A stretch of DNA of 62,036 nt, the filler included, from Squatina squatina (taxonomy: Eukaryota): the NCBI GenBank assembly GCA_031763465.1. It is 4 parts of 4 records of this genome, joined end to end, with 100 filler letters (N's around TTAATTAATTAA, not from the genome) between each part and the next. Parts side by side here need not be neighbours in the genome. Positions count along the whole stretch, not along the records: positions 13,690 to 27,649 come from JARFOE010000046.1; 3 more parts are not named here. One strand, written 5' to 3'. The position numbers and the translations under genes are program-made. Under the pieces are notes generated by a model that was not told where the DNA came from, made no database searches, and saw nothing but the letters and a program-made list of their open reading frames with translations. Each line of letters begins with the position of its first letter. Within the stretch, counting starts at the first letter, position 1. Below are positions 1-62,036 of the stretch, piece by piece.

Positions 1-67
1 TGTTTTTTCGATTTTGGGTGCCCACAACTCAAGCACCTTTGGATCAGGTTTCAGAGTAAAGTTGTCT

Positions 68-315
68 TGAAGAAGAGCAAGGGGAGCTTGTTTGATGTTC
101 TGGCCAGCATTTATACCTCAACCAATGCCACCAAAAAATGATGATCTGGATGTGTATCTCATCAGCGTTTGTGAGACCATCCTGTGCGCAATTTGGCTGC
201 TGCATTTCCCTACTTTACAACAGTGACTACACTTCAAAAGTAACCAATTGGCTGTGAAGTGCTTTTGGACATCTGGAGGAGATAAAAGGCGTTAGATGAA
301 TACAAATTATTTCTT
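68..315 (+). mobile_element. SacSINE1-like SINE, 3' half
   Basis: Matches about 8495-8730 (ggctgctgcatttccctac...acagtgactacacttcaaaag...gtgaagtgcttt). Confidence 0.75.
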
Positions 316-647
316 TCATTTCTCAGCCAAGACCAAATGTCATGAAATAGGGAAATAAAACAGTGGCAAAGAGTAGGATGAAGTTTAACACCCAGAAATG
401 GGTGCGATCAGCCTGCCAATCAGGCTGACTTTCAGAGAGCGAAACTGTCCAGTACAAAAGACGCACGCTATGGACTCCTCAGCATGCAGGGAAACCCAGA
501 CCCCTTTGAAACTCTGCATCCCCATGTCCCCCACTGCCTAAATAACCCTGTTAATATCCAGGCCAGTCTCTCTAGATGGTAGGTAGAATTATACAGCACA
601 GATGGAGGCCATTTAACACTGAAGTGTAAACAATGTTGTAAATTAAA

Positions 648-830
648 AAAAACAGATCCTATCATTATCACATTAGTGGCTGTGGGAGCTTGCTGTGTGC
701 AAATTGGCTGCCGTGTTTCCCACATTACAACAGTAACTACACTTCAAAAAGTATATCAGTGGCTGTAAAGTGCTTTGGGATGTCCTGAGGTCGTGAAAGG
801 CACTATATAAATGCAAGTCTTTCTTTCTTT
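648..830 (+). mobile_element. SacSINE1-like SINE, 3' fragment
   Basis: gggagcttgctgtgtgcaaattggctgccgtgtttccc...gtcgtgaaaggcactatataaatgcaagtcttt. Confidence 0.8.
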
Positions 831-1053
831 TATCTCTGAGGGTGACACCTTGAGATAACATCGAAGCATAGAATGACACAGGAGGCCATTCGGCCCACCA
901 TGCCCACGCCAGCTCTATGAAAGAGCTATCCAATTAGTCCCACTCCCCCTGCCCTTTCTCCAGAGCCCTGAAAATGTTTCCCCCTGCTTTGATGAATTTC
1001 CACTTTGTATTTTGTTTCAATAATATGCAAGTTTGTGTTACAAATTTCCACAG

Positions 1054-1215
1054 AACAGCCGGGTTCCTGATGAGATGAAAGTGCAAACCTACGAAAGTAC
1101 ATTGTTTTTTTCACAGCCCTTTGAAAAAGAAGTGGACATTTCTGATCTTAAGGGCGGTAATCACAGAACGGCTGCTGTCAGGCCCTCAACAAGTTCAGGT
1201 GCTGACTTTCACTGA
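1054..1215 (+). CDS. Candidate terminal coding exon of an unidentified gene
   Basis: Acceptor tttccacag|, open frame NSRVPDEMKVQTYESTLFFSQPFEKEVDISDLKGGNHRTAAVRPSTSSGADFH*, non-repetitive downstream sequence with AATAAA near 1606. No homolog recognised. Confidence 0.3.
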   Translation, partial: NSRVPDEMKVQTYESTLFFSQPFEKEVDISDLKGGNHRTAAVRPSTSSGADFH

Positions 1216-3389
1216 GGCAGGAAGAGCTGGAGCTTGCCAGATCCCCAGTTTATCATCCTGCCTCTCCCTCCTTAGACAGACATCCTTCATCATTGGCTGT
1301 AAACGTCCAATCATTTTCACGTGGGAGCCCCCTCGCGCTTGATCGATTGATGCCTTGGCTCTGTTGATAATCAAGGACGGGTCAATGCAATCAGCCACTG
1401 GGGCAGGGAGAGCTGATGTACCTCCGCAGGAGCCTGACTGTGGCACGAGATAAAAAATATATACTTTTTGGATTCAATATAAACGATCGGACGAAATGCA
1501 ATATATTATACCGTTTAATTATACCAGCCAGACTGAAATTGCAATCCCACATGTGTCAGAAGGGTTATGTTTAACAGCTTCAGCCGGCAATGCACTCCTG
1601 TAGGAAATAAAACTTCAGGGTCACAAAGTAATTTCTTGCGATATCACATTATATACTTAATGGCTGTGGCACCATTTTAAGTGAATAACAGAAAACGATT
1701 GATACTCCATGCTAAGAGCGTTTTGTGATATATACTCAGGCCTGTTTCTATTACAGTCTAATTCTCGAAGTGACGAATTGGTTTTAAGCAGTTGCCTCTC
1801 TTTTTAAGCTATTGGAAAGCTTCAAGAAAAGATATTTCAATCGAACTAGGGAACCTGACCTTTCACCTGCTGGCCTGAGGTTTGGACACTGGCTGCAAGG
1901 CTCCTACGTCAATTTAGTTTGTGCAGTCTCAACCCAGTTGCCAGNNNNNNNNNNNNNNNNNNNNNNNNNNNNNNNNNNNNNNNNNNNNNNNNNNNNNNNN
2001 NNNNNNNNNNNNNNNNNNNNNNNNNNNNNNNNNNNNNNNNNNNNGGCTGGGGAAGTTTATGTGAAGATTGAGTATGCATAGGAAGGCTGAGAAGTGGAAG
2101 GACAGAGGGTTTGAGGAATCTAAATGTAGGGTGAAGTTCCTGATGAAAAGAATCACTCAATGCAGAGGCTAAGGGAGTAAATCTCAATGAGAACAGCAGG
2201 ATGAGGCTTGGGAGGGTGGTGCATAACAAAGATTTTAAGTAAGAGACAGGAGAAATGGAAGAGAGTTATGTTCTATAAAGAGGAAACAATGCTAAATGAG
2301 TAGGTGGTGAATCCAGGATAGAACTTTGCAAAAACAGTCACTTCACTGCCAATTCGATTTGAGCAGGCCAAGTGGTGGAAATCAGTCCATTAATCAGAGA
2401 GGCTATCTTGAGCTGGAGAAGCCTTTGGGCTGGAGGCAGAAGTGGGGGTGGGGTGGGGTTTGTCCATTGAGCAAGCCAATGGAGGAATCAAACAAACAAA
2501 GTAGGCCACTCAGTCCCTTGAACCTGTTCTGTCAAAGATTCAACCAGGAGCCAATGATGGCAAAAGGCCGAACTGGCAGGCAATGGAGGAGGGAATCCTC
2601 ATTCAGGGGCAAATGGTGTGCCCCAAATCATTAATCTATTCTCTTCTAGGTCTGTTCTGATGAAACATTCCAGGCGATTATATTCAATGCTTCAGGCTGT
2701 ATAGAACAACACAGGCAAAAGGGTCAATGTGAAGACGTGGTGGAAAACTGTAACTTCATCAGGAGAATGTCTCTACCTTTGTGTTGCTGAGGCTGTAAAT
2801 TTTCTTAGCTGTCACCATATCTATTGTAATGCCACAGAACAGATTAAAAAATCTGTGTCTACTTCATATTACAATGCACTATTCTGTTTGTAATTTTGCA
2901 AAGCTCTTAATAAAATTAGGCTCACATTTCATTTGCGTGGGATATCAGCATTCTCAGTGTGGGAAGGTTCCACAAATTCCTCCTCGAATGGCTGTTGTAT
3001 TGACAAGATACTGTTATTGCACTAGTGGTTCCTCCCTTGTGTGACTTTAATTGACTGCAATGAAGAGCTAATGCAATAAGAAAGAACAGGCTAATTTGAT
3101 AAGGAATGATTACACGCGGGGAATAACTGGGCTCTGAAACTAATGGATGCAAGCCAACTTGCACAGTTTCGGTTTGTGATCCGGAAGACCCCAATTTGGC
3201 CAAAACTTCCTGGATTTGAGTGATGGGAGTCAATTGTGCGGTAATATAGTGGGTGCATGCGGCCCAGTGGGTAGAATTTTCACGAACTTGAATCATGTAT
3301 TTCAACAGGGACCTAGATACCACAATAAAGTATTGAAACTTTATGTCTTTCCGAGCCACATAGGCTAGTTCCACAGAGCCCCAGGGCTA

Positions 3390-4371
3390 CGTAGAATCTT
3401 ATAGCACAGAAGAAGGCCATTTGGCCCATCATGCCTGGGTTGGCTCTTTGAAAGAGTTATACAGTTGTTTCCACTCCCCTGCTCTTTTCCCATAGCCCTG
3501 AAAATTTCTCCTTTTCAAGTATTTATCCAATTCCTTTTGAAAGTTGCTATTGAATCTGCTTCCATCGCCCTTTCAGGCTATTCATTCCAGATCATAAAAA
3601 ACTTGCTGTGTAAAAATGTATCTCATTATCTCCCCCATTTGTCAATTCTTTTAAATCTGTGTCCTCTGGTTACCAAGCTAGTGGAAACAGTTTCTCACTA
3701 TCTACTATAGCAAAACACTTTTTGAATATCTCTATTAAACATTCTCTTAATCTTCTTTACTCTAAGAAAAACAAACCCAGCTTCGCAAGCCTCTCTACCT
3801 AACTGAAGTCTCGCATCCCTNNNNNNNNNNNNNNNNNNNNNNNNNNNNNNNNNNNNNNNNNNNNNNNNNNNNNNNNNNNNNNNNNNNNNNNNNNNNNNNN
3901 NNNNNNNNNNNNNNNNNNNNGTTTCTCTCTATCTACTCTGTCTAGACCCATCATGATTTAGAACACCTCTATCAAATCTCCTCTCAAACTTCTCTGCTCT
4001 AAGGAGAACAACCCCAGCTTCTCTAATTTATCCACGTAACTGAAGTCCCTCATCCCTGGAATCATTCTCGTAAATCTTTTCTGCAGCCTCTCGAAGACGA
4101 TCACATCCTTCCTAAATAACGATGCTGAGAATTGGACACAATACTCCAGTTGAGGCCGAACCAGTGTTTATAAAGGCTCATCATAAATCCTTGCTTTTGT
4201 ACTCTATGCCTCTAGTTATGGAGCCAAGGATCCCATATGCTTTTTAAACTGCTTTCTCAACCTGCCCTGCCACCTTCAATGATTTGTGTGCATTTACCCA
4301 CTCTCCTTGTTCTTTCTACCAAAATATTTCACTTTGCACTTTTCTCCATTAAATTTTATCTGCCACGTGTC
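3390..4371 (-). mobile_element. CR1 LINE 3' fragments (two diverged pieces either side of a gap)
   Basis: CR1-type 3' end (agcacagaagaaggccatttggccc...) and ORF2 C-terminal antisense sequence (aattggacacaatactccagttgaggcc). Confidence 0.75.
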
Positions 4372-7300
4372 NNNNNNNNNNCGTCCATTCTCTAAATAGG
4401 ATCTTGATAGTGAGGGTAGCTCTGTAAAAGAGACATTAATGGTTGGACACTTTCTGTTAGAGGGGCTGTGATAGGGAGATCCTTTCTGTAAGAGGAGCTT
4501 TGAGACTGAGGCTGTCTGGGTTTTGGTGATAAGACTCCCTCTGAAAAAGGCATCTTTATGCTGTGAATCCTTTAAAGCTGATGGTATTGAATCTAGGTGA
4601 TGAAGAGTTGAAATGATTCTTTGTGGTTATGGATAGTGGAAATACTTCAATAATTACTCCTCATTAATTCTAATTCAAAGTCAATTTGGACTATCAATTC
4701 TGAGAAGACTAGCTGAGGGATCTGCATTATGGCTTCACACAAACTCCAAAATCAATTACTGCAGCTCCTTCTGAAGCTTCACCTGTATAATAATAACTAA
4801 TGAAAGAATATTTTTAAGCCGCAGTGTATAATTCATTTCATTAGGTAGATGCCATTCACACCAATCAATTGTAACAATGCAATTAAAACCATTTTGGTGG
4901 CTGCCTGGTCATGACTGACAAAGCCCACAATGGNNNNNNNNNNNNNNNNNNNNNNNNNNNNNNNNNNNNNNNNNNNNNNNNNNNNNNNNNNNNNNNNNNN
5001 NNNNNNNNNNNNNNNNNNNNNNNNNNNNNNNNNAACCAACAAACTTCTGATGCAGAGGCAAGACTGCTACCCACTGAGCCACCAAGCAGCACGATTGCAT
5101 TATACAAGTTCCACAAAAGCTGCTTCTGCTCTCATTGCCTCACATTGATTTCAAACCCTTCTCTCTTGCTCTCGCTTTTTCTTGACGTCTGTAGAAATGC
5201 CTAAGAGTCATCAAAATCAATAGCAATATTTTATTTTTGCATTCCCTCCAGGAAGGTAAGATTCAAGACCAATTCCTCGCTTAGTACGCATGTTATTTGC
5301 CATTATTCTAGACACAGGCAGATGAAGACAGCTTGGCAATGAGTCCTTTCAAACCTTGCTACAAATCAAAGCATTCCAGAGTTGAAAGTTAGTCGCTTGA
5401 CATGCAGGACAAAGGGGTGCAAGACAACCTTAGATCATTGGCAAGCTCTGAAGCTAAAGCAAATTCTGAGGAGAATTCTAGTTGGAGATGTAACTTTTGG
5501 AGTGAGATCAAAGGGGTGCATTGTCACAACTGGGAAAGAAGAAAGTCAGGAAGGTTTAGCCAGAAGAAAAAAGGAATAGATCAGATGGACAAGCTGGTAG
5601 AATTCTTCACATAGCTTTCACTGCAATCAAGAGGAAATGATTATGGTGGGCTTGTAGAACCAGTTTATTCCTTGTGAAAACTGGTGTTTAAATATCCACT
5701 ATCTTTCAAGCTAACAATGAAAATTTAGAGGCAGATCCTTCCACTCGATGGGTGACTGCACTGCTGTGGGAACTGAGCAGTTCAGCCCCGGAAGATAGCA
5801 GCTTCAATTCCCAGTTTGGCCTGGGTTGATTTCAGACAGTTGAGCATCAAATTAAAATTGACCTTGATNNNNNNNNNNNNNNNNNNNNNNNNNNNNNNNN
5901 NNNNNNNNNNNNNNNNNNNNNNNNNNNNNNNNNNNNNNNNNNNNNNNNNNNNNNNNNNNNNNNNNNNNCCAGAGGAAAGGCCATAACAAATATGTGATTC
6001 ATGTTTATATTTTGTTTCGAGCTAAGCCAGCTGTAATAATGGACGTGGCAATCTCCATCTCCTTCACTGTTTACACCAGTACCTGCCCAATTTGAATTGG
6101 CCTATCCTGACTCTGGACGTGGACTCCATGGGCTGTCGCCAAAGATTCAAGTTAACACCTACAGATGCACAGCGAAACGACTATACAGAAAACCTAGTCC
6201 GCTGCATTGTCTGATCCGATAAAGTCGTGTGCAGTCCCTCGGTGCTGGAGTCCATGGGTTCAGTTGGTCAGTAAATGATTCTGTTGCATACTTTGGGACT
6301 TGTCAAATTATGTGTGCTTTGGGCGAGATTAGATATCATTATTCCTTCCTAATAAAAGTGCAGAAATCTTGGCAGCTCATTCCTTTCCCGNNNNNNNNNN
6401 ATTTATTGAATTCCCCATTCTCTTTGCCTGTCAGCTCCAATAACTTCTTCCAGCTGTTGTTTTTTTAAACAGGTAGAGGTCTCTATTTTATTGAAGTTTA
6501 TTATAAGAGGAAAGGGTGATTAATGTTCGTGCAGTCACCTGCAAAATATCTTTCCTTGTTAGCCATTTTCTTTCTGTATTCTCTGTCTCCTCTTTCCTTT
6601 GGTCATCAGCTCTTTCTTACATGCTTTCCCCAGCCCGCCCCCCCGCCACCCCCACCCCCCCTCNNNNNNNNNNNNNNNNNNNNNNNNNNNNNNNNNNNNN
6701 NNNNNNNNNNNNNNNNNNNNNNNNNNNNNNNNNNNNNNNNNNNNNNNNNNNNNNNNNNNNNNNAAACCTTTCTAGTCGAGAGCTAGCATAAGGGCTATGA
6801 AAAGAGCTTTTTTTAAAAAAAAACAAAAATCATCCCAGTGACCTAATTATGCGTTTGACTGTATCGAACATGCTGATTAATGAGTGCTAGTGCCATCAAT
6901 GGTGAAAGGCTGGAGGTGCGGGAGTTAGGCTGGAATGGAATGCACAGGTTTTGCAGGAAACCTCGAGGAGGTGAAAAGGGTTCTGTTAATTTTCTTATTT
7001 GTCCAAAGTGTTAATATTGATTGATGCCACTTTAACCAGTTCTGTCTAAAGGCAGGAAGTGTGTGATGGAGCTGCAGGCAAGCTGCGACTTAGCGTTAGT
7101 ATTTTAAACTTGAATGACCTTCTTTCGGCAGAGAAGCCATTCCCCCTTCATGTCTAAGTTAGTAACATGAGCTCTGTAAAAATAAAATGGCTTCTCACTA
7201 AGTACAAGGTAAGTATATTGCACAATGTGAAGGTATTAAATCTGCCTCGGAGGTATCTCTAGTAGATTAAACCTTCCAAGTAAGTTTGTAAATGAATCTG

Positions 7301-7554
7301 GATGGGATAAATTTGGAAACAGTGCACAGTAGGGAATCCTGCTATGAGACTTTAGTCCGCTGAATATTCTTGCTTGCAGTTTATCTCCCAGAGAAAATGA
7401 TTGATCTATTAAGCNNNNNNNNNNTGGGATATAATGTTGTTGTGGATGCGTTAGTGCGGGCTGTGTTTTTGATTGTCTCTTTCCATCTGGGGAAAGCGGG
7501 ATTACAGTGACTCTGAAGTATTGTGCCTTTGATTAATTTCATAAGGTGGGGGAG

Positions 7555-7804
7555 AGATGATAAACCAAGGGTCCGTCTGCCCTCTCGGGTGGATGTAAAA
7601 GATCCCATGGCACTATTTTTGAGAAGAGCAAGGCAGTTATCCCTGGTGTCCTACTCAACATTTATCCCTTAACCAACACTACTAAAACAGATTATCTGGT
7701 CATTATCACATTGCTGTTCATGGGAGCTTGCTGTGTACAACATGGTTGCCGCGTTTCCTGCATTGTAATAGTGGCTACATTTAAAAGTACTTCATTGGCT
7801 GTAA
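7555..7804 (+). mobile_element. SacSINE1-like SINE fragment, core to tail, runs into gap
   Basis: ccgtctgccctctcgggtggatgtaaaagatcccatggcact..., the same core as the 8273 copy. Confidence 0.8.
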
Positions 7805-8272
7805 NNNNNNNNNNNNNNNNNNNNNNNNNNNNNNNNNNNNNNNNNNNNNNNNNNNNNNNNNNNNNNNNNNNNNNNNNNNNNNNNNNNNNNNNNNNNNNNN
7901 NNNNAGAAGTCCAATTGACCTTTAGAAGAACTGAACTTTCCTAACGACTGGTGCTAGCCAGGTGACTGTGACACAGCAGTCGCTCTTCCATTGCAATCTG
8001 TGTGAGCGTTCTACATCGTGTCAGGTTGCAAATCACATCTGATGCCTCCAAAGTCCCAGAGGTATCTTTGGTGGGTCCCAAGAGAGACTTGATATCATGG
8101 GCACCGCAATGGCACAGTGCCACGGTGCGACAGTGAGTCCTCCCCATGGTCATGCGCCCAGACTTCTGACCCCATTTCCCCCAGTTGATGAATTCGTCAG
8201 CTCAGCCATGGTGTGCGAAGTGGAGACGAGATGAAAGGAAAACAAATGTAATGATTACCATCTGGTTGCCAA

Positions 8273-8730
8273 GTGTCAGCCTTGGCTCAGTTAATAGCAC
8301 TCTTTGCCTCTGAGCCAGAGGGTTGTGTGTTCAAGTCCTGCTTCAGAGACTTTGCAGCAAAATCTAGGCTGACGCTCCCAGTGCAATACTGAGAAAGTGT
8401 TGCACTGTCGGAGCTGCGGTATTCTAGATGAAATGTTAAACCGAGGCCCCGTCTGCCCTCTCAAGTGGACGTAAAAGATCCCATGGCCCTATTTTGAAGA
8501 GTAGGGGTATTCTGACCAATATTTCTTCCCAAAATCCAACATCACTAAAAACAGATATTCTGTTCAGTTGTCGCATTGCTTTTTGTGGGAGCTTGCTGTG
8601 CGCAAGTTGGCTGCTGGGTTTCCTGCAATACTACAGTGAGTACACTTCAAAGGTACTTAATTGGCTGTAAAGCGCTTTGGGCTTTGGGACATGCTGAGAG
8701 CATGAAAGGCGCGAAATGTGTCTTTTTTTT
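8273..8730 (+). mobile_element. Near full-length SacSINE1-like DeuSINE
   Basis: tRNA-derived head (A box TGGCTCAGTTAATAG, B box GTTCAAGTCC), Deu-domain-like core TAAACCGAGGCCCCGTCTGCCCTCTCAAGTGGACGTAAAAGATCCCATGGC, and an L2-like tail TGTAAAGCGCTTTGGG ending in a T run. Many partial copies lie in the window. Confidence 0.85.
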
Positions 8731-9091
8731 TGCTGAAGAAAGGAAGTTTGAGAAGGAACCTTGTCAAGGTCTACCAAATGGTTCTAGGCACAGATGGTGC
8801 AGACGTTAGCTGGTTGTTTAACTTGGATTGTGATTGTAGAACTAGGCACAATATTAAACTGACAAGCCTCAAGCAAGTGTGAAGATCTGAACTGTTCCTC
8901 CAGAGACCTCGGTAACTGTAGCAGACATAATTTGTTACATTGATTAACTCCTTGGAAAAATGGCACCGATAAATACCTGGTGAGGGCTGCAATTTAAGAA
9001 AAAAAACGATTGCATTTATATCCCAAGGAATAGAACACAAGACCAGGAAGGTAATGTTAAAATTATATAGCACCTTGATTTGACCATATTT

Positions 9092-9805
9092 GGGGGGTGA
9101 AATTCAATTCAACACCGGGGGGGGTGTTAAGGGATGCAAATGCATTACCAACCAGGCGTGGCACTAACAACCACTCCTGCCTTATTGGGCAGGAGATTAG
9201 CGGCGGCACTACAGTTTTGCACCCTGGTCTCCTGCGCCCGGAGATTGTGACATCATCACCGCGTTCATCGCCCCGTTGGTGCCCCGCCCACGTTATTGAC
9301 TTTCGCCCCCTGTAGCAGCGCCGGGCGAAAACACGAGCAGTTGCAGAAGGCACGGATCAGGCGGCCGGCTGCTTCCCAGGCGATGATTAAGGTCGAGGTG
9401 GCCGGGGTAAGTAAAACAAAAAACTTACCTTCGGTTTTCGCGGTGCTGCTCTGATTTCTTCATGGGATTCTGCCCGCGATCGCACAGCCCGGCACTGTGT
9501 TTGAGCGCTGGGCTGAACGTGCGGACTCCCCCACTCCCTAGGTGGTCCAGTTAGGTCCTTTCTGATTGACAAAACCTACAGCATGGGCCTTTCCCTTTAA
9601 GGGAGGGAAGCGCCCCTGGGACACAGCAGCGCTGCATGGCGCAGTGTTCAGCCCTGCTGAGACACCCGTCCCGCTGGTGATCCAAGAAGGTAGCGGAAGA
9701 CTTGATTTAGCGCTCCACTTCCTTCCAGGATCGCTAATCCAAATTTTTTGAGAGGGGAGAAATTGTGACACCTGGTGCTAAGTTTCCCACCTCTTAAATG
9801 TTAGC
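9092..9805 (+). mobile_element. CpG-rich non-autonomous DNA transposon (Harbinger-like)
   Basis: Starts GGGGGTGAAATT; 9570-9740 is similar to 11390-11560 (acacagcagcgct...acttga.ttagcgctccacttcc). Confidence 0.55.
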
Positions 9806-10280
9806 ACCCCCAGTTTTGGTCTCCATTCTACAAAAAGGCTATTGAAACACTGGGGAAAGTGCTGAAAAGATTTACAAGGATGTTACCTGACTTGGGAGGA
9901 TGCAACTATCAGGAAGAATTGGCCATGTTGGTGGCTCTTTCCTCTGGAAAAGAGAAGACAAAGAGGAGACCTGTTAGACGTCTTTAAAATTATCAAGGAT
10001 TTCGGTAGGATGGATGTGGAGAAATTGTTTCCACTTATGGGTGAGTCCAGAGCAAGAGGGTATAAGTATAAGATAGTGACTAACAGATCAAATAAAGAAN
10101 NNNNNNNNNNNNNNNNNNNNNNNNNNNNNNNNNNNNNNNNNNNNNNNNNNNNNNNNNNNNNNNNNNNNNNNNNNNNNNNNNNNNNNNNNNNNNNNNNNNT
10201 GGAGTTGAGGTCAAAGATCAGCCATGATCCTATTGAACAGCGTAGCAGGCTCGAATGAGCCGAATAGCCCACTCCTGCTC
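9806..10280 (+). mobile_element. CR1 LINE 3' fragment (ORF2 C-terminus and 3' UTR)
   Basis: FWSP..KK.I..L.KV..RFTRMLP and DVEKLFPLMGESRARGYKYKI motifs; 3' end gagccgaatagcccactcctgctcct. Confidence 0.8.
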
Positions 10281-10943
10281 CTGATTCTTATGTTCTTACA
10301 TTCTGATTTATATGAGAGCGTGGCTCATCACTGCTAGTGCCAACTCAAAATAAAAATTGCTCCTGTTATGCCAGATGCCAAGCAATGGTTAAAAGAGTTT
10401 TTTTTTCCCAGGGCCAGTTATATGAACATTTAAGAGGAGTAGAAAAAGATATGGCTAAGAATGACAGGAACCGTAAACTTCCAATTCAGTTTAAATCTAT
10501 TGCTGGCTTATTCCNNNNNNNNNNTCTGAGCGTGTAAAATAGCTGCCTGATCCCCCACAGCTCAAATCACATCATCACACACACACACTAACACTCCTCA
10601 TCCTTTTCATTTTAGTTTAAGAGTACGGAAAGGAGTGCAGAAATTTGAAATTCAATCAGTTCACAAGAAACAGATCGAGACCTAAAGCACTTGTGACTTG
10701 TGTGCTCTTTTTCAGGCGTCATGCAGTAGTTGTTCAGTCAATTCACCACCTACTCATCTGTGAAGGCTGATTGAGCTCAGATTTTGGTGCTGTTCCCTCC
10801 CCGCCACCCCTTCTCACTCCCTATACCCAAAGAAGGCCTGGGGATACCATTGTTATGGCCGGGTTATACCAGCTTTCGCCCACCACTATTAGAATCGAAG
10901 CAGTGGTATTGTGGTGGAGCCTTATCTAATTCAAGAAAAGAGG

Positions 10944-11208
10944 GAAGAAAGAATTTACAATTATACAGCGCCTTTCACAACTTCAGGAAGTCCCAAAGCG
11001 TTTCACAGACAATGAAATATTTTTGAAGTGTAGTCACGGTGTAACTCTGGGGAAAGTGGGAGACAATTTACACACAGCAAGGCCACACAAAAAACAATGT
11101 GATAATCACCAGATAATCTGTTTTTGTTATGTTGGTTGAAGGAAAATATTGGCCAGGAGAACTCCCCTACATAGTGTCATGGGATCCTCTAAATCCACCT
11201 GAGAGAGC
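10944..11208 (-). mobile_element. SacSINE1-like SINE fragment
   Basis: Reverse complement of the SINE core and tail (cgcctttcacaacttcaggaagtcccaaagcg...gtgtcatgggatc). Confidence 0.75.
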
Positions 11209-11308
11209 NNNNNNNNNNNNNNNNNNNNNNNNNNNNNNNNNNNNNNNNNNNNNNNNNNNNNNNNNNNNNNNNNNNNNNNNNNNNNNNNNNNNNNNNNNNN
11301 NNNNNNNN

Positions 11309-11642
11309 ATGCCACTTAAGTCGCGGGGGCCAGTGCCGCAGTAGCTCAGTCCGGCACTCAGGTAGTGGGTTCCTATTTTGCAGTGTATGCAGCTTGGGCC
11401 CTCCCCCTTCAATTCAGGGAAGAGCCCCTCGTACACAGCAGCGCTACACGGCTCAGTGTGGAGCGCTGTTGAGCAGTGTGCCCTGCTCCCATCCCAGGAA
11501 GGAATTGGAGCACTTGACTTAGCGCTCCACTTCCATTTGGGGGAAGTGACCCCAATTTATTGCGAGGGACGCGAATTCTACGCCTGACGCAAAGTCTCGC
11601 ATCTTGCGAGCGTTACCGCCACAGTGCCCAATTGCTAGGCCC
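11309..11642 (+). mobile_element. Right half of a related non-autonomous element
   Basis: Similar to 9570-9740; ends CCCAATTGCTAGGCCC. Confidence 0.55.
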
Positions 11643-12795
11643 ACCTTTCCAAGCCGCAAAGCCCAAGTCTCTCCAATCTATCCTTTCACTTGCCACATTG
11701 CTGTGTAGAAGAGGACACCTGCACTGCGGATGTAGAATTCCTCAGCTTTTACAAAACCACCTCACTCAGGCAAACAACCTTTGCCTCTCCCTCGCCAATA
11801 TTTGAATAATTAATAAACAATAGTGTTCAAAGCAAACTTTTTATTGCATGTTGTTCACAATAGTGCCCAGGATTAATTTTCTATTCCTTGAGACTCCATC
11901 AACAATCCTGGAGTTGCCAGCACAATGCTGGAGGGTTAGCCACTCTCGTCTCGCCTCAGATACAAAGAATGGCCTCCTGGGTGAAATACGGTTGCCGAGG
12001 ACTGCGGAAGAGAACCCCGGCATTGGGGTTCAGCACCCCGAAGCCGGGGGAGGAGAGAAACCCGGGGGGTTTAAATAGTCACACCTGGCTCATTAAATGC
12101 TTCATTCTACGTTTAAATGTTCAAGTGGTGCTGTTCAATTGGGGGTGAGAGGGAAGAGAGGATCACTGAGCTGGTAGGAGATCGCAAGCATCCCAGCAAA
12201 GATAAAGTAGACGCTGAAAGCATTTCACGCCAGCAGCAGTTCCACCTGACTGGATAATGCTGAATAAACTCTGTGACCTACTGAATTATGCATGAACCCT
12301 GCTGAGATAGAGCGCACAGCTCAAGTTTGTTTGCAACATATCTTGCGGCTTGTCCAGTCAACCAAATAAAACTAAAATTACGTGTATAAATATTTTTGGC
12401 TAATGTGCTGTGCAGATTTTTCCACTTTTGAGTAAATCTGTTAGCCCTGATGTATCAATTTTTGTTGAAAATCAAATTAGCAGTTCCACAATAAAGCCCT
12501 CGTTGCAGGAACGAGGTTACTATTGAGTGCTGGATCTATTTCCCCTGATAGCCCAGCAGGTACAGACACTGCTCAGTGTAGCAGCCATTTGTTGTTTTGC
12601 TGAGATGATTAGGAGCTCTTTGTCACCATATGACACTGTGACACCGCTTTCTACTGGTGTCTAAAATCCAATAGGGTAGAAATCACTTGCCAGCCTTGTT
12701 ATCGTATGAATGTGCAATGCGCTCATAGCGTCTCTTATTTCAAAAGTTATTCAGTTATTTATTTCAACTGGACTGACTCACCCCTGTTAAAATCA

Positions 12796-12905
12796 CAAAA
12801 AAAAGAACTTGCATTTATACAGCGCCATTCAAAGCTTTAGGACATCCCAAAGCGCTTTACAGCCAATTAGGAAACGTAGTAGCCAATTTGTGCACAGCAG
12901 AGATA
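12796..12905 (-). mobile_element. SacSINE1-like SINE tail, internally deleted
   Basis: aagaacttgcatttatacagcgcc...ggacatcccaaagcgctttacagccaat. Confidence 0.7.
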
Positions 12906-12907
12906 AT

Positions 12908-13589
12908 GGGCAGCCAATTGGATCCTTAGCGCTAGCGATAAATGAGGGCTAAACGGGCGCTGGGGGTCTAACGCCCGTTTCGGCCGCTAAGTGGCTCCGT
13001 TGGACAATTGGATTGCTGCCAGCGCAGGAGCCAAATGGGCGCTGCTCCGGAAACTTGGTGTCAGGCGCTAAATGGTGTCCATGACATCATCAGTCAGCGC
13101 AGCGACCAAAATGGCAGCACCATTAATCAATTCACTTGTGTTTTTGAAACTAAAAAATAGTGGGGACACCGCCCAGTTTTTTGTGTGGTGACACACTGCC
13201 TCCATTGATTTTTGGTGTTATTTAAGGGGGTAGGAGAGCACGCCATGTTTTGCACAGAAATTGAATTTTTGCCACTGGAATCGCATTGTATGCATTGTTT
13301 GCAAGTCGGATACTTCATTTGCTACACTGAAAGTTGGCTTTGGGTGAGCAGTTTACTGCTCCCCAGATCGAAAAAAATCAGCCATGGGAGCTGCTCTCGT
13401 GGTGGACTGGGAACTCCACCGACACGACATGAGATACCTCAGGCACAGGCGTCGGCCCCTTTTGGAGCAGAGAGAGATGAGGGCACAACAAAATGAGAGT
13501 AGGGAGGAGGCAGCACCAGCTCCTCATCATGACCACGTCCAACAACCGCTTGACTTGCCAGAGCCAGCTCAACCAGTGGTGGCATGGGC
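12908..13589 (+). mobile_element. PIF/Harbinger-like left end with ORF start at 13384, cut by the scaffold end
   Basis: Starts GGGCAGCCAATT, with CpG-rich AAACGGGCGC motifs shared with 24791 and 43251; ORF MGAALVV... resembles the (M)GGALAV start near 56205. Confidence 0.5.
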
Positions 13590-13689
13590 NNNNNNNNNNN
13601 NNNNNNNNNNNNNNNNNNNNNNNNNNNNNNNNNTTAATTAATTAANNNNNNNNNNNNNNNNNNNNNNNNNNNNNNNNNNNNNNNNNNNN
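13590..13689. other. Artificial scaffold-joining linker
   Basis: 44 N + TTAATTAATTAA (stops in all six frames) + 44 N. Confidence 0.97.
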
Positions 13690-14419
13690 ATGAATACTCA
13701 TCTATGGATTTTTAAAAAAATGTAAAAGGCTTGAAAACACTTCTATCAGTGCTTTTCATTTCAATGATAATGAAATAATACTAAAGGCCTGATTTTATTC
13801 AGTGTGGAATGGCTGGCTTCTCTTAGGATGCAATTTTTCTGCAATTCAATTATACACTTGTTGAGGCCAAAAAAGACACCCAGCGGGCTTAAAAACCATC
13901 TGAATGTCGAGATTGATTTACGGTTGAAACTCTCCAAAATCAAACTAAGATTCCACAAATTCTGCATTAGCAGCTAACAGGCTCATCCCACTGGCTGAGA
14001 GTCAGTCATCAAGTGTTCTTTTATGTTCAAGGATACTCAGTATTATACGACTCATACTCTGCTTTTTATGTTGCTTTCTGTCTTAAACAGTATATTATTC
14101 TAACTGAGAAAATAAAATCCTCTGATCTAGGGAATGATAATTCAATGGTTATGGTACTGGACTTGCAACCCAGAAGGCTTAAATTCAAATCCCACCAAAT
14201 TTAATTCGACAACTTGTTGAATTAAATTTAATAAATCTGACCTACATGTGATTCTAGTCCACCTTACATAGTTGACTCTTAATGATGGCATCAAATTAAA
14301 TCCAGATTGTAAGCAAAACCACTAAATTCAGCAGATTAGTTCAGAAAAGTAAATAGACCTATTGGCAACAGCCCAGGAATCATGTCAGGCCACATCCCAG
14401 GCAATCTCAGTCCAATCAA

Positions 14420-14790
14420 CCCTGCAAGGTCCTCCACACTAACTAATATCAGGAGATTAAGACCTAGGTTGGGAAAGCTGTCCCATGGGTCAGTCATGCC
14501 CAACATGCCTGATATAATCCTACTCACAGAATCATATGTTGGATTTGAACTTACATCCCCGGATCATTAGTCCAGGTGTCTGGAATATTAGTCCAGTAAC
14601 ATAATCACTCTGCTACCATACCTATACCCATTGAATTTGAATTCCCTGAAATCAAGAAAGACTATGGGAATTTCTTGCTGATCAGCACCTACCGTTAACC
14701 TCCCACCTTCCTCGCCTCTCTCTGTAAATTAAACATCACTTGGAGGAAGCACTCTGAAAATCATTCTGGGTGGGGATCTCAATGTTTCCA
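14420..14790 (+). mobile_element. Degenerate LINE apurinic-endonuclease domain relic, interrupted by a short antisense tRNA-like SINE head at about 14536-14615
   Basis: NIRRLRPRLGKL...PDIILLTESY, then a TYR and a GDLNV motif, typical APE motifs in order. Confidence 0.55.
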
Positions 14791-15203
14791 TGTGACATTA
14801 AGAAGTGATTGAGTTTCCCCATTCATAGTCTTGCCAAATCTCAAGTTCCTCTTTCACAATGCTGCTAACTCTTGGACCCCTACCCCAGTTCTGCTAAGCT
14901 TCAAGATTATCCGAGTGCTACCACATCCCAGGATCCCCTTTCACATCCCTCACTCTGTACTGCTAAATATCAGATACCCAATGCAAATGGTGCATCCTGC
15001 ATAACGTCTAGTGGTGTATCCTCAACTTTAAAAAATGGTAGGGAATAAAAATTAACTATATAGATAAAGGAATATATATAAAATAAAAGAATAGTCATGC
15101 ACTNNNNNNNNNNNNNNNNNNNNNNNNNNNNNNNNNNNNNNNNNNNNNNNNNNNNNNNNNNNNNNNNNNNNNNNNNNNNNNNNNNNNNNNNNNNNNNNNN
15201 NNN

Positions 15204-16249
15204 AGTGTCCTCTACTGAAAGTCACCAGCCTTCCACCAGCAATGCTGCAACCACAGGGGTAGCACTGTGTGACATCAGTAGGATAGGCAAAGGCACACGC
15301 AAGACAGTCGCTAGGAGAATGCATACGGGTGATGAGTTGACTTCTTGATGTTACATTGGATGGATAGATGAATAAAGTTGGAGTGGAAAGTTTGCTTTGT
15401 GGTGGCTTTTATTTCAGCATCGTGGCCAAGAGGACGCTGTTATGGTCAATAACAGAGGGAAGGTATGGGAGGGGAATTGGGGTTGTGGTCACTGGTACCA
15501 CAGGCGGATGATTACATCCTGCATGTCCCAGCCAGAAAGGGGCTGACTGGGTTGCGACCTTCCTTCTGTTTCCTCCTCTTCCGCGTCCCCCCTCTTCCGC
15601 GTCCCCCTCTTCCCTCTGCACCACTGCTGGAAATCTGAAATAAAAGCAGAAAATGTTTGAAATACTCAGCTGGTCAGGCAGCATTTCAACCTGAGACGTG
15701 AACTCTGTTTATCTCTCCACGAATGCTGCCTGACATGCTGAGTATTTGCAGTATTTTCTGGCTTCTCAGAGGCCTTCCTTTACCATCTGAGGTCTTCAAG
15801 CATCCAACAGCACTCCCTGCACACTTTAAAAAGCTTTTAACATCTACTGCACCAAGACACCACTTCGATAAAATATTTACAAAATCCAGTTCAAAAGCTT
15901 AAATGCAAACTTGCCTGAAAGACGTGTGTCTCTCTAAAAAGTGCTGACAGTGCCTCTGTCAGTCTGCTGCAAGCTCGCTTTCAGGGCGAGCTCAGGATTC
16001 AGCGTTAAATTCAGCACAAAGGTCCATTTTCGCAGAATGTGGCGTTAAGCCGGCATTGCGTGCCAACTGACGATACACTCTCCAGATTTTCATGTCCAGA
16101 GCTAACGCTGCTAATGGCAGTACTTTGGCCCTCACCAGAATGGCGGCCACCGCGTCCCATGCCAGAGATGGGTGTTAGAGCGGCGGACTCCATTTTTCTC
16201 CAGGAACCTGCCGCCAACGGGTGGTGGTAAGTAGCCCAATTTCTAGGCC
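15204..16249. mobile_element. PIF/Harbinger relic (convergent 3' ends plus right terminus)
   Basis: Opposed polyA signals (AATAAA about 15371, TTTATT about 15407), acidic minus-strand tail, CpG-rich subterminal region and terminus CCAATTTCTAGGCC. Confidence 0.5.
15626..15760. mobile_element. Penelope-like inverted pLTR pair inserted in a Harbinger relic
   Basis: 15647-15685 is the near reverse complement of 15722-15760; both match the 20078-20214 repeat. Confidence 0.68.
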
Positions 16250-16751
16250 ATCTAGTGTGGCCATCACATTTCAAAGTGTCACACTTACACTGGTTAGTTC
16301 AAGTTCATAAAACAGCAATAAATTCCAACTGAACAGCTGCAGGTCTTGGTAATTGACTGATGGCATTTTCAAAATGATTTTGTAGAAGAGAAAGAAAGCA
16401 ATCATCCGTTCAGGGTGTGTCAAGTTACAGCAATAATACTTTGTGAGCTTAAAGGGTCAGGCTAGAAATTAAATACACCTTCAGTTTAGCAGCAGGAAAT
16501 GGTATAGTGCTTCTGTCATTATAAAATCTAGTGTATCCTCCAATTTACTATGAGCAACACCACAAAGATTGATTGCAATTTGATATTTTTAAAGTACAAT
16601 TATATTAATTGCATTATCACTTCACTGCTGTAATGCTGGTATAATGAGCTGTGACAAACACAGATCTTTAGGAAAGTAAAACAGTATAATTATGTTATTA
16701 TCGAAATTAGTAACATAACTTTAATAATGCTCATTTGTATTCCCCATGTAG

Positions 16752-16853
16752 CTAGGGCTTTGGAGTCCAACCACTGGATTGAATGGTTCGCTGGTAGATC
16801 AAAAACTGGAAAACAGTATGGAGGGCGTGACACTGCGAGTTGTGACAGTGCTG
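16752..16853 (+). CDS. GRID2: Glutamate receptor delta (GluD2-like) internal exon, ATD-LBD linker and start of S1
   Basis: tgtag| ... |gtaaac, 102 nt, phase 0-0. Translates [34 protein letters not shown], matching the recalled GluD2 segment [34 protein letters not shown]. Orthology to GRID2 is uncertain (see findings). Confidence 0.9.
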
Positions 16854-17499
16854 GTAAACCAGAATTTTTTGCCTGCATATATAGTGGAATGTATATTTTG
16901 CAACTTACAATGAAGTTTCAATACTTGTGACATTAGAAATAACCAAGATTAATAGAACAATAATGTAAATCCCATCAATATTATTATACCTCAAGTTCCT
17001 CAACAATGGTTGCCAGATTTGAACCAAAATATCTGTGACTTTCTCACATCAGATAATTTCTTTAAAATTAACATGCTAGGAACTGCATATATTCTTTAAG
17101 ACTAATGCATTGCTGGAGTGACTTATTGTTCTTTATCCTATTCAGCAGTCTCTCTCCTACTGCCTGTAATGCCTCTCCTGATATACTCACTAAGCAGTAG
17201 TATAAACAGTAATCATGAAAACGTTTTCAAGGTGAACCATTTCATTTTCCAGAATTAAGCAGATTCAGTGCATCAAGCCTACTCCTCCAACAAATCTTGT
17301 AAAATGTACCCTATCTGCTCCTACTACTTGATGTCCCAAGTGGANNNNNNNNNNNNNNNNNNNNNNNNNNNNNNNNNNNNNNNNNNNNNNNNNNNNNNNN
17401 NNNNNNNNNNNNNNNNNNNNNNNNNATCCAACTCCTCTGCACTACAATGGGCCACTGCCCTTCACAGACAACGAACCCCAAACGCAGCAGCAATAAGAG

Positions 17500-18110
17500 C
17501 CATCATGTTCCACGGAATATTTGACCATTTCAGTCCATACTGATTCCTGTAAACTTTATTCCTGTTCCCAACCAGATATTTATCAAGTTCTTTTTGATTT
17601 TTTTTGAAGGACTTAATCAACCCAGCATCAGGTGATTTTACCCTAAGTCCTGGAATCATCTTTGTTGCTCTTCTCTGAATCCTCTCACTGCATCTCTCTT
17701 TTTGAAGGTAGGGTGCCCAAAATTGCACACGGTATTTGACTATGGCCTCACCAGTGATCTGTACAATGTCAGTATAACTTGTCCTGAATTGCAGTTCAAT
17801 GGCCTGCAGATGCACCCCAGAACCCAATTTACTTTATGAAGTGTTCAGAACTCTCATACACTCATTTAATGCTTTTAGAATATGATCCGTGATCACTCCC
17901 AAATCAGTTTTCTTTTCAGCCACTCTCAAACGACCCTTTCACGTTATCTTATAAATAAGACCTTTTCATTCCAAACACAGGTTGACTGTGACCTGCTCCT
18001 ATATGTATTATTCAATATTCATACATATAAAAATCCATCTGCCATTTAACAGCCCATCTGTGTAATTTGCCCATGTCTCTCTGAAGACAGTCAATCATTT
18101 TTCCAACCCA
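17500..18110 (-). mobile_element. Degenerate CR1 LINE fragment
   Basis: Minus-strand peptides YRVQFWAPYLQK...ERIQRRATKMIPGL and LQRDMGKLHRWAVKWQMDF. Confidence 0.78.
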
Positions 18111-18681
18111 GACTTGCCCACGGAGCATGGTTGTAAGCAAATTTATTGCCTCCAAAATTGTAGTCGGCGTCGTAGCTATGAAGCACACCGCTGACTTATG
18201 AAAATAATTCCCGCTTGCCTTGAGGCCCACATGTACAATTGCTGTTTTGTGCTGCAGGGTTGTGTACTGCATATTGCATCACTGAGCCCAGGAGCGCAGT
18301 GTACAGCCTATGCATATGAAAGGACACGCCCACAAAACCTGTCAAAACTAAACAAGGAACTTCGTTCCATCTGTAGCATTGAAATTACCTTTACTTTTAA
18401 TTAAACAGCAAATCGTTCCTTCAGCTTAAATTTAGATATAAATATTTTAAAAGGATCATGCGCAAATTTATTTTGACAATTGTGCTGTCAGTGTTCTACA
18501 GCATTAGCGGTGCTGCAAACACTGACAAACATTGCACAAAGGTCAGGGTTGCACCGAGGTTCTCCCATGACTCCCTCCATANNNNNNNNNNNNNNNNNNN
18601 NNNNNNNNNNNNNNNNNNNNNNNNNNNNNNNNNNNNNNNNNNNNNNNNNNNNNNNNNNNNNNNNNNNNNNNNNNNNNNNNN

Positions 18682-19105
18682 GGCGGGTCACATTGTCCGC
18701 ATGCCTGACTCAAGACTCCTGAAACAAGCACTATATTCTGAGTTTCGTCACAGCAAGTGACTTCCAGGAGGGCAGAGGAAACACTTCAAGGACGTCCTCA
18801 AAGCCTCCCTGAAAAAATGTAACATCCCCACTGTCTCATGGGAATCTCTGTCCCAAGACCACCTGAACTGGAGGACAAGGCGCCAACCACTTTGAGCTTC
18901 TCTGGCGGGAGCAGGTGGAGGCCAAGCGCAGGCAGCAGAAGGAGCGCGCGGAAATCCAGGCATCCCACCCACTCACCTCATCAAATAACACCTGTGGTAG
19001 AGTTTGCAGATCCCGTATAGGGCTATTTAGTCACCTCAGAATCCACNNNNNNNNNNAAGCAAGTCATCCTCGACTTCGAGGGACTGCCTAAGAAGGAAGA
19101 AGAAG
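18682..19105 (+). mobile_element. RTE (BovB-like) LINE 3' end
   Basis: AGHIVRMPDSRLLKQALYSE...GGQRKHFKDVLKASLKKCNI...W motif, degenerate C-terminal zinc knuckle, short 3' UTR and (AAG)n tail. Confidence 0.85.
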
Positions 19106-19110
19106 GGCCT

Positions 19111-19414
19111 CGGTGTAATACAGTGACCGACCTGTACACACCAGTATTATACCTCAGTGCTCTCCAGTGACAGACCTGTAACCGTCAGTACTGTGTCTGT
19201 GTTATACAGAGACAGACCTGTACCCACCAGTACTGTAACCCAGTGTAATACACTGACAGACCTGTACACACCAATACTGTACCCTAGTGTTTTACTGTGA
19301 CAGACTTGTACCCACCAGTACTATACCTCAGTGTTACAGTGACAGGCCTGTTCCCACCAGTACTGTACCTCAGTGTAATACACTGACAGACCTGTACCCA
19401 CCAGCACTGTACCC
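19111..19414. repeat. Minisatellite, about 44-bp unit, 7 copies
   Basis: Consensus CAGTGTAATACACTGACAGACCTGTACCCACCAGTACTGTACCT, units 42-44 nt. Confidence 0.9.
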
Positions 19415-19584
19415 CCGTATTACATATATAGCAACATTAAAAGTGGTTGCTCTTTACCAATTTCGAAACGAATACAACTGCAATTATCTGGAGATATGGA
19501 TTTAATTCCCATTATCCATTAAGCTACAAACACAAGCAACTGCTGCATATGAGAAGGAAATTAAGAAATGTTACCTGCACACAG

Positions 19585-20070
19585 GAAACATAGGAACAGG
19601 AAGAGGCCATTCAGCTCATTGAGCCTGTTTTGCCATTTAGTTAGATAATGGCTGAACTGCACCTCAACTCCATTCACCTACATTTGTTCCTTATCCCTTG
19701 ATACCCTTGCCTGACAAAAATACCTTGATCTCAGTCTTGAAAATTGCAATTGAACCTGCATCAACAACCTCTTGGGAAAGCAAGTTACAGATTTCCACTA
19801 CCTTTTGTTTGAAAAAGTGCTTCCTGATTTCACACCCAACTAACCAAGCTCTAATTTAAAGACTATGTCCTCTTGTTCTGGAATCCCCCACCAGAAGAAA
19901 TAGTTTCTCTGTAAACCCTATTGAATGCCTTAATCATTTTAAACGTTTCAATGAGGTCCACTCTTAAGGTGACTCAAGAGACTACAAACAGTTAATACAA
20001 CCTGTCCTTGCAATTTAACCATTTAAGCCCTGGGATCATTCTGGAGAATCTGCATTGTATGCCTTCTAAT
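19585..20070 (-). mobile_element. CR1 LINE 3' fragment
   Basis: aaacataggaacaggaagaggccattcagc...ctaatttaaagactatgtcctcttgttctgg, antisense CR1 3' end. Confidence 0.72.
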
Positions 20071-20077
20071 GTGATTC

Positions 20078-20214
20078 CTGTTCTGACGAAGGGTCATTGA
20101 CCTGAAATGTTAACTCTGTTTCACTCTCCACAGATGCTGCCTCACCTGCTAAGTTTTTCCAGCATTTTCTGCTTTTATTTCAGATTTCCAGCGTCCGCAG
20201 TATTTTGCTTTTGT
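20078..20214 (+). mobile_element. Penelope-like element pseudo-LTR remnant
   Basis: ctgacgaagggtcattgacctgaaatgttaactctgtttc...cagatgctgcc...ccagcattttctgcttttatttcagatttccagc; related copies at 15626-15760, 27090 and 29000. Confidence 0.7.
20080..20114 (+). ncRNA. Degenerate minimal type I hammerhead ribozyme motif (Penelope type)
   Basis: CUGACGA at 20083-20089, stem II AGGGUC/AUU/GACCU, GAAA at 20104-20107, then UGUU; short stem I GUU/AAC. The palindromic stem III is apparently decayed from ACGU to AUGU. Confidence 0.55.
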
Positions 20215-21171
20215 GTCCTTCCCGATGTTTGGTGGCCAGAACTGAAGGTGGTATTTCAGATGGGATCTGACCAAGGCTCCCTTAGTATCACTTTTTCATT
20301 TTTGAATCACATCTTGACATAAAGGCCAATATTTCATTAGTTTTTGTGGTTACTAGCTGATTTTCTTTTCTAATCCTGGGATGTTGAAACCATTTGCAGC
20401 ATCCCAACTAACTCTGCACAGTCCAAAGATTGAACCTGTGGCCCCTTTCTGATCTGCTCAGCTACGTACTGAATGAACTTCCTTGGCCATCAGGGAGGGT
20501 GTCTGTGATGTTCATGCACAGACCTGTCGTACAGATAGTCAGAGAGACTGCTCTGGCTGTTCAGGGTGCCTGAGGGAAGACACCTTTTACTTCAGCTGAT
20601 GAAAAGGAATGATTTTATCCACTAATGAAACTGCCGGGTTACCTATGCGCCAGACAAGCCCACAACTATATGCTGAGTAGCGGACATATCTCTCCAATGA
20701 TAGCCAGTCGCTATAATTCCCACTCCAAGTATTCAAAAACCAGAACTCACAACTGCTGCAGGCTAGATTGTGTTGAATCATCTGGTCATTCTCCCATATT
20801 CCTATAAAGTAAGGTGGCTCTATAAAGCATAAATACATTTTGTAAACCATTGAGAGGTTTGAAGTGTTTGATATTTGTATTGTCCCCATTCTAAGTGTAT
20901 GTATTTACTGCATCAAAATGCAGTTTGAAGTCTTGAGCTCAATATCATTAACCAATATTAATATTACACATTAATACCTCATGCATTATGACAGATCTAT
21001 AATATTGCTGTGTTATCAAAGGTAGAGAGAAGATAAATAACCTAGCTGTCTAATTTTGATGCTTGGAAAATTGGTACATCATTACAATTAGATGATTCTC
21101 AGTTTTCATTCCTGGCAATATGAAAAACCCATTCATAATTTGTGTATGTTTGTTTTAAATTTACTCTATAG

Positions 21172-21472
21172 AGAGCTGATATAGCGGTTTCAGCCTTGAC
21201 AATTACCCCAGAGAGAGAGAATGTTGTGGACTTCACTGGTCGCTTCATGGACTACACCTTAGGATTTCTACTTAAGAAGCCAGAACACAAAGTGGATATG
21301 TTTACCTGCCTAGAACCATTTGATCTAACAGTGTGGGCCTGTATTATTGGTACTCTGTTTATAATAGGCCTGCTTGTCTGCATGCTTAGCTGGGTAAAAC
21401 CATCACCACTACAGATAGGATCTGTGACATCAACAACTTTGTACAATGCTGCGTGGCTTGTTTATGGATCAT
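21172..21472 (+). CDS. GRID2: Glutamate receptor delta (GluD2-like) exon, S1-M1-M2, 3' end lost in N gap
   Basis: Acceptor ctatag|. Translates [60 protein letters not shown]...[14 protein letters not shown], with the iGluR LTIT.ER..VDF and PF...W motifs and the GluD2-type STTLYN. Confidence 0.93.
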
Positions 21473-22149
21473 NNNNNNNNNNNNNNNNNNNNNNNNNNNN
21501 NNNNNNNNNNNNNNNNNNNNNNNNNNNNNNNNNNNNNNNNNNNNNNNNNNNNNNNNNNNNNNNNNNNNNNNNNNNNNNNNNNNNNNNNNNNNNNNNNNNN
21601 NNNNNNNNNNNNNNNNNNNNNNNNNNNNNNNNNNNNNNNNNNNNNNNNNNNNNNNNNNNNNNNNNNNNNNNNNNNNNNNNNNNNNNNNNNNNNNNNNNNN
21701 NNNNNNNNNNNNNNNNNNNNNNNNNNNNNNNNNNNNNNNNNNNNNNNNNNNNNNNNNNNNNNNNNNNNNNNNNNNNNNNNNNNNNNNNNNNNNNNNNNNN
21801 NNNNNNNNNNNNNNNNNNNNNNNNNNNNNNNNNNNNNNNNNNNNNNNNNNNNNNNNNNNNNNNNNNNNNNNNNNNNNNNNNNNNNNNNNNNNNNNNNNNN
21901 NNNNNNNNNNNNNNNNNNNNNNNNNNNNNNNNNNNNNNNNNNNNNNNNNNNNNNNNNNNNNNNNNNNNNNNNNNNNNNNNNNNNNNNNNNNNNNNNNNNN
22001 NNNNNNNNNNNNNNNNNNNNNNNNNNNNNNNNNNNNNNNNNATGGACTCATGGGAGAACCTGGGTGTAGCCCTGCACCTCTGTGCAGTGATTGTCAGTGT
22101 TTGCAGAACTTCAATACTGTCGAACACTCACAGCACTAATGTCAAAAAT

Positions 22150-22640
22150 AAGGTGACCATGGTCCCTTTAAGGAAACCGACTCATGAATCACGTTACCAT
22201 CTGCATTTAATTGGGCCGGGAAATGTGCTGGGTGGGCTTAACAAGTCACATTGAGGTACGTTCATTTTAGGCTGTGGGACCTAGGGCGACTGAACCCGCC
22301 GAGGTGAGCTAAATCTCGGCCTTTGCTATTCCTACTCTCTGATCTGTCTACAAATTTCCTCTTCCCTTTCCCTCCCACAATTAGGGGATCTGTAACAAAG
22401 ATCTCTGATCATATTGGCCAGAATTTTCCTTACCTTGGGCGGATCCAGTGCAGACGGTGTCCATGGTGGGTCCCGACCCCGCTGCTGGATCCATCCCACT
22501 GTACAGATGAACGTACCTTAATGGGGCCTATTAAGTGTGCTCAGCACGTTACCTGGCCCAATTAGATGGAGTGGTTCTGGTGATGTCATACATGATGCGT
22601 TTTAAGCCAGGATCCTTAAAGGGACCCTGGCCACATTAAA
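22150..22640. mobile_element. Two ends of one MITE-like family in inverted orientation
   Basis: 22150-22321 is the diverged reverse complement of 22416-22635 (atgaacgtacct, ggcccaatta, tccttaaagggacc). Confidence 0.6.
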
Positions 22641-23340
22641 TTTTAAGTTCAATCTAACATAGTGGGTGTTGAATCTTTACTGTACAATCATATAATAAAA
22701 GTTATATATGAGTGACAGGGAAATATTTAAATAAAATTATCATTAAGTAATATGACTCCATCTACAAATACATTCAAGACCATAACTTAAAAAGCACATT
22801 AATTGTGAAGTCATTGGTGCTTTAGCCACAAATCTCTGGACTTTTGTATCAGTAACTGGTTCAAATAAAAGATGTGTGTGTACAGATAATATATACAATT
22901 AAGCAGATTTTAAATGTAGTTGTAAAGGGGTGGATTTACAATCTTACGCAAGTTCAGCGAAACAGCTGCGGAATCCCTGACAAACAGAGTAAGTGGTGCT
23001 TACAGTGTGTTTCTGGGATTTCTATAGCTCTTNNNNNNNNNNNNNNNNNNNNNNNNNNNNNNNNNNNNNNNNNNNNNNNNNNNNNNNNNNNNNNNNNNNN
23101 NNNNNNNNNNNNNNNNNNNNNNNNNNNNNNNNNNNNNNNNNNNNNNNNNNNNNNNNNNNNNNNNNNNNNNNNNNNNNNNNNNNNNNNNNNNNNNNNNNNN
23201 NNNNNNNNNNNNNNNNNNNNNNNNNNNNNNNNNNNNNNNNNNNNNNNNNNNNNNNNNNNNNNNNNNNNNNNNNNNNNNNNNNNNNNNNNNNNNNNNNNNN
23301 NNNNNNNNNNNNNNNNNNNNNNNNNNNNNNNNNNNNNNNN

Positions 23341-23598
23341 GCAGCCAATGGCACCCTGCACCATGGGGAAACCTGCCATCCTCCCAAAGCTGCATGCTCG
23401 GTGTGCCTGCTGCTCTCTGGCCAGAGAGAAGGAAATGTATTCAGCTTCCTTGGATTACAGAGCCTCAGTTACCTCCCTGATAGAACAGTGAGCGTCAAAC
23501 TTGGAGATGTTGCAAATATCTCCTGCTCCAGCCTGGAAGGAACACAATGCATAAAAGTTTTTGGCCACCATGACCTTCACCGCCTCGGCAGATATGGC
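23341..23598 (-). pseudogene. PIF/Harbinger transposase (HARBI1-like) relic inside a GluD intron
   Basis: Minus strand AVKVMVAKNFYALCSFQAGAGDICNISKFDAHCSIREVTEAL*...FGRMAGFPMVQGAIGC; in-frame stop, and the first catalytic Asp (IDC) reads IGC. Confidence 0.85.
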
Positions 23599-24337
23599 NN
23601 NNNNNNNNTCAGTAGCTCGTCCTGCACTGTGTCGCCTCTGCTCATTCTCCTTGATGTGTCAGATTGTCTCCAACTCAGCCTCAACTTGTAATTAGTGAAA
23701 TTCTGTGGCTGTCAACACAGTGCACATATCCCACAATGTAAATAATTTAATGTTTGAGATTTATTTCAAGCAATCGACATACTGGAAACATTATTACAGC
23801 AGTTTCTTCTTGAGTACGAAAGTTGCATAACTGCTAAGCATGACAAATGTGAGTGTTATGATAGTCATTCACCCAAGAGAAAGAATGTCTGTCAGTTATC
23901 AGATTTCTTGTTCATTATTTATTCTAATGTCTTCTGGTAAAACCTTGAATGAGCCTTCATTTATTCTGGAGCCCCACAGGCTGGATTTTATTCATACTGT
24001 TTGTGCTAGTCATAATGTCAGTGCTAAAGGCATGTTAGTTTGTTTTATAGCATTAAAAAGCATTTTTACTTGGTGACCAATATGTTTTATTGCTACAATG
24101 TGAATGCATAAACTATCATTTGAATGTATTTCCAGTAATGGCACATAGTGTTAAAGTGACTATCCCCCTTCTTTNNNNNNNNNNNNNNNNNNNNNNNNNN
24201 NNNNNNNNNNNNNNNNNNNNNNNNNNNNNNNNNNNNNNNNNNNNNNNNNNNNNNNNNNNNNNNNNNNNNNNNNNAATACATTATTTGAAAAATGTAGACA
24301 GTTGGTGAGATAACTAATTATGTTTTCCATGATGCAG

Positions 24338-24533
24338 ATCTTTTCAGGACCTCGCCAAGCAAACTGATGTTCCATATGGTACTGTCCTTGATTCTGAAGT
24401 ATTGCAAATAATCAAAACCAAGGGTCGGAATCCATTTGAGCTTGAACAAACATATGCTCATTTGTGGAATATGATAAACAGAACAAATGGTTTGGAGAAC
24501 TGTGTGAAGAAAATTCATGATGGAATTCAAAGA
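24338..24533 (+). CDS. GRID2: Glutamate receptor delta (GluD2-like) exon, first part of S2
   Basis: atgcag| ... |gtgagt, 196 nt. Translates SFQDLAKQTDVPYGTVLDSEVLQIIKTKGRNPFELEQTYAHLWNMINRTNGLENCVKKIHDGIQR; the DL.KQ...YGTV.DS and KG.NP motifs are delta-family characters. Confidence 0.92.
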
Positions 24534-24790
24534 GTGAGTGAGCAACTGCATGCAAGACTTCATTTGCTACGGGCATTTAATTGACACTTGACCTTGGATA
24601 GTCTTTACCAGTATTATTGTTTATAAACATATTATTGCATATATTTAATCTATATTAGATGTGTCTTGTAAAAAAGGAGCACATATGCACTTACTGGGTA
24701 GAAGTATGGACATAATAATCAGAAAAGTGGTCAAAATTGTTCATTTTCTTTATTTTGAATCAAAATGCAAATCATTTTTCAATAAACTAT

Positions 24791-24937
24791 GGGTGCCCAA
24801 TTCGTGGTCAAACTTCTAGCGACAAATCGGAGCGAAAATGGCGGTAGGCCACTTTAAGCGCTAAAAATCGAGTGCAAAACTCAGGAACCGTTAGCGCCGG
24901 CGCAAAACGGGCGCAAAGCCAATAATGCTCGAGGCGC
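24791..24937 (+). mobile_element. PIF/Harbinger-like left end
   Basis: GGGTGCCCAATT terminus and CpG-rich subterminal motifs; runs into a gap. Confidence 0.55.
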
Positions 24938-25037
24938 NNNNNNNNNNNNNNNNNNNNNNNNNNNNNNNNNNNNNNNNNNNNNNNNNNNNNNNNNNNNNNN
25001 NNNNNNNNNNNNNNNNNNNNNNNNNNNNNNNNNNNNN

Positions 25038-25440
25038 TAGGAGGGGGCCAAGGACAGATAGAGCGTTGGGTGACTCCAGAGGCAATGGTGCAGGAAACAA
25101 AGCCATTCTCTGGCTACAACTGAATAGCTAGGAATGAGATCAACTAAGGGCAGTCTCCCCAACTGGACAATGGAGGAGAGGTGTTGGAGGAGGATGGTGT
25201 GGTCAGCTGTGTCAAAAGCTGCCGAGAGGTCGAGAAGGATAAAGAGCAATTTACAACGCGAAGTCACATAGGATGTCATTTGTGGCTTTGATAAGGGCTG
25301 TTTCAGTCCTGTGGCTGGGGTGGAAACCAGATTGGAGAGATTCAAACATGGAGTTGCAGGAAGGATGAGCACAGATTTGGGAGACAACAGCACATTCAAG
25401 GACTTGAGAGGAAAAGGAGGTTGGAGATAGGGCAGTACAA
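25038..25440 (-). mobile_element. L2-clade LINE reverse transcriptase fragment
   Basis: Minus-strand LLDLSAAFDTADHTILL RT motif, with frameshifts. Confidence 0.8.
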
Positions 25441-26041
25441 ACAGAGCAAGTTTCCAGATTAACTTCTACCAGAGCAATTATGCAAGAAAGCTTCTAATGC
25501 CTTATGAGGACTGTTTTTAAAAAAAAAACTAGCCGCGATTTATCTCACTTGGGTTTCCCCTCTTCTGATCATGAGACAGTGTAAAACTTAAACNNNNNNN
25601 NNNNNNNNNNNNNNNNNNNNNNNNNNNNNNNNNNNNNNNNNNNNNNNNNNNNNNNNNNNNNNNNNNNNNNNNNNNNNNNNNNNNNNNNNNNNNNNNNNNN
25701 NNNNNNNNNNNNNNNNNNNNNNNNNNNNNNNNNNNNNNNNNNNNNNNNTGAAAATGCAACATCACACACTTGATGCACTATATCTTGTAAACCCTCTTGC
25801 AAAGTATGTAAATGACATTCCGTCTATATCAGGTCATATACCTTTTCATTTTCTTATTAGTCCATTTTTAAAATTAGTTCTCAACAAGGAAATCAAAATA
25901 CCAGGACCAGCTTATTGCAATGTGTGATAAAAAGACATTGGTTACTTCAGCTAATACTTTCATGTTGCATATGTTTTTGAAGACTAAGTATAGAACTAGT
26001 GTTTCTGTAAGCCATGTAGTAACACACTTTCGTATTTTAAG

Positions 26042-26208
26042 GTAAAGTCCGGAAATTATGCATTCATCTGGGATGTTGCAGCACTAGAATATGTTGTAGA
26101 GAATGAGCCCGACTGCTCCTTTGTCACGGCAAGGAATTCTAAAGTCGATAGAGGTTATGGCATTGCTCTTCAAGATGGCAGCCCTTACAGGGATATTTTT
26201 TCACACAG
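26042..26208 (+). CDS. GRID2: Glutamate receptor delta (GluD2-like) exon, second part of S2
   Basis: tttaag| ... |gtatgc, 167 nt, phase-compatible with the flanking exons. Translates VKSGNYAFIWDVAALEYVVENEPDCSFVTARNSKVDRGYGIALQDGSPYRDIFSHR. Confidence 0.93.
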
Positions 26209-26906
26209 GTATGCTGCTTATGTTTCTAGCTCAACAATTTTGAATATTGTGGCGCACATCTTGATGCCTAAAACATATTATATTCTACTATAGTAGCATT
26301 CTACTATAGTTTATTGATATCTTCCAATTTAAGTAAAAGCTGTATAGTTTTAATTATTTAAAGTAGGTTTGGTGCTACTCAACTTTTGTGTTATGCAGTA
26401 CACAATATATTATTTTTTGATGTACTAACCATGGAAATGAATATGTAGAATACCAGGTTGTTTAAAATCACAGTGGGGAGACAATAATTTCTTTATCAGT
26501 TTCAGCTGTGAGGAGGCATTCACGACAAATCTTCCAAGTGACGTATTTTTTTAAAATTATAATCAGATATGAGCAACAGAGAAAACCACCAGGGAACAAG
26601 TTATTAGATAGACATTTGACTCAAGCTTACCTCCAAAAAAAGCTATTAAAAATTGGCATTATTTATGTGATGGAGATTTCAACAGGCTTAGATTATCTGA
26701 TCTTATTAATGAAGAAAGATAGTATAAATCCAGTGAGCTGAAGTTGGGGCTCAACGAAAACAATACTCAAGAAACTAATGGTTACTTAACCAGTTGCATT
26801 AAGTAANNNNNNNNNNNNNNNNNNNNNNNNNNNNNNNNNNNNNNNNNNNNNNNNNNNNNNNNNNNNNNNNNNNNNNNNNNNNNNNNNNNNNNNNNNNNNN
26901 NNNNNN

Positions 26907-27215
26907 CCCTACAACCCTCCGAGAACTCTGCCACTTGTACATCCCCAACTCCTTTTGCCTCAGCATTGAGGGCTGTGCCTTTAGGCTCTAAGATACTGGA
27001 CTCCCCTCCATGAACCCTTTTGCCTCTCCACCTCTCTCTCTCCTTTAAAATCTTCCTTAAAAATGACCTCTTTGACTAAGCTTTTATCGAAACAAAAAAT
27101 GCTGGAAAAACTCAGCAGACCAGCTTTTATCTAACATCAGCTTCTTTCACTTGGTGTCAATTCTTGTCTGATGGTACATCTGTGAAGTGCCTTGGGATGT
27201 TTTTCTATGTTAAAG
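26907..27215 (+). mobile_element. L2-clade LINE 3' end, with a short Penelope-like fragment near 27090-27122
   Basis: gcctctccacctctctctcctttaaaatcttccttaaaa...ctctttgactaagctttt...tgtgaagtgccttgggatgtttt; similar to 42050-42295. Confidence 0.65.
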
Positions 27216-27275
27216 GTTGAAAGAGTCTTACAAATAATTGTCCTCAAATAACAAAACTTATGCATTTTTATACAG

Positions 27276-27513
27276 GCTTCTGGAACTTGAGCAAAGTGGT
27301 GAACTGGATGGACTAAAGCAGAAGTGGTGGCCTAAAGCTGGGAAATGTGATTTGCAAAGTCATGTTAAAACGCATGGAAAGGGAGGCCCTATGGATCTAC
27401 AAAACTTTGCTGGAGCATTCGGTTTTCTAGCTTTGGGTGTTATTTTGGCTTTTATTGCTGCTATGATAGAAACTTGGTGGAAAGGCAAAAAGAAAACAGA
27501 CTCTGATAGAGAG
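27276..27513 (+). CDS. GRID2: Glutamate receptor delta (GluD2-like) exon, end of S2, M4 and start of CTD
   Basis: tacag| ... |gtaata, 238 nt. Translates LLELEQSGELDGLKQKWWPKAGKCDLQSHVKTHGKGGPMDLQNFAGAFGFLALGVILAFIAAMIETWWKGKKKTDSDRE (LK.KWWP..G.CDL motif, hydrophobic M4, ETWW). Confidence 0.92.
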
Positions 27514-27649
27514 GTAATACTTACATTTCAGATCTCTCTAAAGACTAGTATTTTTGCTACTCTAAATTGCAAAGATTAAGCATCAGTACATATTAAGTAA
27601 TCATTGGAATCCTTTTACACTTATGGTGCAATGAAATTTGATTTTCATC

Positions 27650-27749
27650 NNNNNNNNNNNNNNNNNNNNNNNNNNNNNNNNNNNNNNNNNNNNTTAATTA
27701 ATTAANNNNNNNNNNNNNNNNNNNNNNNNNNNNNNNNNNNNNNNNNNNN
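27650..27749. other. Artificial scaffold-joining linker
   Basis: 44 N + TTAATTAATTAA + 44 N; gene content switches from GluD to GRK5 across it. Confidence 0.97.
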
Positions 27750-28536
27750 TGGTTCTAGACTCCGTAGCCAGAGGAAACATCCTCCCTGCATCTACCCTGT
27801 CGAGCCCTGTAAGAATTTTGTATGTTTCATTGAGCTCACCTCTCATTCTTCTAAACTCTAGAATAAGTGATGGCTCGTGAATATAATTTCAGTGAATCTT
27901 TCCTGGAATTTTCCATTAAGCATGTGTGGCTGATATCATGGTATATTACAGAGTGGTAAGACACTGGCTTGTAGCTGTGATTGCCCACTGTGGGAGTTCT
28001 TTCTTCATTCTAATGGTCATGCCATTGAAGGGTAACATCTGATGAAGATTGGGTGTTTCCCCTTAGAGACGGTGGAGTCACCTTAATGAGCTCTCACTTT
28101 TACTGCGGAGTGGATTTATTTTCATACTTATGACAAAAAGACGAGAACAGTAAAAAATAGCATTCAATTCCTGACCCATCCACAGCCCAAAAAAAAAACA
28201 TTCTCAGCAAGCAAGAAAAGTTAAGACTATCAAACATGGGTAATAAAGCTCTCACTGTGAATAGTTTTAGATAAAAGTTGGTGGTTTGTACTCTCACTGA
28301 CTTTTTGCTAAGACTAGCAGAAATCTTGCCCCTTAATGACTTAAAACTGTCCATATTTTTATGAATATTAATAGGTGTAATAATACTTGGGAATTCAGAT
28401 TATGCCCATAAACTGCTCAAGCTTTACTGTCTGTTTATGATGCCATCTGCATTTCCTTAATTAGATGTTGCTTTGTGCTCTGCTACTCATATGGGTATTG
28501 TTTAATTAACTGTTTATCTGTTTGCTGTGTTTGTAG

Positions 28537-28728
<192 letters not shown>

Positions 28729-29291
28729 TGAGGGGAGATTTACAAGTTCTAAATTGTAGAGAATCTAAAGCTGAGAGCCGCTTGCTTCTTCCAAGCTGCA
28801 CAGCAATGCCTTGTGTCCGATTAAAGAAAATAATTTTGCTTTTTTTTTAAAAAAAAAGAAAAAGCCCTGGTCTGTTGGAATGCAATATTTATACAAGCCA
28901 AAGTGGGGGAAGACTATGAGTGCCGGAAAACATTTAGTTGAATTAATACCCCATTGGCCACCAATTATTAGAATCCAGCATTAGCGTAAAACCATAATTT
29001 GCTGGAAATATGCAGCAGGTTCCTCGGCATCTGAAAAGAGAAGTCGGGTTAATGTTTGTCCACCTCAGATCTTATCCTTCTTCTTTCGTATGGTAGTANN
29101 NNNNNNNNNNNNNNNNNNNNNNNNNNNNNNNNNNNNNNNNNNNNNNNNNNNNNNNNNNNNNNNNNNNNNNNNNNNNNNNNNNNNNNNNNNNNNNNNNNCC
29201 GCTATCTATTTTGGGAGGTCGGAATAACCTGAATGACTGGAACCCAACTCTAAGGGCTCGTTTCTCAGCCACTGGAGGCCAAGAGTTAGAA

Positions 29292-29615
29292 CATTGAAAT
29301 GGTTACAGCATAGAAGAAGGCCATTCGGCCCGTCGAACCCATGCTGACTCTCAGCTAGTCCCACTCCCTCACCCTTTCCCTGTAACCCTGCAATTTTTTT
29401 TTCCTTCAGATACGTATCCAACTCCCTTTTGAAAGCAGTGATTGAGTCTGCCTCCACCACCCTTTCANNNNNNNNNNGTGCATTCCAGATCCTAACCACT
29501 CGCTGTGTAACAAAAAAAAAGATTTTTGTTGTGTCACCTTTGGTTCTTTTGCCACTCATCTTAAATCTGCGTCCTCTGGTTCTCGTCCCTTCTGTCTACT
29601 CTGTCCAGACCCCTC
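29292..29615 (-). mobile_element. CR1 LINE 3' end
   Basis: Minus-strand TQRVVRIWNA...RVVEADSITAFKRELDTYL followed by the 3' UTR. Confidence 0.8.
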
Positions 29616-30007
29616 ACGAATGGCTTCGAAATGGTCATGCCATGAAAGGATACAATCATAAAACCTGATCTTTGAATAGCTTTTTTTTAATTGCAAATCA
29701 GTCTTTCATGTGATTTCATTCATGTCAAATAGAGCCATGCAGAGTGCCAAGAGTTCATTTTATTTTAAATAAAACAGGATCAAATCCAATTGCACATGGG
29801 AATAGTAAATTTTCCATTGTGTTTTATGATGCAGTATGGGGGCTATCAGAAAATTGAAGGAGCTATTAGTCTTCAAGAAAGGTTAATGACTACCTTAGTG
29901 ACAAGCATATTAGTTATTCTACATTAAAAAAATTATTTTAGGGAATGTAAGCGTATTTCTTATTTCCCTTTTGTTCTACTAGAGGGTGTTTGCAATATAT
30001 TCAATAA

Positions 30008-30151
<144 letters not shown>

Positions 30152-31639
30152 TAAAATTTAAATTGGACATTGTGTTTTTACTATTTTGTTTTGGAAACGA
30201 GCAGTTTATTTTCTATTTTTAAACCTTTTACCACGTGCAATTGTGAGAGAATTTTACTTGATGGTGTAGTGCAGACTGACTACTCACACTTACTTTTTAA
30301 GAGGACGTAAGAAGTAGAATTGTTTTTTTGTTAAATTAAGACCTAAAACAAAATTCATTGATATAGCCAGATGTATTCCTGACTTGATCTTGAGGCAATC
30401 ACCAGCTATTCCCTAATGATTTTTTTATCCTGCTGACATGCCAATTTAAATATCCACATGACTGTGATTACTTCTGTTTGTGTATATATTACATTAGAAA
30501 TTACTGACAGCTGTTTACAATGATTGCTGAAAATTATTTTCCTGCTGGCTGGTTTTTATTTTTTTCGATGTGTTCTAACTAGAATTTGTCCCAACCTTGA
30601 TGCATTGCAAATATGCGTGTCATCAAAGAGTATCATGACACCTGCTTCAACATATTGATGTGAAGTTGTCCATTCTCTTCTGCTTGATTATAAAATTTAC
30701 AAGAAAATTTATTTTTTTAGTTGAAAATGCTATTTTCTTGTGTAACAAATAGTTGGGAGTATATTACAACATGTATTCCATGCAGTTGGTTTATCCAGTA
30801 TGTCGTTCAGTGAATTAATGCAGTCCAGAAGCCTGATTCCGTTGCACATGGCCATGCTGTGTGTGAGTAGTGTATCTCACTGTTGACACACTTCGATTCA
30901 TTGAGACGGTGGGCCATCTCCTGATGCACTTGAATGAACAGTAGGTGTAAGCACAGCAAAACCCCTCGACAGTGTCACAGTTGTGCCTTTTATTGAGCTT
31001 AGCTTCAGGATACAGGTATACGAGCTGCTAAACAAGGAAATTGTTAGTCAGCTGCTTTGAATTTTAAGCTTTCTTTGATCTGGATTGCTTTAGTTATAGT
31101 CTGAAATAATTAGAACAATGCTGTTACAGTAAATCTTCTGTTTGTTTGCTATCCTTGGAATAATAAAACTGCCTTTTAAAAGGTGCATCACAACCCTGCT
31201 GCAGTGCCACAGGAAAGTCTGCTCTCACCATTTATAGAACCTTGGGCATCAATCTGTATCGTCCCACTCAATACAATTTCTAATATTTACACCAGTGTAG
31301 CACTCAGTACCTGCTCATATGAGTGTCCAGGGGTGCCAGGTCTGCAGTCTATGGAAGTGTTTTTAAAGAGCCCCATAGTAAGATTAGCAGAAGTATTTTG
31401 AGGTTATGTCTGAACCTTTTCTTGTCTTTTTTCTTGTTTTGTTTCCGTTTCCATTTAGTTGTGTCAAGTGTTCTGGCACTGCTGTTGCTTTGGAATGCCT
31501 TTTATATTAGGATAATTGGTTCCCCAACTGGAACCCTCCTTTACTTATGTTTTTTGGAAGATGAAATGGACCAATTGAGGGATGCAAGGCTGGTTGGGCT
31601 GCACCAGAGGTGCCCCTGCACTCACACAGTGGTACCCTC

Positions 31640-32130
31640 TCAACTGAATCAACAGGCAGAAGTGTACAGACCTCCAGCTGCTGGAGGAGCAGTGCCTGTC
31701 AAAGCTTCAATTAACCATAACCACCATTACAGGGTTGTGTTGCATGCTCCAAATTGAGCTGCAGCCAAACTCTTCCACAGGCATGGCACTGCTGGTGGCT
31801 TGTCAAGGTCACAACTGCCTTTGTATGCAATTTATGCTTCAGACACATTCCAAGATACCACTGGGGAACATCAGCAACATAAGCCAACGACTGTTCATAG
31901 AAGGTTTTATCGTGCAAGTAATTTCACCTCCTTTCCTCTAGACAGCCAACAGCAAGAGAGGGTTGTGAAGTTTCAGCGTGACAGGGTTCCCAATGTGGCC
32001 CTGTGTGCTCCATGACACAATGCCACTCCTTACACGAAGAAGGAAAGATTCCATTTTCTAAATGTACAGCTAATTTGCAACCAGCAGCACTGAATTATGC
32101 ATACCAATGTTCATTTCCCAGGATCACGGT
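31640..32130 (+). pseudogene. PIF/Harbinger transposase relic inside a GRK5 intron
   Basis: Frameshifted pieces EEQCLSKL...LQP...VKVTTA...YASDTFQ...NISQ...GFPNV...ALCAP...FHFLNVQLIC...FPGS. Confidence 0.75.
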
Positions 32131-33369
32131 AATCTGCTGACTGCTGAATAACATCTCCATGCAAAATGGCATCACCATGGAGCCTTGAAGGAGGAAGCCC
32201 CCCAGGTGCAGTAAGAAGACCACCAGCAGAAAACCAGGAGCAGCTTTGCGAGGCTGTGGACGAGAACCNNNNNNNNNNNNNNNNNNNNNNNNNNNNNNNN
32301 NNNNNNNNNNNNNNNNNNNNNNNNNNNNNNNNNNNNNNNNNNNNNNNNNNNNNNNNNNNNNNNNNNNNNNNNNNNNNNNNNNNNNNNNNNNNNNNNNNNN
32401 NNNNNNNNNNNNNNNNNNNNNNNNNNNNNNNNNNNNNNNNNNNNNNNNNNNNNNNNNNNNNNNNNNNNNNNNNNNNNNNNNNNNNNNNNNNNNNNNNNNN
32501 NNNNNNNNNNNNNNNNNNNNNNNNNNNNNNNNNNNNNNNNNNNNNNNNNNNNNNNNNNNNNNNNNNNNNNNNNNNNNNNNNNNNNNNNNNNNNNNNNNNN
32601 NNNNNNNNNNNNNNNNNNNNNNNNNNNNNNNNNNNNNNNNNNNNNNNNNNNNNNNNNNNNNNNNNNNNNNNNNNNNNNNNNNNNNNNNNNNNNNNNNNNN
32701 NNNNNNNNNNNNNNNNNNNNNNNNNNNNNNNNNNNNNNNNNNNNNNNNNNNNNNNNNNNNNNNNNNNNNNNNNNNNNNNNNNNNNNNNNNNNNNNNNNNN
32801 NNNNNNNNNNNNNNNNNNNNNNNNNNNNNNNNNNNNNNNNNNNNNNNNNNNNNNNNNNNNNNNNNNNNNNNNNNNNNNNNNNNNNNNNNNNNNNNNNNNN
32901 NNNNNNNNNNNNNNNNNNNNNNNNNNNNNNNNNNNNNNNNNNNNNNACTTGCTACTTGCTCATGTACTGGTGTAATGGTCCAAAAAGATTAAATGAACTT
33001 GGGTAAAGTTAACAAAAAACTTAATCCAATGCACCCCTGAAGAACATATATTTTTGTTTAAACTTTGATCAGACTCCAATGCAAAGAAGAATTGTAAGTC
33101 ATTAAACTTCCCTGGTTATGACCAAGGGGTGAGGGCAGAGGAAATGAACAGCAGAATAATTCAGAGTGGTGTTCTTTAAAGCAAACTGTAAAATGTCATG
33201 AGCAGTGAATGCTTGTTTAAAAACCTGAATCTTCAATGAGGTTTCTGATTTGCACATTTGATCTTGATTATGGGAATAAATGTGGATATTTGGTTGCTAT
33301 TCTGGAAGATTCACAATCATGCAAGAGTTTGATAAATCTGATATTAAAAAATTGAATCTGCTGACTTGA

Positions 33370-33708
<339 letters not shown>

Positions 33709-34874
33709 TGAATTAATTACTCTTGTATGACTTATAATTAGGGAAAAATAGATTTGTGAAAAGTGCTATAGATTATGCCTCAGGATCAAATAACATGGGT
33801 CTGCTGAATCCAGGCAATTCTCAACAGAGACAGAGGTGCCCCTTCACCACTGGGCTTCTCTCCCTCTCTTTCCCTGCAGCATTCTCCTTCTCGCTCTCTT
33901 CTCCTGCCCCGCCCACCCACTTGACTGTCCGCCTCCTCTGATTTCCTTGGGTACTGTTCTGCTAAAATAAAGCTAAGAGTTTATTTATTGGAGAGGAACT
34001 CCTGGATGTGTGTGTGGCACTTTTCCATGCTATCTCCTCCTTCACTTCTCCTCCCCCATTCTCCCCCTTTTCACTTCTGTTTTTCTCTCTCTGCTTAGTT
34101 ACCACTTCTCTCCATTCTATTCTTCTCTTTTTATCCCGCCTTGTAATTATTCTGTTTCAGCACCTTTTTGTTTTTGGATAATTTCTTCGCCGTTTTGAAC
34201 ATCCAGCATTGTGCACGTTGTTGCATGGGGTGACTACAGGGGCAGCAGACCATGAGAAAGCACAGGAGAGGTTGGGAGGGTGCAGGCCATGGAAATCTCC
34301 AGGGATGCCCTTGGTGTCGAGGGCAGGAGACCAACTCCTGTCCATGACTGCAGGTGAGGGATGGCCACACCCTGGTTCCTGGGGGCTCCTCTGCTAAAGG
34401 AAGTCTCAGTAGCTCCTGGGAACTGTAGTCCTGGGGATTCCAACAGAAAACCATAATATAAATGTTGCCCCGTTTGCTGAAAGAAAGGAATATACAGTTA
34501 GAGGAATAGTACACCGAGCCCACACTGTTCAGAGAGCAGGCAGGGTGTATTGNNNNNNNNNNNNNNNNNNNNNNNNNNNNNNNNNNNNNNNNNNNNNNNN
34601 NNNNNNNNNNNNNNNNNNNNNNNNNNNNNNNNNNNNNNNNNNNNNNNNNNNNAAACAGTAAAATGTATATCCATGATATAAATTTACTTTGCCATAATGA
34701 GAGAGATTAAGTTTTCCATTTTAGGTTCCCAAACTTAGCTATGCTTCTCCAAGACAGCAATTTACTGTTAAATTATTCAATTGTTTTATGAAAACAAAAT
34801 TCCATTGTCTCCTGCTTTGAGTGCATTTACATGGCGATGAATGGCAAGGTCATGTATTGTGATCTCTTTTGCAG

Positions 34875-34976
34875 AATCATCATAGTCATTCAAACAGCAC
34901 TACAAATGTGAAGGCTCATTCCAACCATCATGTGAATTGCCATCAAGCTAATTCAAACTCTGGAGGAAACAGCTAG
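34875..34976 (+). CDS. GRK5: GRK5 terminal coding exon
   Basis: Acceptor ctcttttgcag|. Translates NHHSHSNSTTNVKAHSNHHVNCHQANSNSGGNS*, resembling the recalled human GRK5 tail [32 protein letters not shown]. AT-rich UTR-like sequence follows. Confidence 0.82.
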   Translation, partial: NHHSHSNSTTNVKAHSNHHVNCHQANSNSGGNS

Positions 34977-35866
34977 TGTCAGCTCATCGTTCGTGTGGTG
35001 ATTCTTTGTATTCTTCAGCTTTTCCCATTTTCTGGAACTATTTAGCGGGGAAGCACCAGTTCCTGGTAGGGTATCCATTCCACACGACAGAGCCGCTCCA
35101 TTTTTTTTTGGTCTAGCTGTCTCACTTCCTCTCAGGTCTGTCTCGGAGGTTGGGATCATGACGTTTGAAACAAGATGGTGTCTCCTTAGAATATTGCAAT
35201 AGCAAATCAATGAAAATGGCTACTTGCACGTATTTAAATATAGCATTATACTAGAACTGTATTTTGTCTTTATTAAAAAAGGAGGTTTTGTAAATTTCTC
35301 TATAACTGTCTCAGTTTACATTTTGTACATTTGTATTTAAAGTAAGTCAGAATCAGGATGTATATTTTCTGCCCAGCAGCTGTAAAGCCATGTGCTGACT
35401 CCACAATGAACATCTTACGTATTTTTATGAATTGTGATTTAAGACTTCCTCAGCATTTAGCAGTGAAAGAGAACTTTTTAAATCTGCAATAGAACATTTT
35501 TTTCATATTCTTTTGCCATATCTGCAATCATTTTATATTTTTGTAGTTTGTCACAGCTTGAAATTTTATTAAATATCTCTTTCATTTGTATTGCTTTTTC
35601 ATTTTATTTTTATTTAACAAGTGCATCTTTCCTATCATTTCTCTAAGTGTCATTTTAATCAGAGTGAATGTATTTTAGATTTTTTTTAAAGAGCTTTTCT
35701 TAGCAGATATAATTATTCTTTATTAACGTCAATGCGGTTTTCAATGTGAAAATGCAAATTTGAGGGGGGAAAAAAATCACATAATTTACTTAATGATTAA
35801 AACTAAATCTGGTTGAACCCTTACACCACTTAAACAGGTCATTCACTTTGGGATAGTTGGAATAAA
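34977..35866 (+). other. Probable GRK5 3' UTR with candidate polyadenylation signal AATAAA at 35861 (another at 36841)
   Basis: Repeat-free, T-rich sequence directly after the stop codon. The true end cannot be fixed without transcripts. Confidence 0.5.
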
Positions 35867-38800
35867 CATCATATGGTACTAGTTAAGTGCGGTGATCTGT
35901 ATGAAACCAGTTTCAGAGCCTTGCGTGTNNNNNNNNNNNNNNNNNNNNNNNNNNNNNNNNNNNNNNNNNNNNNNNNNNNNNNNNNNNNNNNNNNNNNNNN
36001 NNNNNNNNNNNNNNNNNNNNNNNNNNNNNNNNNNNNNNNNNNNNNNNNNNNNNNNNNNNNNNNNNNNNNNNNNNNNNNNNNNNNNNNNNNNNNNNNNNNN
36101 NNNNNNNNNNNNNNNNNNNNNNNNNNNNNNNNNNNNNNNNNNNNNNNNNNNNNNNNNNNNNNNNNNNNNNNNNNNNNNNNNNNNNNNNNNNNNNNNNNNN
36201 NNNNNNNNNNNNNNNNNNNNNNNNNNNNNNNNNNNNNNNNNNNNNNNNNNNNNNNNNNNNNNNNNNNNNNNNNNNNNNNNNNNNNNNNNNNNNNNNNNNN
36301 NNNNNNNNNNNNNNNNNNNNNNNNNNNNNNNNNNNNNNNNNNNNNNNNNNNNNNNNNNNNNNNNNNTCCTCAGGACTCTGAGGGTGTCTTGCAGCCTGAC
36401 CAATGCCCCACGCCCACTTTAGTTTGCGTAATATACATTTGTGTCATCAGTCTAATTTTGCAGCGTACCTGGGATTTGCAGTTAAACTGCTTCCGTGCAT
36501 ATCCTCGGACCAATTTGAGTATTTACAGTGTAATAGAAAGGGCTGCACAGCAGGAAGAGGATTTATGTGCTCTCTTTGTATAAACTGAATTACAAACTAG
36601 TGTTAAATTGAAGCTATTAATTAGGATGTTTATTTCACTCCTGATATTCTGGACACGTTTAATTGCCCTGGCCTTTAAGTATAATTCTCACAGTTTTACA
36701 GCGATTCCATTGTTACCATATTCTAAAGAGTGCAGTGTATTAACAAGAATTTTTTCTTGTCATTTGTGAGGGTGTTGTATAGTGTACAGTCAGATATGGT
36801 GTAAGGGTTAAATCTACCAATGTGAACATCTTTCAATGTCAATAAACATTTACCTTCCTGAAAAAAGCATCATCGATGTACAGTCAATTCCTGTTAATTG
36901 AATAACCGTTATGCAACAAAACTGTATTCATTGATCAGAAAAGCATAGTGAAACTTGGTAAGCATCTTCTCTTCGCCAAATCCCATGAAGAATTTCATCA
37001 TAATGGAAGATTTTCTGAAATCCGAAGTGTTTTGTATTCTTTTTAATTTTCTGTCGTTCATAGAAATATCAAGTAATGTTTCACTATAAGCAATTGATTT
37101 GTAAAATTAAGTAATTGAAGTGTTCATATTCACTTAACAGGAATTTACAACTTTCATTAATAAAAATGAAAATAGTAGATAGAAAATTCTTTTTCTGGTT
37201 TTTATTGACTTCACAGAAATGTTTACTTGGCAGATATTCGCTTGACTGGATTTGAGTATTTACTAATAAATATCAGCTGAAGTAGTTGAGTTCTATTATA
37301 TTTTGAACATACTTTAATTAACAATTCTAGGTATAAAATCCATTTTTAAGAAGGGGAAAATTAATTGTTCTATAAATAGAGGATTTGTTTAGCTTTGATG
37401 TTTTCAACAAAGTCCACTGTTTGCATCCAAAGACTCCTGGAGGTGGTAGTCTCCAAGTTTTCCTAGTAAAAAAATTCCGACGATTTTGATGGTGTTATGT
37501 AGTGACGAGGGTAGACAGTCTTTTTGGTTTGCTAAATGGCCAATTACTGGATACCTGTAGCATATATATTTGAAGGTGAGTAAGATTTGTAGTTGTTGAC
37601 AGTAGTAAATGGACAGGAAACAATTGTATACAAGGTACCAAAATAAATAAGAAGGGAGTATAACTTGTATTTTTCAGTGAAGGACTGGGAAAAGCCTATT
37701 TATTTTTGGACTTAATTGCAGAATGAGACAGAAACATGTACAGTTTACCATTCCATCCGAATAAATTATTTTGCAGCTAAAAACAATTTCTTAATGATGT
37801 CACCTGTTCAAGAAGATCAGCCATGATNNNNNNNNNNNNNNNNNNNNNNNNNNNNNNNNNNNNNNNNNNNNNNNNNNNNNNNNNNNNNNNNNNNNNNNNN
37901 NNNNNNNNNNNNNNNNNNNNNNNNNNNNNNNNNNNNNNNNNNNNNNNNNNNNNNNNNNNNNNNNNNNNNNNNNNNNNNNNNNNNNNNNNNNNNNNNNNNN
38001 NNNNNNNNNNNNNNNNNNNNNNNNNNNNNNNNNNNNNNNNNNNNNNNNNNNNNNNNNNNNNNNNNNNNNNNNNNNNNNNNNNNNNNNNNNNNNNNNNNNN
38101 NNNNNNNNNNNNNNNNNNNNNNNNNNNNNNNNNNNNNNNNNNNNNNNNNNNNNNNNNNNNNNNNNNNNNNNNNNNNNNNNNNNNNNNNNNNNNNNNNNNN
38201 NNNNNNNNNNNNNNNNNNNNNNNNNNNNNNNNNNNNNNNNNNNNNNNNNNNNNNNNNNNNNNNNNNNNNNNNNNNNNNNNNNNNNNNNNNNNNNNNNNNN
38301 NNNNNNNNNNNNNNNNNNNNNNNNNNNNNNNNNNNNNNNNNNNNNNNNNNNNNNNNNNNNNNNNNNNNNNNNNNNNNNNNNNNNNNNNNNNNNNNNNNNN
38401 NNNNNNNNNNNNNNNNNNNNNNNNNNNNNNNNNNNNNNNNNNNNNNNNNNNNNNNNNNNNNNNNNNNNNNNNNNNNNNNNNNNNNNNNNNNNNNNNNNNN
38501 NNNNNNNNNNNNNNNNNNNNNNNNNNNNNNNNNNNNNNNNNNNNNNNNNNNNNNNNNNNNNNACTGAGGAACATGGCTTCCGTCTTCTCTGACTGCTCTT
38601 CATTCTTAGTAACTTATGTCCAAAAAAACCCCACAGTGCTGCTGTAATTAGATTAAAAACCTTTGTTTTTAGTAAAATAAAAACACGATCATTTGAATTG
38701 AAAGAAGAAAGTACTGTATCTTTGTTCTGTAAATTTAAAACGGTTATATGTTAAATACAATTATTAACATTATCTCTGGATATTCAGAACTCCTGATTTT

Positions 38801-40059
38801 GGGTGTCTCTTCATATTGGTTGTTTACTGTGAAACTCTGAGAACATTCTCCAGCTCTTGCTCCAGGAGAAAAAGAGCACAGCATTGCTTTGAAAGCCTAA
38901 GGTGTAAAACATAACATTTAATAACCATACAGCCAGTAGACCAGCATAGTAGCTTTGGTCTGATTAAATACATCCTTATCATCAGTTAAACAGCTGATGC
39001 AGTTATATCAGTGAATTGTGCGTACAGTACTACAGTATTAAACTGTGTGATTGTATCGCTTTTACCAATTCCCAGCTGAATGGCAAAATTAATTAACTGG
39101 CGCATCCGACCAAAAATGATACTGTATTCTTCTTGCAACCCACTAAGTGTATCTCCTTTTAACAGTACCATGGAGTGGCACAGGTTAAAACATTGCCACA
39201 AGTTCCTGGTCCATTTAAGTCCTTTCAGCTTCAGGGAAGAAATGGGATGCAGCAGTGTTTCAGTTAAATAATCTGGGTCAAATTGGGATCAACATCTTCA
39301 ACACAATTCATGATAGAATATTTCGCACCACCAACATACACAGTAGGCTGTTGGTGTCCTTGGCGTACTGGCTTTACTTTGAAATCAACACATCTCGGTG
39401 TATTGAAACGTGTTTGCACTGGCAGAACACAAATCACTGAAGTCAAATGTCAGTCTCTGAACTCGTGCATGCATGCTTGGATTTGTATTAATTGCATCTA
39501 TAACACATGCACATTGGTTTTTATATTCCTTGTCCCAGAGTTTAATCTGTCNNNNNNNNNNNNNNNNNNNNNNNNNNNNNNNNNNNNNNNNNNNNNNNNN
39601 NNNNNNNNNNNNNNNNNNNNNNNNNNNNNNNNNNNNNNNNNNNNNNNNNNNCCAGAGGAATAACCCCTTAAAATTCCTATACATGACCAAAAGTCAGGGT
39701 TAGATGACACTTCACAGTAAAAGCGTTATTCCTGAAACAATTGATGGGCTCCCTCAGCACAAGTACCATCATTATAATTACCATGTGTGATATATTGTAT
39801 GATGGTTTCCTGGGAAAAATAATTTGATCTTTACAGACAGTGGGATGGTTAGCCTCTTAACAAGGGAACAGGAGAAAATGAGTTGAGCACCATCCTATTC
39901 CCTTCAATTAATGGGAAACATCTGCAAGTCATCAGCTCCAATGAAGAGGCGTAGCTTTCCTATGAACTGCAGAACCACAGATTGCAAGCAGAAAAGAAAG
40001 TCATCATTGCCCCAAGACATGCCAACGGTAACCAGGTGGGAGCTCAGCTGAAGAACATT

Positions 40060-40450
40060 ACAATTAATTGCTGATTACCTTGCAGTGGGCCTTATCCTCA
40101 GCAGCCACCTCATCTGATCCCTCTTTGTCCTGCTCATACCCCACTGATTGCAGTTCATCAACCCCGCATGTTGATGTCTTTCTCAATTGTGATATAAAGA
40201 AGCATACACCACTATCTTGTACATCCTTATTGGAACATACTGTAATGCAAAACTCCACTGTTCAGTGAACACCCTTATATTGACATAAGTCTCATTGTAA
40301 CATTCCTCAGCCCTGTTGGTTAATGGTGGCCTCATTCAAGAACTAGGAGGATAGCTGGAATCCCTTAGTAGCTACCCATCCAGTTTTCCATGTCTGTGGG
40401 AGATGGCTTCAATGATGACCTGTCAGAGGATGCAAGAATTGTGGCTGCAA
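40060..40450 (-). pseudogene. PIF/Harbinger transposase C-terminal relic, old
   Basis: Minus strand SHNSCIL...G*LLRDSSYP...AEECYN...RVFTEQ...ALQYVP...HN follows the HD..IL / LLGD.GYP / E..YN..H...R..IE / LQY.P / LHN motif order. Confidence 0.6.
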
Positions 40451-42049
40451 TTTAGGGGATGCTAAACTATCTGCACATTTACGGAGTAGTTTATTGCATG
40501 TGAAGTGCTTTGGGGCAACCTATGAGATGTGATAAGGCTACTATATAAATGCAAATTCTTTCTTTAATATATTTTTCTATTTCTGTAAGCCATGGCTTAG
40601 CCAGATGGAGCCTAAATAAGCATGTCCGTGCAACTGCTGATGCCTGCACCTGGGAAATGGCAATATCAAATAAATCTTGCTGTATAGATATCTGCTGCTG
40701 TGGCTCAATACCAAAGTGCATATACCAGAATGTGTGTGCCTTACCAAAACCTTGGTGATATTTTGGACACAAAACTACACCAAGAAACAGCTCACTTCTA
40801 TCAAATTTCATGGCAGGTTGGAATGAAACAAAAATCAGGGCCATGGCCACTATAAAAGTCACAAAGCTGTACTCACTGCAGATTCCTCTTCTAGCTTGAC
40901 AACGTCTCCTTGTATTATTACAGACATTGTGCACGGTACTCTGAAGTCATATGTAGGTAGTTGGTTTGAGGTGGTAGATATGTTCCCTTGAGTGTCTGAT
41001 GCCAAGGTTAATACTGTAGTTCTATACGGCCTACACACCTTTCAATCCTCTGCCATCAGCACCTATTTACTAAATAAAAATATTGCCAATGCTGCTTATT
41101 CTGTAAAGTGCATTTTCTGCAGTATTGTTTAATTAACTCCAATCAAACTGAAGTAATTTAGAAGAGACAAGTGGAAGGAAGTGCTGATGGAAGTGAAAAT
41201 GCAGAACTAGGTCTTAATTAGGTGCACTAACAAGAAAAAATGCACTCAAAATTCTAGCTCCAATTTGGAGCCAGTGGAGAACTCCAATTCCCATATGTGG
41301 TGGCACTGCAATTTAATCCTCTGGAAAGGCTGTCTACAATCCATGAAATGCCTCTTTTGAAAATAAAAATGAAACCGCAAGGATTGAAATCTTGTTTCCA
41401 AAAGCACTGGAGTCCAGACAAGTAAAATACATCTAATGTCTTTTAAATTGTTTGAGCAGCATTCACAAAAATGCAGTGCGGAGAGAGTAGCCCCAGACAT
41501 TGCAGAGCTGGGTTCAATCATTCCACCCTGTATGCACTGCTGAACCCACCAAGGCAAGTGTAGGCTGATATAAAATTGCCCTTCAAATACTTACATGATA
41601 TCATGGCGCAGAATAGAATGTGATATTTCTGCTGGGTCACATCAAAGCACCATTGCCATGTGCTGGTGTCAATATAGTAGACAGTAGACAATTCTGTTCT
41701 TCGTTAATGCTATCTGCTGCAGTGCCAAAAATGGCAGCTATCCTGTGCTGAGGCCATTTACACTATTGCATCATGCTCAATACTGCACTGTTACTGCAAT
41801 CTTAATGCTGCAATATTCAGATTGTAAATTCTCTGTACATAATTCCTTTGTTGGAAGACCTGCTGATTTCCTGTTAAGTACATGCCCCATTTAACATTAC
41901 ATTCCANNNNNNNNNNTATAATGTTTATGATACTCCTCATGAGCAATGTATAAGCACTGCGGTTAACTTTCTGACATCCTTGTTGATACTGAGCATCCTC
42001 GGCTGTTCTAAGCAGTTAAATTACAACCAATCATTTAGGTGCAGCCTTG

Positions 42050-42295
42050 TGTTTAAATTCCTTCATAGCCTCGCCCCTCCCTATCTCTAACTTTCTCCAC
42101 CCCTCCAAGGACTCTTCATTCCTCTAACTCTGGCCTCTTGCACATCACCCATCCTTTCACTCCACCACTGGTGACTGTACCTTCAGCCATCTAGGCCCTG
42201 CCCTCTGGAATTCCCTCCCTAAATCTCTCTGCCTCTCCACCTCCCTCTCTTTTATGACCCTCCTTAAAACTCACCTCTTTGACCAAGCTTTTAGC
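42050..42295 (+). mobile_element. L2-clade LINE 3' fragment
   Basis: ctctggaattccctccctaaa (LWNSLP)...ccttaaaactcacctctttgaccaagctttt. Confidence 0.7.
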
Positions 42296-42448
42296 CACTA
42301 CTCCTAGCAGCCGAAATTGCCTAACGCTGGGGGCATTAGGACTCTGGGNNNNNNNNNNNNNNNNNNNNNNNNNNNNNNNNNNNNNNNNNNNNNNNNNNNN
42401 NNNNNNNNNNNNNNNNNNNNNNNNNNNNNNNNNNNNNNNNNNNNNNNN

Positions 42449-43251
42449 TGCATTAAGGCCTACCCTTCACTTTCAACTTGCAACTTCATGTCATGGGCAA
42501 GAGGCTGTGTGCAATGCCCACTGGGAGCGATTATGCAGGGTTCCACTTTAAGCACGTCTTCAAGAATCAGAATTCTGTGGCACATTGCAAATGAGAGACT
42601 TAGACATGAGGCAGCCATTGGTGAAAGAGTCAGACTCACCTTCACTATGCGACTGAGGTCATTAAATTTCTTCCGGTATTGAGTGCCGGTCCTCTCTGCC
42701 ACATCTGAGGCCGACACCTCACTGGCAGTCTCCCTCCAAGCGCGGGGGACCAGTCTTGCCATCCGCCTTCTTCCAGCAGGAGAGCAGAGCCTGTCCGCCC
42801 TCCTCTCAACCCCAGCCACCAGAGTTAGTAGGGCAGAAACAGTAAACTTGGGGGCCCTCGACCTCCTGGACTCAGCAGCTGCCAATACTTAGCACTCCCA
42901 ACCACAGCACTTGCCAAAACAAAAGCTCCTCAACCACCAACGCTGTCTGAAATAACTGACCAAAGCAGTGCTTGTCTCTCAATCACGAGCCCCTTTGCGG
43001 GCTGAGGTGGCCAAACACGATTGCAGCTCCTTAGACCGATTGGTGAATTGGCCCACTGAAACCAGTAAAGCTCAATTAGCACCGATCAGGCACCCATTAA
43101 CGTTCATTTCTGGACCAGGTTTTAAGCTGCCCGAAAAAAATTGTCAAAGAGCCAAATACCGCAAAATAGCGGGGTAGCGCAAAACGGGCGCAAAAATCAC
43201 GCTTTTTGGTCCCCTTGCGTTTAGAACACAGGGCAGACCAATTGGGCACCC
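42449..43251 (-). mobile_element. PIF/Harbinger element end carrying the Myb/SANT exon
   Basis: Terminus reads GGGTGCCCAATT on the minus strand, identical to the terminus at 24791; both share GCGCAAAACGGGCGCAAA subterminally. Confidence 0.7.
42640..42885 (-). CDS. Myb/SANT-like DNA-binding domain exon (Harbinger ORF1 type; NAIF1/MSANTD-like)
   Basis: MAAAESRRSRAPKFTVSALLTLVAGVERRADRL...AWRETASEVSASDVAERTGTQYRKKFNDLSRIVK, followed by the donor GTGAGT; lies about 370 nt from a Harbinger-like terminus at about 43251. Confidence 0.7.
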
Positions 43252-43431
43252 TACATGTTTAAAAATAAATTTTCAGGGCCAGAGAGGTTGTTGACAGTAA
43301 TTAAGACTTAGCATGCCACAAAAATTCACTTACACGTAAATGGACAGGACCTAACTCTTTTGACCTGCTTACTGGGTATCTAGTGGGTAAGTACCGCAAC
43401 TGCACGCTGTTGCATGTATTTCAATACCGTA

Positions 43432-44085
43432 GGGCCCCAATTTGGCTGTGCCGAAACTGGCAGCGTCACCAGCAACATACAGTGACGCAGCCTTGATAAC
43501 TTAGTCACTGTTCCAGGTCAGCGTAACATGGCAATGTAAAATCAGCATTGCCACGGCGCTGACCCAACAATGACCTGGCCAATGCCACATCACTTCCTGG
43601 TTGCACCAGCAGCGTGGCATCAGCCACACTGCTGGCACAACTGCACGTGGGCAAGGTAAGGACCACAGGCTTGCCGTCACACAGGAGATCCAGGGCCCAC
43701 TGGACCACCAGGAACCAAGGGAAGGACTGAAGAATGTTTTGGCACACCAGAGAGCATGCCGGCGAAGTGGGAGGGGAGGCTTTCTTCTGGGGCGATCGGC
43801 CACCACACATCGGCCGATATTTTAAGATGGCGGCCGCCAGCGCAGGACAGGCACCTTCAATGGTCCTTGGCAATGACAGGGATAACCTGTTCTTACCAAC
43901 GCCAGTGGTGTCACAGGGGAGGCCGCCTCCAAATCCGGATGTGGTATCCCTGCGGCGCACGGGGGGGTTGCAGGCGGGAACAGAGGGGCCGGTGTGCGAT
44001 GTTATGATGTTGAGCCCCCGACTCCGGCGCTAGGCCCAATAAAGTTTTTTTCTTTGGCCTCAACGCTGAATTCACACCTGGATAG
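43432..44085 (+). mobile_element. CpG-rich non-autonomous element, same family as 51249-51982
   Basis: Reverse complement of 51249-51982 (e.g. gatcggccaccacacatcggccga, aagatggcggccgccagcgcaggaca); starts GGGCCCCAATTT. Confidence 0.72.
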
Positions 44086-45642
44086 CAAAGCATCTGGAAG
44101 ACAGCAACTTACTGATTTCCACATTTAACTCTGCAGGTGTGGATCCCGGTGGTTGTTATCCCATTTACTCCTTAATAACAGTGAGCACTGACAGCCTAAT
44201 CGTTAGTCTTACTACAAAATCCGGGCCATTATTTTTCCTGTCAACTACCCTGGTGCTGACTTTCGGCTTATTTGGATAGGGAGGTCAGAGTATAGAAGCT
44301 CTGTAGAATCAGCTTCAGAGTCAACTGAACCCAAATCCTCCATTTGGATGATACGTTTAGATTCTGGGGTCCATCTGCTACCATTAGAATGGCAAAGCCA
44401 GGGAATAACAGGTATCTCTGGCATTCAGCGTTGCAAAGACACAAATGGCAGAGTGCAAGCTTGATCAATTGTCTACCTGCCAATGGAACTGCATATCAGG
44501 CGCTGTATATAATGGGTGGCCGATCTGATACCGCCCGTGTTGCGCCACTGTGCGAGATGAATTTCTAGCCAGTCAAGTTGAATTTTATTGCACCTGTCAT
44601 AGAGTAGTTCTTATTATCTAGCTGACAATACCTTTGTTACATATGCTTTAAATCCTCAATGGCATATCTATCAAAATGACCTCGTCAGTAATTTCCATAT
44701 GTTATGCACGCGTCATAGTGACAGAATATTTTTTTTGCGGCAATTATTTTTCAACCTCATCACAATGTTAAACTGGACACTGAAACTATTGAAAATCAAT
44801 ACTATGCTATTGTAAAGTGCAGCTTTGTTACTGGTTATTATAGGGAAATATTTTTGAAGTATTTATTGATAGGTGTTGGGATTGATGTGGAGCTACACCA
44901 GAGATTTATGCACAGATAGAATCTAAAACACAGCTAATGGCCTGTTAAGGTAATCAGAAAAATGGTTCATATCCTGTTCCACCAAAGGAGGCTGAAATGA
45001 GGTTCATGCCCTGTCAAGAAAAATGATTCATATCCTATTCCACCAAGCGTGTTTGTCACGTGGCTTGGTCTTGTCCTGCTGAGGCATGCTGAAAAATGAC
45101 GAGTATTCTGTTTTCTCCAAGCAGGCGGAAACCCAGTGAAGGTTCTCATAAGACATTAACAAATAGAGGAGGAACTCAAAACAACAGATGAGGCAATAGC
45201 TGAATATAATTAAAAATCATTCCAAATGAGGCATGTTGCCCTGTAAAAAAAAATCTCAATTTAATCAGGATTCCAAGGAAGATTAACAATACAATGGCAT
45301 TATAAAAGAAAGCAGTCAGGTTTTTTTTTAATAAAAGGACTACATGTGTGATTGCATCATTTGATGTTAAAGATCCTACGGTGCTATTCGAAGAGGAGAA
45401 GGATGTTCTCCTGATGTCCTNNNNNNNNNNNNNNNNNNNNNNNNNNNNNNNNNNNNNNNNNNNNNNNNNNNNNNNNNNNNNNNNNNNNNNNNNNNNNNNN
45501 NNNNNNNNNNNNNNNNNNNNNNNNNNNNNNNNNNNNNNNNNNNNNNNNNNNNNNNNNNNNNNNNNNNNNNNNNNNNNNNNNNNNNNNNNNNNNNNNNNNN
45601 NNNNNNNNNNNNNNNNNNNNNNNNNNNNNNNNNNNNNNNNNN

Positions 45643-45985
45643 ACATATAAAATTCTGAGGCGGATTGACAGGATAGATACTGAGAGGTTGTTTCCCATGG
45701 CTGGAGAGTCTAGAACTATGGATCATAGTCTCAGGATAAGGGGTCAGTCTTTTAAGAGTGAAATGAGGAGGAAATTCTTCACCCAGAGGGTTGTGACTCT
45801 TTGGAATTCTCTGCCCCAAAGGGCTGTGGATGCTCAGTCATTGAGTATTTTCAAGACTGAGACAGATAGCATTGCGGACTCTAGGGGAATCAAGGGATAT
45901 GGGGATTGGGTGGGAAAGTGGAATTGGGGTGACCGATCAGACATGATCCTACTGAATGGCAGAGGAGGCTCGAGGGGCCATATGG
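45643..45985 (+). mobile_element. CR1 LINE 3' end
   Basis: FPMAGESRTMDHSLRIRGQSFKSEMRRKFFTQRVVTLWNSLPQRAV. Confidence 0.83.
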
Positions 45986-46626
45986 TAATTCTTTCCAGCT
46001 TGCAATGATAAAGGCTGAGCAAGGCTCATCATATGTAGATTCATCTTCTCATGCTTTCTTAAAGTATAGCCAGTGAAAGGCAGTTTCTGGCTTGGGCTCA
46101 AGGCTTCCTTCCACCAACCACTACATAGTTGACAAGTTTTCCCCAGGGCTTCCCAAAGACCCGGACAAGAATTCCAAAAACAACAGTGTCTGTAGTCGCT
46201 GGGAGTTAAGATGGGAGATTTTTAATCAATCATGTTTAGCCATGACAGCAACAATTAACACTGGAACAAATGGAGAAATATTTCAAATAGCTTAAATAGA
46301 TTTATGAAGGACAAGAAAAACCATTATGAACATCCCACTATATGTGAGCTGTCCCAGGGGACCTCTAACGTTAACAAGAAGCAATTTGCTTTGTTGATCT
46401 GGTAGAAATCACAATGAACATTATTACTGTACTTTAACCATTTCTACATTTTTCAATGCAGAGATCTTTTAAAAAGTTTATTCTCCATACAATGGGTCAT
46501 AATTTCAGCAGGAGTTATCTGGGGCAGGAATGAGGAAGAGAAAATCTTGAAGAAAATCAACCCACACTACTCCATATCTTTTAATGTCTAGTTCAAAGTA
46601 GCAAAGCCAGAACTAGACTGGAATCC

Positions 46627-46726
46627 NNNNNNNNNNNNNNNNNNNNNNNNNNNNNNNNNNNNNNNNNNNNTTAATTAATTAANNNNNNNNNNNNNNNNNN
46701 NNNNNNNNNNNNNNNNNNNNNNNNNN
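46627..46726. other. Artificial scaffold-joining linker
   Basis: 44 N + TTAATTAATTAA + 44 N; the next scaffold starts in the middle of ITGA4. Confidence 0.97.
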
Positions 46727-47979
46727 ACATGGCCACCAGCGATAAATTTGCTGATCCTAAGGTGTCTGTCACAGATTTCCAACTACGTTTATCGTTTGCT
46801 GTTTGGCCTTATAGCTAACTACTTATCGTGAAAGTTTAATCTGCTTTTTTATATTTACAAAAAGAGGAATGGTAAACACTAGCTTTATAGCTATGTAATT
46901 TTATTCATTTTGAATTATTTGTTGTAAGCTCTCTTCATAAATATGGCTATTTTGAGACAAATTTCAGTTTGGAGGTTGTTTAGGGTCCTGGTGTAATTCT
47001 TTGAGTTCTGTTTAGAAGGGCATCTGGCTATTAAATCTACTAAGTTACTGCATAAGGTTTAAATACATGGTCCTGAAATTTTGTTGGTCTGGCAGGGCAG
47101 AGCCATATCTGGCAGGTGGGAGTCAGAATTTGGACATCACCTGGGTTTTCCCTCCTTTGAAGTTCTGCTAGAAGTGAGGGCAGGAGAAAGTTGAGCCTAA
47201 TCTAATGAATGCCACCATGTGTTTGGGATTAGTGTTATTCGCATGACCCAGGTAGGCCACAGACATGCCTACCTCAAAATGTCCTTGAAATGCTGAACAG
47301 TTGTACACCACTCCGCCACATGGCCCACTGAGGTCCTTCCTGGCCAAAGAATCAGCAGCACAAAAACATCTTCTGCTCCAAAGTTAGCTATTTGCAGGTA
47401 CTGCAAAGGTAGTTGATCTCTGCAGAGATAGATTACCCTTGTTAACAGGGCATTTGGGGCCTTTTCAGAGGCCTCAATAGAACTCTTACCAGAACTCAGC
47501 TGGCAAGATTATAAGGTTGAATTGGGTGGGATTCCTGGGGTTGCCCAGGAACTCTCCCAGACACAGCCCCTTGACGTAGAGGTGGGTGGACAAAAGATCT
47601 GCACACACACAAAGACCTAAAAAAGCAGGCAGAATCCTTCCAGGACTAGTTTCTATCTCATTTTCTGCTCCCGAATCCAGAAATCCACTGGTTTTCTGCC
47701 TTGGTCTGGACCAGAATTTTGGAGTGTATAGTTCAGTAGAAACTATTACATCTGTTGTAGAGTATAAGAAAGTAGTTTTCTGTTAAGTGTGAATTTGGTT
47801 TCAGATTGCTGAATCTGTATGGAATTTCTAAATGATTGATGAGTTTAGATTCATTCATTCCCTTCCCTTCCGATTTATTCATGACCAAAGAGTATTTTAA
47901 TGCTGCGTTGAAAGGTGAATTTGCCTGAAATCTGATTTGTTAGAGCTAATGACATTCATCAATCTGTTCTTCTTCACAG

Positions 47980-48025
47980 ATGTAGCAGTTGGTGCCTTTA
48001 TGTCCGATACTGTTGTGTTGCTCAG
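47980..48025 (+). CDS. ITGA4: Integrin alpha-4 exon, end of FG-GAP repeat 7 of the beta-propeller
   Basis: tcacag| ... |gtaaga, 46 nt. Translates (D)VAVGAFMSDTVVLLR. Confidence 0.88.
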
Positions 48026-50134
48026 GTAAGATTGAGTCATTATTATTCTGAAAGATAATTTGGCCAAATGGAAAATAATGATGCCTTATTATCAAAATAT
48101 AAAGCAGTGACCTCATACTGCATAATATGCTGTTTGAACTTCAAAAATGAAGCCTACAGATTTTTTGCTTTCGATGCAGGGCGATGTATGCAGATAGTCT
48201 GCAGTAGGTTTGTTGTTCCGCACCACTATATGAGCTGTTTGCTTTCAACACTTTTTAAAATTCAGGATATAATGAATAAAATAATGTGCTTCTCAAATAC
48301 AATAATCTGCTTTTATTCTGTTCATAAAGCTTCTTAAATTTTTGTTACTGCAAATTATAAAGTGCAGTTTCACAAAGTGGAGATCCTGCCTGATCAACCA
48401 CCTTATACTTTTTGAGGAAGTGACATCTCAATTGGACAGTGGAAAGCCCTATGTTATAGTGCATAGGGATTGCTGCTGTGCCCCTACTGTGTCAAATCTG
48501 CATAAATGACCTGGGATTCTGAAATACTATGCAAGCTGGTTAAATTCACAGATGTTTGCAAATTAAGATGGGGGGCACTTGAGTCCTCTAAAGCAGCAAG
48601 AATTGCAGAAGGACCCAGACAAAATTTGTAAGTGAGCAGTAGATGAAATTGAATACAGATAATGAAAAGTGTTGCATCTGAAAGAAAAATGTGTGGAATA
48701 TACTCAGCGGTGTTGAACTGGCCAGGGAAGAGGTTGACGTAAATATGCCAGCTGAGCTGTACCTTTAAGCATATCCAGTCATTGCAGAACAGCAATCGCA
48801 ATACTGACCTACATTGCCCAATCAACAACANNNNNNNNNNNNNNNNNNNNNNNNNNNNNNNNNNNNNNNNNNNNNNNNNNNNNNNNNNNNNNNNNNNNNN
48901 NNNNNNNNNNNNNNNNNNNNNNNNNNNNNNCTGCAGAATAACCCATCCCCAGGGTTTTCAGAATAATTATTGTCTGCTGCATTCTCCTTTCACTGTCCTG
49001 AAAAGAAGCCTCAACATGCATATTGATATTTAGAGTGGCAAAGCCATGCCAAATTAAGAGGGTGAAAATGCCAGTGAGCAATTAACAGTTGTACCAACAA
49101 TGCAGAAAGGTCAGGATGGCATCCAAGGAGTGCCAACGCTGCACCATTTTGTAAAGGCTCAAATCACATCTGCTAAGTAATTGTGCCCAAGCCTCTTGTC
49201 CGACATTTTCATGCTCCTCTATTCAAGTACCATTTATTGCCATCCTGTGCTGCTATATTGTAAGCAATGACAAATAAATACCCAGCACAATGCTCAAGTC
49301 AATTGCAGGGCATTTGCTTCCTCTATTATGTAGTGTGTGAATGTTGATAGATTGAGTTGGCATAATGCTGCCCCTTGATGCATGTATTTTGTTTCTGATG
49401 TGTGACACCTAACCTGCCACTCTTTCTAAGTAATCCCTATGCGGAAGGAACAAGTGTGTTGGCTGGCTGCAGGGTTTACTGACAGCCTGCTGGGATTCTA
49501 GTGGCTCGAGCCCTCTCTGTTATACAATGCCAGGGGTCTGCAGGTAGGCCATCCACATCTGAGACTGTGATGGTTGATTGGTGTTGGCTGCTTTAACTTA
49601 CCTCCTCTTATGCTTGGTGTACCAGGCACTTCTGGGAAGGTAGCCATCTGTTCTTTAAAGTGTGGTCTGTCTCTCCCCATGTGCTTGCAGAATGGCTTGC
49701 ATCTCCTGGCCAAACAAATTGGCTTTTTCAGTCAGTAATGCCCAAAACTACAGCAATGTGGTAAATGATCAATTAGCTTTTGCTTTAACAGGTTGCTTAA
49801 ATAGCTCCTGATTGCAGTTCCCAGTTGATTTTAGAGGATTTAATTCTATTCTGCTTTCATTGTCCAGCCTGCTGTGCAGGAGAGATTCTCGCATCTCAGT
49901 GCACAGACTAAACATAGCAAAATTGTGTGCAAATTGACAGGGAGAACTCCCAAAATCTTTTTGTAACGAAATCTTTTATTTGCAATGACATACATTTCCT
50001 AAAGTTATTTATCCATTGTTTTGAAGGAGCTGTGGAGAGTTATTTACTGAATTACTGCTCCAGTTTTAATCAGGGGAGTAGAATTGACTAATTTCAGGAT
50101 ATCCTGACTAGTAATTGTTCTCCATGCATTGCAG

Positions 50135-50289
50135 AAGCAGGCCTGTTGTGGTTGTTGAAGCCTTCCTGCGACTGCCTCCTTCAGTCAACCATACAAAAAT
50201 GGAATGTTTTAAGAATGGGAAGCCTGTTGTGTGCATCAATGTTACTCTCTGCTTTGGTCATAAAGGAAAGAAGATTCCTGGTCACATAA
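50135..50289 (+). CDS. ITGA4: Integrin alpha-4 exon, start of thigh domain
   Basis: ttgcag| ... |gtaagt, 155 nt. Translates SRPVVVVEAFLRLPPSVNHTKMECFKNGKPVVCINVTLCFGHKGKKIPGHI; SVN.TK..C..NG.P.VCI..TLCF..KGK..PG.I fits alpha-4 better than alpha-9. Confidence 0.9.
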
Positions 50290-51248
50290 GTAAGTGCATT
50301 TTTACAAGTACATTGTGGTTGTTGAACTTTACACATGAATAACTCAAATTCATCAGATTTTATATTATCTTTTGCAATTGAACATCAGTTTTACCGAGGC
50401 ACTGCTGCAGGAGACATGTATCNNNNNNNNNNNNNNNNNNNNNNNNNNNNNNNNNNNNNNNNNNNNNNNNNNNNNNNNNNNNNNNNNNNNNNNNNNNNNN
50501 NNNNNNNNNNNNNNNNNNNNNNGGTCAGCAAGGATGAGGATAATAGATAAACAGGGCTAGGTGCCAGATAGGGTACAAGCAGCAGAGCCTTGAATGAGCT
50601 TAAGTTTAAGGAGGATGGGAGGCTGACGAGGAGAGATTTGGAATAATCCAGTCTGGAGGTATCAAAGACACGAATGAGGGTTTCAGCACCACATGGCTGA
50701 GGTTTTTGATCAGAGATAGTTTGTCAGAAACTTTAGTCAATCCTACTTTAACAATCATTCTCAGTCTCACAAACCTTTTCCTTTATAGACCTGATAAACT
50801 GCATTGACCTGTCTCATCACCTGCACTGACACGGCTTGGCATGCTCACTGTGCTCACTGCACAATTGGTTGGTTAAGACGGTTCCTCTCAGTATCAAAGA
50901 TTGCCATCTTCTATGAGCACCCAGTGGCTACATTCATCTTCAGCCTGCTCTGAGGTATACCAGTAGAAGGATCCAATATGCAATGTTCCCCTTTAAGAAA
51001 AGAAGCCCTTTAGGAGCTGTTGTACTTGGGTTTCCCTGCCCACTAACTGGCCATGCAATCCCTACGCCAATAGAAAATGTGCAGGGAGCATACTGTAATA
51101 ATTTAAATTACCAAATCCCCTGTAATCTGGTGGGATTGGGAGACTGCCCAAATGGCACGGGAGTACACAGTCTTGCTGGGAGTGCAGCCACATTTTTCCT
51201 ACAATTAGGGAATGCATCCTTTGATTAGTACTCTGGCTTAGGACTCTT

Positions 51249-51982
51249 GGGGGCCCTAGCTCGGGTTGTGCCGGTCAGCAGCGCTACCTAGGCGTGAAAG
51301 CGGCATAGAGTCAAAAAATGATAAAATGCAGTATTGGGCCTGGCGCCCTGGCGGAGTATCGGCCTCATTGCTGGGGACGCCATTGGTGCCGGGGTCGGAC
51401 AGGCAATGTCATAACATCGCGTGCTGACACCTCTCTGCCTGCCCGGGACCCCCTTCTCCCCCCCCCCCCCAGCCTCCCGTGCACCACAGGAGTGCCGCCT
51501 CTGGAATTGGAGGCCGGCTGACCCGCAATGCCACTGGCAGGTTTCCCCTGTCGTTGCCAAGGCAAATGTCCTGCGCTGGCGGCCACCATCTTTAAACATC
51601 GGCCACCTTTATTGTCGGCCGATGTGTGGTGGCCGATCATCCTTCCAAAAGCACTCACCCCAGACCATGCCGGCACATTTTCACTTTGTCTCTGGCCTCC
51701 ATGGTGGTCCAGTGGGCCTGGATTGCAAGGCGAACGGCAAGCCTGCGGCTCTTGCCTTTTTAAGGCAGAGGGCGGGGCCGCGGCTTGCGCATGCGCGGTT
51801 GTGCTGGCAGCAACATGGCATTTGCTGGGTCACCGCCGTGGCAACTCCGGTTTAGTGTTGCCACATTATGCTGACCCGGAATGGTGACTAAGTCACCAAG
51901 GCTGTATCCCAGTGCCTCGCTGCTGGCGCGACGCATCCCCGGCTGTGGGGAATCTGTTTTGGGTCACTCAAGTTGGTCCCCC
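51249..51982 (-). mobile_element. CpG-rich non-autonomous element, same family as 43432-44085
   Basis: Imperfect terminal inverted repeats GGGGCCCTAGCT / AGTTGGTCCCC; collinear with the 43432 copy. Confidence 0.72.
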
Positions 51983-52040
51983 ACCTTAGTATCTATCAGT
52001 TTCTAATCTCTTGAGCTTGGATCTGATTCCATACCTTTTA

Positions 52041-52237
52041 GAGGGATAATTTTGCAAGTTTCCAGTCTCAATGGGGAGCAGCATGTGTTGGAAATTCGTG
52101 GCATGTGCTATTCACAATCTTCTGTCCATTAATTCCAATGGACAGAAAATTTGGGCAGCACATGCCTAAATTTCCAATATGTGCTGCCAACAGGCTAGGC
52201 TGTCCGCCAAGAGCATGAACTCAGAAAATTACTGCTC
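52041..52237. mobile_element. Palindromic MITE
   Basis: Termini GAGGGATAATTTT / AAAATTACTGCTC; internal palindrome 52078-52187 centred on CCATTAATTCCAATGG. Confidence 0.7.
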
Positions 52238-54289
52238 TAGGTCTCCAAGGACAGTATTCCTACCTACATCCCCTGTATTTGATGGATAGGTTCTACATTG
52301 AATAATGCCAAAGTGAGCGGTTTTAGTAATTAAACAAAATATGAGAAAAGTAGCTTGCAATATTAACTACTGCAAATGCAACTAAAGACACTTGGATAAA
52401 TCAATAGTTTGACATTGTATTGTGCTGTTTTCCAGGAAACAAGAGATTGCGAAACCTCTCGAATTTTTCAGGCATTTGTCACATGGCTCTTTAAATGTCT
52501 GCCATGCACACTTTTTAGGGTCAAAGAAAATGAAGCAGGTATCAGTGTCACTAGTGTAAAATGGAAGGAATCTACATGTTGCTACCTAATGTGCAGTGTA
52601 ATACTGATGAAACTGTTGAGGGTAAATATTTGATTATCTCTCAAATAAAAAGCTTACTAGAATGCACTTAAGTTGCATCAATTCAGGGAACAGAATAATT
52701 AATTGGTAATTAGGTACATTTATTTAATGTACTGCAGATGTATAAGAGACCTTGTGGAAAATTAAGACAGATTAAATGACATTCAATTTAGGTCAAAGCA
52801 AGCAAGCATGTATGTATGAATGGAAACAGTAGGCATGTGGAAGGACAATCATTGTCTGTCTATCACATGCACCTGGGGAATAATTTAATCAAGTCCAGTA
52901 TTGTAATAGTCACTGCTTCAAGCTGTTTATGTTGCTTACACAAAGAGCTTGGGATATTTTACTACTTTNNNNNNNNNNNNNNNNNNNNNNNNNNNNNNNN
53001 NNNNNNNNNNNNNNNNNNNNNNNNNNNNNNNNNNNNNNNNNNNNNNNNNNNNNNNNNNNNNNNNNNNNNNNNNNNNNNNNNNNNNNNNNNNNNNNNNNNN
53101 NNNNNNNNNNNNNNNNNNNNNNNNNNNNNNNNNNNNNNNNNNNNNNNNNNNNNNNNNNNNNNNNNNNNNNNNNNNNNNNNNNNNNNNNNNNNNNNNNNNN
53201 NNNNNNNNNNNNNNNNNNNNNNNNNNNNNNNNNNNNNNNNNNNNNNNNNNNNNNNNNNNNNNNNNNNNNNNNNNNNNNNNNNNNNNNNNNNNNNNNNNNN
53301 NNNNNNNNNNNNNNNNNNNNNNNNNNNNNNNNNNNNNNNNNNNNNNNNNNNNNNNNNNNNNNNNNNNNNNNNNNNNNNNNNNNNNNNNNNNNNNNNNNNN
53401 NNNNNNNNNNNNNNNNNNNNNNNNNNNNNNNNNNNNNNNNNNNNNNNNNNNNNNNNNNNNNNNNNNNNNNNNNNNNNNNNNNNNNNNNNNNNNNNNNNNN
53501 NNNNNNNNNNNNNNNNNNNNNNNNNNNNNNNNNNNNNNNNNNNNNNNNNNNNNNNNNNNNNNNNNNNNNNNNNNNNNNNNNNNNNNNNNNNNNNNNNNNN
53601 NNNNNNNNNNNNNNNNNNNNNNNNNNNNNNNNNNNNNNNNNNNNNNNNNNNNNNNNNNNNNNNNNNNNNNNNNNNNNNNNNNNNNNNNNNNNNNNNNNNN
53701 NNNNNNNNNNNNNNNNNNNNNNNNNNNNNNNNNNNNNNNNNNNNNNNNNNNNNNNNNNNNNNNNNNNNNNNNNNNNNNNNNNNNNNNNNNNNNNNNNNNN
53801 NNNNNNNNNNNNNNNNNNNNNNNNNNNNNNNNNNNNNNNNNNNNNNNNNNNNNNNNNNNNNNNNNNNNNNNNNNNNNNNNNNNNNNNNNNNNNNNNNNNN
53901 NNNNNNNNNNNNNNNNNNNNNNNNNNNNNNNNNNNNNNNNNNNNNNNNNNNNNCTGTATATTTGTAATGATGGTAGTATTTACTGATTGACAGGAAAACT
54001 GGCTTTTTACAGAGATTGCTGGTTGTAAGCTGCTGCCACCTCCGAGCCACTTTCCAAGAGATTAAATAATTGTTGACTGAAATTTGCTGGCTTTTAAACT
54101 ATATATTAATATCAGTATATCCTATCCTCTCCTCTTTCCATTCAAAAGTTCTATGTCAGCAGTGCCTCTGGGGAATTCAATGTTAATTGTGTCAACATCT
54201 GGAGACATCTCTTTTGTCACATTTTTAATAAGATTTTCCCATTAACGTGACTGCCTGTGACACTGCAGTTCTGGCTCTGCAGAACAATT

Positions 54290-56681
54290 CCTAGTCTCTC
54301 AATTGCTCCCTGAAGTTATCACAGTAGAGTTTATTTAAGCCGGTGAATTATCAGAATTAGTGGCTCTGATATTAATCTGAAGGCACTTTATGAGCGGGGT
54401 AGGGGCACGGGTGCCGAGCGGGAATTGTGTGGGCAAAATCCGGAAGTCAATTCAGCAGGTTGGAATCTGCAATCACAACTGAATTGAAGCAATAAATTTT
54501 GAATTCTGGGTTTCACGTTTCCAAGCTGTGCAATGGGGGCAATGTGCACCCATATGATGCAATCTCTGCTGGGTATTTAAAGGGGCAATGCACAATTGGA
54601 AATTGGAGGAACTCCGAGGTGTTTATGATGAATGCTGCACATGGAGCAAAGAAGCACCCAGGTCTAATGATGCATCACCGGAATTACTGCTGGAAGCAGT
54701 CAGGAGCAGGAGGGACATACTTTTCCCCAGCAATGGGAGGCAGAAACCTGCTGCTCTCACCAAGATGTGGTCGGAGGTAACTGAGGAGCTGAGCAGCAGG
54801 AGCATCGTGCCCCGGTCTTGGATACGGTGCGATTTTAATGACCTAACCAGATCAGGAAAACTCAGTACATTTCGCTGATTCACCTACATCCTGTACTTTA
54901 AACCTCCACCCGCCTTTCATTCTGTCTTGCCAAGCATACTCCATCACTTCACTCCTCGCACCTGCTCAACTTCCAGAAGCTAACTTTCTATGCACTTCAG
55001 CACTTTCCCATTTATCCATCAACCATTGACACTTTTTCCAATCCTAATGCAATGTGATGTATCTGTCTCTCAGTCACCCTCATCAAATGCATTGCATCCA
55101 TTGAGTGNNNNNNNNNNNNNNNNNNNNNNNNNNNNNNNNNNNNNNNNNNNNNNNNNNNNNNNNNNNNNNNNNNNNNNNNNNNNNNNNNNNNNNNNNNNNN
55201 NNNNNNNGTAAGCATACACCATCGCATCACTGCACACACCTACTCAACTATCAGCAGCACCAAGCCTTCACTTTCTATGCACTTCATCACTTCCCCATTT
55301 ATCCATTTACCGTTGACACTCACCCCAATCCTTATGCAGTGTGATGCATATGTCCCATAGTCACCCTCACTGAATGCACTCCATCCATCGGGTGAGCACC
55401 TGATCTTCACTCACTCACAGGTCTGTTTATTCTCCCCTTATGGGAGAAAAGACAGCAAAACGTAATTCAGTAGAAGAGGACTGGAAGTGGGCTGCCACAA
55501 ATAGTCCAGCTCACATATGCAGAGGAGGACGCCTTGGAGGTAAGTGGCACATCTGCATCCCTCTCCATCAGAAATGGAGAGACAGGGGTCTCTCAGATAG
55601 CTGATGACAGAATTACAAATATCTCTGGCACACATATGCTGACTTCATTTCATTGATGACTGAACTATGAGAAGACTGAGTATGGTCATGATCGTGACTT
55701 TGTCACGGCTAATTCATATCCCTTTGTTTTGTTTTCCCGGGCCTTCACATGTACAGCAAGTGTCGCTGGACATGCAAGAGGATGCTTCATCTGAGGACCT
55801 CATTCCCCTGAGGGTGCACCATCACAGGACGTATAGTCATGCATCAGTGCAGATTCTCGCACTTCAGTGGGTCCAGTTAGACAGTTAGTTGAGTTTTCAA
55901 CCGGTGATTCACAACTTACAAGTGAGCATGAGCAGACTCTGGTGGTAGTGACAGCTATGAAGAGTCTGCGTTAGAGGGCGCAATCCTCTCCAAACTCTGC
56001 TCAGCTGGGCACAGATGCTGAGCCCTGGGGCTCTCATTGAAAAGTATCATGCAAGATGCGCACCTCCCCCCTGCGCACCTCCCTCCTGTGCACCTCCCTC
56101 CTGTGCACCTGTTTACCTTGCACCACAGCACCTCGTTGCTGCCATGGATGGTGATGGTCTTCCCCTTCTGATGTGCTGTCATCAACAGCCAAGGCGCCTC
56201 CCACCGGCAGGTGTCTGTTTGAAAGCCTCCGATATTCTTCACTACCTGCATGTGACAAGAACTCTCTGCTAAACATTTGCCAGAGAGAACAGACAAAGTA
56301 GTTGTAAGAACTAAGTTGAGGGTACCTTAAGTTGTTAGACCCCCATGAAGTGTACCTGAAACTCGCCTCCTTTTTACTGGTAGTTTCCCGAGCCCGGAAA
56401 CCCATGTTGGAGGCAGTAAATCGAAAGGAAATTCGAATTCCTGTGAAAAAGCCCTCATTTGCATCCAAGTTTCAGTTTAATGATGTCTTCATTTCCCACC
56501 ACCAGTGCTAATGATCACGTTGACTTCAACTAACAGGTTGTTTACATGCAGCCAAACGCACTTCAGTAAAACCCAGAAGTCGGCACATTGGAGTCGTGTT
56601 GCGGACGTGATTTTTTTGCCAAATTTTAATAAGCATCTGCTCCGAACCCACCCGTTCATGACTGTTAAAATTTCCCCGCCC
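54290..56681. mobile_element. Internally deleted two-gene PIF/Harbinger element in an ITGA4 intron (left boundary approximate)
   Basis: Plus-strand Myb/SANT relic at about 54640-54860 (APRSNDASPELLLEAVRSRRDILFP...WSEV...FNDLTR), second-exon relic at about 55443-55545 (KRTGSGLP...LTYAEEDAL), a minus-strand transposase-like N-terminus near 56205, and right terminus AAAATTTCCCCGCCC. Confidence 0.65.
56057..56110. repeat. 15-bp tandem repeat, about 3.6 copies
   Basis: TGYGCACCTCCCYCC units inside the Harbinger relic. Confidence 0.85.
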
Positions 56682-57159
56682 TCTTTATCTCTGTTTGGTA
56701 CGAGCATGTGATGCTATTAACCACTACCGAGATCATCTGCTTCCAACACTATCTTCCTTTGCAAACTTTCTCGTTCTGTTAGAAGTATATACCAGATCTG
56801 TCTGGCTTTTCTAAATAGATCATGAGTGATCAGGGTTCTTTGAGGGGAAGTGCTGACCTGCACATTTGCTCATATTAGCCAAGGATGATGAAATGAGACA
56901 GAAGTAATTTATGTGAGGATATATAAGGGTGAGGCTTGGTAGCTTGACATACCTAGGCTAGAGGTAAGAACTGAAGGGTTGGGTTATTTCAGTATGTATT
57001 GTCTGTTTGCTTATTATAGTTAATATTTGAAAGAAAAATAGTCGACCGCTGATACCAGAGTCTGGTTCTGATGATTATCTGAGATGTCAAGACGATGTCT
57101 TACACTTGGGTGTACAGCATCACATGGGCGGACTCCATATGGGAAAATAGGGTGTGAAA

Positions 57160-57352
57160 TAAAAGAAAAGAAATACTTGCATTTATATAGCAAATTGTAT
57201 GACCACCGGACGTCTCAAAGCGCTTTACAGTCAATAAAGTACTTTTGGAGTGTAGTCACTGTTGTAATGTGAGAAACGCAGCAGCCAATTTGCGTGTAGC
57301 GAGCTCTCACAAACAGCAATGTGATAATGACCAGATAATCTGTTTTTGTCTT
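57160..57352 (-). mobile_element. SacSINE1-like SINE, 3' fragment
   Basis: acttgcatttatatagc...cggacgtctcaaagcgctttacagtcaat...gtgataatgaccagataatctg. Confidence 0.78.
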
Positions 57353-58060
57353 GTTAATAGAGACATAGAAACATAGAAAATAGAAGCAGGAGTAGGCCGT
57401 TCNNNNNNNNNNNNNNNNNNNNNNNNNNNNNNNNNNNNNNNNNNNNNNNNNNNNNNNNNNNNNNNNNNNNNNNNNNNNNNNNNNNNNNNNNNNNNNNNNN
57501 NNTATCATTTGCAGTTGCCCTAAAACCTAACTGTTATTTTTTCACCTGCTTCTTGTCTATGTGCCAGATTTCTTCCCAAAGGTGTTCTGTGACTAATGTG
57601 CTGGTTAAAAGCCAGGATATCTTACAAATGTCTTGTTTTTCTGGCAGGAAAACAGTCACGATACATCAGTCTATGTGCATATATTGAAACCTGTGATTTT
57701 ACTTCAAATAGCAAATGCAAGATAAAGATCACAGTATTGAAATCAGGAGTATAAAAACATTATCTTTAGCTGATCATTTTCAACTCAAGCATCTTTCTTG
57801 TTGATCTGGGTCTGGATTGTTGTAGACTTTTGGGATTGCACATAAGAAGGACGTGATTGGGATAATAATTACCTCACAACTTTGTTATATATCATCTATC
57901 CATATAGTACAAAAATCCACAGTGGTTAGAATAAAAGGATAATTTTACTGCTTTACATTCCTAGCAGAGAGTCTGGTGAGAACTTGTATGGCATGGTCAG
58001 AAAATCTTTTGCAATGTGATCTTTATATAACAATATCGATTTAATGGTTTTGTTTCCTAG

Positions 58061-58211
58061 GCTCCATGTAAACAAATCTTATCTAGCAGTTCAGGAGGTG
58101 AAGAGGATCATCCTGAATGTATCTTTGTTCAATGCAGGAGATGATGCATACTCAACCACTCTTAATATTAAATTCTCCAAGGACTTGTATCTTATCAAAA
58201 TGGTTGAAGTG
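58061..58211 (+). CDS. ITGA4: Integrin alpha-4 exon, calf-1 domain
   Basis: tcctag| ... |gtaagt, 151 nt. Translates LHVNKSYLAVQEVKRIILNVSLFNAGDDAYSTTLNIKFSKDLYLIKMVEV; LNVSLFNAGDDAY is as in alpha-4. Confidence 0.92.
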
Positions 58212-58331
58212 GTAAGTACAATGTGTGTTGACAAAATGTAAGTTTGTGAATGACATTTAATCAATCTAACTCGGCCTCTGAGTGATCGTACTTTGATCAG
58301 AGGATGTCCTAACATAGGCCTGTGTAGTAAT

Positions 58332-58575
58332 ATAGAAACATAGAAAATAGGAGCAGGATTAGGCCATTCAACCCTTCGAGCCTGCTCCGCCATTCAATGA
58401 GATCATGGCTCATCATCCAAATGCAGTAACCTATTCCCGCTTTTTCCCCATATTCCTTGATCCCTTTAGCCCTAAGAACTATATCTAACTCCCTCTTTAA
58501 TATATTCAATGAGTTGGCCTCAACTACCCTCTGTGGAAGAGAATTCCACAGGTTCACCACTCTCTGGGTGAGGAG
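58332..58575 (-). mobile_element. CR1 LINE 3' end
   Basis: TQRVVNLWNSLPQRVVEANSLNILKRELD; terminal 8-bp repeat atagaaacatagaaa. Confidence 0.83.
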
Positions 58576-58675
58576 NNNNNNNNNNNNNNNNNNNNNNNNN
58601 NNNNNNNNNNNNNNNNNNNNNNNNNNNNNNNNNNNNNNNNNNNNNNNNNNNNNNNNNNNNNNNNNNNNNNNNNNN

Positions 58676-58873
58676 TGAGCGCTACCCATCACCACCGATA
58701 CGGGCAGGCTCAACAGGATCCTGAGCGCTACCCATCACCACCGATACGGGCATGGTCAACAGGATCCTGAGCGCTACCCATCACCACCAATACGGGCATG
58801 GTCAACAGGATCCTGAGTGCTATCCATCGCCACCGGTACGGATATGGTCAACAGGATCCTGAGAGCTATCCAT
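58676..58873. repeat. Minisatellite, 46-bp unit, at least 4.3 copies, abutting a gap
   Basis: Unit TGAGCGCTACCCATCACCACCGATACGGGCATGGTCAACAGGATCC. Confidence 0.92.
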
Positions 58874-59807
58874 GTGTTTGGGAACTTGCTTTTGAAACTT
58901 GATGTTTGCTCCTCTTGAGCACTACATTCCATTGCAAGCAAACTTTGGAGATAGCCAAGTTCTCCTCAAAAGTCGACGCCGTTAATGTCAGACCCTCTTA
59001 GCCACGGTGCCCTGGGCGGTTCACCCATAAGGCCGGCCCTGCCTCAGTCCAATCTAGACCAAACAGAAGGGATTAAAGTCTTCCCCCTCTCTCTCTCTCA
59101 CTCAGCTGTTGTCCTATATATAAAATGAGGTTGACTGCTCTTAACCAATTTCACAGAGGTCATGGTCTCATAATGCAAAATTGCATACAGTTTGACATCA
59201 AATCTTAATCCCATTCAGAAAGACCAGAGGATTTTGATGTAAAAATGAAATATTCTCACTGATGCAACAAGGATGTTAGGTTTTTGGTAAATATTTGGAG
59301 AGATGAAAAGGAACTTGATTCTATATCTGCCCCCGAACTGAGAAGACTTGATGCTTAAAGTAGGTGGCAAAACAAAATGATGAGCACCTTGTCTAAAAAA
59401 AAACAAATTGAAACAGCGAAAATAAACACCCGTGTTATGATACGTAAAAATATATTGTATAAATACAAAGATGATGAGTTTTAGCAAAACATTTTAATGA
59501 CTGCAAATAATTAAAACCACATACACGTTTAACATTGCCTGCTGTGATTAGATGTCAAATGTTTTCAGTTGCCTGCCAATATATAAAAAATGTAACCACA
59601 GTTTATATCAACTATTATGGAATGTTATGTAGTTAGAAATACATTCTATAATGTGAACAAACTGCTGTTTAAAAGAAACCTGTGGCACATTCTTACATTA
59701 GTCATTGCTTGTATAAAGTAAACTTTGATGTTGACCTTTCTACTTTTAATCTAGCTGTCAGTGTGAAGTGCACATTCAAATTTATTCTTTTGGTGTTTGT
59801 CACCCAG

Positions 59808-59887
59808 GTGGGATTAAGTTTTGTCCTGGATACCAGCAAGCTTACCAAAGCAGAGGAAGACATTGTCATCACTGTTAATGCGACTTG
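59808..59887 (+). CDS. ITGA4: Integrin alpha-4 exon, calf-1 domain
   Basis: acccag| ... |gtaagc, 80 nt. Translates VGLSFVLDTSKLTKAEEDIVITVNAT(C). Confidence 0.88.
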
Positions 59888-60249
59888 GTAAGCATTTTAT
59901 AAATTTTTTTTAAAAGTGCTGTGTTAAGGAAAAAGACACACTGCTTGGTGAAATGCAGAGGTTAGGGAAGACTGTTGTTGTGCATCATTAAGTCCTTGCA
60001 GGGAAGCACATTTATTATATGGCCTGTAGAGAAACAATGTGGACAAGAGATGCTTTATTGAGGATAGGAGCAAAAAGATAACAGTTTAAGTAATGAGAAT
60101 GAATTTGTGCAGGCACTGTTTGTTACAGCTGCGAATGTTATTTCAACAGGCCACTGGGCATGTGTAAGCTAATTATCACTTGCTTTCTAGATCAATATAC
60201 TCCACTTCACACATCTAAAGTTGTATACTTCCTGTGTTTACCCCTGCAG

Positions 60250-60339
60250 TGAAAACGAACAAAGTCTGGATTTACTTCATGATAATTTTGTCACTCTAGA
60301 TTTACCCTTAAAATATGAGGTTAATGTTGCAGTCCACGG
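60250..60339 (+). CDS. ITGA4: Integrin alpha-4 exon, calf-1/calf-2 junction
   Basis: ctgcag| ... |gtaagt, 90 nt; completes the TG|T Cys codon from the previous exon. Translates ENEQSLDLLHDNFVTLDLPLKYEVNVAVHG. Confidence 0.88.
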
Positions 60340-62036
60340 GTAAGTAATCTATCATCTATAATAAATGATCAACATTGTGATAATTTTGTGATGCATGTTT
60401 TGGGTGATATAAATCATTATTGCAGAGTGTAATCTTTAATTTTAAAAATAAATTGTGAGCATACAAAGAAAATATGTGACCACACTAGTGAAACTGCTTA
60501 TAATAGCATCTAACCATTCTGGATCCTAATGGTTACTATTTCTGCTGCATACACTAATTCTGATTTTTTTTTTAATTGTGGGGGGAAAAAAAGGTCAAGC
60601 ACAACGACACATTAAATTCAGGATGTAGTCATGGATTATCTTAACTGCTTGGAGCAGCTTTGGTTTATAAGCAGAATTGCTTAAAAACCAGATGAGATGC
60701 AGGAATAAAACACAATTAAATGGCATTCATTATATGCCCTAATAACTATCATCAAACATTTATTTTGAGTGGTGCAATGCTAGGGAGTAACCCTTTGGCT
60801 TAGTGGTAGCATTCCCGCCTCGGAGTCAGATATTAAAGGGTTCAAGCCCAACTCCATAATCTGCAACTTACATCGGAATTCTGACCTTACATTGGAGAGT
60901 TTGCAGAAACTTGTACGCCCCACTTGGGGCCCTGGCCCTGCTTTTAGCCTGGACTCCTGAAGATGGAGAATCCTTACAAAGGCCTCTGAGGGAGCACCTC
61001 CCTGAGCTCTTTATCAGACTCGCCCCCATCTACCCTGGACCCGGCATTCACCAGATTTTCCAGCTACTTGAGGCTTGGGGACACCCCAAATGCACGTCTG
61101 GTGGTGCTGCTGCCAACCATGGATAGACTAATGAGGGAACATCTCCNNNNNNNNNNNNNNNNNNNNNNNNNNNNNNNNNNNNNNNNNNNNNNNNNNNNNN
61201 NNNNNNNNNNNNNNNNNNNNNNNNNNNNNNNNNNNNNNNNNNNNNNCCCCGCCCCCTCCTCTAACCTCACTTGACCTGAAGACTCGCTGTCTGCGATCCC
61301 ATGGAAGATCAACTAGTAGGGAAAAGAAATGGGAATGCAACATCATGTGAATGGAAGCATGACTCAGCTGCAAGTTTAGACCACTATTTTAAGAGACCCA
61401 ACACACTGGAAGTGATCAGCATTTCAGCAAATTTAATTATTAGGTAGGAATATGTAGTTTAATTTTTGTTAGGCAATTATAGCATAAAAGAATTTAACCT
61501 TGAGAGGTATTCAAAATAATTCAGATTTTCAAATGAAGTAGTTGGCCCCGAGCTTAATATCCTACTGTTTAGAATGCCTACTCAAATTGTATTCTGAAGC
61601 TCCTAGGTTAAAAAAAGTCGGAAGTCTAAACCCTGAAGTGTTGTGGGATTCGACAAGAAAATCAGAACAAACTGATAAATTAAGGGGAATTGCTTAGAAA
61701 AATGTGTGTACNNNNNNNNNNCCACTTCTCCCTCTAGTGGAAGGAAGACTAATAAGAATTAATAATCAATTAATAAACTAGTGGAAGTCAAAATAAATTT
61801 TGCTGTTTGTACCAAAGTCACTGAAGAAATTTAGAAAGTAATCAGTAAACCAAATTCAATAGTTTATACCAAACACACAATCCTTCCACACACTGTGTAA
61901 TGTGGAAATCCAAAAATTGGAAGCAAAGGATTTAAAAATAAAATAGATCACTACACAGTAAACTTTTTTTTAAGAATTCAATTTCTCATCTACATTTTGT
62001 TTGTAAAGCTTCATTCTCTTAACCTCAAAATACAAC

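What the first reader, a model, noticed from the sequence alone, without database searches (positions are those of the whole stretch)
16752..27513. Divergent delta-type glutamate receptor: candidate third GluD paralog in a cartilaginous fish
Seen: five clean exons with no stops and delta-family motifs; the last three splice in compatible phase. Known: mammals have GRID1 and GRID2, and the ligand-binding and transmembrane regions of each are very conserved among orthologs. Against my recalled human GluD2, about a third of the S1-M1-M2 exon differs, which is a lot for an ortholog. It mixes GluD2-type features (STTLYN, DRGYGIALQ, ETWW) with GluD1-type ones (TPERE, KKPE, FQDL, NCV, WDVA). Inference: a separate ohnolog from the vertebrate genome duplications, lost in mammals, or else a fast-evolving GRID2 duplicate.
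Basis: partly seen in the sequence, partly recalled or inferred. Interest (0 to 1): 0.75.

Follow-up and report, generated by a model that had tools for sequence, protein, structure and literature searches.

The report
Third delta glutamate receptor in sharks
Sharks, rays and chimaeras carry a third delta-type glutamate receptor gene beside GRID1 and GRID2, not found in the bony-vertebrate proteins searched; it has a fixed change in its amino-acid pocket and two in its channel gate, so it likely works as a closed-channel synapse-linking protein.

Summary
Confirmed. Five stop-free, AG/GT-bounded exons (16752-27513, + strand; one cut by a gap) encode 334 residues of a delta iGluR. They are 91-97% identical to RefSeq 'delta-2-like' proteins of sharks and rays, 82% to the chimaera one, but only 58-62% to GRID2 and 47-53% to GRID1. 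Nine chondrichthyan species carry all three genes on different chromosomes. Trees place the clade ('GluD3', 20 species) as sister to all jawed-vertebrate GRID2; a shark-only GRID2 duplication is rejected (AU p about 1e-5). Accession order puts chimaera GluD3 beside SNCB as GRID2 is beside SNCA, suggesting the second-genome-duplication twin of GRID2, lost in bony vertebrates. A relative's spliced contig spans four exons. Cerebellin-binding residues are kept and the N-terminal domain is as conserved as in GluD1/2. Likely a cerebellin-linked organiser with a closed gate; function untested. Not found in print in ten searches, though RefSeq already holds the gene models.

The parts
16752..16853 (+). 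Exon: end of N-terminal domain, linker and start of S1 (34 aa)
   Evidence: AG/GT, open; 34/34 identical to Heterodontus delta-2-like, 22/33 to its GRID2
21172..21472 (+). Exon: end of S1 (A523, T525, R530 at 21214-21216, Y543, hinge S544T), M1 and start of M2; 3' end lost in gap 21473-22041
   Evidence: Pfam PF10613 above cut-off
24338..24533 (+). Exon: first part of S2; carries Glu at rat-GluD2 position 686 (codon GAA, 24396-24398)
   Evidence: numbering via 6lu9 alignment and Tiliqua GRID2
26042..26208 (+). Exon: middle of S2 (W741, D742 at 26072-26074, Y770)
   Evidence: e3-e4 joint seen in contigs of runs X1, X9, X12
27276..27513 (+). Exon: end of S2, M4, start of cytoplasmic tail
   Evidence: consecutive with e4 in X1 record 1
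21473..24337 (.). Interval where the missing M2 end and the M3 exon (gate motif) should lie; holds four N gaps
   Evidence: no tile hit; X1 record 1 has 158 letters between e2 and e3, exactly the length the ortholog P0005 predicts (counted by hand)
13590..13689 (.). Scaffold-join spacer (44 N, 12-base stop-rich word, 44 N): left limit of the piece holding the gene
27650..27749 (.). Scaffold-join spacer: right limit; genes beyond it are not evidence of synteny

Best explanation
The exons belong to a third vertebrate delta-type glutamate receptor gene (GluD3), the sister of GRID2, likely born in the second vertebrate genome duplication, kept in sharks, rays and chimaeras and likely lost in bony vertebrates; it is predicted to work as a cerebellin-linked synaptic organiser whose channel stays shut and whose pocket responds poorly to D-serine. 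Shown: separate clade, three genes per species, spliced contigs in relatives, residue states. Inferred: (1) 2R origin (topology plus accession-order proxy for SNCB linkage); (2) cerebellin binding through an N-terminal domain that keeps D24/I26/E61/R345; (3) Glu686 places a carboxylate at a residue within 4 A of D-serine, next to R530, which would repel the ligand carboxylate or bridge the cleft; (4) Thr653 points into the pore, as in GluA3 A653T, and would favour the closed state; (5) the -SSFL tail would bind a different set of PDZ scaffolds than -GTSI.
For: Identity 91-97% to complete elasmobranch delta-2-like rows vs 58-62% GRID2, 47-53% GRID1 over 334 aa. Trees; AU rejects D3+chondrichthyan GRID2 (p 3.4e-5; 9.7e-6), D3+GRID1 (p 0.0036) and D3 outside GRID1+GRID2 (p 0.0035) without hagfish. 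Nine species with all three genes on sequences of different length. 113 of 113 non-D3 rows listed score best to GRID2. Callorhinchus accession offsets SNCA-GRID2 1791, SNCB-D3 1785 (accessions); SNCA/SNCB regions are WGD2 sisters from a GRID-CCSER-MMRN-SNC block (PMC10451939, passages). A686E 20/20, A653T 20/20, F655I 20/20 D3 rows; none in 31 GRID1/GRID2 or 3 hagfish rows; 35 of 35 D3 proteins with the motif read TAI. A686 within 4 A of D-serine and A686S already cuts potency 6-fold (PMC5384001). A653T stabilises closed GluA3 (PMC5639461); A653 is a pore constriction in human GluD2 (PMC12520249). D24 18/18, I26 18/18, E61 19/19, R345 20/20 where covered (residues from 10.1101/2020.06.14.151258). 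Chimaera-to-shark distance: N-terminal domain D3 0.148 vs D2 0.172, D1 0.139; ligand domain 0.247 vs 0.104, 0.157; membrane domain 0.207 vs 0.061, 0.093. Vertebrate 'inactive' states Y613, K694, N720, N763, P806 kept (PMC10861852).
Against: No functional data. The M3 exon and N-terminal domain are not in the window; those states come from orthologs. R530, T525, A523, D742, Y770 are all kept, which a dead pocket would not need, and E686/T653/I655 are invariant rather than drifting. Rosano et al. state that upper-M3 effects depend on the ligand domain and are hard to predict; position 686 there controlled desensitisation. One paper (PMC10840383) calls GRIA3 A653T the lurcher-homologous position, against the primary report. 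LTAF occurs in 8 distant iGluRs among the fetched set. D3+GRID2 support is only 86 under the mixture model and the D3 stem is long. Synteny proxy is weak: the third control fails (SNCG-GRID1 offset 3699) and in Amblyraja the offsets differ by 527. Absence in bony vertebrates rests on protein searches capped at 8000 candidates with 120 of 757 hits listed; no bony-fish, coelacanth or lamprey genome was searched.
Confidence: 0.55

Rival explanations
1. Same ancient paralog, but a working ligand-gated or leaky channel with a shifted agonist: Glu686 supplies a new acidic contact for a more basic or longer amine, and T653/I655 retune rather than shut the gate.
For: E686, T653, I655 invariant in 20 of 20 species while R530, T525, D742, Y770, Q618, T649, T657 are kept; invertebrate GluDs are GABA-gated and residue 686 governs their activity (PMC10861852); human GluD2 can be ligand-gated (PMC12520249); that F655 changes open GluD1 is recalled, not checked here.
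Against: E450, which aids GABA potency in GluD1, is V/A/M in 19 of 20 rows; five 'inactive' vertebrate states are kept; A653T closes GluA3.
Confidence: 0.22
2. A modulatory subunit that co-assembles with shark GluD2 or GluD1 and damps their channel or D-serine signalling.
For: N-terminal domain, which drives assembly, is 66% identical to GRID2 and strongly conserved; two A653T subunits suffice to lower agonist sensitivity in AMPA receptors.
Against: M4 is only 37-39% identical to GRID1/GRID2; GluDs are described as homotetramers; co-expression unknown.
Confidence: 0.12
3. An old small-scale duplicate of GRID2 made before the bony/cartilaginous split, unrelated to the genome duplications.
For: Trees date the split only to before that divergence; synteny was not read directly; one of three accession controls fails.
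Against: Different chromosome from GRID2 in nine species; chimaera accession lies as near SNCB as GRID2 lies near SNCA; ((GRID2,D3),GRID1) mirrors ((SNCA,SNCB),SNCG).
Confidence: 0.08
4. A fast-evolving GRID2 duplicate that arose within cartilaginous fishes and is pulled to the base of GRID2 by its long branch.
For: Long stem (0.37-0.45 vs 0.15-0.16 for GRID2); no bony-vertebrate member found; closer to GRID2 than GRID1.
Against: AU p 3.4e-5 and 9.7e-6; GRID2 without D3 has support 100 under both models; D3 is no closer to shark GRID2 (60-61%) than to tetrapod GRID2 (62%).
Confidence: 0.03

Closest known systems
GluD2 (GRID2) of jawed vertebrates
   Same: Sister clade; about 60% identity; same domain order (Pfam); best fold matches human GluD2 9nwo/9ooo (N-terminal domain 5kc8 rmsd 1.4); D24/I26/E61/R345, R530, T525, D742, Y770, Q618 kept.
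   Different: Separate gene and chromosome; A686E, S544T, E450V in elasmobranchs; gate (S/T)YTANLTAI; M4 37% and tail 37% identical; tail about 25 aa shorter, ending -SSFL in 17 of 20 rows (-STFL in chimaera; two rows end otherwise) instead of -GTSI.
GluD1 (GRID1)
   Same: Delta family; shares KKPE, FQDL, NCV words; 47-53% identity.
   Different: Grouping with GRID1 rejected (AU p 0.0036); sharks have their own GRID1; lacks the GABA-aiding E450 equivalent in elasmobranchs.
RefSeq 'glutamate receptor ionotropic, delta-2-like' models of chondrichthyans (e.g. XP_067899074.1, XP_055499052.1, XP_007904462.1)
   Same: These are the orthologs (82-97% over the window exons).
   Different: Automatic names only; the chimaera one is even named plain 'delta-2'. 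No paper treating them as a distinct paralog was found.
GABA-gated invertebrate delta receptors (Rosano 2024, PMC10861852)
   Same: Delta family; polar residue at 686 (Ser there, Glu here).
   Different: GluD3 keeps the vertebrate states at 613, 694, 720, 763, 806 and has an altered gate.
GluA3 A653T disease variant (PMC5639461)
   Same: Same Ala-to-Thr change at position 7 of SYTANLAAF.
   Different: A pathogenic point mutation in an AMPA receptor; here the fixed wild-type state, together with F655I.

Membership tests
Delta iGluR family (GluD) | iGluR architecture: N-terminal domain, S1/S2 ligand domain, M1-M4 | tested here: met
   Ortholog P0429 has PF01094, PF10613, PF00060, PF00497 above cut-off; model pLDDT 72.9 matches GluD2/GluD1 first. 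Window holds only part.
Delta iGluR family (GluD) | Falls in the vertebrate delta clade | tested here: met
   Support 99-100 with GRID1, GRID2 and hagfish GluD against amphioxus/tunicate rows
Delta iGluR family (GluD) | Cerebellin-binding residues D24, I26, E61, R345 | tested here: met
   Kept in every ortholog that covers them; sequence only, binding untested; exons not in the window
Delta iGluR family (GluD) | D-serine/glycine pocket (Y496, A523, T525, R530, Y543, A686, D742) | tested here: inconclusive
   A523, T525, R530, D742 kept; A686E in 20/20; Y496 H or N in 6/20
Delta iGluR family (GluD) | SYTANLAAF gate motif | tested here: not met
   Orthologs read (S/T)YTANLTAI, 20/20; a few other iGluRs deviate too, so this marks a variant, not exclusion
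Delta iGluR family (GluD) | Ligand binding, gating behaviour, synaptic localisation | not testable with these tools
   needs experiments
GRID2 ortholog | Nests inside GRID2 and is the species' GRID2 | tested here: not met
   Outside the GRID2 clade; separate GRID2 in the same species
GRID1 ortholog | Groups with GRID1 | tested here: not met
   AU p 0.0036, 2.6e-4 for shark GRID1
2R ohnolog of the GRID paralogon | Duplication before the gnathostome radiation | tested here: met
   Sister to bony plus cartilaginous GRID2
2R ohnolog of the GRID paralogon | Location on a paralogous chromosome (SNCB / human 5q type) | tested here: inconclusive
   Accession-order proxy only: fits in Callorhinchus, loosely in Amblyraja, one control fails; window neighbours unusable

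The most novel reading that the evidence does not exclude
GluD3 is the missing 2R twin of GRID2 and a natural experiment on delta-receptor function: since before chimaeras and sharks split it has fixed an acidic residue in the D-serine pocket and a rewritten gate, making it either a self-plugged, permanently closed pure synaptic organiser or a vertebrate delta receptor with a new agonist, used in chondrichthyan-specific circuits with its own cerebellin and PDZ partners.
Probability: 0.5. Interest if true: 0.75.

Novelty: new variant of a known kind. Interest (0 to 1): 0.6.

Why it matters
The vertebrate iGluR list has two delta genes, based on mammals and zebrafish; the two broad phylogenies checked sampled no cartilaginous fish. 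A third, ancient paralog changes the ancestral jawed-vertebrate inventory. Whether GluD receptors need ligand binding or ion flow is a long-running dispute (PMC10861852, PMC12520249). GluD3 keeps the cerebellin face but fixes changes at a ligand-contact residue and in the most conserved gate motif of the superfamily, so expressing it, and swapping E686/T653/I655 with GluD2, tests directly which functions selection kept. If it proves an ordinary redundant GluD, it is still a correction to gene nomenclature.

Tried and rejected
Own genome not held: GRID1/GRID2 in this species and true flanks unchecked. Searches used wrong frames; corrected. Window neighbours (GRK5-like and integrin alpha exons) rejected as synteny evidence because spacers separate the pieces. 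Missing exons not found by tblastn (two stray hits at E 0.03-0.05 dismissed). AU tests for D3+GRID1 and GRID1+GRID2 were confounded by hagfish placement and repeated without hagfish. 'delta-2-like' proteins of Polyodon and Acipenser nest inside GRID2. In one search, 5 of 46 best-to-D3 rows were not D3 (three 28-36% distant iGluRs, two bichir GRID2 isoforms split by the single-HSP setting). Sequencing-run search: no RNA holder listed on record; runs laid are contigs of guessed kind, so tissue, level and strand are unknown. Rhincodon left out of the accession test (its GRID2 is a fragment; one synuclein accession is from another series). ESM Atlas gave only generic iGluR clusters. The structure model gave no coordinates, so E686 geometry was not measured. 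Earlier-findings look-ups returned nothing. Literature searches found no description of a third GluD; some searches were for residue function. The library lacks most subscription papers; figures (Rosano Fig. S1 tree, Marin Fig. 3 shark synteny) were not visible and the latter could show the gene near shark SNCB.
Full report
Observation. The five exons are real: 16752-16853, 21172-21472 (cut by a 569-N gap), 24338-24533, 26042-26208 and 27276-27513, all on the + strand with AG acceptors and, where visible, GT donors. The last three join into 200 open codons. They cover the end of the N-terminal domain, parts of S1, M1-M2, S2 and M4. Tiling the horn-shark ortholog in 30-residue pieces found no other exon. 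The window is a concatenation: three identical 100-base spacers at 13590, 27650 and 46627 delimit pieces, and the gene fills the piece 13690-27649. The GRK5-like and integrin exons downstream are therefore not usable as neighbours. No whole genome is held.

What it is. The S1-M1-M2 exon finds six clusters at 87-98% identity, all from cartilaginous fishes and five named 'delta-2-like', then conventional GRID2 at 65-70% and GRID1-type proteins at 49-52% (32 hits of 141 candidates). Cluster members extend the set to 20 species: sharks, rays, skates and Callorhinchus. Over the 334 window residues, identity is 91-97% to the 15 complete elasmobranch rows (two further rows lack exons), 82% to chimaera, 58-62% to 18 GRID2 rows and 47-53% to 13 GRID1 rows. 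A Xenopus GRID1 search shows ordinary GRID1 in sharks, skates and chimaera. Nine species have all three genes on sequences of different length: Heterodontus (GRID1 36.8, GRID2 287.9, new gene 122.1 Mb), Chiloscyllium plagiosum (30.2/45.1/82.3), C. punctatum (111.2/106.6/95.7), Hemiscyllium (36.8/47.9/87.8), Stegostoma (28.0/194.1/79.4), Pristis (27.5/145.6/120.5), Hypanus (70.3/195.4/93.7), Hemitrygon (71.2/203.0/98.2), Callorhinchus (28.3/139.2/19.6). I call it GluD3.

Phylogeny. With hagfish, amphioxus, tunicate and acorn-worm rows, the 42-row LG+G4 tree puts the window inside GluD3 (SH-aLRT 100), GluD3 sister to all GRID2 (98), and GRID2 of bony plus cartilaginous fishes together without it (100). 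A 28-row LG+C20 tree without the window row gives the same shape with 86 for GluD3+GRID2. Both are quick searches without bootstrap. AU tests reject GluD3+chondrichthyan GRID2 (p 3.4e-5, 23 rows; 9.7e-6, 20 rows), GluD3+chondrichthyan GRID1 (2.6e-4), and, without hagfish, GluD3+GRID1 (0.0036) and GluD3 outside both (0.0035). The stem is long (0.37-0.45), which remains a caution. The duplication thus predates the bony/cartilaginous split. No bony-vertebrate member appeared: all 113 non-GluD3 rows listed score best to GRID2, and the 50%-cluster library gave only a catshark fragment. One search scored 8000 candidates and listed 120 of 757 hits, and no genome was searched, so loss is likely, not proven.

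Origin. GRID1 and GRID2 lie in the human 10/4/5/2-8 paralogon (PMC3112091, passages). Marin 2023 (PMC10451939; passages and supplement hits) derives an ancestral GRID-CCSER-MMRN-SNC block and treats the SNCA (chr 4) and SNCB (chr 5) regions as products of the second duplication. As a proxy I compared RefSeq numbers, assuming (own knowledge) that mRNA and protein accessions run in parallel and roughly in genome order. In Callorhinchus the offset SNCA-GRID2 is 1791 and SNCB-GluD3 1785; in Amblyraja 144035 and 143508; the control SNCG-GRID1 in Callorhinchus is 3699 and fails. This favours, without proving, GluD3 as the SNCB-side twin of GRID2.

Splicing. In run X1 one 3530-base contig carries e2, 158 unmatched letters, then e3, e4 and e5 back to back at about 95% identity; the e3-e4 joint also stands in X9 and X12 (three studies; X5 did not cover e3/e4). 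The 158 letters equal what ortholog P0005 predicts for the missing M2 end and M3 exon (hand count). The runs are only guessed to be RNA and are from relatives, but an intron-free contig is what a spliced mRNA gives. Tissue is unknown.

Residues (rat GluD2 numbering; 20 GluD3, 18 GRID2, 13 GRID1, 3 hagfish rows). Pocket: A523, T525, R530, D742, Y770 kept; position 686 is Glu in 20/20 and in the window (24396-24398), against Ala or Ser in all others; E450 is V/A/M in 19 elasmobranchs and Glu in chimaera; hinge S544T. A686 is within 4 A of D-serine and A686S lowers potency sixfold (PMC5384001, passages). Gate: (S/T)YTANLTAI in 20/20, i.e. A653T and F655I with the lurcher alanine 654 intact; this exon is not in the window. 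A653T in GluA3 stabilises the closed state (PMC5639461, passages; PMC10840383, one passage, describes the position differently); A653 is a constriction in human GluD2 (PMC12520249, passages). Of the positions tied to vertebrate inactivity by Rosano et al. (PMC10861852, parts 1-5 of 8 and one supplement search), Y613, K694, N720, N763 and P806 (19/20) keep the vertebrate state. The cerebellin-binding residues D24, I26, E61, R345 (bioRxiv 2020.06.14.151258, passages) are kept wherever covered. On a fixed tree the chimaera-to-catshark distance is 0.148 in the N-terminal domain (GRID2 0.172, GRID1 0.139) but 0.247 in the ligand domain (0.104, 0.157) and 0.207 in the membrane domain (0.061, 0.093) (point estimates, no intervals; shark-to-skate membrane distance is not raised). 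The tail ends -SSFL in 17 of 20 rows, a class I PDZ-type ending (own knowledge), versus -GTSI. An AlphaFold model of the horn-shark ortholog (pLDDT 72.9, pTM 0.51) matches GluD2 and GluD1 structures first.

How it likely works. Strong constraint on the cerebellin face with looser ligand and membrane domains, a carboxylate in the pocket and a pore-facing threonine fit a neurexin-cerebellin-linked organiser with a shut channel and weak D-serine sensing (0.55). The invariance of E686/T653/I655 and of R530/D742 keeps open a retuned channel with another agonist (0.22) or a damping subunit (0.12). All functional steps are inference.

Novelty. The gene models are in RefSeq under automatic names. Seven searches aimed at a third delta gene or chondrichthyan GluDs found no description. 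Rosano 2024 sampled only rat, zebrafish, amphioxus and Ciona among chordates; Ramos-Vicente 2018 (PMC6307864, term search) has no mention of shark, chondrichthyan or lamprey; the whale-shark genome paper (PMC8455134, term search) has none of GRID or glutamate in its main text, supplements unseen. PMC13648236, PMC10084454 and PMC13069148 were seen as passages only and add nothing on this gene. Subscription papers and figures were not visible. Verdict: real, a new variant of a known receptor family, interest 0.6.

Noticed in passing
window 13590-13689, 27650-27749, 46627-46726: Three identical spacers (44 N, a 12-base word with stops in all frames, 44 N) show the window is a concatenation of separate scaffolds; adjacency across them is not synteny.
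   Followed up: yes
window 28540-28728, 30055-30143, 33405-33612 (+): Three kinase-domain exons of a G protein-coupled receptor kinase; best PDB match GRK5 (E 3e-36) over GRK4 and GRK6.
   Followed up: partly
window 47980-48027, 50136-50291, 58062-58211, about 59840-59890 (+): Integrin alpha exons (Pfam Integrin_A_Ig_1 and Ig_2); look alpha-4/alpha-9-like from recall, not tested.
   Followed up: partly
proteins P0342, P0369, P0360, P0350, P0028, P0312: GluD1 of four chondrichthyans, Xenopus and a caecilian has Ser at GluD2 position 686, the state of active invertebrate delta receptors, where rat and zebrafish have Ala (6 of 13 GRID1 rows).
   Followed up: partly
proteins P0300, P0139, P0162: Hagfish have at least two GluD paralogs with G544 and R694 (one also F613), states of GABA-gated invertebrate receptors, Arg at 543, and gate motif SYTASLAAF; candidates for active vertebrate delta channels. 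They group with GRID1 at 89-94 support.
   Followed up: partly
chondrichthyan GRID2 proteins: All 8 shark, ray and chimaera GRID2 rows have Phe at 496 and Ser at 753, unlike bony-vertebrate GRID2 (Tyr, Asp).
   Followed up: no
GluD3 orthologs, M2-M3 junction: Most models carry two extra residues after the QQ pore tip, absent in some isoforms; possibly alternative splice-site use at the selectivity-filter loop.
   Followed up: no
window 19120-19420: Degenerate tandem repeat (minisatellite-like) in the intron after the first exon.
   Followed up: no
XP_007904462.1 (P0456): The chimaera GluD3 ortholog is named plain 'delta-2' in NCBI, the same name as the true chimaera GRID2.
   Followed up: yes
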